From: Cystobasidiomycetes sp. EMM_F5
Lineage: Eukaryota
Length of the DNA: 64,000 bases
Assembly: GCA_051047955.1 (NCBI GenBank)
Contig: JBPGPT010000009.1
Span: 310,001 to 374,000 of the forward strand
Direction of reading: 5' to 3'
Part shown: positions 1 to 64,000 of the stretch, piece after piece
Layout: the number at the start of each line of letters is the position of its first letter
Numbering within the stretch: position 1 is the first letter of the stretch
Made by a program: the position numbers and the translations under genes
Notes under the pieces: model-generated
Told to the model about the DNA's origin: nothing
Databases searched by the model: none
Seen by the model: the letters and a program-made list of their open reading frames with translations, nothing else

Positions 1-1546
1 GGAGCACAAATTCAAAATGAAATTGACCCAATTGGCTTTATTTTTGGTCAGATGCGAGGCCTGGCGACTACGTAGCCAGTACAAGGTCATCAGTGGGAGA
101 GTAGTTGAGGTACGAGATCTGTACGGCGATGAATACATGATGATCTAAAAGCATGGTTGATATTCGTAGAGAGGGAAATCACGAAATTGGGATGGAAGCA
201 CTATTTCAGGCATGCTGCTCAGTTTCTCCACGTCCAAGACCGCTGTCGTCGACACTAGCGGCGATCCAGTCTTCTTTCCCATAGCGGAGCGCACTGTCTC
301 TCGAACCAGACATGACAAATTTGTCGACGGCGACGAGTGTGGATTGGATGACATGGAGTTTGTAGACGGCGAGCTGAGAATGAAAGAGACAATAGCGGAG
401 GGTTAAAGCGTCCATAAACGAACGGCCTGCAGAGGTTCTTCAGTGTGTACACAGTCTGAGCGTCGTTGTTTACTAAATTTGCAACAAATGCTGCATCGGG
501 AAGGCTTTTGGTAGCACTGCGACAACATTGTGAATGCTAATCGGCCTTGTGTGCCCAGACCGCATCGCATGCGCTGGACAGGCAGATAGGTGGCGCAAGA
601 CTTGGGCAAGTAAAATCATACAATTACATTCTGACAATCTACACACAACGCGTGTCAAACTCTTGCACGTCTACTGCACAAGCATTGCCCGGTCATTGCT
701 GAGCTATTGCGAAAGTCTGTCTAGCTCTTGCCGATCTTGCGTGGTCTTTCCTGGTCTGTCGCAAAAAGGCCCGGTTCTGCTATGTCGGACAAAAGCGGAA
801 GCTAGAGGAAGTTGACATTAAAAGGGCTGGCGTGCGAAAGCTAACGTTTGGATAGACTGATTGTTCACTTTGCACAGCTTTAGACTTGTTTGAAGACGCA
901 GCAAGCGTAGTAAAGACTGCGAAGTTGGACTGCGGCTTTTGCGGGACTCGCAGCAGCTGGAGATTATCCTGACCTTCCCACTGTCATCTTTCCTCTGACA
1001 CACAAGCATTCAGTTGCTGCTTGTCTGCCTTCCTTTACACGTCTGAGACCTTCTACTATATACCGGCAGCTGGATCTGCCTTCTTCACTTAAGCGCTGGT
1101 CGACAAGCACATAACCCCGACTGATCCCACCATTTCGAATCCTTAACCATCTCGTTCCAAAATCACACAATCTTCTGTCGACCTTTGCAACCATGCTTCA
1201 TTCGATAAACGGCCCTTTTCCGATGGCATCGCAAGTCGTTCCGCCCGCTCAGCTGCCCGTGCGCTCCGGTAGGTGGCGGAAACACCCAAAGCTTCGCTCA
1301 ACAGTCTGACACTCGAGCCTTTTGCACCGATTTTGCGACGAATTTCTCTCGCTCGCTTGTCCGCACTCCCTTTGCACTCTGCTCCACCCATCTTCTGTTG
1401 CGTCCTGCGTACCCTCTGAATGCGCACAAACCGTCTGTCTCGGGACGCCATTACCCTAAACATCTGACTGAGCTCCGGCTTGTTGGCGACGCATTCTGCC
1501 CGATAACGCACGTCACTATTCCAACACTGTGATTCTGCGAGGACAG

Positions 1547-3046
1547 CTTGGGCACCAGGGCCAGTCAATGCGACTCTGGAAACGCCTGTTCCACTGCATA
1601 CCACGCACTGGTCACACAACGGCCAACAGAGGGCATACATAACAGGCTATACGCCGACAGTACGGCCCTTCACACTTTGGCCGCAGAAGATCCCATTGCA
1701 TAATTTGCGTGCTTTGGAGAAGGGCTGTTTCGGTCTCACCCATCCTCTGCAAAGCGCTGCCGTCGGTCGCTATACTCAAAAAATCTCGCGACGAGGGCCA
1801 ATTAGCCGAACGCATCATCCGCACGCTTTCTTCGCGAAGCGCACACTGCCACCAGCGCCCTTCTCTGCAAATAGACAGTCAGGTCTACCTGCGCCGCATT
1901 TCTCTCCCTCGCATCTGGATCGCAAGCTTGCAACTTATCGCAAGCGTCACTTTGCCTTTACGGGCGCCCGTTCCGGGCCGCATCGAATTTCGCAAAAGCC
2001 CGTCGATTGTGCGCCTGCACCTGTGCTTTCCAAGTTTATCCGTCACCAGAAGGGTTTGCACGCGCTATCACGCTGCGCCGTTCATAGTCCCGTAATGACC
2101 ATGTTCGGGCATCGCAAAGAGTCGGTGTGTACATCGTTGGCGGATAGACTGGCATATTCGATGATGATCAAAACTCCGCGCATGCCACAAGTGAGGATCG
2201 TTGGCTCTTCTCCTATACTGGAACCATGTATTCCCGATGACTCTCAAAACGAAACTTCTCCCGTTTCCTCGCCCACACTGTCCGAATTCTCCTTATTCTC
2301 GGAACAATCCTCAACCAGCAGCAAAGCCACTACTTTGACATGTGTGAAGGACGAAGAAATGCACACGTCTGTCTCGACTTCGCAACAGCGTAGCACAAGC
2401 ATACTCTTGCACGATGCCCCACTGCATAATGTTTCGCACACTCATTCAGCCAAAGTCTACCTTGCATCGGCACCTTCGCCAGCTGCGGAACCATGCGGCG
2501 CGTATACTTCCAGGATACACGGCAGAAGAAATGCATTAGCTCCGGCTTCTGGCCCTGCTCGGACAGAGAAATCAGTCCGGAAAAATAGAACGCTGTATAT
2601 GGGCAGTTCAGTAAGTCGAGAAGATTCCGGTATTTCAATGTGGCGGATATGCTAATTGATACAATTGTCTCGCGCAGTTGGCAGTCCCCCGTCTGCCCCA
2701 TCCACTGTCCCCACCCGCACGCCTAGAGTCGTCTAAAACAGCCTTACCAAGGCTATACATGCCGCCGCGACGGCAATCTGCTCCGCAATTACAAACGTGC
2801 GGTATCAAGGTGGAGCTTGCAGAAGAAGACCACAGCATGATGTCGCCTGTCGCGAAAGAAGAGGCGGACGGGGACGATGAGCTCGACTTTTGCTGCAAGG
2901 GTCTGGACAGCCCCGTCAATCCAGCTTGTGCAGATCGTCATCTCATCGGATGCAAGCGCGATATGCCAGCAGACCAAATCACTCCTTCGAGCAATACTCT
3001 GGGAGGCCGGCGTGGTCGCCAAGTTGCAATGCTTCGGATTCGTTGA
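1547..3046 (+). CDS. Hypothetical Ser/Pro-rich protein, spliced; true start uncertain (possibly ATG 1193)
   Basis: Frame open from ~1507 to 2655; a GTAAGT...CGCAG intron (~2611-2677) joins it in frame to ORF 2678-3046. No recognisable domain. Confidence 0.5.
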
Positions 3047-3186
3047 TTGATTACGAGAGGGGGGAAAGGTTAAAGAAGCCAGCTCCAAGCTGACAATACG
3101 GAGAGGGAGGTGTGGGGTACCTTCAACGACTTTCTCTACATCTGTCGTAATGATAGACGAGACATCCTGTCCCTATTTCTGTACCG

Positions 3187-3714
3187 TCATGTAGCACTGA
3201 ATCTGCCAAAGACTCGACAGAGGAATTGAAATGCATCTTTCTGTATACCGGGAGCTTCGCTTTCACGTGGCCCGCCTATTGCGCACATTCTAACATTGTT
3301 AGTGTGGATCCAGGTGATGACGCTGTCGACTCCTCCATCGATATTCTCTGCGCAGAGGTCGATGAACAGGAATTGCTCAGGAGCCTTGTCGAGCTTCTTC
3401 GCGTAATCAATCCCATGCTGCGTCCCTGGTGAACTTGTGATCTTTTCTTGACCGCTCTCGCCATACAAAAGCGTAAGAATACCGTCACTCATTCCAATGT
3501 TGCGCTCGGTACGGTCTGCACTGCCAGTTGACTCTGTTTCCTTGAGATGCTGACGGAGGCGTTCTGGAATTCCATACGGACCATGCTCGTTGGTGAAGTC
3601 TTTCGGTACCCAACCACAGCAAGGCAAACCGCAAGCTTCTGCTGCTTCGAGAGCAGCTAGGTCGACGCCAGTCTGACCACCAGAGACTATAATGAGCTGT
3701 GAGGATTGATACAT
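3187..3714 (-). CDS. cpYpsA / 'putative molybdenum carrier' SLOG-superfamily protein (PF12694-like), intronless
   Basis: Motifs IVSGGQTGVDLAAL, CGWVPK, RTERNIGMSDG, PGT and AIGGPRESEAPGI match the family pattern SGGQTGVD...GWCP...RT..NV.DSDG...NVAGPRES..PGI. Confidence 0.85.
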   Translation of the reverse strand: MYQSSQLIIVSGGQTGVDLAALEAAEACGLPCCGWVPKDFTNEHGPYGIPERLRQHLKETESTGSADRTERNIGMSDGILTLLYGESGQEKITSSPGTQHGIDYAKKLDKAPEQFLFIDLCAENIDGGVDSVITWIHTNNVRMCAIGGPRESEAPGIQKDAFQFLCRVFGRFSAT

Positions 3715-3844
3715 GGGTACATCTCGTTAGTTGGTAATGTCGAAGAGGGCAAGTATCCGGCTGCTTTGCGATAGCCGGTCAATATTGAACCACGGCTTTG
3801 CTCTGTACCAGTCTGTAATTACTCACATCCTGTCGCTGATTGGC

Positions 3845-5168
3845 ATGACTGATATCTCTTCAACTGATGCACTCGTATGGCTTGCTTTCTCTCTACTCCC
3901 TTCCCCGCTTAGGCTTCCGCTAAAGACCATTAATCTAATATACAGTATCTAGTAACCGGTGCAAACGGCTACATTGCAGCTCACGCATGCGATCAGCTTT
4001 TGAAGCAAGGACATCGAGTTCGCGGAACAGTCCGCAACATAGCTAAAAACGGCTGGTTGCAAGAGCATTTCGACCATGCGTACGGCCAGAATCGATTCGA
4101 GCTGGTTCAGATCGAAGATTTGACGGAAGATGGCTGTTTTGACAATGCTATCTCAGGTTAGCAGTATACACTCAGTCAAGTCTGTGATTTTACGGAATGA
4201 TTTTACGATAACCGGTTCAAAATTGTAGGATGCACTGGCTTCGCTAATGTGGCCGGCGATGTCAGCTTTGTAGACGATCCAGAGCTTGTGATACCTGCCG
4301 CTATTCGCTCCATTAAGAATGCATTGGCGGCCTGCGACAAGGAAAGTGCGAAAGAGAACAGCAAATTTACGAGATTCGTGTACCTCTCCTCATCCCACGC
4401 CGTCAGGACGCGGAAAACTGGCGTTGTGCAACACATCGATGCCAGCTCGTGGAACGAGGAAGCTGTTCAGCGTGTGCTTGGTCCTCAGGCGGAGTCCGCT
4501 GCACCTCTTGTTACAAAAGATCCCAAAGCGCCGCAATCTATCTACGACGGAATAGCTATTGCAATATACAGTGCCGCCAAGGTCTTGTCGGAAAAAGAAG
4601 TGTGGAAGCATGTCTCGCAGCAAGGAGACAAGCTACCTTACACTGTCAACGCGCTGATCCCAAATTTCAACATCGGAGGGACCGTGCATCTCAAACAAGT
4701 GCAAGAACCTGGGAAACCTGTCTCCGTTATGCGCCTCATGTTTGAAGGGTTAATAGCAGGAAATGCGCATATGCAAGACAGCGTCATTCCACCTCGTAAT
4801 CTACCCGTCTTCGCGGCCGCAACTGCTGAGCGCTGATGGCTTTATCTATGATAGAACGCTTCTGTCCAGTCAGCGACACTGGTCGCCTTCTGACAGCTCT
4901 TCTCACTCGGCCAGATGTCTCCAACGAAAGGGTCATAGCAATGTCGCAATCTTTCAATAGCAACGATTTCATCAACATCTTGCTCGATATACGGCCTCAG
5001 CATACCGATAAGATGCGCCCACTCTTACTTGACAACCCACCACGAGACTTGTCCGAGGTAGACTGCTCAAGAGCCGAAGGTCTTTTGCGGGATATGAAGG
5101 ATGGCAAGGAAGGGTTCCAGTCTCTGCACGCAGCGGTAACAGAGCTCTTAGAGAGTCTTGGCGTGTGA
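3845..5168 (+). CDS. NAD(P)-dependent aldehyde reductase II / Gre2-Ari1-like extended SDR (4 exons)
   Basis: Spliced N-terminus YLVTGANGYIAAH...HRVRGTVRN; FVYLSSS; YSAAK (YxxxK); three GT-AG introns restore frame. Confidence 0.85.
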
Positions 5169-5649
5169 ATCTAATGGCAAGATTCCACTCGCCTTGAGTG
5201 ACGAGTTACGAGTGAAACCCGCACACCGTGCAAAGCCTCTAAGTCGCTTACACAGACCCGTCAAAGTCATCAAAGATTAGGAGCATTTAGGATATGCATG
5301 TAGCTAGATTTGCAGTATCACAACGCTGTCGCATAGCAGCGAGCACGAATGGCGCGCCGCGGAGTGACATAGGACGATATAAAATCATTACAACGATATC
5401 AAGGAGATGAAGGAAATCGAGCAGGCAGGGACAAGGAAGATCAGAATACTAGAGTGAATTAAGGGAGGAACGCCGTCGGCGCAGCATGCAAGTATTGCAG
5501 ATAGGCGTAGTTGATAGTTTCAACGCATACGTGATTGCTTTTTGCTGGCCTAGGTGGTCGACTCTGCATGTAATAGCAATACTAGATAGGGGTCGTGCAG
5601 CCGGAATAGTCATGGTGTATGGCGTGTCTCCAACTCGCATGTTGTGCCC

Positions 5650-7754
5650 TCACGCTGCAGCTATGAGCGTATTAGTAAAAGGCTTCACACTCGAAATTGC
5701 CAGCATGACTCACCAGCAACGACCGGTGTAGAAGACGATGAAACATTCTCATGATGAGCGGAATGACCAATAGAAGCAGTGGCAGCGTGTTCAGCCGTGG
5801 AAGGAGTAGAGTCTGGGGCAGGAAGGGTCGAAGTCTTGGTCTCGGTAGCACCTAGAGCTCCATCGTCATTGCCAGAGAGGGAAGCTTCGGGAATCTCAGT
5901 CTTGACAGACGGGGCAGCATCGGTGGCAGTTGCAGCAGCGGTATTGGACGATTCAGGATTGGCAGCGGTAGATGTAGAGACTTCTCCTGCAGTGGTGACG
6001 GCAGAATCCTCAGCTGCCTCTTCGGTCGGAGTAGCGCCGAGCTCGGCTTCCTTGCGCGTCTTTTCAGACTTGGGAGACACATATTGCATAAATTTGGCAG
6101 AAAGGCGTCGACCGAGTTTAATCTGCAAAAACCACAAGCAAAACGCGTCAGCTTCCCACCACATGTCGCTGTTTATGTCAGACGTCACCTTCTTGGCGTC
6201 CTTTGCCTCCTTGTCCTTCTTTGCTTCTTCGGCCTTCTTGTCATCTACATTCTCAACGTGGGCAGTTTCCTTGGGAGCAGTCTCGGCGGGGACAAACGAA
6301 GGTACGCGCTGTAACCAACGCCATCAGGGTGCCTGACTCACGAGGCAGAATATATCGTCACCTACATCATCGGCAACAGCGGTGCCTTCTGCAATGTGCG
6401 GGTCGAGGACCGCGGCAGTGGGGACAATTGGATCCAGAGTAGGTGCCTCAGTGGAAGTGGCAGTCGCTGCTGGCTGCTCGTCCGTCTGCAAGGCAAAAAG
6501 AGTGGATGTCAGCTTGTATACGCCGCCTCAACGCTGTGCCAGCTCACCTTGACGGCAGCAGGCTCGGCTGCAACGGCAGTAGATCCAGAAGTCTTCTCCT
6601 TCTTTGCCTTCTTGTGATGAGTAGATGAGACATCCTTGGAGTCACCTGGCAGGATAATATGCTTGATCCTGTCAATAATACTTTAGTCTCAACGATCTGG
6701 TTTGTTATGGGGTTTGAGCCGAAAGACACACTTGTCAAGTAAGCTCTCCTTCTTTGGGCTGGTACCGGTACCGGCAGCGGCCGTAGCATGAGCCTTGTCC
6801 TCCTGTTTGATAATTTCACATTCAGCCAAGGCTTTCACACCACGGCGGTCTCCACTCACGGTAGCTGCGGCAGGGGTGGTAGTTGCAGCACCCTCCTGAA
6901 TATGGACATCACCAGTAGCTGGTGCTTCAGACGTAACCGGACCGCCGGCAATGAGAGGACCAGGGGCACTAGTGATAACGCCTTCGTCGCCTGTGAGGGT
7001 GGATGGGGCAGTTGCAGATGGTCCATCGGCAAGAACTACCGCTGGCAGGGTAGGAGCTGTAGAGACTGTCGACGCCTCAACTCCGGCTCCAACGGTCGGA
7101 TTGGCGTTGGCAGCGTGGGCCTGCCGAGGCGAGCCGTCAGAAGAATACAGTTTGTTGGCAAAAGTATTGGACGCACCTCCTTTGCTGCCTCATGTTCGGT
7201 CTTCTCGGTCTTGGGAGACTGCTTGGCGGTAAGGAAGATGAGCGAGGAATAACAATGGTCAAGTTATGAAAGCTACCCACCTTTGCCTTGTTTGGCGAGA
7301 CTGATCTGAAGAGATTCTTGAACTCGCCTACCAGACCACCGCCAGCCTTCTTCTCCTTCTCCTTCTCCTTCTTGGGGGATACCTCCTTTGTGGATGTTGT
7401 AGTCGGGGCAGTCTCAGCTGCAGGTGCCAGTGTTGCAGCATCTGCGGATGTAACAGCATCGTCTACTGGAGAGGCCGTGGTGGCAGCAGCATCGCTGGCA
7501 GCAGTCGCACCTGGACCACCAGTCGCCGGGACTTCGCTCGACGTGGTATCAGCCTCAGTAGCACCAGACGCAGGGTGCCCCTCGGTGACTGGACCATCCG
7601 TCGATGTCGGGTTTACCGTCTCGAGAGCCTCAGTGACTCGCTTGACCTCTGCAGCACCGACGGATGGCGCACTGTCCTCGGCCGAGTGCTCGACTACGAC
7701 AGCGGGTACGACAGCGGGGGACGCTGGAGCAGCGGCATCGTTTACACCAGACAT
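5650..7754 (-). CDS. Multi-exon low-complexity Ala/Thr/Glu/Lys-rich hypothetical protein
   Basis: ATG 7754 follows a probable 5'UTR intron; several exons of similar composition (ORFs 7137-7868 and 5685-6188); basic motifs KNLFRSVSPNKAK and KLGRRLSAKF. Confidence 0.6.
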
Positions 7755-8034
7755 TGTGCTGTGTATAGTCGCACCAACAGCGTCAGTTTCATCATTTTCC
7801 AACTCCAATATTATCATCGTCGAACGGCCTGTGCGACTGTGCGGCTTGACGACGGCGGTCAGGCTCACCTTTGGAAATGAGTGTGAGCGGGATGGGTGTG
7901 CTGAGTGGCAGTTTGTAGGGACGTCGCTGGCAGGACTGTAAGCTCAAACGTCTGCTCGAGCGAGGATGCGAAACGAGAAAAACAGAGACCCGTCAATTTT
8001 TCACTCGTTCAGCCTCTGGGCCTAGCGCCAAATT

Positions 8035-8059
8035 CTCAGCTCAGCTCAGCTCAGCTCGG
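8035..8059. repeat. (CTCAG)4-5 pentanucleotide microsatellite in an intergenic promoter region
   Basis: ctcag ctcag ctcag ctcag ctcgg read directly. Confidence 0.85.
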
Positions 8060-8790
8060 CCCTCCTGGACGGTTCAGGAGAGCGGTCAGGAGCCGGTCAT
8101 TTCGTATGGACGAGCTCTGCAGAAAGCTTTACGGCTGAGAGTAGTCAGTCTGTTCGGATATTGTAATCACATTGCATGCAAGATGCCAGGTTGTCGGAGC
8201 GTGGTTGAGTGTTGCAGCCGTTGGGCGCCTCGATCAGCCGTTGGGAGGACGCGTAAAGTGGAAAGACGGGCAGACTTCGGGCCGACACTGACGGCAAGCG
8301 TAGTATGTAAACTGCTGGTGATATATTAACACCGCTGAAGCTAGACCTAGCGTCTAATCCCTCCTCGCCATAACCTCTGTCCCATCTGCCTGAACCAAAT
8401 GCCAGCTGAAGCTCGGGTTCTTTCTGCCCCGCAATGGACGTCATCCCCTTCATTTCACTAGACGCTTTTATCCACACGAAAGGTTGGGTAATGCGTCTCT
8501 CTGTGCGCGTAAACGCATTGTTTTGAAAAAGAGGCTGGCAAATTTTATGCATGAAATCGGTTGCATGAATCACCGCAGAATTACGCTCGAGAGGCTGGAC
8601 ATTTATGAAAACAATTGATCAGATAGAGCCTGCCACTGAATCGGTTTTCCCTCAGTGCCCACCTTTGTGCTCGTCTCTCCCTCCCATCTCGCACCATCGA
8701 GATATATTTTACACAGACACAGCTCTTTAGCAACCACTCTGGTAAGATATAACGGTGTACCACCACCGACGCGGTAGAGTCCTCTCAGAT

Positions 8791-11700
8791 ATGCCGCAAT
8801 TCCGACGCCCGTCGGTGCTGGCAGTGAGTGCCTGTTTGTCTGCCGTCTACTAGTGGCGAGAGCAGCTGGCTGACTAGTTCGTCACCCACCCATCCACACC
8901 TCCATCTGCCTCCACCACCATTCATTCCCTACTCTTGTGAAACGGCCATTCCCTACTCCCCTGCTGCCTCCTGTGCACTACCACCAGCCCCTGCGACGCC
9001 TCATACAAACCCACATCCGTCGTGGCAGCAACGCATCCAGTCGTGCATCAACCCCAGAGCGTGGTATACGTAGCGATGCAACCTACCTCACTTATGGCGA
9101 CGGCATCATTGGATCATCTGCCACTTCCCTCCCCTCGTCCGAGTCTAGCATCGACAGCTCTGTACTCGTCTCATCCACTGCATCTGATGCGTCTCAAGCA
9201 GCAATCGTCGACAACAATAACACAGCCTCATTGACACTCATGCCAGCCTTCGAGCAGTCCGTCAACGGTGGCAAACATCAGCAGGATGCACAGTCGCTTC
9301 AGTCGACTAGCGATGTCCGCGCTTTCGTTGACCAGCTACACGGTCCACTCGACGTGCAAGCACTCCTCACTCACACTGTGTTGATGGACCTCACCACTCA
9401 GGCTCCTCGCAACTCCTACGTTCGAGAATGCAATGACATACAAGGCGACGACAAGATTCCGCCAAGCGTACCCTGCAACTCTCTCAACTATGGAATCAAT
9501 CTTCAGATTAGTCGACGGGCCACCGTCATGGATGTCTTCACGACTGATGTACATGACAAATCACACACTCCGAAGGTACCCTTCTCCAGTCCCGTCTCGT
9601 CGATTCACCTCAATCTGTCTCAACCCGCAGTCTCTGTCCGCGACATCGACTTTGTTGAACCCCGTCGTGACTACTCTGACGAAAGCGACTACTCTGATAG
9701 CGTCGAGCTAGTCACGCCTCCTGCTTCGCCTATCACAGCTGTCCACTTCAACTACAGCTTGCCAACAGTCTCCACGGACATCAATGACTACTTACCTGTC
9801 TGTGGCACGTCCGCCAGCATTCAGGTTGAAAAAGCGATGACTGCAGATCCCGACGCATCAGACGTGGCCACCTGCGAGGCAGTCGATACTCCTCATACGA
9901 CTCCACGCACAAACACCCCCGTCTCTGGCCGCACCCCAACTACTCTGCCTGCCATGCCGCTGGACCCCGCATGGCCGCTCACGCAGAGCAAGATACAAGC
10001 ATTGCAATCGAGTAAGAGTCAGAGTAAGAGTGTGGCCAAAGGAGACGCCCCAGGCTATCTGACTCGACACGTCAATCTGGAAAAGCGGGGCAAAGCTCGG
10101 AGTTCCTCACCTGCTACCGCAGTACCACAGATTGAGGTCAAAGCAGTCCAAGCGACAGCTACAGTCATACCGACTACTCCTCGAATGGCTGGCGGCTTTC
10201 GTATCGCGGAAAGTCCGAAAGCAGTCTCTTTCGCTGTAACATCCACTGGGACATCAGGCACATCGCTGGAATTGTCTCCGCAAACTGCCTCGCAGGCATC
10301 TCCAATGTCGGCAACCAAGTATACTACTCCATCCAAAGTGAAGGTTGATGTCGAGTACCCTTCGTCACCATCTCCCGTCGTCCGGCGCCCTAGTGGAAAC
10401 GGTGCGAAATGGTCGACCTACTTCGGAGGAAGCAAAGCATCTCCACTCTCAGCCGCTTCTTCTCCTCTTGTCCCTTCTCCTGGTTTGTCTAGCATTAATG
10501 AAGACAAGGAAGAGGAAGCAAGAATAGATGCGGAGACGCCCTCCACTCCGACTCAAAGGAGAATTGTGACCTCTCACGTCAGGCACAGCTCCTGGAAAGG
10601 CACAAAGGAAGCGATTACCTTTGAACTCTTGTCCCCGAGAAGAGCATCCGCCCTTGGTCATAATGCATCTGTACTGGCTTCCGTCGCTGAAGAAGAGGTT
10701 GTCGAGGATGTTGCGAAACAGGTCGAGGTCCCTCTTCTCAATTGTACAAGCGCAGCAGCCGATGTCTCGAACGATGTGTTTGACGTAAACAACGAAACAG
10801 TAAGTGGATTTACTGGTGTCCTTAAACGGTAGTCTGACCTTTGACACTTTCGACAGCATCTAGAAGTTGAAGTGGAAGGACCGGTCCGAGCTGTCACACC
10901 GACAAACATTGTAGCAAACATTGCTGAGATCGGTCGCCGCTGCCTCCGCCGCGCCAGTACAAACGATCTCAACTTCTTTGGGAAGCTCAACACTCTTCGT
11001 CACCACACAAGCTCGAAGGGTGAGACGTACGACAAGAATGCTGAACAGATTTCCGAGAGAAACTCCTTTGCCATTGAAGGTGACTATAAAGTCGGTATTA
11101 CTCGCGCTATATCGGATGCAAAGATATGGAGCGCAAACACGCAAGAATCAATGGACAGGATTCATAACAACCTCAGCTGTTCTACGAATTCTGACGCAAG
11201 CGTCGGCGACAGTGGTTTTATCGATCAGATACCTCGCTCTCCGGCTAAGATCTACGTACGAGACTTTGCCTACGCAGATCTCGCCCCGCCTCGCAAGCCC
11301 CGAGAGTTCGGCAGATTTCCGATGGATCATATACTCGAGAAATTCACCAAAGGCCAGGCTGCACTAGATCAGGGACGGCATGTCGAGAAGGCTATCAGCC
11401 CCGCTCGCATGACTCCGCCAAGGTCTACTCCTATGTATCGCCGGAAATCATGCGGTGACTTGATGACATCGCCAAGTGCATCATTCGTCTTTGTGACTAC
11501 GGCAGATTATACCCTTGCGAACCAATATTTCTCAGTTACCGGTACAGATGGCATCCAGGCAACTCCGCCGGTCGCGACTCCTACTCGTGGAAATCCTTCG
11601 CCCCGTGCCAAACTGACCAAAAATATTCGACCCAAGACGCCTGTTTCCCCTTCTGAACGAGGTATCGAAGGTCGCAAGACACGCTTGCGTGTAAAGACGT

Positions 11701-11990
11701 CCGCCCTTCGAACTTTGTCCCCGGGTGCCTTCGACGCTGCCGTTGCAGTAAATCGCGGAACGACAGTCCTCAACGCCGCAGATACTCCGACTCGCGCTCA
11801 GGCCACTTACTCCTACACTCCGACCAGAAGTGGGTTTGCTCGCCGCCAGCCGTTAGCGCTTGCTCCGCGCGACACCAACGGAGATCTGACCGTCAGCCCG
11901 TGGATGGTGGTCGCCTCCCAAAGAGTGCTGGCAGAACACCAAGTCGGTGTGCGCCTGTGGGATCGCGCTGTGTCGCAGCAGATGCACTGA
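8791..11990 (+). CDS. Large Ser/Pro/Thr-rich disordered hypothetical protein (3 exons)
   Basis: Exon 1 MPQFRRPSVLA|GTGAGT...CCAG joins the ORF 8937 frame; intron ~10800-10856 joins ORF 10872-11990. Confidence 0.7.
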
Positions 11991-12420
11991 CAGCAGCTGT
12001 GCGCATCGTTGCAAGCATACCTGTGGAGCATCGAGATTGATTATGCCGCATTTACGACTTCGCTTTCCTTGGCCGATTCGCGCAGCATTTGCTAGATACG
12101 CTCCGTCGATAAAGATAAACCAAAACAAATATCAATCACGTTACAGAAGGATTCGCCCCTTTCACCCAACATTGCTTACTAGATTCTGCATACACGACTT
12201 TATACGAATTTCGAGCTTCGTTTTCTGTGCCATACCCATGGGTAGGTCAAACATACCTTGTCACTCGTTCTTTATTAGCAGCTCCTGCTTTATTACCTAG
12301 CCGTTGTTGTAGCAAGAATGACGAAACATTCCTTTCTTGTACCAACGAGCAGCATGGACACTATCATTTCGACTGCATTGGCATGATTGACCACAGCTGA
12401 ACAAAAAGTCGACAAATCTA

Positions 12421-14422
12421 CTAGAGTTCGTCCCTATCGTGGTGTGCTGTCTGCTTCTCTTCCGCACTGACTTCCTTCTCTTGCTCCCCGTCGCCCCAAG
12501 CCGTCCCAAACGTGCGCTTCAGATCCTTGTATTGAGCGGATCCAAGTTCTCGCTTTTCGCTACCCGCAACTTTCTGATCGCGATGGAGACGTTTACCTTG
12601 CTCAAGTTGACCACGTAAGAATTGTTCGGCTACTGCCCTATGGTTGTGAGCACCAACCTTGTTGAGTCGCGATAGCGGATTCTTCCTTTGCTGGTCTTTG
12701 AGGATAGCAAATCCAGGCTTCGCATTCTTACTGTCCTCGCTGTCGTCCACGACTGTCGACTGACTCTTGTCATCTGCGGCTGCAGCTTGATCGCTAGAAG
12801 CATCTTGCATGGCCTTATGAAAAATTGTTTCGATTGACTTCTGCAGCATCTGCATGAGCTGTGCGGTCGCCGGATCAGACTCGTCGCCGAGATTTCCTGA
12901 CAGCGCTTCGCTTCCGAGGCCAGTGGATACACCATCGGGATCCTCTTCGGTACCTAAAACAATCTGCCCGGTGACTGGATCAACGACCAGCACATAGTTG
13001 TCTGTGTAGAAGTCGCCATCGGTGTTGGATAATGGCGGATCCTCTTTGGTAGCCGATGTCTGGCTATCGCGTTTGGCAGCAGCCGCGTCGTTCGAAGTCG
13101 GTATGCTTGTCTCTGAGGCTCCTCCGTCGGTCGGAATTTCATTTCTGGACCTGTCGACAATGGTTTCGCCTCCTGCAGCAGTCTGCGAACTAATTTCAGT
13201 AGCGGGTAAGCCCGGCTTGACCGTCTCCCCTGACTGGAGCAGTAGAGTTTCATCATTGACGATAGGCCTGCATTCGATGATGCTGGTCTCCTTTCTCCGT
13301 CGCTCGGATGCGGCGTCATTCTCTGCATTGGATCCGCCTCCAAAGATTGGTTCGCCGCATAGACGGGGTGTGTGGATGACCATTACGTATTCGCAGATTG
13401 CGGTTTCTCGAATCAGAAAGATGCGATCAGAGGATTGGGAGTTGCAGTGAAACTAGAACAGAGACTGGTTAGCCATAGCGCAGAACGCTGTCTCACAGAT
13501 ACGCCATTTACCTGAACCTCTATCCGGCGCTGGACGCCAGTCTTATCGCACATTGTTCCACCGGACCATGACTGAACGAGGTATCGCTTGTGATCACCCA
13601 GCACGTCCTCATCATCTGCGTCCTGACCGTAAATGCCCATGCCCGTTGAGCTAGATTTGTCATCGCTGTCCAAAATTTCTCGAAGGCTGCCCAAGGCTCG
13701 GGCTTTCTTCGAGTTAACGAGCTTCTCGTCCCGGACGATTCGATGCGAGAAGAGACCGAGCGTGTACGAATCCTGCGTCGGGTCTTCAGCAATCCCTGGG
13801 CCTTTCGTATCGTGCACCCGAATGCCGTGGAATTGTCGAATTTCAGAGCCGTGACAGAAGGCGTCTGTACCGCTACTTAGCCATCAAGCGAATCCTGCGG
13901 GACGCTGCACGCACATGTGAACCATCCTTGAGTGAGGTACAGACAGTGTCCTTTTAGCGGTTCCAGCAGAGATATGCCTCGCTCAAATGCTTGCTGCCGC
14001 TCGACCTCGTTGCGTTGACGCTTCGCGGCCTTCTCCTCTACGGTGAGCTGTTGTTGCGGCTCTTGATTGTCTGCTGCTCTTCTTGAAGGACTATCTGACG
14101 CGACTTGCGGGACAGTACACAGATAGGCCTGCCTGGCATCTGCAGACCTTAGTAGATATGGCTTCGGATCAGGCGAGTGGACATCGATGCCAGCTTTGCC
14201 AATCCCTCCACGACCTGGCTCATGTTCTTGTCCTGCTACGGTATCATGTGTCCTCGCCAGTACCGCTTGAGCGCTGCTGTTTGATATCGGCCGGTCTGGA
14301 AAGAATTGGACAGCATAGGCTGGCAAGGCGAGCAAATCCAGCGGCGAGTGCGAAGGAATGGCAGAGACTTGCAGTGCCAGCTGCAGTAGAAGTAGGGCTA
14401 CCGCATCAGAAATATAGTACAT
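12421..14422 (-). CDS. YOS9: OS-9/Yos9 ER lectin (MRH/PRKCSH domain)
   Basis: Signal peptide; LEPLKGHCLYLTQGWFT; FCHGSEIRQFH; YLVQSWSGGTMCDKTGVQRRIEVQ; VIHTPRLC; C-terminal RDEL. Confidence 0.88.
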
Positions 14423-14482
14423 GACATTTGGTTTGATACAGCAATGACGATTGATGCAGGCACCGAAGATGCGACTTAAACT

Positions 14483-16295
14483 TCAGGCAGCGGAAGGCTT
14501 TTGCGGTTTCCGTACTTCATCATACTCTCTTTTGGCCTCTTTTGCGAAATGGTCATCAGTCAGCACTCGCAGGGCTGTCGCAGCAAGGCCCTTCATGACT
14601 TTAAGCGTAACCTTGTGACCTTCTGTAGTACCAGCAGCTGCAGCAAATTCTCTACAAACGCAGCATTCCTTCAGTTTCGGCATAAAATTGTGCAATAGTG
14701 TGAAGACTGACGGTGTATGATTGCCCGAACCCGCCCCGGTGCCTGGAAGCGCAAAGAGAGGGTGCAATGCAGGTAGCTCGTATGTCACGTCCCCAAAATC
14801 CGTCGAGCCAAAGGCATCATTGGATACTGGAATGGTCTCTTTCTGTTCGTCACGCATGTACCGCTGATATTCTGCAGCTAGGGTCGAGTCTGTAGCGCAA
14901 TTCATCAGCTTAAGAACGGCGCTGGTCCAGCTCTTCACCCTTACTGTTCTGCATATCCAAGTATTGCATGATCCATTTGATCTCTACTCTGCAGCCAGTA
15001 GCCTCTGCAGCTGCTTTGAAGCAATGCTCGATACGAGACTTGAGTTTCAAAACTTCGGCTTGCTGAGGGTGTCGAACTCCGACTGAGTGGTAATCAGCTC
15101 CAGTAATGCCGCACAAAGTGGGAGTAGCCAAGCTCACACTGCAACTTGGAATGAGCTGGGATAATATTGCACACCCATTCGTCCGATCCTTGGATTATAC
15201 CGTGTATTCTAGCTTGCGGAGAGACTTGTTGTCGCAAGGCTGAGACGTTGTTATACGCCAGGACGGCCGCATCCAATGCGTTGATGCCCTCCCATGGTGC
15301 TGCAGACCAGCTATCAGGACGGCCCTTTCATTTGGTGTACAGATATCTACCTCCAGCAGCGTGTGCGCTGAACGTGAGAAGTTTAGCGCTGTCATTTGAT
15401 GCCCAACTGACATCATGTTTACTCACTTTCGCCCGAAATACTCCACCGTACACTCGCTTACAGCCAACATCGGTGCCAAGGCACTGTAAGGCGTAGGATG
15501 CGCCATAAGGCAGATCTTTACATCGACAAACAGTTTAGCATCCCGACTACTAGCGTACTCCTCATGACTTACGTCCATCTGCTTGTAACCGCCGTTGCGA
15601 ATTATGACAATCTTGCCGCCATCCGCCTCTTCGGCAGGTACGCCGAGAAGAACAACCTTTCCAGGTATATCATGTCGTTGCATCGCTGCTGCAGTCGCCA
15701 AGGCTCCTCCGATACCGGCAACTAGATAGACGAATCAGCGGGATTTCAAATGTCGGTAGTCCATAGTCGGATCCGGCGTACTAGCAATCAAATTATGTCC
15801 GCAGGCGTGTCCAATCCCTGGAAGAGCATCCATTTCGCTGTTGAACTGGATATGTATATATTCAGTATGGTCTTCAAGGTGGTGCCTCTTCAACCGACGC
15901 ACTCCGATGACTCTGCCACCATGGCCCTGCTGGAACGAAGCTTCCCAACCGGTTTCAGTGCCGTAGACATGTCTCTTGACGGTCCATCCTGGCATATTTT
16001 CCATGAAGCCACTGAGTAGCTCGGCAGTTTTCCGTTCTTTCCAAGCTATTTCAGGATTGTCATGCATCTGTATTGATATCTCACGCAGAGATGCGGACAG
16101 TTTATCGACGGCATCTGAGATTGTCTTCAAGGCGTCCGACCCAGCATAGTCTGTGGAATAAGCCGGCAGGCTGTCTTCAACTTCTCGCAGCCTGAAGCTT
16201 GATCCAACGGGCTTCTCGTTTTGGACGACTTGATTTGGAGCAGCCTTTGCAGACTTTGAGCGTAACAAGCCCCCAAAGCAGCCTGGGACAGTCAT
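14483..16295 (-). CDS. Peptidase M20 family amidohydrolase (ACY1L2/PM20D2-like)
   Basis: HDNPEIAWKE, EMDALPGIGHACGHNLI, GVPAEEADGGK, PWEGINALDA, GSTDFGDVTY, GNHT. Confidence 0.9.
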
Positions 16296-16579
16296 GCTGT
16301 GACGATGTCGTTAACAGGCAAATTGGTCTACGCGTAGAAGAAGCAAGTGCAAGTCCAACTTCGGATATGGCAAAGTCACCGAGCCGAGTTCGGCTGGAAA
16401 TCAAACACGCCGTCATCGAAATTGTTTGTTCATTTGTGTATAACAGAGCGCAACAGTGTCCATGTTCACATAAGCTACGATCATGGCTAGTCGTTTGAGT
16501 TCACCAGTAGGCAGTGTCCATCGAGGAAAGGAGCGTGGGCAGATATCAGGGTGGGGCATAGAGAAGAGGCTAGCAAAGA

Positions 16580-17427
16580 CTAAAAGACCTGCTTGCTCCA
16601 TTTGTACGAAGCAACGTTACGTGCGACGTTCTGGCGTTTTGTGGATCTTTGAGTCGCACTCAGGGCAACTTGGCATGTCTGCGACTGAGCATTGCAGGTC
16701 ATTCCTGATCCGCAGAAGTTGTTCAATTGGGAGACGATACCGCATGGGCTGCATTGCATACAGTCAGTCAGCCATAGACAGTAAAACAGATGAAGCGGGC
16801 AACTTACTCGCCAACCTTGGGCGCAATTCGAGCAGTACAAGCGTTATTTGTGCAAGTGCCGCTCGCACACTCGGAACCAGTTGTGCAGAGCTGTGGTGTA
16901 TGCACAACGTGTCTCAGGTCGAAGCGCTGATGTAATATCTAAAAGATACTCACAGCACCGACACCACCGCAAGCTGGGTAGAATGTTCCAGGGTCGGCAG
17001 CAGTTCCGCAAGAAAGGAAACCTAGGCAACCGAGGTACTGTCCGCATGGATCGCCAAAGTAGCCTCGGCATTGACCGCCAGTGAATTGACCATTAGGATA
17101 CAAGCAGGAGCCGGAACCTTGGCACTGCAGAAAGTGATGGCTCAGCTTCAATCGTGAGCGTCACAAGTAAGTGCAGCTCACCTGGTCATCTGTTGCGCAG
17201 GCAGCGCCTACATAACCGCACTCGCCGGTACCGGGCAGCTGTGGGTCGTTGACGCAGATGGCGGACACGGTCGTGGTTGGGGACGTTCGGAGGGTACAAC
17301 CGGTAGGGCCATTGCCAGTGGTGCAGCTGGAGAAGCCCGCTGTGCCTGGGATAGGGATGTTCTGTGCCAGCACAGAGGAGGTGAAGGCAGCTGCAAAGAA
17401 CAAAGTGGTTTTGGGCGACAGCATCAT
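16580..17427 (-). CDS. Secreted cysteine-rich protein (~220 aa, 20 Cys, 4 exons)
   Basis: Signal peptide MMLSPKTTLFFAAAFTSSVLAQ; three GT-AG introns join Cys-rich exons with repeated GxxC modules. Confidence 0.8.
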
Positions 17428-18188
17428 GTAGGCTCAGTGTGGGGAAGGAAGATTGCAGTAATGAATGTATTTGCAGATGCAGCTGGGACTTTTGCAACTG
17501 GCAGTTGGAGGTGTGATGGAAGAAGAAACAAGAAAGAGAAAGGGCGGCGCGATGCTTTCTTCATTATCAGGAGAGATCAAATTATAGCCGCCCGTCATAA
17601 ATTTGCTTAGCCCTGTGGATGTTCACCGCAATGCGATCGCGGTCGCGGCGAAATGGCTTCGACAGTTCAGGGCCCGCGTGCTTAGTCATCAGAATACGAG
17701 CACTGCGGTGCTTGCGCTGCCATCCCCGCCGTGCGTAGCGGTGATGGTCTACAGCCCTTGCACTGTCTCCCAGTATCTCTATGCGGGGATTTCATGATGA
17801 TCAGCTCGTTTGGCGACCGTCAGCTATAAGATGAAAGCAATGAAGCTGGTGCCGGTTCAGTATGTATGTAGAGCAGCCTGAAAGCGTGCACCACTCGGAG
17901 CATAAGCAGCATACACAGCGTATGTAGAGTATGACCTGGTCACAGTGACTGCAGTCTGTTCATTTTGGCAAGTCGGTGTCAATCAAAGGCTTCAGCGGGC
18001 ACAACTCGATTGAACGACTTTGCCTGTCACCAAAGCTGGACGCTGAGCAAGATATATGCAAACTGAGCTGCTGCGTGGGCAGTCAGCGACGCGATAGGTT
18101 GTGGCAGGTCTGCGCCTAGGGAGCTCTGGGCATATTCAGCGCTCTAGCCGCAATCTAGGGCAGTAATAAGACCACAGTGGTCGAGAAC

Positions 18189-20091
18189 ATGGACATCGAC
18201 GAGCGGGTAGCCTCTACGTCTGCAATTCAGCACAAGCATGCACCCCGCTCCGCTTCGACGCCCGCCCTCGCGAGATTCGGTCAGCATCGCTCGTCGTACT
18301 CGGAGGGGCGCAGCAGCAGTGTCGCGCCGTTGCTGGCCAGTCCGACCAGTCAGCACCCTGCAAACGGCTCCGGTTCAAGAAAGGGCAAGGAGAAGGTCGT
18401 CTATGGTGACAGGTCGGTTGAGAATCATCCCGCTTTCCAAGGTTTGGGTCACGTACAGCTCAGCTAATCGTGCGTACATTATTTGCAGGTACATCCCCAG
18501 CAGGAGCGCACTAGACCTCTCTACGCAGTTCAACCTTCTTACCAACGGAGGATCGCAAGCGCCTTCTTCCCCTTCCTCGACCGCCTCGTCCAAGCGGAAA
18601 CTGGCTCGAGGTCCCGAATCCGATGCACAACGAGACGAAGCCAACAAGACGTTCAATGCCTTTCTCCGAAGCGAGCTCTTTGGGACTTCAGCCTCTCAGC
18701 ACACATCTACTGCCCTCGATAATGCGTTTCTAACGCAATCTCCTTCCACGTCGCGGTATGCCGCTGGTAACCCGGCCATGTCGGTAGCGGCATCCCTACC
18801 CACCACACCCACTCGAACAAAGAATCTCTTTACGTATCGAAGTCCGACTCGATCAAGAGCAGGATCATTCAATTCGGCACATGGCAGCGGAAACGCCTTG
18901 CGATCAAGTCAGGGCGATGCAGAGAATAAGACTTTGGATTCACCAACGCACGACCGTTATTCCGCCAGTCCTATCAAATATGAGAATCAGAAACTATTGC
19001 TCAGTCCACGGAAGACACCCAGAACATGGTCAAAAGTGCCATTCAAAGTACTCGATGCTCCCGAACTCGCAGACGATTTCTATCTCAATCTCGTCGACTG
19101 GTCGAGTACAAACATACTGGCAGTTGGGCTAGGAGCGTGTGTGTATCTCTGGTCTGCGCAGACCAGTCGCGTGACGAAGTTGTGTGACTTGGCGGAAATT
19201 AGCGATTCAGTCACTAGTCTCGACTGGGTGCAGCGAGGATCAAAGATTGCCGTGGGAACCAATACTGGCATGGTTCGGATATACGATGCCGAGACTCAGC
19301 AGTTCGAGCGGCAAATGGGCGGTCATACGGCTCGTGTCGGGACACTTGCATGGAACGATTACGTTCTATCTACAGGTTCGCGAGATAGATCAATACTGCA
19401 TCGCGATGTCAGAGAGGCACCACATTCCTTTCGTCGTCTCGTCGGACATCGTCAAGAAGTGTGTGGTCTCAAGTGGTCCCCTTCTGGAACTCAGCTCGCT
19501 AGCGGTGGTAACGATAATAAGCTGCTAGTCTGGGAAGGCTTGAATCCGAGTCCGCTACACCGATTTGCAGATCATATCGCCGCTGTCAAAGCCATCACTT
19601 GGAATACACACCAGCATGGCGTCTTGGCCAGCGGTGGGGGAACGGCAGACAAGAAGATTCGATTCTGGAATACGCTTACTGGCAAACTGCTGTCTGAAGT
19701 TGACACAGGCAGTCAAGTGTGCAGCCTTATGTGGTCCAAGAAGTAGGTTTCTGTCTATGTGTGTGTCGAGAAAAGGGAAAACAAGCTGACCCTCTGTCAC
19801 CTCTGTCTGCGCGATTCCAGTACGAACGAGCTAGTATCTACGCATGGCTTCTCTCAAGCTTCGGCAATCCAGAACCAAGTCTGTGTGTGGAAGTATCCGC
19901 AGATGCAACAGGTTGCTACCCTCACCGGCCATACGACTCGCGTTCTCTACCTCGCCATGTCTCCTGATGGGCAGACCATCGTGACTGGTGCCGGGGACGA
20001 GACTCTGCGGTTCTGGAATGCTTTTGCAAAGGGTAGGATGGACAAGAAGGGAGATGCTGGAGTGCTCAATCCTTTTGGGCAGATTCGGTAG
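18189..20091 (+). CDS. CDH1: APC/C activator Cdh1/Fizzy-related WD40 protein
   Basis: Spliced C-box YGDRYIPSR; LLLSPRK; KVLDAPELADDFYLNLVDWS; WD40 repeats; AGDETLRFW; IR tail. Confidence 0.95.
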
Positions 20092-20324
20092 TAGCTAGTA
20101 GCGGAGATCTTTCATCGGTCTAGGTTTTCAAATCCGTAGTTGTTGTCTCTACTTTCGCTTCTTTCCAATGTTTGATGAGTCTATGCACACTTGCCTCACA
20201 AGCCTGCAACGGTCGTTGCGTCACGATGACCCTTTATTCGCAGATTACATTCAAAAGCCCATGCTGAATCTCGAAGACGCGTCGCCCGTCTTCTGACTGC
20301 GTACTGCCACACAGACCACACACA

Positions 20325-21857
20325 ATGGACGACCTCGCCAGCCTGCAGCGACGTGCTCAAGGCGAGCTTGCTAATGCTAGAGTCCCGCTGTTTCTGCAGT
20401 CTCGAGGGTCCGTGTGGTCGTCTACGCAAAAGCCAATTGCTGCCTTTTCGCTATACGCGTTGGGAATATGGGTGCTCAACAGTATGGGCTTGGGTGGGTA
20501 CTTACTCTTTTGACGTGTTTACGTGAGCTAAAGTCGAATCTCTGAATGCCGTCATTCTACTGGACAGCCCCGAATTTCGGACGTGGAGCGTCATCTCTGA
20601 CATCCATACTCTCAATGATAGTCGGCTTGATGATCTCGTATCGGTAGGCTATAATTTCACGAAGCAAAATGTACACGCTAACGGTAAGACAGGTCTGGCT
20701 CGTCTTCTGACCGCTGGCATGAGGGGCGGCGTATATGGGCAAGCGTGACAAGTTCGCTTCGAGTCCTCATCACCACTCTTCATCTCAGTCTGCCACCCCC
20801 ATCTATGAGAGCGCAGACTGCTAGCGAGCATCAAGCTTCGGTCGACCAGCTGCTGGCACTCTGCGCAGCATACGCCTATGCGCTTAAGTAGGTGCAACCG
20901 TTAGTCACGATCTGTTAGAGCAGTCCTCATTGTCCCCTGCAGGAATCACCTGCGAGACCAGGATGCTCTACGGGATCCCGCTTTCTGCGCCCTGGTCCCG
21001 CAAGCTATCCTGTCTGCATGCGCAGCTACGCCGGCGAGCCAGCGGACTGTACCGCTACAAGGTGTCGACGAAGCAGAGAAATTCAACAGAATCCGGAATG
21101 ATGAAGACGAGGATATCGGTGCACGCCCAAAGAAGGTTGGAGCGACCATATCTGGAGGGCCCCGAAATATGCCGCTATACATCCTAAGACAGATTGTGAG
21201 CGTGCATATTGTACCAGCCGGAGAGAGTGCCGACGTCTATACTTTGTATCTAGCATTCCATGCTCAACAGCTTTCACACAACCTCTGCTCCCTCGGCCGG
21301 TGCGCCGGGAGGTGACAGCCCGCTACTGGAGACTGCTACATGGGCAACAAGCTTGGGTATTTTGAAGGAGATGACTGATCAGCTTTCACAAGCTGAGCGA
21401 ATCAGGTGATTCCTACCAATGCGCACGCACGCGCGAGGCTAACATTTTCTGCATGTGCAGGGACACTCCTATTCCTATCGCACTTGGCATACACGTCCAG
21501 CAGATGTTGGTCCTATACTGCCTCAGCATCCCGCCCCAGCTTGTTGAAATGCTTGGGCTGTGGGTTGTGCCCGTATCGGCTGTGGTGTGAGTCGCGGTTG
21601 CAAGCATGCTTTCGGTCTAGGATACTGAGATGTCTCTACGAAGTGCATGGACATTTTGGGGCGTTGATTCGGCTGCCGCTCAATTATCAGATCCATTTGG
21701 TACAGACAGCAACGACTTGCCAGTCGACCGCTTCGTCAAGAATATTCACGCAGAGTATCTCGAAGTTGTGGGAACTGGAATTACGTCAGGTAGCAATGCC
21801 AACGACGATTTGTTGACGCTTCCATCTGGCATTGGCAGTAGACCTAAAGGAGAGTAG
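20325..21857 (+). CDS. Bestrophin/UPF0187-family anion channel
   Basis: Spliced motifs VGLMISYRSGSSSDRWHEGRRIW, ERIRDTPIP and QLSDPFGTDSNDLPVD. Confidence 0.85.
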
Positions 21858-21932
21858 TGCGGCCAAGTCTACGGGTACTCTGTGGCAGTAGACCTAAAGG
21901 AGAGTAATGCGGCTAAGTCTACGGGTATTCTA
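21833..21932. repeat. Tandem 2 x 50-bp direct repeat spanning the bestrophin stop codon
   Basis: tggcagtagacctaaaggagagta(g/a)tgcggc(c/t)aagtctacgggta(c/t)tct(g/a); 46/50 identical. Confidence 0.95.
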
Positions 21933-22082
21933 TGAAGTCTGGCAGAAAGCAGTGGTAATTTTTGTCGCTAGAGTGCAGTACCTGTACTACCATATGTACA
22001 ATGATCGGGCCTAATATACACGGTCAGCTTGAAGGCTGCTGATGCGGCCGTCTGTGTCCGTCCGACCCCACGTTCGCCCACC

Positions 22083-24265
22083 ATGGCGTTCGTGCCAATG
22101 TACTCTGCTCCGTCCATATGGGACTCCAAGGCGAAGTCCAAACCTGCGCCGTCAGGTTCGGCCAGCAATGCTAGCGGGCAGCGCCGTGGCAGTAATGCAG
22201 GGGCCGCAATCCCGAGTTCTGGAACGGAAAGCAGCTCAGTCGCATCCAGCACTTCGCGAGTTCATTCGGGCTCCCTCAGCGTCCCGAGCAGCCGTCGTAG
22301 CTCCATCGAGCACCACCCGACAGGTCAAACTACCGACTTGGCTCAAATACGAGCTGTCCGAGAAGCTGTCATCAAACGAGATGTGGAAGAGCTGCGGCGA
22401 TTGTCTGTTAAAGGCTTTGTCAATAATGCTATGCGGCGGCTTGTCTGGTACGTGGAGTGCAAGGCTTATTGCTATTTCGATAAAGAACGCTAAACAGTCG
22501 CATCTTTGGTATGTTGTTGTTCTAGGCCGCTAATGCTCAACGTATCTGCATCGTCACTGACTACGATTAAGGAGGAAACGGATGCTGCCAAAAAGGATCA
22601 GAATAATGCTGTCCAGATTCAGCGAGACAGGGACGATGAGCCCGACCGAGATGCTAAACACAAGGACGAATACCAAGTCAAACTAGACATCGACCGCTCA
22701 TTTGTTCACCTGACTTCCGGTGAGACCGGAGCTCTAATTGGCTCCTAACATATCGTTTAACCTCGTATTCTGTACACATAGATGATGAGCGCACGATTCG
22801 GCGGAGACAGCTTTCGCAAATCATAGTCTCTACCCTCCGAGCGCACCCGAGTCTCAATTACTTTCAGGTAAAACGAAGATCTGTGTTCGTATAAGCGAAG
22901 CTGATTGCAATCTTCAGGGATATCACGACATAGTTTCCGTCATCATCCTAGTCTGTGATGACGACACCGAATTAGCAGAGCGTCTGAGCGAGCGCGTCTC
23001 ATTGTATCATATTCGAGATAGTATGCTGTCTTGGCTGGGTCCGACGGTTGGCTATCTAAGGTGCGCATGCTGCTGTCCAGCAAGCGGACAGATATTGATG
23101 CCGTGGTCTTGTAGGTTGCTTAAGAAGATCCTAGAGCAAGCAGATCCCAGCTTGGCCGAGGCGGTCGAAAAGTACGAAACGCTATCTGTCTGCCATGGTG
23201 GTATTACGCTACTGACTGCACGCGCAGGGCCTCTTCAATACCTTACTTCTCAATATCTTGGGTACTAACCCTCTTTGCCCATGATATCACCTCTATCGAG
23301 GTTACTGCCAGGGTCTTTGACTTTCTTCTAGCTCACAATCCTGCAATGGTCTCGTACCTCTGCGCTGCTGTATGTATGTGCTTCCCGAATCAAAGCAACG
23401 GCTAACACGAGACGAGACGCAGATTGTTATTGCGAAGAAGAATGCACTGTCAGAGCTAGATCCTGATATTGCCAATGACCCTGCTACCGTTCATACTGTA
23501 TTGTCAAAACTGCCCAAGTTGTCAGTCGATCTGCCTAGTCGTCCCTCCTCCGTCTCGACAACGCCGAACAAGGCAAACTCTCCCAGACCGACCAACGTCG
23601 TCAACCCTGGTGATGCCATTGCTTCTGCATTCACGGCTCTGGCAAATCTACTGGATCAGCCTGTATCGAGCGTGGGCATGCATTCACGAACTTCTAGCGT
23701 CAACAGTTCGGGCTTTATCGACTTATCTGAGTCGGCTGACGGAGTCCACCCATCACATTCCCCGCGAACCCGCAAGCCAGCTGATCAGCCGCTGTACCTC
23801 AATGACCTATTTGCCAAAGCTGTGTACCTATACGCGCAATTCCCTCTTGATCATTCTGGAGTGAATGCGTCAAGCATATTCGGTCCTCAGAGTGCTGTCT
23901 TCACTTGGGGCAAAACAACACTTTCCAATACGGAGGCAGAACAGATTGTTGCTCAGGGAACCGACGTAATTATGCCAGACCCAGAAGAGGAGGAGAAGAG
24001 GAGGCAAGACAGCGAGGAGAAAAGGAAGAAGGACGAACAATCACGGAAACTATTGCGCAAGGCTGGAAAGGTACCGTTACACCGGCTACTGTATGCCTTG
24101 CAACAAGTCGGTATCTCACAATCAACAGCTGTGCTGATACTGGCTGGCATGGCTGGCATTATGCTGGCGACATATGCAACGAAAGATGGCAGCGTTCTCT
24201 ACACAAATACGAAGATCTGGCTGCGCCAGTCGTGGATTGTACGTCTTGCATTGGGTAACTTATGA
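22083..24265 (+). CDS. GYP8: TBC-domain Rab GAP, Gyp8/TBC1D20 family, with a C-terminal TM helix (possible readthrough to 24505)
   Basis: GFVNNAMRRLVW; QVKLDIDRSF (R finger); YFQ|GYHDI (Q finger); WVLTLFAHD; TM segment AVLILAGMAGIMLATY. Confidence 0.88.
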
Positions 24266-24559
24266 CTAGCACTGGCGAAGCGGGCCCATAAGTTCTCTCT
24301 CCTGCGAAACAAGCTTAATCAAGCTATTCGGCAAAGACAGTCGAAGCAGGAAGCGGAGAACCGCCTCGCCTCCGTTCTGGCGGAGTCTGGCGTTGCTCTA
24401 ATGAGCGACGACCGTACAGATGCGGACCTCGAGACTGGTGATAGCTCACCAAGCGTATACAGCATAGAAAGTCGCGTCATTACACCTGAACCTCCGTGGA
24501 TGTAGCGATACAATCAAGTGTGTAGATTAATTGCAACGGTATTGCTATGAAAAAAAACC

Positions 24560-25768
24560 TCATATAGTAGCGATACTGATCGGTCTCTGCTCGTCTATAC
24601 TCATAAAGAAGGCCTCGATTATCTGTACTGCGCGCAACCCATCATAACCGCTGCATCTCGGCTCCTCCTGACCTCTGATGACGCGTACGAAGTGTTCGCA
24701 TTGTGCAGTATATGGATCGTGCATATCGACGCGCATCGGCTTGTCTGCCTGCAGCGGTTTCATCCAATTACCCGAGCCCTCATGCGAGTCGTGATGCCAA
24801 CGCTTCAGCTCTGGGACAGCCAAGCTACCGTTCGTGCCGATAACATGGTAGATATTCTGTCCGGCGAGAGGAAAGTGTACACTCTCTCCTGTTGCCTGCT
24901 CCCATGTCCAAGGTGATGTGCCAACACTAGTGTGGAAGAATGAGACCACTCAGTAGGCGAAGCGCCGCGCAGCATTCAGTCCATCGGACTCACTCTGTCA
25001 TTACAAAAGTTCCTACCGCCCCGTTGGCCATACTGAACACCACTGCTACTGTTTCTTCTGCTTCGAAACCTCGCGTTCTAGGGCCCACCTCGACATACAC
25101 TTTGACGATTTCACTCATCATGACGTATCTCACAGCATCAACCTCGTGAATCATGTTGATCAAGAGCTTTGCAAAGTATTTCCCAGCTTAGCAATCACAT
25201 TCGAGCCTAAATGCAAATCCCATCAACTTACAGGTCCTCCACTTTTAAATTGACGCCGCCATTCAGCGTCAAAGTACGGTAAAGGTTTCTTTGTTGCCCA
25301 AATTCCGCTGTAAGCGATCAATTTCCCGAGGTTGCCAGTCTCCACTGCTGCTTTTGCTGCCGTCAAGTATGGATTGAAGCGACGGTGATGCCCCACCATG
25401 AGTTTCGCATTGCCTTCAGCCGCGGCTTGCAACAAGAGTTTTCCACTCTCCGTATCAATGGAGACGGGCTTCTCGATAATGCAGTGTATACCAGCTTTGA
25501 GTAGCATTACGCCAAGCGGGACGTGCGTAGCGTTTGGCGTAGCAACTATGGCCGCGTCAATACGTATACCAGCAGACATCATGTCGTCGTAGGAAGCGAA
25601 ACAGGGAATGTCATGCTTGGCTCCCAATGCAGTACCAGCTGGCGTAGGGTCGATAAAAGCTACCAGATTCAGATCCGGGGTAGCCAGAGCTGCTTTGACG
25701 TGGACGAGACCAATGAGTCCCGCTGCACCGAAAACGACGAGATTAATTCGGGAGGTTTCGTTAGTCAT
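24560..25768 (-). CDS. Gfo/Idh/MocA oxidoreductase
   Basis: GAAGLIGLVH, IVATPNATH, IEKPVS, VGHHRRFNP, GGP|LLINMIHEVD, SPWTWEQATGE. Confidence 0.92.
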
Positions 25769-26031
25769 GTTAGCTGTGTTAGAGCGGATGAGAGCTGGCC
25801 ATTAGCCTTAGATTTCCACTACTACAGTATACTGCAATGCCAATGCCGCAAGAATAGGGGCACTCCTTGATCTATTCTGCCGTCGCTTTTTGGTTTCTCG
25901 CGTTGCTGACTCGCTGGCACACGTTGCTTATGAGTGACGTTTACGCTACGATACGAGCTCGAGATGTGTGAACTTTTAGCAAATATGTTGGACAGTTTCG
26001 AAGAAAACCGGTTCCAGTCGTCGGCGCCCGA

Positions 26032-27836
26032 ATGACGCGCTCGACTTCGAAGCCAGCACCGCCATCTACAATTACGACGACGCAGCCTCGGCGCTTGCTT
26101 CTGTGGCGCGTGCTGGGCTTCATTGTGGCTGTCAGCCTGTTCTATCGCTTGAACGCCGTTACTCTGCGAGCGATGCAGCAGCCGTTCCATCCCCAAGGCG
26201 GTCAAGCCGTACCCAGACCCGGCGGCAAGGTCAACATTGGTAGGTCGGCCACGTATAACAGTTGCAGAATGTCTGACACATTGAGACGTGTCCAGGCTAC
26301 TTCACCAACTGGGGCATCTACGGCCGCAAATACCGTCCTCAGGACATTCCGGCCGAGCACACGACTCGTGAGCTCATGGGATCATGGCGCGCATCAGCAG
26401 GCTCTAATCTGCACTCACAGACATCCTGTACTCTTTCGCAAACGTGAAGCCAGATGTAGGCGTCTCATAACGTTGGACAGACACGAATCAGGCACTGACA
26501 TATGCAATTTAGACGGGCGAGGTGTTTCTGACCGACAAATGGGCAGACGAAGAGGTGATTTGAAATGGATCATGGACTGCACTTTATAGGCTGATATTTT
26601 CGCGCTCAGATACACTGGGAAGGCGACTCGTGGACTGATTCCGGCACAAATCTCTACGGATGCTTCAAGCAACTGTACCTACTGAAGAAGCAGCATCGCC
26701 ATCTAAAAGTCCTTCTAAGTATTGGAGGATGGGTAAGTAGTGCCGTCTTGGTCACGAACAAACGCTGACTGCGGTTCAGTCATATTCGCCGGCGTTTAAG
26801 GACGCAACATCTACAGCCGAGAAACGCGCAAATTTCGCACGATCCTGCATACAACTCGTCGAAGATTATGGCATTGATGGCATTGACATCGATTGGGAGT
26901 ACCCGGCCAATGGCTCAGAAGCAGACAATTACGTCGACTTGCTACGAACCGTTCGACAGGCTTTGGACAATTTGGCTGCAGCAAAAGGCGAACAGGCAAA
27001 CGGCTACGAGCTGAGTATTGCGGCAGTCAGTGCCTTCCCCATTGTACTGGCTATTTCTGAAACTAATTGCGTACTCTGTGAAGCCTTGTGGTCCGTCTCA
27101 CTACGAAAAGCTCAAGATTCGGGAGATGGATCGATACCTTTCGTTCTGGAATCTCATGGCTTACGAGTAGGCAGTCTCGCGCATCACTTATCCTTAAGTC
27201 CTACTGAGTCCTGTTTCAGCTATGCTGGCAGCTGGGACAGTAAATCAGGCCACCAAGCCCGCTTGTTCGGTGGTCCGCAGGACCTGTCTACGGATCGAGC
27301 TCTCAGATACTTCGGTTCTCAGGGTGTTCCTTCTGACAAGATCGTCTTCGGGATTCCTTTGTACGGTCGATCTTTCATGAATACGGATGGACCCGGACAA
27401 CCGTTCCAAGGTGTTGGGCAGGGCAGCTGGGAAGCAGGAACATATGATTACAAGGCGCTGGTGAGAAGACATTTGCATGTATTTTTTGGCCTGCTTGCTG
27501 ATCTCAAGCATTGCCTTGTGACATTCGCAGCCGCTCAACGGCGCGCAAGTGCATACAGATACTCAAGCCGTTGCGTCTTGGTCTTATTCCCCCGGGACGC
27601 GAGAGCTGGTTTCGTACGATACGCAAAAGGTGGCCGTCATGAAGGCAGACTTTATCGCTCGCAATCACTTCCTCGGAGCCATGTACTGGGAATTATCGGG
27701 CGATCACCCTGTGCAAACAGGCAATGCAATTGTCCCCGCAGTTGCAGGCAGACTCGGAGGAGCTCTCGATGCGCGTCCTAATCATTTGAATTTCCCCACT
27801 AGCAAGTTCGAGAATCTACGGAAGGGTATGGCTTAA
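26032..27836 (+). CDS. GH18 chitinase (alternative in-frame ATG at 26173)
   Basis: [26 protein letters not shown], catalytic [35 protein letters not shown]. Confidence 0.95.
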
Positions 27837-27951
27837 TATTGCAAACATTAGACTGTGAATCGTTGTCATCAAATCTGTGGCAAAAGATATCTTCGCGTGT
27901 CGATGACACAGGACTTATGCTTTAGACCATCTGCCTGTCAGCCATTACAAT

Positions 27952-28442
27952 ATGACAGACAATCCTACGAGTATCCAAGCTCAAAAGGCCTCACTGCTGG
28001 CCGATGCGTCGTGTCCGTGCCATTTGCTATGGAGATCGTTGCTTAGGCTAATACTCGACGTCTCTTCGTGTCAGTGGACCATGAGAACAAGGTCGGCATT
28101 GAGAACCAGATCAATACAGACAGTGGAGCGAGTCTAGGAGCAAGCATCAAATCCGTATTTGGTCTCGGAAGCACAGCCTCAGAACCTGTATCGACGGCAT
28201 CGATCAATACGACCGCATCAAGCAGTGGGGCAACCTCAACAGCCGGAGTTGTGAGTCCGCTTGATGCACGCAGTGAGAGAGTAACTGATCTATTGCGTGC
28301 TAGATTCCTACGGGTATTGATGCAATCAGGGCTGCTGGCCCGCAATCTCACAGCCAAGGGAATCACTCCTACTCAGAACCACATCATAGTTCACGGCAGG
28401 GGCCGACTTCTTAAGTCTGTAGCATCAAGAAACAATGAATAA
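27952..28442 (+). CDS. Small hypothetical protein (2 exons)
   Basis: MTDNPTSIQAQKASLLADAS plus a putative GTCCGT...GCTAAT...TCAG intron joins the ORF 28068-28442 frame. Confidence 0.4.
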
Positions 28443-28472
28443 TGCAGCCTGGAATATCAAAAACTCGCCTCT

Positions 28473-29988
28473 TCAGGCTCTGCGTCGTGTTGCGGCTTTA
28501 CCGGCCATATACTGATACGTTGCCATATTGCTTTCGATGGCCTCTTGCACAATTTTGGGCATCTCTCTCGCCTCTTTTAGCTTCTGCGCCTCGCGACTCG
28601 CTTGATCAGTGGCATTTCCTGCCGGTCTGGCTATCCCCGTACTCTTCTCCGCATCGTCCTGTAAATCGTGCACGGAACTCAGTTACTGACTCTAGCATCG
28701 AGTCTCAACAACTCACATGAAAACCTGACCATTTCTGATACTCACTTCCGAGTCAGCAGGGCGCATTACATCTGAATTCTTCTCCATACCTTGAAATGCT
28801 CTTGCACCTCACCACCTGTCCATGTGCACATGTCCTCGCTGAAATCAACCCTACATGCCTCGCAAAAGTCGCTCATGACCTATAGGTAGCGGAATTCCGA
28901 ATCAGGATGCACTCAGTCTCGGTAAGAGGTGGGTCAAGTCACCTGTATCGGGTTTTGCAGCAGATCTTCAGCCGTGATGACAGTTGGCGTTTGACCTTTA
29001 GATACTAGCCAGTCATATAGAATTCTAAGATCAGGAGGGTAAACGAAGGAGCTTGCATCGTCTGTCGCGAAGCGTGTCTTACTGGGATTCCTTCAAGCCC
29101 ACTTCTTCGGGTTCGAAATAATCAAAGCCCGTCGTTTCCGATTTTGGCGGTATGCAAAGTCTGTAGTAGCCTGCTCTTCTGTTAGTATGGCATGCTGATT
29201 GGCCTCCAGTGTTACTCACTCGGAACAGCCTTTGTCGGGGAGCGGACCAAGAAAGCGTGATGGATGTCAGGATTTAGGAGGTCATGAGACGGAATGACCG
29301 TCGGATTGCCGTCTTCAGAGTCGGGTAAGTCTGGACGTGTTTCAATATTCGATGGAGGTATGATGTAGTGAGCCATCTACGGATGCGTACAGGAATCAGA
29401 AGGCAGATATATTGCGATTGCAACGTCTGTCAAAATATACGTACATCTTTGACAAACGTCCTTGGTTTCCCATCAGCTCCCTGTTCAACTATATTTCGCC
29501 ATTCCTGATGCCACAGAAGAGATGCAAGTTCAGTCATTCCACAAGATGATGAAGCTAGAATTGACAAGTGATTCTGACTGACCGCTGCAAAAGAGAGCTT
29601 GCCATATTTTTCGAAGAATTCGGGTTTACTTTCGTGATTGAATCGATTGCTCATCCTCTGCGGTCCATAGTAATAAGGTTCGCCAAGCGGTTCGTGAAGT
29701 ACTCTGCATTGAAGGCCTGCGTGTCAGCATGCACAAGGTCAATAGCAGAAAGCATGTAACGCAGATTGCTTTCAGACTACCCTCATACTTACCGGAACTC
29801 TTTCCGTTGAAGAAACGCCATCTCAAACATGGTTGAACATCTGCACATGTTGTGAACGCATCGTGTTGCATTTGTTGCATTTATCAGATAAGGGCGGTTG
29901 AAGGATCTTGATACCGCTCTGCAAGAACGACCACTCACGACCGTGGATGCGACCATAGAATGATTGTGCGACCTTGACTTATTGTCAT
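28473..29988 (-). CDS. Sulfotransferase-like P-loop protein (Sulfotransfer_5-type), ~9 exons; largely missed by the ORF track
   Basis: Manual splicing gives IILWSHPRSCSTMFEMAF, VLHEP, FVKDMAHYI, HAFLVRSPTKAVPSYYR, ITAEDLLQNP, KWSGFHDDAEKSTG. Confidence 0.82.
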
Positions 29989-31407
29989 CTCTGCGGCTTT
30001 CGTTATGAAGCGGAGCAAACAGCATTTGCTTACGGCCTCAGGCTGTCACCTAAAATTCGGAAGTGGCGTGCGTTTGTAACTTCTTCAGACTCCGACTCAA
30101 TAGGAGTAGTTGGCAGAACTGCGTGGCTCACCTCATGACAACCATCCATAAACGAGACTTCGCAGCCAGATTATACGGGATCGCTGCAGGCACAGCGGCC
30201 AGCGCGATAGACCTCGTCTCTTGAAATGCGTCACGTCGAGAAAGAACCACAGAAACCAAATGACTATAAAAGAACAATCATTCTATAAATGCTGACATGT
30301 CAGAGACTCTCCTTTTGGAACCGGCCAACCACTGTCAAGCCAGGCATTACGTAGAAAAAAAAAAGGGTTCTTATTTGACGAAAGAATACTTACATCCATG
30401 ACAACGTTGGGCTCCTCAGGTCCTCTACACGTGTCGGCGACCGTCGTGCGATTCGCTCAGCTTACAACGAGGCGTCAGTCGAATATCCTACATGAAAATA
30501 TGCATTACAAGTTTCTGATGCTGGGTCGTGCCGGGTTATTCGAAAGACTAAGATTGATCCACTTACATAGTCCAAAATTCGTCTGTCAAATCGTTTTAAG
30601 GAACGTGTCGTGGTGTCCAGGAACAGTTTATTGAGAGACGGCATCGGCGGCCTCAATTCGAATTCTCCAGTTTGAGACATGCGATCAATGGCAGAGAACA
30701 TGCCCTGCAGAACATGTTTTGGAGAGTAGCGACATACGTAAGGGTGTAAAGGAAGTCCTGTCATTCGACCTAACCCTGCTTAAGGACATCCAAAGAATGA
30801 TACGTAACAGTGGCCACGTTCGCTAACTCTGCTGTGGAAATTAAGGGTGACCTCAAAGCTGTATCGATAATGATGGTGTCCAGGGTAGCGGTCAATCTGT
30901 GAAGATTCCATGTTTGACGGGTAGTACACCTATCTCTTGCTCAACAGAAAATTTCGTGCGATGTGCAAGACAATTAGCTTAGGGATTCGCTACGTCTGCA
31001 GCCATAAGTCATCTTGCGCGCTGCACCAAGACTGTGCTGTCCCCAGCAGCTACGATTGCTTCAGCGGTGAGTGAGAATCTGAATGAGATGCTTCAGCGAA
31101 GGCGTTTGATGGGAGCTGCAATTGAGTGTAAGAGTGAATGACGATGCTGCATAAGCATTAGCATAGACCACATTGTCACCTATGTCGGTGGCTCTATGTC
31201 CACTTGCGTCGTTAACGGACTGCGGTCAACCTCACGTCAGACTAATTGAGTAAAATTAGCTCTGCGGCTTGGACGTGACGGCGCTTTCCATCCAGCCATA
31301 CGGACTCTGCGTCTGCCAAAGCTGAAGGTGGACGTCCTGACTGCGACGACCTGCCGCAACACTGCCCATAGGTGGAGAAGGACCGTAGTCGACCTTTGCA
31401 ATTGGGG

Positions 31408-34400
31408 ATGACCTCAGAGTTGACGAAAGACGGCAATCCATCACAAAACGGCGCTGTACAGGCAAAGCAGAATATGGCCAGCGCTCCTAGCCGCCAGGAC
31501 TCGGCTGGACAGTCTGCTGGTGATCTCCCGCTGTCTCGCACATCAACGCGAAACTCGCAGGCCAGTCTCGGCGATGGCGATCTCATTGGTAGCATAACTT
31601 CCTCGGTCATGTCGGCAGCCAGCAGTCTTTTCGGATCTGCGTCAGGCAGAAGAAAGAGCGTCAGTGCTGCTCAGCCTGACACAAGTACCATTGCAGCACG
31701 GCGAGCCTCAGTGTCTGCTGCCAATGCCCAGACATCGCCGAGCGGGAGCCCTTCAGTCCTAAATAGAAGCCATCCCCTTCGAGGATCGCCAGCTTCTCGC
31801 AACGTTGATTTACCATCTTCTAGCCCTACGTCTTCCACAAATAATACAAGCAGCTCGTCGCCAAGCTCAGCGACTCAAGCGCTACCTAGGGTCATTGCCA
31901 CTGGTGCTCTAGCGCCAGCGGCGACGACGATCACTAGAAATCAAGGATCTCCAGCCGGCCAGACCGTTCCTCTCCCTATTCCATCTCGTCCAAATGCATT
32001 CGCGGCCTCGTCCGCCGGCTCCGGCAACTCAATCTTCTCTCAAGCCCAAGCTTCTACCCCCGCAACAACGCCATCGAGGTCTCCTCAACCGGCTCGCGTT
32101 CCTGCAATGCCGTCGCCTGGTGGTGCTCTGACACCGGGGAGGCAGCCTCTGCCAACCCCTCAAGCTGTGCAATCACGATTGCGGACGCTCCCGCGATTGG
32201 CGTCCTATTCCGCTCCAAAAACGATTACAGAATCTGCTGGTCGGCGTCCAGGCTCTCGCGACGCTCAGCAGCGACCTGAAGCAGAGTACGATACTTCGAC
32301 AACCATGTCCGGGACCGATACAGCGGCCGATGATGACGAATCAGAAACAGACGACGACAGTGACGGCGATGACGCTGAGCACGACGAGCGTGATGTACGC
32401 GGCGGCCAGTCTGGCATGCAGCGTGCACTGCAACGTCCTGCTCTGCCCACGTTATCCTCTACGAGAGGGTTCGCTAAACCTGGCCCAGGTCGAATGACTC
32501 CATTCACGAATCCAGCCAGTCAATTTTCAGGATGGACGACCTTTCAGACGTCGACACCGACACCAGGGCCAATGAGAACAGCAAAGCCCCATGCTTCAGA
32601 CAATATCGCAAATGCGTCATACTTTGATGTTCGACCCATGTCCAAGTCTGCGCAGACGCCAAAAGCCGACTATTCTTCCGGCGCTCAGCGACAAACGCCA
32701 GGTGGTTTCCGAACATACCCACAGACGCCTGGTGCTAGAGCTTATCCACCCCAAACACCGTCTGCGAACGCATCGCCAGCTAATCGGATCAGGGTGGAAA
32801 CGGCTGTGGCACGAGGCATTCTCACGTCCCCTAGCCAGTCTTTCGTGCAACCGATTTCGCCAGTTACAACATCGAAACCCTCTTCGCCCTTGTCTCCGCC
32901 TTCTCCTACTGCAAGCACTGCACAATCTGATGTCAACGCTCAACCGCCTGTCATGCTGTCGATCGGTCAGGCGGCGACAACGGTCATAGACGATGACACT
33001 GGGCGTCCGACAATCGTCAAGCCGGCGTTCATTCAGACATCTCGACCGTCATTCAAGCATAGACAGTCTCGCAGCCTAGTAGACCTTCGTGCATCGTTCC
33101 GAGAAGCCGAATTGACCCCAGGTGCTGTGAGAGCACCAATCCCTCCTACCGTCAACGCAATAGATCATGCGCCTGCTCCTACCGCATCAATTGCTACAAG
33201 CGAAGTAGCGACACCAGCCAGCGGCGTACACACTGAGCCGGTGCCTCAGTCCCTTCCCGAGACGTCCGAGAGTCTGCAAAGCGGAGATCTTGGAGCTGCC
33301 CAGGTGCAGAATCCATCGCTGAATCGGCGGCACTCATTACCAGAGATGCGTATCGATCCGCCCGTGTACCAGATCGACGACGACTTCCACATATCGTATG
33401 CGCCCAACCAGATTCCGGTGTCCCGCGAAGAAGAGGGCGTGGAGCAGCTGCCAGATTACTCGTGCGATGTGCACATCGAAGGCTACGTTCCGCGAAAGAT
33501 GGAGTTCCTGCAACCGGGAACACAAGCCAAAGATCGTAGATGGAAAAGACAGTACATGATCCTACACGGTACGAGCATCAAGATATACAAATCTGACCCT
33601 CGAAGTAAGGCTGTGGCTGGTGAAGAAGCCCCTCCGACGCCCGGTATTCATAAGGACAACTTCAAGCCCATGTTCCCCAGTGGGCCTTCGTCGAGTAAAG
33701 CTTCCTCAACGGAAGCGGTCAACAGGCAACGCAGAGGTACCAATGCTTCTATACTGTCGACGGCCTCAACCAACTCGGCCAACTCGGCCACATCGGGAAA
33801 CTCAGAGAAGAGTCTACCGTGGAATACGAAGACTGCACAGACTCAGAATGCACGAGTCTTTGATCCCGATGTCCCGGTACATGTTCACGCACGCGACAGC
33901 GAAGAGTCGGGATTATCATCGTTACAACATCCGAGCGCGCTGTTGGCAAAAGCGGGCGATAATCGCGTAGTCCGTCATTACACGTTGCAGGGTGCTGAGT
34001 CTGGCCTGGCTGCGGACTATCTGAAGAGAAGACATGTCGTGCGCATACGAGCTGAGGGCGAGCAATTCCTTATTCAAGCAAACGATGACCGTGCTGTGAT
34101 TGATTGGATAGAAGCTGTAGGTCGTTCTGAATGTATTCGAGAGGTTTCTACTCTAACAGATTCGCGCACAGTTACAAGCTGCTACGAACACTGCACTGGA
34201 CTTGGACGTGCGCCCTTTACCAAAGTTTATCACGCTGCCACGACGCAGACGACGTCGTGCAAGACCTGCCGACGGTACAGCTGCAGCTGCACCTGGAGCG
34301 GCAGGCGCGGCAGGCGGCACTGCTACACCAACGCGCGATGCAACGACCGCCCGCTCTGATGCATTGAATAATATGCTCGCGGATGAGCAGGTGAGACACA

Positions 34401-34485
34401 TTCGACCGGTGCTTCGCGAAGCCAGCTGACAAATTTCTTCATTCAGGCGGACTATGACAGACAGCGTAACGGACTCGTTAGCTAA
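31408..34485 (+). CDS. Ser/Pro-rich protein with a C-terminal split PH domain and PY motifs (yeast YHR131C/YNL144C-like)
   Basis: PPVY; LPDYSCDVHIEGYVPRKME; RRWKRQYMILHGT; YTLQGAESGLAADYLKRRHVVRIRAEGEQFL; WIEALQAATN after splicing. Confidence 0.8.
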
Positions 34486-34805
34486 TCGAGGTGCTGTCAC
34501 TGAATTTCAGTAAAGTAGCAGAGCATTTTCAATGTGTCGGAGTTTGCAAAAGTGCCTCAGGCTGTGAGGAGGCTCGATGTGTCGAGGACATCCTATGCGG
34601 AGAAGTGTGAAAATGTATGGTAGTCCTGGGATGTATGCAGTATGTACAAGCGAGCTCGGCAGTCGCGACGGGAGGTCCTTTCCAACGGCTACGGAGTATC
34701 GACCAGGGATCCAGTTGCCACTCTTCAAGTCGGACGAGCTCCCTCTGCAGCAATTTCTGCAACCTCCATGGCGATCTCTGTTCTAAAGCTCCTTCGCAGG
34801 TCATC

Positions 34806-37800
34806 ATGAAGTTTGCGCAGCAATTGCAGCAAGGCGCTGTTGAAGGTTAGCCGTTTCGTTCGGATGGCAGCGTCATGAGCTAACCTGGTGAGAATCCCTG
34901 CTAACAGAATGGCGCCGAGCGTACGTAGACTATCGTCTTCTTAAGAAGCTCATCAAGCTTGCTGCCAAAAGCCAGGATGTGTCTAGGTCAAGGACAAATG
35001 TCGCCGCTAATGATAGCGAACGTGACCCAGTGCGACCTCCGGTCACCGTAGCATCACCGGAAGACTCGCAAATACTGATAGAAGCTGGGTCTTCCGACGA
35101 AGATGTAACACTGCCAAATATTAGTGGAGCGACAGCGACTCGCGTATCAAGCCGCAGTTCGCGACCCAACTCGATACCACCGCGGCCAAGTATTTCAGCG
35201 GCAGCAGCAGACGCGTTCGCTGGACTTCGCAATCGCAAGGCGTCTGGTCGGACTCTTACTCTAAAAGAATGTACGCCGAGCATTACGACGATTCGTAGTC
35301 GGATGGTCTTGCAACGCTATCAGACTGACCTATAAATGATTACCCACATATGCAGCTCGTTGGCGTTATCCACCAGATCTATCTCTCGAAGAAGCAATGA
35401 CCCAAATGACAGGCGCCGAACGAAAGTTCTTCGTAGTGCTCAATTCGGAGCTTGAGAAGGTGGAGAATTTCTACGAGGAGCGAGAAGGGGAAGCCCTCAA
35501 ACGGTACAAGGTGTTGCGCGAACAGCTTGATCAATTAGCTGAACATCGGCAGGAGTATCTATCTAAACACAGCCAACAATCCAAAATAATCAAGCCGCTC
35601 ATGTCAGCACTCAATAACCCCTTGGAGCGACCGACGCCTACACGCATGCAGAGTACTGGATCGATTGCGCATAGCGCCTCGCATTCCGTGAACCATCACA
35701 AACCAGTCAAGACAACATCGAGCTCGCATATGGGACGTTGGACCACCTACATGCAAGATGGCTTTCATCACTACCAACCAGACAATTACCTCGCCGCTCG
35801 CAGAAAGCTGAAGCTTGCAGTATACGAATTCTACAAGTATCTCGGCTATTTGAAAAATTACAGACTATTGAACCGTACTGGCTTTTCCAAAAGTTGCAAG
35901 AAAATGGAAAAGATGACCAATATCAAGTGTCAGCAGGCCTTCATGGAAAAAGTGCACCATTCGACCTTCAGCAGCTCCACGGTTGTCGATGACTTGCAAG
36001 CGCAGACAGAGACAATGTTCGGCGCAAGTTTCGAGAAGGGTTCGCGAAAGCGTGCGGTGCAAAGATTGCGCTTCATGGGCGCATCCGCGACGACACATCA
36101 TTTTGCTGTATGGCGTGCTGGTATATTCTTGGGCTTGGCAATACCACCTATGGTCGACGCTCTCGTCAGAGGCAAGTAGAGCGTGGCAGCACTGTCTCTA
36201 CTCGGGAAAGCTGACAAGTAAAGCAGTTTGTCAAGACGACACCAGAGCCCGTATACCAGCATGGCCCACGCGTAAGTCCAGCGATACAGTGCGCTGCAGC
36301 AAGGCTTAAGGGCTGAATCTTGCTACAGTCTTACAGATTTGGGGAGCATTGTTCCTGCCCAATCTACTTGGATTTGGGATAGGTTGGAATCTTGTCGGTT
36401 GGGCGGCAGCACACATCAATGTTCCTCTCGTCTTTTACTTTGACGCGCGCACACATATCGATTTCCGCCAGTTCCAGGAAATACCGTCTCTTCTTCTCTG
36501 TGTCTTTGCCTATTGCATGTGGGCTTCCTTCGCAATCGTCAGCGATGTAGTGTCGCCTCAAGTTTGGCCGATCGTGTTCATATGCATTACCATCGTATAC
36601 TTCTTTAACCCCGTTCCGATCTTTCACTATCATGCCAGATGGTGGCTCGTCAGGAGTACGACTCGTGTCATCTCCGCTGGACTCGTCAGGGTCAACTTTC
36701 GAGATTTCTGGCTAGGTGATCAATTCTGCTCACTATACTACCTTTCTTACAATCTCGGACGTGAGTAGGGCCAAACCGCATCACGCAAGATCTGATTGAT
36801 GTTGTTACTAGTTATTGTGTGCTCATATCGACATCATTTCGCCGCGGATACCAACACGTATTGCTCAACAAATGAGACATGGGTTAGCCCAGTTCTGGCC
36901 TCTCTGCCGTATTTATGGCGCTTAGGTCAATCAATCAGGCGATACACAGACGCTCCAGAAGTGCCGTAAGTCGATTACCTCAGCAGCTTATATGATCCTT
37001 ACGGGCTGGGTATATTTGCAGCACGCATTTGGTCAATGCGGGCAAATATTCAGCAGGTGTTCTCTACTTTTTCCTCTATTTCAACTGGCGGATCAACGGT
37101 AAGCACGAAGCTGTTATATTTTGAGTCACATTGCCCAAAATGCATAGCGCCTGACATGTCGGTGCCAGGAAATTCGGGTTTCAATTCGACGTTTGCCTTA
37201 TTCGTAGTTTTCGCTGTCGCAAATAGTACATACTCGGTAGTATGGGACGTCATAATGGACTGGAACTTATTTCAAAGGGACGCCAAACATCGCTTTCTGC
37301 GCAAAGAATTGGCTTACAGGAACAACATTTGGGTAGATATCTGCGAATTCCGCGTGTACACGAAGTGCTGACCCATTTACCAGTTTTATTATTTTGCTAT
37401 ACTTACCAACGTCGCGCTCCGATATACTTGGTTCATTTATATTCCACCATGGGGTAGCGTGCGATTACGGGGATTTTTAGTGGCCGTGCTGGAGACCGTC
37501 CGTCGATGGCAATGGAATGTGAGCACATCAGCTGCCATGCGTACATTCATTCACTCAGTCGGAGCGTCTGCAGTTCATTCGAGTCGAGTCGGAGCATATT
37601 GGAAAGTATGCAACGTGTTTGCTGACTTGACAGCATATGTTGGCTGACGTTCTCTTTACAATAGTGTTGATGGTTTCCGCGCGACACGAGATGTGGTGAG
37701 CTACATCGGGCTACTCTCTGCGGATGTTCTAAACTGTGTGTTCAGCCTTTACCGTATACGCTCCATAATACGTCATCATCTGGGCAGCATGAGTTGGACG

Positions 37801-38264
37801 ATGACGACAATGCAGAGCTATGTATGCCCGAGAAGGGCGGCGCCCTACAGATGAGTCCTCGCACGAGTGCCTTTGCATATCTGCTGCCTGGTGAAGTCGG
37901 GAAGAGACTGAAAGCCGCTATATTTGGAAGCAAAGCGGAGGACGAGTTTGCGAGCGAAGAGGACGACTCAAGTCCGCATGAAGGTCAAGATGCTTCCTCG
38001 TCGGGACGTCACAGCAGTTCTCGCTCGCATTCCGTCTTATCACCTGCTTTGGATCCACAAAGCGAACGATCTCGAATGCGCACGGAAGATCGTGCTTCTT
38101 TGCTAAATAGCAAGAACAATTCGCGCAACTATAACACATTCGGTTGGGACAGTGACGTGGAGGCAGTGAGGCACCCGCAGATCGCTCATACAGCGACACA
38201 TCCTGGAACGGCTGTAGAAGTCGATTTCCCTCGTATGGATGAATGCAATGAGCATCAGACGTGA
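34806..38264 (+). CDS. SYG1: SPX-EXS phosphate exporter, Syg1/XPR1 family
   Basis: MKFAQQL...EWRRAYVDYRLLKK; ELEKVENFY; LNRTGFSKSCKK; FRDFWLGDQFCSL; HLVNAGKY; WDVIMDW; RRWQWNFIRVESEH. Confidence 0.92.
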
Positions 38265-38413
38265 CATTATCATGGCATGCGCATGACATCGATCAGCTAG
38301 CGGGAAGTGACGAATATGGGAAGCGATATGCGGATTGTAAAAGAACGCATGACCAAAGGGATGTTGTAATCCTGCAAAATGGGATACAATATATGACACG
38401 ATAATCAAGCTCG

Positions 38414-38899
38414 TCAATGATGTCCGCCCTGGCTTGGATGGTATCCTTCATCTTTCCAGCCCAAGTCTCTGGCTGGTTTGCTCCACAGCATTGATGGGAT
38501 CCACCGCGTCGGCTGCACTGTACGGACCTGCCATGAAACTAAACGTCAGATAGTCGTCTTGAAGGAGATTCTCCGCAAACAAGCATACCTCTCGTTCAGC
38601 AGAGAATCTCCAAATCCCGTATGTAGCAAAGGCCATTCCTGTCGCGATGACAGCCGTATTGCTTGCCCAGTTTGTTGGCCTCGACCACCAACCACCGGCT
38701 TTTAAGGAGCAGGGACATATCTTGTGTCAGAGTCATCGGGCTTGAGCGCAGAGCTAGCTGCCTGCCTCACCTGGTGACCAGACTTGTTTCGGGAATGGAT
38801 ATTGGGAACCTCCGGCCATTCGGGGGAAAGTCGACCGCTGCGTAGGCGAATGACCGTCAGTTTGAGCCAGTACCTTGAGGCTGCAGGCCTGCTTACCAT
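38414..38899 (-). CDS. Mitochondrial complex I small accessory subunit (fungal YPKxVWSPAGGWW family, NUUM-like), 4 exons
   Basis: Spliced: M|RSTFPRMAGGSQYPFPKQVWSP|AGGWWSRPTNWASNTAVIATGMAFATYGIWRFSAERE|VRTVQPTRWIPSMLWSK. Confidence 0.72.
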
Positions 38900-39024
38900 A
38901 TTGCCTACGCCTGCTCAAGCTTCAGCCTTTGGGTGGGTCGTATGGAAACGCTCGATCAGAATCTTTGATCCAGGCTCTGTCCGCATCCAGCTTCGTCTTT
39001 TACGCTTGGAATCAATCTGCAATC

Positions 39025-39544
39025 ATGATTCCCTCGTTTGTGTGCTGCGCTGCGAAACGGCTGCGACCACGCAGCGCTACACCTGCCAATATTTTCAAGC
39101 AAGCCCAGGGAGGACTCTACGGCGGCAAAGTCAAGCAATACGGTAGGCTATCCTTCATTACGACTCAGACAATCGCTGATATCCAAGCACTCTGTCTTGC
39201 TAACAGGAAACAACGTCCCGGAATCGCATCAGAAGACCAGACGATCTTGGCTGCCCAACATACAACGAGCCCATCTGTACTCGGCAACATTGCGAGAGCT
39301 CATTCCGCTCAAATGTACTACTGCTGTGCTCAAAGATGTCGATAGTGCTGGAGGACTCGACGCGTACCTGCTGCATCCCCGCTATCAGGCAGTTCTAGGT
39401 CGAAAGGGTGCAGAAATCAGAGAGAAGCTTTTGTCTGCGAGAGCGGCTGCTCAGCGTGCGGCAGCGCAGCGAAGCCAGGCAATTGGTCAGACAGTCAGAG
39501 CCGATGACATCGCTGACGGGCAAGGAGATCTCGCTCTTGCATAA
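39025..39544 (+). CDS. MRPL24: Mitochondrial ribosomal protein bL28m
   Basis: FKQAQGGLYGGKVKQYG|NNVPESHQKTRRSWLPNI...LKDVDSAGGLDAYLL. Confidence 0.88.
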
Positions 39545-39644
39545 ATGTGTTGCATTGCAACATTGTGCAACAATAAGAGATTTCGTGAGCAAATCGTCTT
39601 GTCACAACAAGAGCAGATCTCATGTTCATTGATCCTCCTTATCC

Positions 39645-40064
39645 TCAGGCAACCTTCTTGCGTCCAGCTCCTACTCGGTTATTTGTCACTCTCGGCGCAC
39701 GGCCCTTCTCGACCACCTTACGCATGTACGACATTAGCTCCTTGGGTGTTCCATCACCGGCCTGATAACCTACAAAGATCTGGTACGCAAGAATAGCTGC
39801 ACCAATAACCAGCAGGACACCGATGTTTGCTGTATAGTCGGGAGACAATGTCAGCTGAAGTGCACGCGAAAACTGCACACACGAGCAGGACGGCTTACAG
39901 AAGATGAGATCGAGTCCTTCTTTTGCAACGTGGGCTGTTCCAGTAATGGTGCCCCATACGAGCGATACAATGCCGTTCAAGAATGCAAAGATTGCACGGA
40001 ACAAGCCCGTCACGATGGAGAGGATAGCATGGATGAGGTCGTTGATAGCTCCGCTGATACTCAT
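39645..40064 (-). CDS. Small hypothetical membrane protein (one 69-nt intron, 39830-39898)
   Basis: Amphipathic N-terminus, TM segment NIGVLLVIGAAILAY and a basic tail. Confidence 0.7.
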   Translation of the reverse strand: MSISGAINDLIHAILSIVTGLFRAIFAFLNGIVSLVWGTITGTAHVAKEGLDLIFCKPSCSCVQFSRALQLTLSPDYTANIGVLLVIGAAILAYQIFVGYQAGDGTPKELMSYMRKVVEKGRAPRVTNNRVGAGRKKVA

Positions 40065-40340
40065 GTTTGTTGTGCGTGTGTAGCAGCTACTTTTACTAGC
40101 AGTGATGATGTGTTTGAAGCAGAGGGGGGTCATTGCAGGTCCTGGCGCATCCCCTTGGTGTGCCTGACATCACGTGCAGTTTAGACGTCACCCGCACAAC
40201 AGTCCTGACGTCGAATACAAAGCAGCGCGTTTCATGTCCGGAACTTGTGAATGCTTCGTCGCCTATGGGCTACAGAGTGATGCATTCTTGCACGACCAGC
40301 CCGCTAGCTGATAGAGAGAATCCCTGGCATATGTATAAGA

Positions 40341-42027
40341 TCAAGCTTCCTCTATGCTGGCGCCTTCGCCATTCTCATCCGCAGATCCTTCATCATCTTG
40401 CGCTTGCTCATCATCACTTTCGTTCTCGTCGGCGTTCTCCTCGTTGTCAGACTGGGGGTGAAGCATATCGTTTACGAGCAATACGAGTGGAGACATGGCT
40501 GCCACTACGTCGCCAATCTTCGTCATGAAAGTTTCGCTAAGAACTGTCTGATCATCGAAGCTGTCAAACATGTGATCAGCGCACAGCAACGGCTGGTACC
40601 AGCAGCAGTGTTTCTTACTTGTATACCACTCCGATAGTCCGCAATTTGAGCAAGTCGATGTCTTTATGATTCTTGTCGACCCCATTCATTTTGGGGGCTA
40701 TCTTGAGGGCATCGTCTGCGCCAAACACATTGCACCGTTTCCCCTTGCCTTTGCCATCCGGTTTCGCAGGCCCGAAATGCTTGACAAAATTGGCATCGCT
40801 GATCACCCTGCGAAATGGCTTACTACTTCGTAAGATGTTGCTGCGTATAGTTGCAAGGTCGTTCTTGGGCGGATCCCACCGGCCACCTGCTAGCAATGAA
40901 TTGCCAGGCGCAATCTGCAAGTAGTATCCGGCAAAGGGGCCTTTTCGTCTGGAACGAGAGACTTGATTTCAGCTTCTCCACGTTGCAGTAGTTCTGTACA
41001 CCACAAGACGCACCCAGTTCTGGAAAAGCTCGCAGAGAAGTTCCGCTTATATGGCGTTTTATCTTGAGAGAATCGCACATCACGATAGATGCGGTGAATG
41101 AGCTCCTTCGCAGGCAATTCCGGTATGGACCAATCGCCTCGTTGAAACTCTGTTTGTACGGCTCCAACGAAGTCTTGCCACTGCATGCAGCGCACGGTAA
41201 GTCGCAGAACTAAGCAGACCACACATGTGGTTGTGATGGACGTACGTTCTTTAACGCGTGCCGATATCTCGCATCTGTGCGATTGCTCAGACCAATGGGA
41301 ATCAAAGCGATTGGTAGTAGGGCTCACCATTCTTTGCAAACCATTCTCTGTCATTGTTAGCTATCATGTCCCGCAAGAACTTCATCGTATTCGGGTCTAT
41401 TATGCCGGCCTCAACCGTCGAGGTAGGTGCTTTGACGAGCTTTGTTCGCACCACCTTGCGGCCATCGCCAAGATCTTTCTCCTCTTCCTCGTCTTCGTCA
41501 CTATCGTTCTCGTCTTCGTAGTCGGAAATTTGAGCCTTGTCATTGCTGCTCGTTTTCTGTTTCTTGCTACTGCTACCACCGTTAGACTTTTTCGCAGAGT
41601 CGCCCTTCTTGCGCTTGATGGGAGTCTTCTTCTTCTTTTTTGAGTCCACGGCCATATCAATGACGCCCTCCTTCTCGTTGTCGGAACTGTCGTCTTTTAT
41701 AGATAGCTCCTCATCGTCAATATCTTCTGAAGCGACATCGTCGGTATCGTCATCATCCTCCAGACCCGACGCGTTCTTCAAATCATCACTGTCTGCCTTG
41801 AACTCGTCTGCGTCGTCGGGATCATCTGACGATGTACTCGTTTCTGACGCGGATAGGTCATCATACTGTATGGTCTTCTCCGCCTTTTTCTGTCGGCGCA
41901 GGATGGCATCCTGAGCTTTACTGGCGCGCTGGGCGGAGCCTCTTGTTGAGTGTGTAGGACCGTCGGAGTTCGAAGCCGTGTCGTCCAGGCTCTTAATCTT
42001 CGTTTGCGTTGACGCACCGCGGGCCAT
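40341..42027 (-). CDS. DUF2461 family protein with acidic/basic terminal extensions
   Basis: MKFLRDMIANNDREWFAKN; IHRIYRDVRFSQDKTPYK; YYLQIAPG; LKIAPK...HKDIDLLKLR. Confidence 0.88.
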
Positions 42028-42243
42028 CTCAGAAATTGTGCGCGGAAATGGCAGCCAATCAGACACGGATTAGGCGCAGCATGAGCTTTGGATAGCAGAG
42101 ACAGAGGCACACGACTGTACGGTGTACGGAGTGCTCCAAGACAGCCATCATCTCCCGCGTAAAATGCACGCCGAATCTTCGATCGTTTGTCTCACAGGCG
42201 TAACATGTGTTTGGACTGCTTGGACGCTGCCTACCCGCCAAGT

Positions 42244-43060
42244 ATGCCTCACAAACGCGCGAAACGTAGCGTACGAGATGCCGAATCTGCAGCGAAAGGC
42301 TTCAATAACGCCCCGACGGGCAGTGACAGCCTAAAAGACAGCAAGGATGCCGAGTTTGGAGGGATGAGCAAGAGCTTGTATCGAATACTAAATGCCGACA
42401 AGATCCGAAGCGAGAAACGCATGCGAGATGTAGAGCGCAAACGCAAGGCAGAGGACGGCGAGCCATCGAGTGGACCATCGAGCAAGAAGCTGAAAATTAT
42501 GCCCAATGAAAACCTGAGGACCTTCAACCAGTGCCTCTATATTTTTATCATCTCATTACCATTGCACTGACACCTGTCGCTTCTGCAGGCGTGTAGAAAT
42601 TAGCATGCGGAACGAAATCAGTACAGCGTTAAAGTCCTCCAAGAATGCTCGGAAAAAGGCCAAGCTGTCACGGTCTGCGGCAGCTAAAGAAGCGCAAGAG
42701 GCTGAAGAAGCTGCGCTCTCGCGTCCTCCTCCCCGTCGCAATGACCACGGCGAAGAGCAAACGAGGGCATCGGATTTCGCAGGCCGGGAGCGAGTCAGTC
42801 TAAATGACGTTGCAATGGCTCCGCCTGCCTTGAACTTTGGCAAGAGGAAGTTCACAAAGTCAGACAGCGCGTCTGACCGGGCGCCCATAAGTCTCAAGCA
42901 GAAGGAAGAGCTCAACCAGGCTCGCGAGCAGGCTATTGCGAGGCAAGGCGAACTCTGCTGACGCCGAGCTTAGAACTCCAGCTGATATCTTCCTCCTACT
43001 TCCAGGTATCGGGAAATCAAAGCCAAGCAGATGCAGGGCCAACCCGCTGTGCATCAATGA
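42244..43060 (+). CDS. Basic coiled-coil protein, CCDC137-like
   Basis: MPHKRAKRSVR; LKIMPNENLRTFNQRVE; SLNDVAMAPP; REQAIARYREIK (joined across a GC-AG intron). Confidence 0.7.
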
Positions 43061-43298
43061 CCTTATCGCCACTCGGCTGCCGCAGCCTATTCATTCTGCG
43101 CGTAGCATTCCCGACATGACAACGTGCCACGACTTAGTGACAGTGCTCCTGTTGTTGTATTCGTTGTCTACTTTGTCGAAGAATGCTAAGGTGCTTATCC
43201 ATCGTGTTTGTGCTCTTCTGTTCTTTGCCAACAACAACCTTGCTCAGAGAACGGCACCGCAAGTCAACAACACTGTGCTCGACTGCTCGACAGCAGTA

Positions 43299-45203
43299 AT
43301 GCACAGGCTTCTGCGGTCATCCGGTCGGTCTCTGCCGCCAGGCTTCTTTACGCCGAGCAATACTCGAGCGGGAGGCTCAGCTGCAACAGCCGCAGAGCCA
43401 GCGTGGAGCCGCGTGCAGCGATTCAGCGATTCATCGAGGTCGCGACCACCAAGTAGGAGTAGGAAGGATGGTGCAAGCCCGGCGAAAGCGGCCGCTGCAA
43501 CAGTGTCCAAGTCTGCGCTGAATAACGGACAGCCGACGCCGTCAGTACCGGTCGAAGGCCAGGATGGTGCAGAGAGCCAGCCTGATACGAATGCAGAGGG
43601 CCCTTCAATACAAGCGAAACCGAGCTCAGTGGCAGAAGAGCCAACGCAAGCCACTGCGTCGACCAAGTCATCGTCACGGCGTGGTCCGAGGTTCTTCGTC
43701 CACAACGCCCCGCCGGAAACACCGCACTACCTACAAGGTCTCCAACACGTTCCCATCCTAACAGCCACCCCGCACCAAGTTGCACTCGACCAATTTTACT
43801 CGAGTGGCAGACCCTTACTCGAAGTCACTCTGCCCCCAAGCCATCGACATCAGCCTTCGAGAAAAGACCGCAAGATGCTATACGAGGGAGACAAGGAGTT
43901 TGAGCTGAGAAATCAGCCGAAAGCAAGACAACAAGCGGCAATAGACGAAGTTGCCGACGATGAGCCTGGCGAATATGATGCATACTTGATAACAGAGCCC
44001 GAGGGCGCTGATCCAGCTTGGGGAGAAGGTGCAGACCGATTTCTGGCTAGTATGGATCATACAGTGTCTCCGCCTATTCACGCCCCTTCGCCCTCGACAG
44101 TCAGCAAACCCCCATCGCAGAAACGGCAAAATATCGATTATCTTTTTCCAGTACAAGCAGAACAGAGGCGCCAAGCGGCCGAAGATGCTCGGATTGCTAG
44201 CGCACGTCAGTCTATAGTCATACCAGCGCATCGCAACAACATGAAGGCCGCCATGGCCGCCAAAGGACAAACCGGTCTTGGTAATTTTCTGCGTGCCGGA
44301 CGAGGCGAGATGTCTGCTCCTTCACTGGCTTCTAGATTCCTCGGCTCGCAAGAATTGAAGTCTAGATGGAGCAGTGCGTGGGATTTTGAAGACATTCGGC
44401 ATGCACTAGCTACGATGGTCAAACAGCGGCAAGAGCGCTCAGCAGTATCTTCGTCAAATAAGGCTGACTATGAAGGCATGAAGAAGCCGCTCGAACGCCT
44501 TCGTCAGACATCGCGATCTGTCTTACGCACCCGCTCACAGTTGCGGCGAGCGAAGCGTGTCGCTACAGTCAGCCGGCAGGACATTCCCTCCGGAGAGCTG
44601 TTGATCATCAGCATGCCAGACGTGGGTGACTTTGGTGGGAAAGGAGCCTCAGCTGGGGACAAGGCTGCCATCGCCAAGGAGATACATGATGTGATACAGC
44701 AAGCTGGCAAATTTGTCAACTTTTTCCAAAAGAGTTCTGCTGATCTTGATGGGCTTCCGCGCTCAACCTCTGCAAGTATGGAGATTGAGATTGTCGACAT
44801 TGATGGCGAAAGCGGCAAATTCACTCGGCGAAGCCAAGCGGGACAGTCGGACTTTCTTCCAGCCGAGGATGTGGTCATCGAAGACGATGCAGGCAGCCGC
44901 ACGCAATCAGACCTGGCAAAAGCTGGCTTGCTGGGTCCGCGGATATCTATCGTACAGGCATCCCGAGGGCGCAGCTTGCGACCGACCTTACGAGAGCGTC
45001 TAGCTCTTCGTGGTGTCGACCTCGTAGGGAGTCACAAGACGGTTGAGATGGATTCCGTCAAGCGGAAGCGAAGAAAGCGCATCAGCAAGCACAAGTCAGT
45101 CGTCGCAATGCATGACCGGGATACTGTGTACTAAATGTCCATCTTCAGATACAAGAAGCGTAGAAAGCTGACAAGACCGGAACGACGACGCACTGGAAAG
45201 TAA
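43299..45203 (+). CDS. COX24: Mitochondrial mS38/Cox24-like protein (DUF1713 C-terminus)
   Basis: Arg/Ser-rich presequence-like N-terminus; C-terminus MDSVKRKRRKRISKHK|YKKRRKLTRPERRR. Confidence 0.78.
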
Positions 45204-45431
45204 TCTGATACGGCAGTTTATAAAGGTAGTTGCAGAAGACTCAAAACATTTCCACCATGACATGATGATGTACGGCTTCAACGTCTGTTAGTATCGTTGG
45301 TCGCATTGGTTGCATTCCAGATTTTTGCGAGTGACACCAAGTTATTGCTGCGCGACTGATTGGCCCGTCGCCGGATTTTGCCGGAGGCTCCGGGTGCAGG
45401 TCGCTAGTCTTTGTCTTTGCACGAAGCAAAC

Positions 45432-46332
45432 ATGGCAGCCCAGAGGATGTTTTCGCCAACGCTACTCAGGGCTACTGCACGGCAACTCGTCCAGCCGACG
45501 GCCTCCAGCTCGCGGGCGTTCAGTGCTGGTCAGTGGAGAGCCAGCTCGGTGGGGATGAGCAGTAAAGGCTGAAATTCACCGTCAATACGCTCGACTTGGC
45601 TCTGGGATGATACGTCTTAACACTGTGCAGCTCGTACACTCGCCGTGCAGCCAGCGCAGAAGCTTCAGGCCGCCTCCGTGTTGACGCAGGGTCGTGAGTG
45701 GCCATATCGATCTCCGATGCTACGATGGCGTCTGCGGCTTCTGACACGCTAGATACACCTACAGCGTATGTGAAGGGTACTGTCAACGATGCAACGACTT
45801 TCCCTACTCCCGTAAGGTTGCGAAGTGCTGTTTCAGTCGCCTTCCGAAACAGATTGTACATTGAAGGCACCGAAGCTAATTGCTTGCCGATGACAGTCCA
45901 AGACCCACGGTTCATACCACTGGACATTTGAGCGCCTTTTATCGGCCGGCTTGATCCCTATGGTGGCCGCAACTGCTGTCACGTCGGCAAACCCAATTCT
46001 GGATGGCATTCTGTCTGTTTCGCTCGTTCTGCATTCTCACCTCGTATGTGCAGCCTTGCGCGTCATCGATAGCGACTGTGCTGAGGGGTTTCTATCAGGG
46101 CTTTGACGCATGCCTCGTAGATTATTTGCATGAGCGCAAGTTCCCCGTGCTGGGACCGCTCTTCAAGTGGGTCCTGCGTTTCGCATCGGGAGCAACTCTG
46201 TATGGTCTGTACGAATTCAACACCAATGACATTGGTGCGTGAAGGCGGTCGATATAGACTATCAGTAGCCTGCTGATGTTTCCGTTCTGCTTAGGCTTGA
46301 CGGAGCTGGTCAAGCGTGCTTGGACTGCGTGA
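45432..46332 (+). CDS. SDH4: Succinate dehydrogenase cytochrome b small subunit (CybS)
   Basis: YVKGTVNDATTFP|SKTHGSYHWTFERLLS; LHSHL|GFDACLVDY; YEFNTNDIGLTELVKRAW. Confidence 0.93.
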
Positions 46333-46594
46333 TTTGATATTTCCGCAAAGATGACAGTACTATAGCGTACGTGGCGCGTCGTTGTAAAAGTCGAAGGCGG
46401 ATCATTCGTGCCAAAGTATAGCGTCGCCATGTCTACTGTACCGAATTGAAGGGTTTTCGCTGCTCGGCCTTCGCTCACACATGCGGAAAAAGTATATAAA
46501 TTGCATCTGTGAGACCTTGTAAGGGTAGTGCAGTTGTATGCGACCTTTGCGATCGTCGGAGCACTGGTGATCTTCCAGGTTGACTCAGTTCCAA

Positions 46595-47050
46595 ATGTCA
46601 CAGCCTAGCAAAGCTGAGCGCGAAGCGTGGAAGACTACTGCACTGGGCTACGTTGATGAAGTCGCTATCCATCGCTTCATGCACGCTGAGCTGACTCACA
46701 TCGATAAAACAAAAAGCGAAGTCCGTTTCACGACGGCGAAACAGCATCTCACGCCGCTCGGGACGTTACATGCTGGGACAATGTATATAACGCTAGAGCT
46801 TGCAAACGTTATTGCAAGCTTGCCGCATGCCGCAATCGATGAGAACATGTCTTCGATCCGTCACTCCGTCAGTTTACTTGGGACCGTCAGCGGAGAGGGT
46901 CACGAAATACAAGTCTCGTCCCGTCTGGTGAAACGAGGGAGAAACATAGCTTTCTTTGAGGCGGAAGCTGTCGTTGAGAAGACGGGATTGGTCCTGGCTA
47001 GGAGTCAGACCATTAAAGTCATCTCTAGAATCGAAAAGGCAAAGCTTTAA
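46595..47050 (+). CDS. PaaI-type hotdog-fold thioesterase, intronless, with C-terminal PTS1 (AKL)
   Basis: TPLGTLHAGTMYITLE (HGG-like motif); SRLVKRGRNIAFFEAE; ends KAKL*. Confidence 0.8.
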   Translation: MSQPSKAEREAWKTTALGYVDEVAIHRFMHAELTHIDKTKSEVRFTTAKQHLTPLGTLHAGTMYITLELANVIASLPHAAIDENMSSIRHSVSLLGTVSGEGHEIQVSSRLVKRGRNIAFFEAEAVVEKTGLVLARSQTIKVISRIEKAKL

Positions 47051-47617
47051 GCTGATACAAGGCGGCTCGCTTGAATGCTCCTTCAATTGATATCGCAGAG
47101 TTTACGTAGGTACCTGTCACCGATGCTCGTCGTTCGCAGCTAATCCACCTACTACAGTACATATGACAAGGACTGCGTAATCCGACGATGCCCCATCTGA
47201 TTGGTCCGCCCGGCACAACGCACACCCACACACAGGTGGACGTCTTGCGCAACGGCCATACAACTTGGCGAGTGGAGTACTGTCCTTCAAATGCGCTGCC
47301 ATTCGTCGAGATGATGTTGCGGAAGATATTGAGAAGCAAGCCTCAACGTCCTGTTGTCCTTATTGTGTCGCAACGCTAGATGTTACACGGGTAAGGTGTA
47401 ATTCATCCTACCATGCCCAAGCGACACTCGCAAGGTAAATTCAAAAATTACGACGGTTTGGGCCATAGGGTATACACAAGGATTGTAGCGTGATTATACA
47501 AACACGCGTAGATTGATGACGGGGAGCTCGAGAATATGCCAGAATCGATTTCTATTGCTGTGTTGCTTGGGAACCATTGCCTTGCTTGGTCTGCTTCATG
47601 ACGACCGTTTAATACGT

Positions 47618-48404
47618 ATGCCTGATGACCTTGTTGTGGTCAAGAAAGATGAACAGCCAGCCATAACGACCAGCGACATTTCGTATCGCACATACATTGA
47701 CGAGGATGATATCCCGGCCATCGTCGAACTCATCGCGCCGCAGCTGAGCGAACCCTACTCGGTCTACTGCTACCGGTATTTTCTCCATGGCTGGTATGTC
47801 CGAAGCAGTAAACTCTCAGCAAGCTTCTGATTGCCATTTACAGGCCTCAGCTCTGCTTCTTTGTACGGCTACAAATGGTAAATACCTGCTGATATTTTGG
47901 CTGACGCACCTGAGAATTGCAGGCCCATCATGACAAGCGCGCAGTCGGTGTCATCGTCTGCAAGCAGGAACTCCACCGTGATCGCATCAGCAGAGGGTAC
48001 ATTGCGATGCTGTCGACAGATCCGGCGTATCGGAAACTTGGCATCGGTACTTTCCTTATGCTGATATAACGACTTGACCGGCTGAGCGACGGCTTCAATT
48101 AGCTACCACTCTTGTTACAAGAGCTATCGCGGCTATGATAGTGGACGGTGCTCAAGAGGTACATGAGAAAATGCTCAAAACGGACGCGAGTCTGACTTAT
48201 CATGCCACATGATAGATTGTGCTGGAAACCGAAGTCGATAATCAGAAGGCCTTGAAACTCTACGAACGTCTGGGTTTCATTCGCACCAAGAGGCTCTACA
48301 GATTCTACCTCAATGCCAATGATGCTTTCCGACTGTGTCTACCACTCTCGGATGCCAAAGTGAGCTCTGCCTCGCAGGATGCGAAAGAAGTCGAAGAACA
48401 GTGA
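47618..48404 (+). CDS. MAK3: NatC N-terminal acetyltransferase catalytic subunit Naa30/Mak3
   Basis: [61 protein letters not shown]. Confidence 0.93.
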
Positions 48405-48549
48405 CTCGCGCACGGCCTGTGTTTCCGCGCCGGATTAAGACAAGTTGTATACATGAGAACCGGCTTCGCACCAAACATACAACGACACGAGAGAGGACTA
48501 CCATGATTGCATTCGGATTACTACAGGGATCCGCTGGAGCGGCACCTGG

Positions 48550-51500
48550 CTATCGCTCAGGTGATGAAGGCGGAGTAGCAACTGCTTGGGTACGGCCTTT
48601 GCCACGGCCACGTGCAGCGACAGTAGCCTTCTTGCGAGTCTTGCGCTGGGCTTTCTGCTCAATCGCAGCATTCTCTTGGCCAGTCCTCTTGTGCTCCTCC
48701 AACGCCTTCTCAAATTCGAGGAGGTCAGCTTCGTTTTTGGTAGCCTTATTGGTACGCGCTTTGTTCAAGATTTCGACAAAATAGCGGTATACCACCTCTT
48801 CTCGCAACTTGTCTTGATAGAAGGGCAGGCCCTGCACCGATTGCGATTTCAGCTCGGCTCGTATGCGTGCCTAAAACATGTCGACCCACCTCTACTAATT
48901 TCTTGACCGAGCGCTCCGATTTGAAAGGCAGCAGAGACATGCAGAACGCAATGTCTCTCCATTGCCTCTCATCCGTCACCAGGCGGAATCTCTGACATAG
49001 CTTCTCGATAATAGACTCCGCTTGCTTTTCCTGCAAAGATGATCATGAGCACCCAATAACTGACGACAACTGCCGTGCGTACCTTTTCGATATAGCGGAA
49101 GATATACTTCATTATTGCTTGATATGCTTCCTCATCAACGGCATGGTGGCCTACTGACAAATGGCTAATGATCTGGAGACAGGCAATCAGTATTTGTGTG
49201 GTGCAGAATCTTCGCTGGACCAGTCCGTACATCTGGGAGGTTATTGTAGATGGCATTCTCCTTCGACGCCAGTTCCTCAAAGAATAACTTCGCAAAGTCT
49301 GATATCCGACTCTCCTCGTCTTGCAAGCATTTCGCCATTTCACCCAATTGACCTTTCACTTTGATCATGCCGTTGAGAATTAGGTGCGTTAGAACCATGA
49401 GTGTATTCTTCTTGACTGTAAGGTCACGATCTGTCAACCCAGCATACAGACGATCGCTGTTCTGGTCCATGAGCGTGCTGAAGCAAACTGCGATGTCGCC
49501 AAGAGCGATCACAATGTTGCTCCGTATGACAGGATCGCTGGCTGTCTCCAGAAGTTTGAATAGAAGCATGAGGTGATCTTCGCAAAATTGCGCGCTAACA
49601 CACATAAATTTGCTCATGGCAGAAACGGCTGCTACACGCAGTGTTCGATTCTGAGGTAACATTTTGAGCGGACTGTAAAGGTTATGAGAATACGGAGCCT
49701 ACCTTATAGAGGCGAGGTTGCGAGCAGATCGCCACAGACATGGGACCGAATATGGCTAGGAGAGATTGCGGTCCGTACAGGAGTTCCTTCTCCTTCGATG
49801 CAGCAACTACATCGGCGATGTCATCTTCGACAGACCCGACGACATTGTCGAGCTCTTCCCGCTCGGCAGTCTTGGTTGTGTCTTTCTTTTCTGTTTCAGC
49901 TTTACGCCGCTTGAACTCGCGTTCCAGCAATTCCAGATGCAGTAATTGTTTAACAGATACATGGCCAGCCGCAAAAAGCAGCTGGGCAAGCTCAAAAGCG
50001 TTAGCCGTATCGGTCTGTTGCTCCCCTTGTTTCGGCTGCGGGGTGGACTCCGGCATTTGCGATGCTTCGGGTTCGAAAGTTGTGTCGCGGATTGTCTGTG
50101 TTTGCAGAGTCTCCTGCATGTCCATCTCGGTTTCTTCTTCCTTGCTATGTTGCAGCGCTTGCCGCCCGAAGAGTCGGATAGTCATATGCTGTATAATGGA
50201 GGAGCAAAGCCCGTCTGGTTGTTCGCCAAGGGCGTAAATAGTGTCGATTGCTTGCTCTGCCATGCTGAACCACTCCTGATCTACAGTAGGGTTCTCAACA
50301 GCCTCCATCAACCGAGCAAAGATGAGGTTGTCCATAGGCAGACGGACGGCATGATCTTGTAGAGCACCTTTGACCTTCTTCTGAGTTCCGCCTATTCTCC
50401 TCAGGGCCAAGCAAGTGTACCTCGCCAAAACATAATCGGACTAGTAGCATGGCCATAGTGGTCAGCAAGTGGATCACCGTATTGTGGAACTTGTAGATCA
50501 CCTTGCCCAGATCGCCGAGGCCTACCCTCAGAAGTAAGTCGAGATGATCGGAGACTATTTGTGGCTTTGCAGTGGCGAGCATGCCCAATACGATAATTGC
50601 ACCTCGCCGCTGCTCCTTCGGTATGTCCTTGTGAGAGCCTGGAACCAGATACGTCAGTGGAGAGCCACCGTCACAATCACATTGCTTAACTTACTATACA
50701 CTTGCCACAAACGCGATATAACGTCGTCGTGAATAGCCGTATCTCGATCAGCCATGAGGATGCTCATGAGCTGCTCAAGAGACGTCAATTCAGCGAGCGT
50801 CGCGCCATACGTCAAGCTAGGATCGTATACTTCAGCTAACCAATCAGGGCGTGGGTTGGAGAACTTACGTGACAAGATTCTGAGTGATGCGATTGATGTT
50901 CTGTACCGGTGACAAACCCTTCAACGGGTCAAAATACAGAGAACGGTAGCATTCGATCAATCGAGATCTGACGCCTTTGACTTCTTGGCCATCTTCTACA
51001 GTCGAGTTGTCTTTTGCCCATACTAGGTGTAGCATACGCTTGACTCCCGTCTGGAAAGAAACCATAAGCTAATGCGCAATTCGAAGATTGCTGCAGACCC
51101 TACATCCGCATTAGCGATTTTGTATTCAGTGGCAATCTTGAAGAACTCGATAGATTCGAGAACCTCGCTCTTTGCTTTGCTGGCCAACAATTTCTCAACG
51201 TTTGGAATGGCCTTCTCTATCTCGTTGATGAAGACCAGCGCATCAGAGTAGTATCGCTTGGTCAGTCGAAGCTTGGCTAGCTTGTCTTGATCGAGTTGCG
51301 CGAAAGCTTGTTCGATGGCCATAGTCGATCTACGACCGGCAGCTCCGGACTGTTTCCGCTTCTTGCGCTCGGCTTTGGCATGAGAAGCTTTCCGTTTCCG
51401 TTCCTCGCGCGTTTCATCATCATCAGGGGAATCTGAATCGGAATCATCAAGACCACTATCATCTGAATGCTCTTCAGTCTTGACTTTGGTTTTGGCACCG

Positions 51501-53306
51501 CTTGTCGAAGCGTCAGGCTGATCATTTTCTTTGTCCGCTTCGTCTCCACTAGCCTTATCGTCGGCCATCGCATCTAGGACGTCCTGACTTGGCGCCTCCA
51601 TCGGTTCAAGTTCCGCACAGACCATATCATAGCCAGTTTGGAACACTTCCCTGTCGAGCTCTCCGCCGTGTAGATCGCCATGAGCATGCGTGACGATGAG
51701 TTTTGTTAACAAGGATATGCAATTCTTTCGAACTGTAGAAGTTTTGTCTTCCAAAGATCGGGAAGCCAGTGCAGCCAATCGTAAACGATACTTCACAAGA
51801 CGGGCTTCTTTGGTTCTGTACAGACATGCATCAGTTACTGACGCATACATGCAGCAAGGGACAGGCTGTACTCGAGTAACTTCATCGCGGTTGCAACGAC
51901 CTTGCTTCTCACGAAACTGTTGAGATCCAAGAAGCGTTCAAAAAGCAAGCCAAAGAAGTTGTCCATTTCCCTTTCTTTCTGCCCTGGTTCTCCGCTATCC
52001 TCTGTTGCAATTACCTCGCGCAGTAGGTTACCGATGACTTCGATTAGCGCCATACGCATCGAGTGCGACTGCTTACGACATCAGCTAGGTCAACGAGCAG
52101 CAATCAGAACAGGACCTCACCTCGCTATCAAGATGTCTCTGCAACAGAATCATCTGTTTATGCACCATACGTGGATTGAGTTCTGATAACCGAACTAAAA
52201 ATCGGGGAAATTGCTTCTGGGTCTTGACATCTGATCCGCTCGTGAATTGCCGGGCAGCAATATCACGTAGGACCTCCTCGCCCAATTGTGAATAATCGAA
52301 TTCCTTGGCTAGACATGCTGCAAGCTCCGCCATTGGCTCTGCAAGATGATCGTACGCAGTGAGATTCTGCAATACGATGATTTGTAGGCCTTATACAGAT
52401 TGGTGCAGATTAGCTTGAATTCGTATGCAACTGAATCGGACAAATCACCATAACCTTGACCTTGATTCTTTGCGGCGATACAAAATATCTTGTAGACTTG
52501 TAAGCGGATATCGATTGCTTTCATGTATGTTTCGCTTTCCGCAATTCGGTTTGCAGGCTTGACGAAACAGCTGTGGAGTCACGACGGCGCGTTCAGCTTT
52601 ACTACCGCTAGGGCGGAGTATTTAACACACATACTTCACAAATGCATCACGCTCGGACGTCGTCTGCCATATCCTATCCGTCTTTACACGTAATGCCTTG
52701 GCGAATAAGACCAAAAGAGCTGGGATGCTGCCGGGCCAATCAAACTCTGAAACGTCCTTTGCTTTTCCCTTCCCTTTGCTCGTTGCGGCTGTCTTTCCCC
52801 GGCCGCCCTTCTTCTTTGCTGTTGCAGACGCTTCCGCTCCGTCACCGCTCGAGCGGTTCGTCACGGTGTAGGCTTCTGCAGCTTGGACAAACCACAACAG
52901 AAGGAAAGCGTACAGCTCGAGTGTATGGCGATGAGATCGGTACGATGCAACATCTTGCAGATCCAGACCATCGCGTGCAGTTGCGTCTAATTCGCTCTGA
53001 AAGGCTGAACACAGTGTGTCCAGTATCTTGGACAATTGCGATGGAGAGAGGCGATTCGCATGCTTCAAACTGCTGCGAAACGTGTCAAAGGTAACTGCAT
53101 GTCCGATAGCTTCCGGTGATCCAGCCAGCGCATCGATGGCCTCTATTGTTGCGGTAAGGCATTGAGCGCGTCAGTGTGGACCTGTAGCGCGAAATGGGAG
53201 ACTTGCCGTCTATTGCGCTATCGAGCGAGCTTCCTTCAAGCTCATGGTCAATGCTGTATGTGCCATCCTGCAGGGAATGGACCTCTTCCTGCAGATTCCA
53301 GCTCAT
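48550..53306 (-). CDS. YCS4: Condensin HEAT subunit Ycs4/Cnd1/CAP-D2
   Basis: YDHLAEPMAE; ERFLDLNSFVRSKV; LEDKTSTVRKN; KFMCVSAQFCE; RSNIVIALGD; VKKNTLMVLTHLILNGMIKVKGQLGEMAKC. Confidence 0.95.
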
Positions 53307-53561
53307 GGCTGCATAGAATGAAGTTGGCTGGAGTAAACAGAGGGCCTGAAAGTCGATCGTGGTTTGAAATTGGACAGATCAGCAAAGACAGCAGACGAGC
53401 AGACTTCTAGCAACAGCGATTGCACAGTGTCCTCGTATACAGTCAGCACACTCTGTTTGCGATGAAAAGGCTTCGAAAAGTAGAGAAAGCGGTATCTGCG
53501 GGACTTTCGATGGAAACTCCAAACTTCATAAGTGCAAATTATTGGACGTCTTTTACCCATT

Positions 53562-53633
53562 CTCTGAATCGTCTAGTGGTTAAGATATCGGTTTTTCACA
53601 CCGGAGACTCGGGTTCGATTCCCGGTTCGGAGG
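53562..53633 (+). tRNA. tRNA-Glu (anticodon TTC at 53595-53597), intronless
   Basis: Cloverleaf: D arm GTCT-AGTGGTTA-AGAT; anticodon arm TCGGT-TTTTCAC-ACCGG; T arm TCGGG-TTCGATT-CCCGG; TTTT ~20 nt downstream. Confidence 0.88.
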
Positions 53634-53769
53634 TCCTGAAGGGATTCTCCTCTCTTTTGCTGGGTTCGAGTTCAGGCGCGATGTTTTTGCTTCTTACGCA
53701 CAATCTGTTCAAGATTTAAACTTACATGCAGTCTCGCGCTTAGTGCAAGGATCCTGCTCATAGTCACGA

Positions 53770-54381
53770 ATGTCGTCGCTTATCGGACAAACAGCTCCGT
53801 CCTTTGGCCCCCTGCAAGACGAGAATGGCCAATCTTTTGATCTGTCGTCATACTACGGCAAACAAGCGCTATGCATATTCTTCTATCCCGCTGCAATGAC
53901 TTACGGTGCGTGTATGAAACGTCGCCATTCGCACTCTGCCGTTTTGACATTCTTATAAAACCCAAAGGCTGTACCAAAGAAGCATGCTCTATGCGTGACA
54001 TATCGTCCAAACCGACCTTCACAAATATCGATAGCACAAAGACCCTCCGTATTGTCGGCATCTCCGGGGACCCAGTCTCCAAATTGCGACAGTTTGTAGA
54101 TAAGCATAACCTCAATTTTACGTTACTATCGGATCAAGACGAAGTTGCGCGCAAGGCCTTTGGCGTGTCTGGCAGTGTTTTGTTTGGTCTAGTCAAACGT
54201 ATGTCTGTACTTCCCTGGTCCCATCCATATCTGAACCTGTTATCCAGAACGAGTCACTTTCATCATCGACGACAAGGGAATTGTGCGCGATAGCGAAGAC
54301 AGCTCAGTGAATATGAGCAAACACGGCGCTCTGCTGGAGAAGTGGGTACAGAAATTCGCGTCGGATGCTCCTGCAGCATAG
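53770..54381 (+). CDS. BCP/PrxQ peroxiredoxin (Dot5-like)
   Basis: FFYPAAMTY|GCTKEACSMRD (PxxxTxxC plus resolving Cys); VGISGD; LLSD; RVTFIID. Confidence 0.92.
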
Positions 54382-54561
54382 TTTCGCACGAGCCCCACGG
54401 TGACCCCACTCGAGCTCGCCAGTTTATTCGCAATCCAGCCTTATGGCTACCTGTCCGACTTGTGCGCCTCGCTACATCCAATCACTCGCATTGTACAACG
54501 ACATCCATAACCTCTACTGTATTGTATTAAACAGCATAATGTAAGTCTCTGCCGAGATTTG

Positions 54562-55822
54562 CTACAGTTCTCCTCCGCTTCGCAACTGCTTGAACAGCTC
54601 CCACCCGGTGTCCATATAACTTTCATAACCAGCCTGCACGTCAATCTCCACGCGGCGAACATTTGCAGTCCCGCTTTGGCCTTGGTTTGGATTGGCTGTT
54701 TCCTCGCTACGCGCATGTATCGCGGGCTCGACTCGAGGCACTCCGCGTAGCTGACCCTGTGCTGAGACAATCTCTCGCTGCAGAGGTTGCATATCAAATG
54801 GCATGATGGCAGATGAGCTGTAGGACGCCTCGAGCTCATCAGGCGTCTCGTCCGGCTGTGTCGTTGAGGTTGGCGGCCTGGGAGCAGACATCGGATTCCG
54901 TTCGATGACATTCAAGCGGGACAGAAAGTCGTCTGCCATCTGAGCATACGAGTCGTTGAGCTGGGAAGCGTTAGGAGGAGTTGGTTGTATTATATTCGTT
55001 TGCGCTGGCCGCACTACCGCAGGGGGATTGTCATGATTTTGCGGGGACGATGACGTTTCCGACAGAGGGTGTTCTTCGACATCTTCCAACAACTGGACGG
55101 GCTGCGAAATGGTACTGATCATTGGCGTAGTAGATGAGTCGATGATGTTGTCGGAAGATAAGCAGTACGTTTCGTACCAAGCCGAACGGCGTGCGCACGT
55201 CTCGGAGCAGAATTTGGTACCGGCGGTTACATCGAGCACTCGTTTCGCTCGTATATTCATTCGATACTGAAGGAGACATTGCAGTCAGCAGACCATTGAT
55301 TACCAAACAGTTATCACTCACGACAGGCTTGTCATCGTTCCAAGGTTTTCGCGATGCTCGGTGACAAGGTGGATATGCACAATTCCCATTTACGTGACGT
55401 TCGGTCAGGATATCTCTGTATGCGGAGGGCTTTAAGGAGGTAGCCTAATAAATTGACCGACAAGGGATCATTAAAACGGATCCTGGCCTTCTCCTACAGA
55501 CGTAAACGCTCACGGCTTCTCTGAAGAGACGTCTGTCCACGGGTCCATCCGACAGCCGGGTCGTCCAGAACAAGGCGTCCCTCGAAGCTTCGACTGCCCG
55601 CGCTTCCATCGCTCTCGAGTTTGCACTAAAGTGCTCTTGCGTTGCTGCATCGTCCGTTTGCTGCAGCACCGTCACCCGTCTCCCAACGCCACCGGGTCCA
55701 CTGCGCTCTACTATCAAAGGACGCTGGGTGAAGCCTTTAGAGCCCGACGGTGCAGCGTACGACGTTGAAGGTGTAGCATAGTTATTTGACGAGCTGCCCT
55801 CGCTCTGCCGCAGCCTAGCCAT
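54562..55822 (-). CDS. RTR1: Rtr1/RPAP2 RNA polymerase II CTD phosphatase
   Basis: Spliced zinc-finger ERHVNGNCAYPPC...KFCSETCARRSAWY. Confidence 0.8.
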
Positions 55823-55919
55823 GATTTCCCGTCTTGCCAGTCAGTTTGTGCCCAAAGTTGCGACGAGTGTCATCCGGTTTTGACCAAGTTACAATCTCTT
55901 CAGATTTACTGACAGCAAC

Positions 55920-57901
55920 ATGGGCAAAGTAAAGGCAAAGGTCTGCTTGCTGGTACACGATGGATGGGGTGTAGCCCGCGAGTCTGGGAAAAAGGGCAAT
56001 GCTATCGAAGCTGCAAACCCAGAGTGCATGGACGGTCTCGCTGCCGACAAGGCCAACGCATATTGCCTGCTCGAAGCGCACGGACTGGCCGTAGGACTCA
56101 ACGATGGTCTCATGGGCAACTCGGAGGTTGGGTGCGTGTGTGCATCGTTTTGGCATCGTGGAAACTGAAGGACTCAACGAATCTCCACTTCGAACAGACA
56201 TCTCAACGTCGGAGCTGGGCGCATCGTCTGGCAGGATATCGTCCGCATAGACCAAACGATACGTAAAGGGCAGATGCTTGAACAGCCCAACATTGTGAAG
56301 TGCTTCGACCGAGCAAAGAATGGTAATGGGCGCTTGCACTTTATGGGCTTGGTGTGTTATCAGTTCTGTTTCCCTAGGATATTCCTAATCAACGTGGCTG
56401 AAATTTTTATTCCTATTCCTTATACTGCAGGTATCCGATGGCGGCGTACACTCCCATATTCACCATCTCAAGTCGTTGCTGAAGACGGCAAAGGAGGAAG
56501 GGGTAAAACAAGCATACGTCCATTTCTTTGGCGACGGCCGTGATACAGACCCAAAGTCTGGCTTGGGTCACCTCAAGGACCTGCAATCATACATGAAGGA
56601 GATCTACTTCGGAGAGGTTGTGACGATCGTCGGGAGATACTATGCCATGGACAGAGATAAGAGATGGGATAGAGTCACTATTGCTGTTGACGCGCTTGTT
56701 CGCGGCAAGGGCGAGAAGGCCGATGATCTGGTCAAGGCTGTCGAGGACAGATACAGCAAGAACGAGACTGATGAGTTCCTACAGGTTCGCTGTTTTCACT
56801 CTCCTTCAATTCTTGATACAGCTGATACTGTTGGATTTTTCTTAGCCCATCATTTTGAGTGACAAGGCAGACGAGACGAGACTCCAAGGTAAGTTCACTC
56901 GGTAGCTCACCGCTTGCCCATGTCGACATCGTTTTCTCCTTCTCGTGTAGACGACGATACCATCTTCTGCTTCAACTATCGCTCCGACCGTATGCGTGAA
57001 ATCGCACAACTACTCGGTGTGGAGGATAAGCCTACCGAAGTCGAAGTCCCCAAAAACCTTGTAAGTTCGCTTCTCTGGTTTTGTTCAAGACACATGATCT
57101 GAATACTACTCAACATGCAGGGAATCACGACCATGTCAACATACAATGCGGAATTTCCGTTCGCTGTAGCCTTCCCACCGCAGCGTATGACCAACGTCCT
57201 GGCAGAATGGCTGGCAAAGCAAGGCTGCAAGCAATGTCATATTGCTGGTGCGTGCATCGCAGAGAGGAGCGGCATCGTATGATTGCTGACGCGGATGATT
57301 GCAGAGACTGAGAAGTACGCACATGTCACTTTCTTCTTCAATGGCGGTGTCGAGAAGCAATTTGAAGGGGAGGAGCGACATATGATACCCTCGCCCAAAG
57401 TCGCTACCTACGATAAGCAGCCTGAAATGAGTGTGCAAGGAGTCGCCGACAAGGTTGCTGAGGTGGTCAAGACCAACGAATACGACTTTGTGATGTGCAA
57501 TTTCGCACCGCCAGATATGGTTGGCCATACCGGCGTCTACGAAGCAGCTGTAAAGGCCATTGCTGCGACAGACAAAGCCGTGAAGACCATCGTGGACGCG
57601 TGTAAAGAGGCGGGCTATGTCTTTGTGATCACTGCCGATCACGGCAATGCGGAGGTAATGATTACGGATGAAGGTGGTCCACTCACCAGTCATACCACCA
57701 ATCCGGTGCCTCTCATCATCACTGGAGGCAATTACAAGCTGAAAGGCGGTGTGGAGGGCGCACTCTGCGATGTCGCTCCGACTTGCTTGGCTATCATGGT
57801 GCGTCTGGATGATATTTCGATCTGATATGTGCTGACAGAATACGTCTCCGCAGGGCCTGCCGCAACCAGAAGACATGACGGGCCATTCCTTGCTAGAGTG
57901 A
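55920..57901 (+). CDS. gpmI: 2,3-bisphosphoglycerate-independent phosphoglycerate mutase
   Basis: VHDGWG; GLMGNSEVGHLNVGAGR; SDGGVHSH; DGRDT; GRYYAMDRDKRW; FNYRSDR; AETEKYAHVTFFFNGG; DMVGHTG; TADHGNAE. Confidence 0.97.
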
Positions 57902-58085
57902 AAGATATCTCAGTAGACCATTAGATTAGGTACTATCAAATAGTGGACTAAGACAACGTGGATTGCAAGTCTATGCGTTTGACGAGACATCATTGCGTTG
58001 CCTCCGTGTAGTCCTCTCAGGATCAGGCGGGAAAGACCTTGTCCGCGTTTACTTCGCGCATACTGTACCGATTTTTGATACACGC

Positions 58086-60147
58086 ATGAGTCGCCCGGCA
58101 TATGTACACGTCTCAGCGCTGTCGCCTGCCGAGTGGGAAATATACGAGACTTGGATATACGACCTCGAAGCGCAGATAGCTAGACTCGGACGCGGTCTAC
58201 GGATTGGGGAGCTGCTGGGATTTATCCGCAAGCGGACGCCAGTCGAGCGAGAGGATGAAGTGCGTGGTGAAAGGCACACATGTCATGGGTTGGCGCAACA
58301 CTGATGATGGTGTTCGTAGATAATAGGCTTCTTCGGAACGCCTGCACAGCAACAGAATCTTGGTGTTGGAGAATTTACGGCAGTATTGCGTCTGGTATGT
58401 GCTCGGTTCGATGCATGTCCGACATTTCTGATTGACGAGATTGTATCCGTTCACATGCGACACTGCCACAACCGTAGCTGGCACACGCTCGAACCTGCTC
58501 CACTCTTTGCAGAGATCACATCTTTGTACAGGTGTGTGTCCTCTTATGTCAGATAACCAACCTGGTTGTATTGATTGCGCGATGTGGCCCCGCTTTTTAC
58601 GTATTACTGCACAGACGACCCCGCTCGTCCTGACTTCTCCAGTAACTGTATCACATTCCAATCCTTTCTTCCGCTCTAGCGATATCGACAGTGTTGTCGG
58701 TAGCGAGCCAAAGCTTGCTGCGAGGCGTGCCCCGTCAACTCGACCTGAACCGAAGACAGCCAAAAGCTCGCTCTTGGACAATAACCCGTTCCGGACTGGT
58801 CAGCATGCTGTGCCCCCACTTACTTTGGGCACGACTAGCCCTCCGTCAACAGTACACTCGCCTCCCTTACCACCACGCGTGGATTCGCCTGCGAAAGTCG
58901 CTCCCCCTAGACACCCAAGTCAGTCCCAGTCGCTTACTAATTCACCCTCTGTACCTGTCCCAGTTGGAACATCAAGCCTGCCGCCATCAGACGGGGGGTA
59001 CAAGAGAATGATCACGGTGCTACCAGCCAGCAAGAACAGTATCAATGTGATTATGTCTTCACAAACCCAGCCAGATACCTCTGCCGGCAGTCCATTGGAG
59101 AGAAGAGCGTTGCAGCCTGTGGAAGATCAGAGCACGGGTCGAGCGTTTCTATCCGGTGCGCTCACGCCGCGCTTGCTTGGATCCTCTCACATCGGAGTCG
59201 ACTCGATAAAGCTTCGTAGAAGCCCATCGCAGAATATGCCTAAAGCGGTTGACGACGGCAGTCATTCACGAAGGGACAGACAATCACTGGTTGCCGAAAC
59301 CTCTGATAATTCGCTGTCTTCGCTTGCTGAATTGAAACTACCGCACATACATCAATACTCAGCTGCGGTGACCCCTATCAACATCGACAGAACAGTCAAT
59401 TCTGTAGAGTCCAATCCAGCCATAAAGATGGGTCAAAGGAGCGACTCGATGTCCATCGCACAGTCGGCGGAACGTTCTGTGCCTGCGCTTCCTCCAAGGA
59501 ATTCACCAACGAAGGTAGACATTGGCACAAAGGACAGACCGCCCATTCCTCCCCCCGTGCGACGAAGACCAGACTCTCTATACTTAGTGACCAATCAATC
59601 TGGCAGGAGTCAGCAATTACGGGTGGGGGTTTTTCCTTCTCATGGTTTCTCAGGCGAAGGCAAGCAATTGCATACACGAGCCATGTCGGCTTCAGAGATT
59701 ACTTTCGGCAGAACTACGCCTCTACAAAAGCCAATATGTCAGTACAGTGCTGGTCCACATGCAGACACGCATCGGGCCCCGCCTCGATTGTCACCAGTCT
59801 CCGCAAAATCACTAGATGCACTTCTCACGAAAGGCAAAGATGTTGGTCATGGCTGGCTGGAGAAAGCTCGAGCTGGTATGATGCCTACTGCTCCTAATCG
59901 CATGTATACTGCTGCAGAGGAGTCAGAAAGTCTGATCGGCTTGTCCGAGCAGCGGTCTGGGCGAGAAGCACAGCCAAAGTCAGTAAGAGCCAGCGGAGCC
60001 GTCGCTTCGAGCTCAACAAACTCGGATGCTGCCAGTAGCGACAGCGAGCCCGAACTGGACCGCCGCAAGATGAGCGTACAAGAACGGCGTCGCGAATTGG
60101 AACAGATGCAAACAGACAAAGAAGGCGGCTGGACGCGTCTTGCATGA
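58086..60147 (+). CDS. Protein with an N-terminal EH-like domain, NPF motifs and a Pro-rich disordered tail
   Basis: Three introns join exons giving GEFTAVLRLLAHAR...IFVQ, then SNPFF, NNPFR, PPLPPR, PALPPR and PPIPPP. Confidence 0.65.
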
Positions 60148-60290
60148 GGGACAAATTAGTGCATCTGCGATTCTCTGACGATGTAAGCAAAGCGGACGCA
60201 GAGTATCGTGTTGATCTCATTGCTCGAAACGATGCTGGACTACAAGCCATGAATGCGGTCTTGTATCACTAAACGAGACAAAACGCGGAA

Positions 60291-61639
60291 TCATCTCGAT
60301 GGCATTGCATTTCTGATTGCTTCAGCAGCTCTACGAACTCTGAACTGCTTGCGATACTGCTTACGTTCGTACGTCATATAGCCAACCTATTCGCGTAGGG
60401 ATGCTTTCAGTCCGCAGATTCTTGGCTGTTTGCAGACATGAATGCGACGCACCACAATTAAAGCAATACCAGCCAAAGCTCCAAATACACCCAAACCTAA
60501 TTGAGCATCAACGTTAGTTCCAGTAAGGTGACTGGATATACATATCACTTGCCTATTGGCAAGACAGACAATTTTTGACCAGGAACTACAATCGATGCAT
60601 TCTGCTGATCCGCCTGTGTATCTGCGGTCGAAGTTGCCGTTTCGGTTGCAGTATCGCTGGTAGGGCTGACGGAGGAGCTAGCTTTAGTATATAGTAATCA
60701 GTCACGAGCTAAAATAACGATGACCTGACTGTGTTCTACGTACTAACTGTATCCAGATGACGCCATGGACGTTGGTGAAGCCGCTGCAGAAGTTGATGAC
60801 GGTGTTGACGCGACAGCTGGTGAAGGCAATGACGTTACGATGGCTTTCAGGGCGTCTATCTGAATGAAGGAGGTAGCCACGAGTCTCAGTCCGATGCCGG
60901 ACGTGGGATTGCCGACTTTGGGGACATCACATGCTACGGATGCACTAGACATGATTGCCGGCGGTGTGGTGGGTATCGAGGGAAACACGACCGGCGATGC
61001 ATTTGCAGAAGAGATGGGCTGCGACGAATTGATTGCGACTGCACCACCCTTGGCAGACAGCAGTGCAGCTGCAGCGGCTAATGTCGCCTTCTGTTCAGCA
61101 TCCAGTGTCGTCTTGAAGGGCAAGCCGACCACTTTTGCCCCGATGCCAGTAGCAGTAGGCACGAAAGGTTGCGTATCAGCCGTAGCCGCAACGGCAGCTG
61201 TCTTCACAGCAGATGCTGTCCATACTCCGTTAGAGCTGAAGAACGAGTAGAAGGTCGTCGTGCGCAGTACATCGGTATAGTCTCCTGGACTGACGGTGCC
61301 GCCGACTTCGCTGACAAATTTGGCAATAGGTTGCGTCGTCAGTGCACCATCATCATTGACGACAATGACAGTTTCGCCATTGGCAATCTGTACTATGCCT
61401 GCTGCATTGTAGTACTGGTCGTTCCGACGAAGGATCACATTTCCTGGCTTGATGATTTCGTCGGCGCTCGGAATGATGTTGCCTCGTACCGCGTCGAGCA
61501 GAGTTGTGTTGATGTCTCGGGTGATATGCCGCATCCGGCGCTTGCCGTGCTTGTTCGTCCGCAGCGCTGGCTCTGCCGCTAAGACCTGCTCGGCAACGAG
61601 CGATAGGCCAAAAACAACGGGAATGATCGTTGGTAGCAT
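60291..61639 (-). CDS. Type I membrane / cell-surface Ser/Thr/Ala-rich protein (4 exons)
   Basis: Signal peptide; spliced C-terminus VVPGQKLSVLPIG|LGVFGALAGIALIV|VGYMTYERKQYRKQFRVRR. Confidence 0.78.
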
Positions 61640-62223
61640 GGTTGAAGTGAACGGAGTGAAAAGACTAGGGAATAAGGTTTTTCCGTCGACGTTTGTTGCG
61701 AAAGGGTGCGACCGTCAAGGTACGAAATCGACTACAGGTAAGAAAGGAAAACGAGGCCGTGCTCGAAGGAGACCAGCTCCTGTGTGCGAAAGACCATGAA
61801 AAGCATATCATTGAAGAAGATGTAGTGTGGACGTGACATGTCAGTAGTCAGCACAGCCGATGCTGTCGTGACCACACAAAGCTTACCGAGGTTGTAAGAA
61901 CGAACGTACTGGAGCTGGGAGAGGACAGTCGGAGAGAATCCAAGCCTGCTACCTTGCGTATCATTCCACTGCTCCCGTTCACTGGTCGACCAGATTGCAC
62001 TTTTAAGTGCGGTTGTCAAGCTGGCGTTGCTTGGGAACGGCGTATTTCAAGTGGCAAAACCTGTATTGTAACACGTCGAGTCGCGGTGCACGGTCACAGA
62101 TGTTGATGCATTGGTGCCGGTGTATAAGACAGACTGTTGATGTCCAGTTTGGACAAAATGAGCATCTTGTGAAAGCCAATGCAGGGTTCGGAAGCAGGTT
62201 TGCAAAGTCAACTTTCTGACGCA

Positions 62224-63072
62224 TCAGCCTGCTGGATTCGGAGGTTGCTCGGTCGCTAGGTCAAAAAGACTCGGTATCCAGTAGATGTTCTCCCCAGCTG
62301 TGGAGTCTTGACCTTCGTCAAGCCAGACGATGCCTTCGTCGAGGAGAGCTCTCTCCAAAGCTGTTCGCGCACGGCGCTCAGACCAGCCGTTTGCTGCAGT
62401 CTTCACCGCTGCCTTGCTCTTGTGTGCTGTCCAAGCTTGCAGAGAGGATACGGAGACATGACCGCTTCCTGCTTCTCCAGCACATTCGAGGATGGTTAGC
62501 GAGTCACTGTCAAACTCGGCTGCGACACTGCGGACCATCTTGCGATTCCCGACAGTCAGTAGTTTGTATCCACATCCTAGCGGCTCCAGTGCATCGATAG
62601 CCCGAGCAATATCTGAGGGCGTCACGGCTGAAGCTGCAGCTTTGTCTGTCACCGAAACACTGTCGGATCGACCAGTGCGCAGACGAGTGACTCCGCGAAT
62701 GACTTCGTCCACTTCGATGAGCCCGCCATTCTGCTCGCGGGTCATCAGGCAGACGTCCACCACCTGGACGGCTAGCGCATACGTCCATTCGCCAACACCA
62801 AGATAGTCCCACACGCCTTTCCTCCCGCCAGAACCAAGCGGATCAACGCCAAGCTGGTTGCACATGTCTGCAAAATGCGTGCGGAAGACTGGATCAGACA
62901 GAATCTTGGCCCGGTGCTTGGTCGCAAAGGTCCGGAGGGCGGTCTGGAACGTCGTCAGCTGCGACTGCAACGAGGACAGCTGCTGAGTGGACAGCTGATT
63001 CGACAGATTCGAGTACGAAGCGAGAGCAGCGCTCTGCGAGGACAGCGACGATATGCCCACATGCCGCCTCAT
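62224..63072 (-). CDS. SNF8: ESCRT-II subunit Vps22/Snf8 (EAP30), intronless
   Basis: MRRHVGISSL; FRTHFADMCNQLGVDPL; LAVQVVDVCLMTREQNGGLI; DIARAIDALEPLGCGY; MVRSV; GIVWLD; YWIP. Confidence 0.93.
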   Translation of the reverse strand: MRRHVGISSLSSQSAALASYSNLSNQLSTQQLSSLQSQLTTFQTALRTFATKHRAKILSDPVFRTHFADMCNQLGVDPLGSGGRKGVWDYLGVGEWTYALAVQVVDVCLMTREQNGGLIEVDEVIRGVTRLRTGRSDSVSVTDKAAASAVTPSDIARAIDALEPLGCGYKLLTVGNRKMVRSVAAEFDSDSLTILECAGEAGSGHVSVSSLQAWTAHKSKAAVKTAANGWSERRARTALERALLDEGIVWLDEGQDSTAGENIYWIPSLFDLATEQPPNPAG

Positions 63073-64000
63073 ATTGTGACAGGCCTAGGAATTGGATAGA
63101 CGCGACAGTGCGAGACGGCCAGCAAACAAGACCCTTCAATCATTTCCTTACTATTGGATGATACCAGTAACGCAACGCTGATAACATCGAAGGCCTGAAG
63201 GTCGCCTAAGCGTTCTCCCACGGCTGCTCACCGTGAAGTATGGGCGGCATTGGATATCGACATCACGCGTACAAACCCGTAAAACTGACGCCTACGTTGA
63301 AGCACGACTATTCTGACAACAATGACTGTACACTGCATTGCGTTTGGACGACTCTCCGACCATCGGGTCGGACAGTGCCGCTTCGTAAATACGCCAGCCT
63401 CTTTACGCGCTCTTTACCATGCTCCGAATCGCGATTCCCGCGATGTTCCCAGCGTTGTGGATACGTTGTTGGCACGTCGTAGTCGGCAGACCTTCGACAA
63501 TGGCGGAAAGAGTACATTCTCTCGTATAACGCGTAGTTTGCGTAAGACCGACCAAATGCTGTCAGAGCATCAGCCTTCGGATTTGCTCTTTGTTGAAACA
63601 GCACGCTATGCCACGCTGTCAGCTCGACACTGTTGTTTGTGTCTTTATTGTAGCAGTGCCGATCAGCATTTCTCGTGAAACAAAAAGACTCTTTTGAGAG
63701 GCGCCGAAGGTCCAAGCGTGGTCTCTGAGTCGGCAGAGTTGTGGATTACCCATTGAAATGGCACAACGACAGGCGAAAGGGGCTGGCTTTTGATGTGTAT
63801 GTAGATATCGATGCTCGCTGTCAGGTGGATACATCAAGACTCGCACTCGCGCAGTTGGCAGGACACGTAGCGTCCGGTACCTTGGCTTGCATAACCTAAA
63901 ACAGCCCAATCTGCCCACAGACTGCTGGGGCAGCTCAACATTTCCGATTTCTCACCGACGTCTGGCAGCTGTGAGACCCCTTCTTGGCTAATCTTTGCAC

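Follow-up and report, generated by a model that had tools for sequence, protein, structure and literature searches.

Analysis of the window (the whole 64,000-nt stretch of DNA under study) revealed a RabGAP gene whose TGA stop codon lies in the context UGA CUA G and is followed, in the same frame, by 79 sense codons that resemble coding sequence. The motif, the open frame, the conserved position of the stop and the exon-like codon usage were all observed in this analysis. The explanation that we favour, and to which we give about an even chance, is that a longer isoform of the RabGAP is produced by readthrough of this leaky stop codon. The features concerned are collected in Table 1.

Table 1. 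Positions of the RabGAP gene, its putative extension and neighbouring features in the window.
Feature	Position	Strand	Basis or remark
TBC1D20/Gyp8-type RabGAP gene	22083..24265	+	7 exons, 609-aa product
RabGAP CDS exons 1-4	22083-22447, 22526-22719, 22782-22867, 22918-23060	+	
RabGAP CDS exons 5-7	23115-23171, 23228-23369, 23423-24265	+	
Sole hydrophobic transmembrane (TM) segment STAVLILAGMAGIMLATYAT	24122..24181	+	Kyte-Doolittle; helical in AF2 model
Conserved post-TM tail, 27 aa, ends WLRQSWIVRLALGNL	24182..24262	+	aligned relatives
GTACGT donor-like hexamer (Val-Arg codons), phase 0	24239..24244	+	candidate 5' splice site
TGA stop then CTAG (UGA CUA G context)	24263..24269	+	
79-codon in-frame extension	24266..24502	+	open frame, codon usage, AF2 helix
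In-frame acceptors AAG	24280, 24292, 24313	+	candidate introns of 42-75 nt
In-frame acceptors CAG	24340, 24349	+	candidate introns of 102 / 111 nt
TAG, next in-frame stop	24503..24505	+	
AT-rich spacer, 54 nt, GC 0.33, A8 run	24506..24559	.	from extension TAG to the convergent gene's stop
Convergent GFO/IDH/MocA-type oxidoreductase gene	24560..25801	-	stop 24560-24562; Pfam

The RabGAP gene and its C-terminal tail

The gene model was assembled by eye on GT..YAG introns, all six of which are 50-78 nt long, and gives a single open CDS of 1830 nt. The ORF over exon 6 matched the Pfam family RabGAP-TBC (PF00566) with 27.5 bits against a cut-off of 25.2; as several exons share the domain, this score covers only a portion of it. 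The Arg finger and Gln finger of such proteins are defined by the motifs IxxDxxR and YxQ, and fitting sequences (LDIDRSF and YFQGYHD, respectively) are present in the spliced translation. A full-length relative, P0015, matches the last exon (E 5.9e-14), and the PDB matches of P0015 are TBC1D20 chains only (4hl4 and 4hlq, E 1e-40). Judging by sequence, and indirectly via P0015, TBC1D20 is the closest characterised relative of the RabGAP. The GAP specificity of TBC1D20/Gyp8 is for Rab1/Ypt1.

When the last 100 aa and the extension were scanned, 19-residue Kyte-Doolittle means exceeded 1.0 in the TM segment only. Within the post-TM tail W266 and W271 are invariant, the alignment reaches the last residue in 8 of 8 sequences, and the conserved pattern before the stop is W..W[IL][VI]R..LG[KN]L. 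With one TM segment and 27 aa from there to the C-terminus, the canonical product fits the tail-anchored class. The Pfam result, the PDB matches of P0015 and the hydrophobicity profile all agree with the TBC1D20/Gyp8-type RabGAP with one C-terminal TM segment that an earlier note on this DNA had proposed. The TBC domain, the Arg and Gln fingers, the single C-terminal TM segment and the short tail are likewise found in TBC1D20 and yeast Gyp8.

The oxidoreductase gene that converges on the RabGAP gene is identified by PF01408 (E 1.3e-22) and PF02894 (E 1.1e-07); in the latter match, residue 125 of 129 aligns with profile position 217 of 218. The AT-rich spacer between the two genes is likely to be a 3'-end region that they share.

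The stop codon and its sequence context

The sequence TTA TGA CTA GCA, with which the earlier note closed the RabGAP gene, is present at 24260-24271. The note had also found the CTAG context at none of the other stops that it checked. The three other TGACTAG sites in the window are not gene stops: the one at 8871 falls in sequence that resembles an intron and precedes a long ORF, and those at 9708 and 54189 (both on the minus strand) are antisense, within plus-strand coding ORFs.

The ORFs of all seven aligned relatives (32-47% identity) stop at the same alignment column; the relatives found in the searches are distant, raw ORFs ending at a stop codon, the nearest being only 48% identical. The shared column indicates that the stop is ancient and that the sequence up to it is coding. 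This disfavours a constitutive intron as well as an error in the sequence or a nonsense allele of recent origin. A constitutive intron across the stop was ruled out, the residues up to the stop being conserved as protein.

The coding look of the extension would be explained if a protein normally ~689 aa long had been cut short by a young nonsense mutation, or seemed to be so through an error in sequencing. However, besides the 7/7 relatives that end at exactly this column, none of 15 full-length relatives has a tail resembling the extension. The same TGA was also found in a contig from sequencing run X2, which spans 24020-24270 with 0 differences, its independence from the assembly being uncertain since X2 is possibly the assembly's own source. 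The earlier note had itself named an error or recent nonsense allele as grounds for giving up its proposal; the conservation of the stop position removes this objection, and the artefact explanation is close to refuted and extremely improbable.

PMC4207609 and PMC12233894 describe UGA-CUAG as a motif that gives high readthrough, in a fungus and in human cells, which supports the earlier designation of TGA-CTAG as an efficient readthrough context. According to PMC4207609, UGA followed by CU suffices for efficient readthrough in Ustilago maydis and functions in HeLa cells too, and A at +3 and G at +4 raise UGA-CU readthrough further.

The stop could instead be removed at the RNA level, through A-to-I editing of UGA to UGG or another recoding route. 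The open, coding-like extension fits this equally well, but the CTAG context would be left unexplained, and we regard such a route as exceedingly unlikely. A-to-I stop editing occurs in sexual-stage transcripts of some filamentous ascomycetes, and the edited A in UGA would come after G, a disfavoured context for fungal A-to-I editing. Conversion of stop codons by editing has been published for fungi, but the accessible part of that description covers UAG, not UGA (PMC4817773).

Coding signal and protein features of the extension

From the TGA the frame continues for 79 sense codons to the TAG, with the translation given in the earlier note. The chance of ~2% that the note assigned to so long an open frame is close to that obtained here: when the 237 nt were shuffled 20000 times with dinucleotides preserved, 493 shuffles (2.5%) were stop-free in frame. 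Among the stop-to-stop ORFs of the window, 302 of 4289 have at least 79 codons.

The model used to score codon usage had 21 other long ORFs from the window as its training set, which did not include the RabGAP last exon. In frame, the extension scores 0.137 bits per codon, compared with a mean of 0.140 (sd 0.090) for in-frame coding windows; this value is reached by no off-frame window, and the other five frames of the extension have negative scores. With sense codons only, the score is 0.088 bits per codon, equal to that of the RabGAP last exon and reached by 7 of 364 stop-free ORFs of 60-110 codons (extension included) and by ~1% of dinucleotide shuffles. When the score is split into an amino-acid and a synonymous component, both favour coding; the synonymous component by itself is weak, its value being reached by 39 of the 364 comparable ORFs. 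By thirds the signal is uneven (-0.016, 0.157 and 0.134). The highest in-frame post-stop score among 22 long ORFs belongs to the RabGAP ORF; the other long post-stop frames (118 and 114 codons) were left out as a null, since in at least one of them, at 19746, the stop looks like a GTAGGT splice donor and not a true stop.

GC content by codon position (0.63/0.46/0.56 in the extension vs 0.56/0.45/0.51 in the RabGAP last exon) was also compared, and directly after the TAG the GC content drops from 0.55 to 0.33 (24506-24559, 54 nt). One variant, T>C at 24415 in a metagenome contig, is synonymous in the extension frame (CGT>CGC). The extension looks like coding sequence in the RabGAP frame.

The resemblance may have arisen by chance, 24266-24505 being ordinary 3'UTR that is accidentally stop-free after TGA-CTAG and any readthrough product being functionless noise, possibly cleared by quality control. 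This we hold to be possible, if somewhat doubtful. It accords with the frequencies of open frames of this length given above, in shuffles and in the window alike, with the absence of TGACTAG enrichment in the window (4 found on both strands vs 6.96 expected), with the neutral codon score of the first third, with the six other short ORFs of the window that score as high and with the lack of an extension homologue in protein searches. Since the candidate was drawn from a very large scan of very many windows, coincidence has to be reckoned with, and in fungi a 3'UTR of at least 240 nt that overlaps the 3' end of a convergent gene is unremarkable. Against chance, the codon score lies at the median of real coding windows and is rarely equalled by shuffles or comparable ORFs, GC by codon position is like that of the exon, with AT-rich sequence beginning only past the TAG, and the motif, the open frame and the codon score are jointly very improbable per gene.

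Searches of 1.84 billion representatives gave 159 matches, none of the best 150 of which covered the extension (query positions 282-360); among these the furthest, a single match, reached query position 287. The extension alone as a protein query found nothing at E <= 0.1 among the longer lengths, no homologue among 151 relatives (best E 0.17) and no usable match in the ESM Atlas. No match to the RabGAP last exon emerged from a search among longer proteins, where it was probably crowded out. An alignment-based search of metagenome contigs gave 64 pattern matches and 0 relatives, and a metagenome scan with a degenerate DNA pattern for DPAT.HT.L.K.P gave 0 matches. Four sequencing runs yielded only same-species sequence, in six fragments 151-251 nt long that each carry 0-2 differences; these are DNA contigs only and leave parts of the stretch, including 24452-24949, uncovered.

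The first ~45 aa of the extension are basic and predicted to be helical (charge +8 over the first 27 aa), and the last 34 aa are acidic (charge -6) and Ser/Pro-rich. In an AF2 single-sequence model one helix runs across the stop position and ~40 aa into the extension (pLDDT 80-91). Charges and model agree with the basic helical part and acidic Ser-rich tail noted before, and the C-terminus, ...PEPPWM, bears no PTS1-like tripeptide, again as noted. No Pfam family scored above its cut-off on the extension, and sub-threshold hits to CRF and pPIWI_RE_X were taken as chance. Two further candidates were set aside: a FFAT-like reading of SVYSIES, made by eye, was dropped as too weak, and a possible stimulatory RNA fold at 24263-24382 (z = -2.38; 2 of 200 shuffles fold as well) was marginal and given no weight.

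The readthrough proposal of the earlier note stands as regards the motif, the gene and the coding signal, but it had overlooked splicing from the GTACGT hexamer at 24239. A facultative in-frame intron starting there would take out the stop together with the 8 codons before it, so that ...RQSWI would be followed directly by the distal portion of the frame, giving an extended C-terminus. The outcome would be as with readthrough, a second isoform from one gene, but a splice junction is needed; the peroxisomal GAPDH isoform of U. maydis reportedly results from such alternative splicing, which gives it an alternative C-terminus. The hexamer is identical to the donor of RabGAP intron 1 and lies at phase 0, and several in-frame acceptors are available, those of the CAG type being preceded by a TTCTCTCTCCT tract and a branch-like TTAAT site. 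The coding-like signal of the extension resides mostly in its second and last thirds. That alternative splicing can create alternative C-termini in fungi is stated in the available text of PMC4207609.

However, relatives conserve the protein sequence encoded from donor to stop, VRLALGNL, which indicates that the unspliced form is the main product; the V/I/L/M-R pair at GTACGT is kept as protein in 6 of 7 relatives. Because the six verified donors are degenerate, it means little that a hexamer resembling a donor occurs close to the stop. The verified introns are 50-78 nt long and end in YAG, and 4 of 6 of their acceptors follow pyrimidine-rich sequence, whereas the candidates are purine-rich or AAG. 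TGA-CTAG and the open first 25 codons would be left as coincidences, and no joint was seen in the DNA contigs. Splicing is judged very unlikely as the source of the extension.

Known readthrough systems and a possible role

According to the readthrough proposal, the normal product would be the 609-aa tail-anchored RabGAP, ending in ...LALGNL at the conserved UGA. Owing to the leaky UGA CUA G context of the stop, a fraction of ribosomes would decode it by a near-cognate tRNA and go on for 79 codons to the UAG at 24503-05, producing a 689-aa isoform. Its post-TM region would grow from 27 to 107 aa (~30 to ~110 aa in the earlier note) and would comprise a long basic helix, extending the tail helix, and an acidic, Ser/Pro-rich disordered end. 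We infer that readthrough occurs in this organism, on mRNA continuing past 24505, and that the isoform may be under selection and have some role. A longer second form of the RabGAP is plausible but unproven.

The same TGA CTA context, often with G at +4, is found in U. maydis Tpi1, Pgk1, Rpe1 and Art1, where, according to PMC4207609, a single mRNA also gives rise to a minor isoform with an extended C-terminus. The RabGAP is unlike these cases in that its extension is 79 aa long and ends in PWM without a PTS1, in that the protein is membrane-anchored and in that readthrough is here a candidate. The U. maydis extensions of Stiebler et al. 2014 are said to be short and to expose a PTS1 on soluble metabolic enzymes.

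Mammalian LDHB and MDH1 carry the identical 7-nt UGA CUA G motif. AQP4 and OPRL1 are further mammalian UGA CUA G readthrough genes. The mammalian cases are backed by conservation, reporters and protein detection, whereas the RabGAP is a candidate from sequence. Basal readthrough is given as ~1% for LDHB (PMC4207609) and ~4% for MDH1 (PMC5133446) in the accessible parts of these papers.

A literature search found no report in which Gyp8 is paired with readthrough or TBC1D20 with stop codon readthrough, and no extended isoform in this family; the earlier note likewise knew of no such description. The supplementary tables of PMC4207609 (7 text files) contain no TBC, GYP, Rab or GTPase entries.

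The extension might also act as a biogenesis switch, with readthrough moving the RabGAP off the tail-anchor route and creating a minor pool of Rab1/Ypt1 GAP at a second site. The canonical 27-aa tail would permit post-translational tail-anchor insertion into the ER. A post-TM region of 107 aa, including a +8 basic helix by the membrane, would not fit the tail-anchor feature of a TM segment ~30-40 residues from the C-terminus. The long isoform would then cease to be a tail-anchor substrate; its insertion would be co-translational, or its destination a different organelle. Such a switch of localisation or insertion route is speculation, and we think it unlikely.

If the extension is noise, it still serves to calibrate how misleading codon statistics from a single genome can be. 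If the switch is true, the RabGAP would be the first case in which readthrough controls how a protein is inserted into the membrane, and the first among fungal UGA-CUAG targets to act without a PTS1. The UGA-CUA targets known from fungi are soluble enzymes of metabolism, to which readthrough adds a peroxisomal PTS1; a regulator of membrane traffic with a long, PTS1-less extension, if true, would broaden the uses of the mechanism, and TGA>TGG and TGA>TAA alleles would provide a genetic handle on how the length and charge of the post-TM tail relate to insertion route and location.

Gene structure and age of the stop codon

The RabGAP gene model (see the table) yields a single open CDS of 1830 nt encoding a protein of 609 aa, and its six introns (50–78 nt) all have GT..YAG borders. 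The exon-6 ORF matches the Pfam RabGAP-TBC family (27.5 bits; threshold 25.2), and the spliced protein contains LDIDRSF and YFQGYHD, which we take as the motifs that supply the Arg and Gln fingers in TBC GAPs. The last exon matched P0015, the protein of a full-length relative (E 5.9e-14), whose PDB matches were two TBC1D20 chains only (E 1e-40). These matches and motifs, together with the C-terminal hydrophobic segment, therefore uphold the label of a tail-anchored TBC1D20/Gyp8-type RabGAP given in the earlier note; its specificity is presumably for Rab1/Ypt1, as in the family. A 50-nt unit is tandemly duplicated (21833–21931; 2.0 copies, 93% matches) ~150 nt before the start codon, where the promoter or 5′UTR probably lies.

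Features of the RabGAP locus (window coordinates)
Feature	Position	Strand	Remarks
RabGAP gene	22083–24265	+	7 exons, modelled by eye
RabGAP exons	22083–22447, 22526–22719, 22782–22867, 22918–23060, 23115–23171, 23228–23369, 23423–24265	+	by-eye model
Hydrophobic segment of RabGAP	24122–24181	+	sole one in the last 100 residues; 27 residues after it
GFO/IDH/MocA oxidoreductase gene	stop 24560–24562	-	convergent on the RabGAP gene

The gene ends in TTA TGA CTA GCA (24260–24271), and its frame stays open past the TGA for 79 sense codons (24266–24502; hereafter the extension) to a TAG at 24503–24505, with the translation quoted in the earlier note. The RabGAP and oxidoreductase stops are 294 nt apart, and only 54 nt separate the extension's TAG from the latter.

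As query for phmmer we used the last exon joined to the extension, with W in place of the TGA; compared with 1.84 billion representatives, it gave 159 matches at E ≤ 0.001, 150 of which were listed; the closest are raw ORFs of genomic or metagenomic contigs, some with introns read through. Seven relatives (P0002–P0007 and P0009; 32–47% identity) were aligned with the last exon, and all seven end in the same column as it does, after a conserved tail, W....W[IL][VILM]R..LG[KN]L, in which both Trp residues are invariant in the relatives and the window. The shared end and conserved tail show that the stop is ancient, that no constitutive intron spans it (the codons from the donor-like GTACGT at 24239 to the stop being under protein constraint) and that the protein with the canonical short tail is what has been conserved as the main product. 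The conserved column of the stop all but refutes a sequencing error or recent nonsense allele at the TGA, named beforehand as a possible refutation, and leaves it highly improbable. A contig of sequencing run X2, possibly the run from which the assembly itself was built, is identical to the window over 24020–24270.

Coding signature of the extension

The 237 nt of the extension remained stop-free in frame in 493 of 20000 dinucleotide shuffles (2.5%). The TGACTAG heptamer is not enriched in the window, since four occurrences were found against 6.96 expected; none of the other three is a gene stop. One of them (8871–8877, + strand) lies within an apparent short first intron (ATG 8791, GTGAGT 8824, CTGAC then TAG), and by eye the exon phases around 8791–8880 do not match the long ORF at 8874–10832. 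This ORF and that at 10845–11990 share a frame and are split by an ordinary GTAAGT...CAG intron of ~57 nt (around 10800–10856) containing the TAG; in-frame ORFs past stops are often mere introns in this genome. Judged by eye, the ORF translations at 53841–54381 (+) suggest an intron-interrupted gene for a peroxiredoxin (AhpC/TSA-like).

A codon log-odds score was trained on 7386 codons from 21 other long ORFs in the window, with the window's trinucleotides as background; this and the shuffle statistics describe a single genome and a candidate chosen out of a very large scan. The extension scored 0.137 bits per codon in frame and -0.18 to -0.38 in its five other frames. Coding windows of 79 codons gave a mean of 0.140 (sd 0.090) in frame and -0.28 off frame, where none reached 0.137. 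With sense codons only, which removes the trivial gain from having no stops, the extension and the RabGAP last exon (outside the training set) both scored 0.088, with exon 2 slightly lower. This value was reached by 1.0% of stop-free shuffles of the extension and by 7 of the 364 stop-free ORFs of 60–110 codons in the six frames of the window, the extension being one of the seven. Its amino-acid part (0.067; reached by 14 of 364 ORFs; coding mean 0.078) and synonymous part (0.021; 39 of 364; coding mean 0.012) are both on the coding side. Over the 240 nt past the stop, RabGAP had the highest in-frame score of the 22 long ORFs; higher scores in other frames correspond to apparent following exons. 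At the three codon positions, GC content is 0.63/0.46/0.56 for the extension and 0.56/0.45/0.51 for the last exon. Past the TAG it drops to 0.33 over 54 nt, a stretch that contains an A8 run and looks like a shared 3′-end region.

A chance ORF in the 3′UTR, with adventitious readthrough at most, conflicts with these codon statistics and with the GC step; it gains from the origin of the candidate in a large-scale scan and from the lack of detected homologues (see below), and we consider it somewhat unlikely.

By thirds, the extension scored -0.016, 0.157 and 0.134; the region of RabGAP that encodes its actual TM segment and tail is equally weak at this scale. The distal position of the signal would also fit in-frame alternative splicing from GTACGT at 24239 (phase 0; the same hexamer as the intron-1 donor) to CAG at 24340/24349 or AAG at 24280/24292/24313. 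However, since the verified donors of this gene are degenerate, donor-like hexamers are common; the proposed acceptors compare badly with the six verified ones, and the TGA-CTAG context and the stop-free run of the first 25 codons would both be left as coincidences, making such splicing improbable.

The 120 nt from the stop (24263–24382) fold at -42.6 kcal/mol, more stably than shuffles (z = -2.38), of which 2 of 200 did as well. Pairing sets in immediately past the stop codon, with none of the spacing seen in classical readthrough stem-loops. A contig of phyllosphere-metagenome run X3 carries T>C at 24415 (CGT>CGC), a synonymous change when read in the frame of the extension; as one lone site at depth 3, it carries no weight.

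Searches for homologues

Among the listed phmmer matches none covered the extension (query positions 282–360), one reaching position 287. The extension alone gave no match at E ≤ 0.1, none in 151 relatives' proteins (best E 0.17) and none usable in the ESM Atlas. A tail resembling it was absent from all 15 full-length relatives compared, whose post-TM tails span ~17 to ~70 aa (by reading the sequences), and two scans of metagenome contigs found no relatives. The nearest relatives of the last exon in a search of 5.8 billion clusters were 48%, 42% and 31% identical; the organism seems poorly sampled. Short identical fragments of the window were found in phyllosphere metagenome runs; the four runs compared with the window yielded nothing but short DNA pieces of the same species.

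Proposed readthrough and its predicted product

According to Stiebler et al. (2014; PMC4207609), UGA with a following CU is enough to give efficient readthrough in Ustilago maydis and also functions in HeLa cells; A at +3 boosts it further, G at +4 is common and important, and fungi have no selenocysteine machinery. In PMC12233894, UGA CUA G is termed "the high-TR motif". Stop-codon RNA editing, as described for some ascomycetes (PMC4817773), could also remove the stop; this is highly improbable here. From the mechanism alone, ribosomes of this organism, if alike, would be expected to read through 24263 to some degree, and since the frame is open and exon-like, the product appears to be tolerated or selected.

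The predicted product would consist of RabGAP, one residue at the stop and 79 aa. The residue inserted at a readthrough UGA is W, R or C. In a single-sequence AF2 model, a single helix extends from the post-TM tail across the stop and over ~40 aa of the extension (pLDDT 80–91), followed by ~39 disordered residues; net charge is +8 in the first 27 aa and -6 in the last 34. The extension ends in PPWM and therefore lacks a PTS1, in agreement with the earlier note, and the post-TM tail would grow from 27 to 107 aa, close to the ~30 to ~110 proposed there. By analogy with tail-anchored proteins in general, the idea of the earlier note that such lengthening may alter insertion route or destination is reasonable.

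The candidate is proposed to work like the UGA-CUA(G) readthrough genes of U. maydis and mammals, with which it shares the motif, the open frame and a single-genome coding signal; it has no recognisable signal in the extension. The observation of the earlier note is confirmed and its interpretation partly supported, a readthrough isoform being about as likely as not. Among openly accessible papers, none paired "readthrough" with "Gyp8" or "stop codon readthrough" with "TBC1D20", and no title or abstract opening among those listed for "tail-anchored" and "translational readthrough" concerned readthrough of a tail-anchored protein (in PMC4667187 the searched term occurs in the reference list only). 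The RabGAP extension is best regarded as a well-formed candidate that is inexpensive to test, and not as a proven case; if real, it would represent a known readthrough mechanism acting on an unusual class of target, with an unusually long extension.
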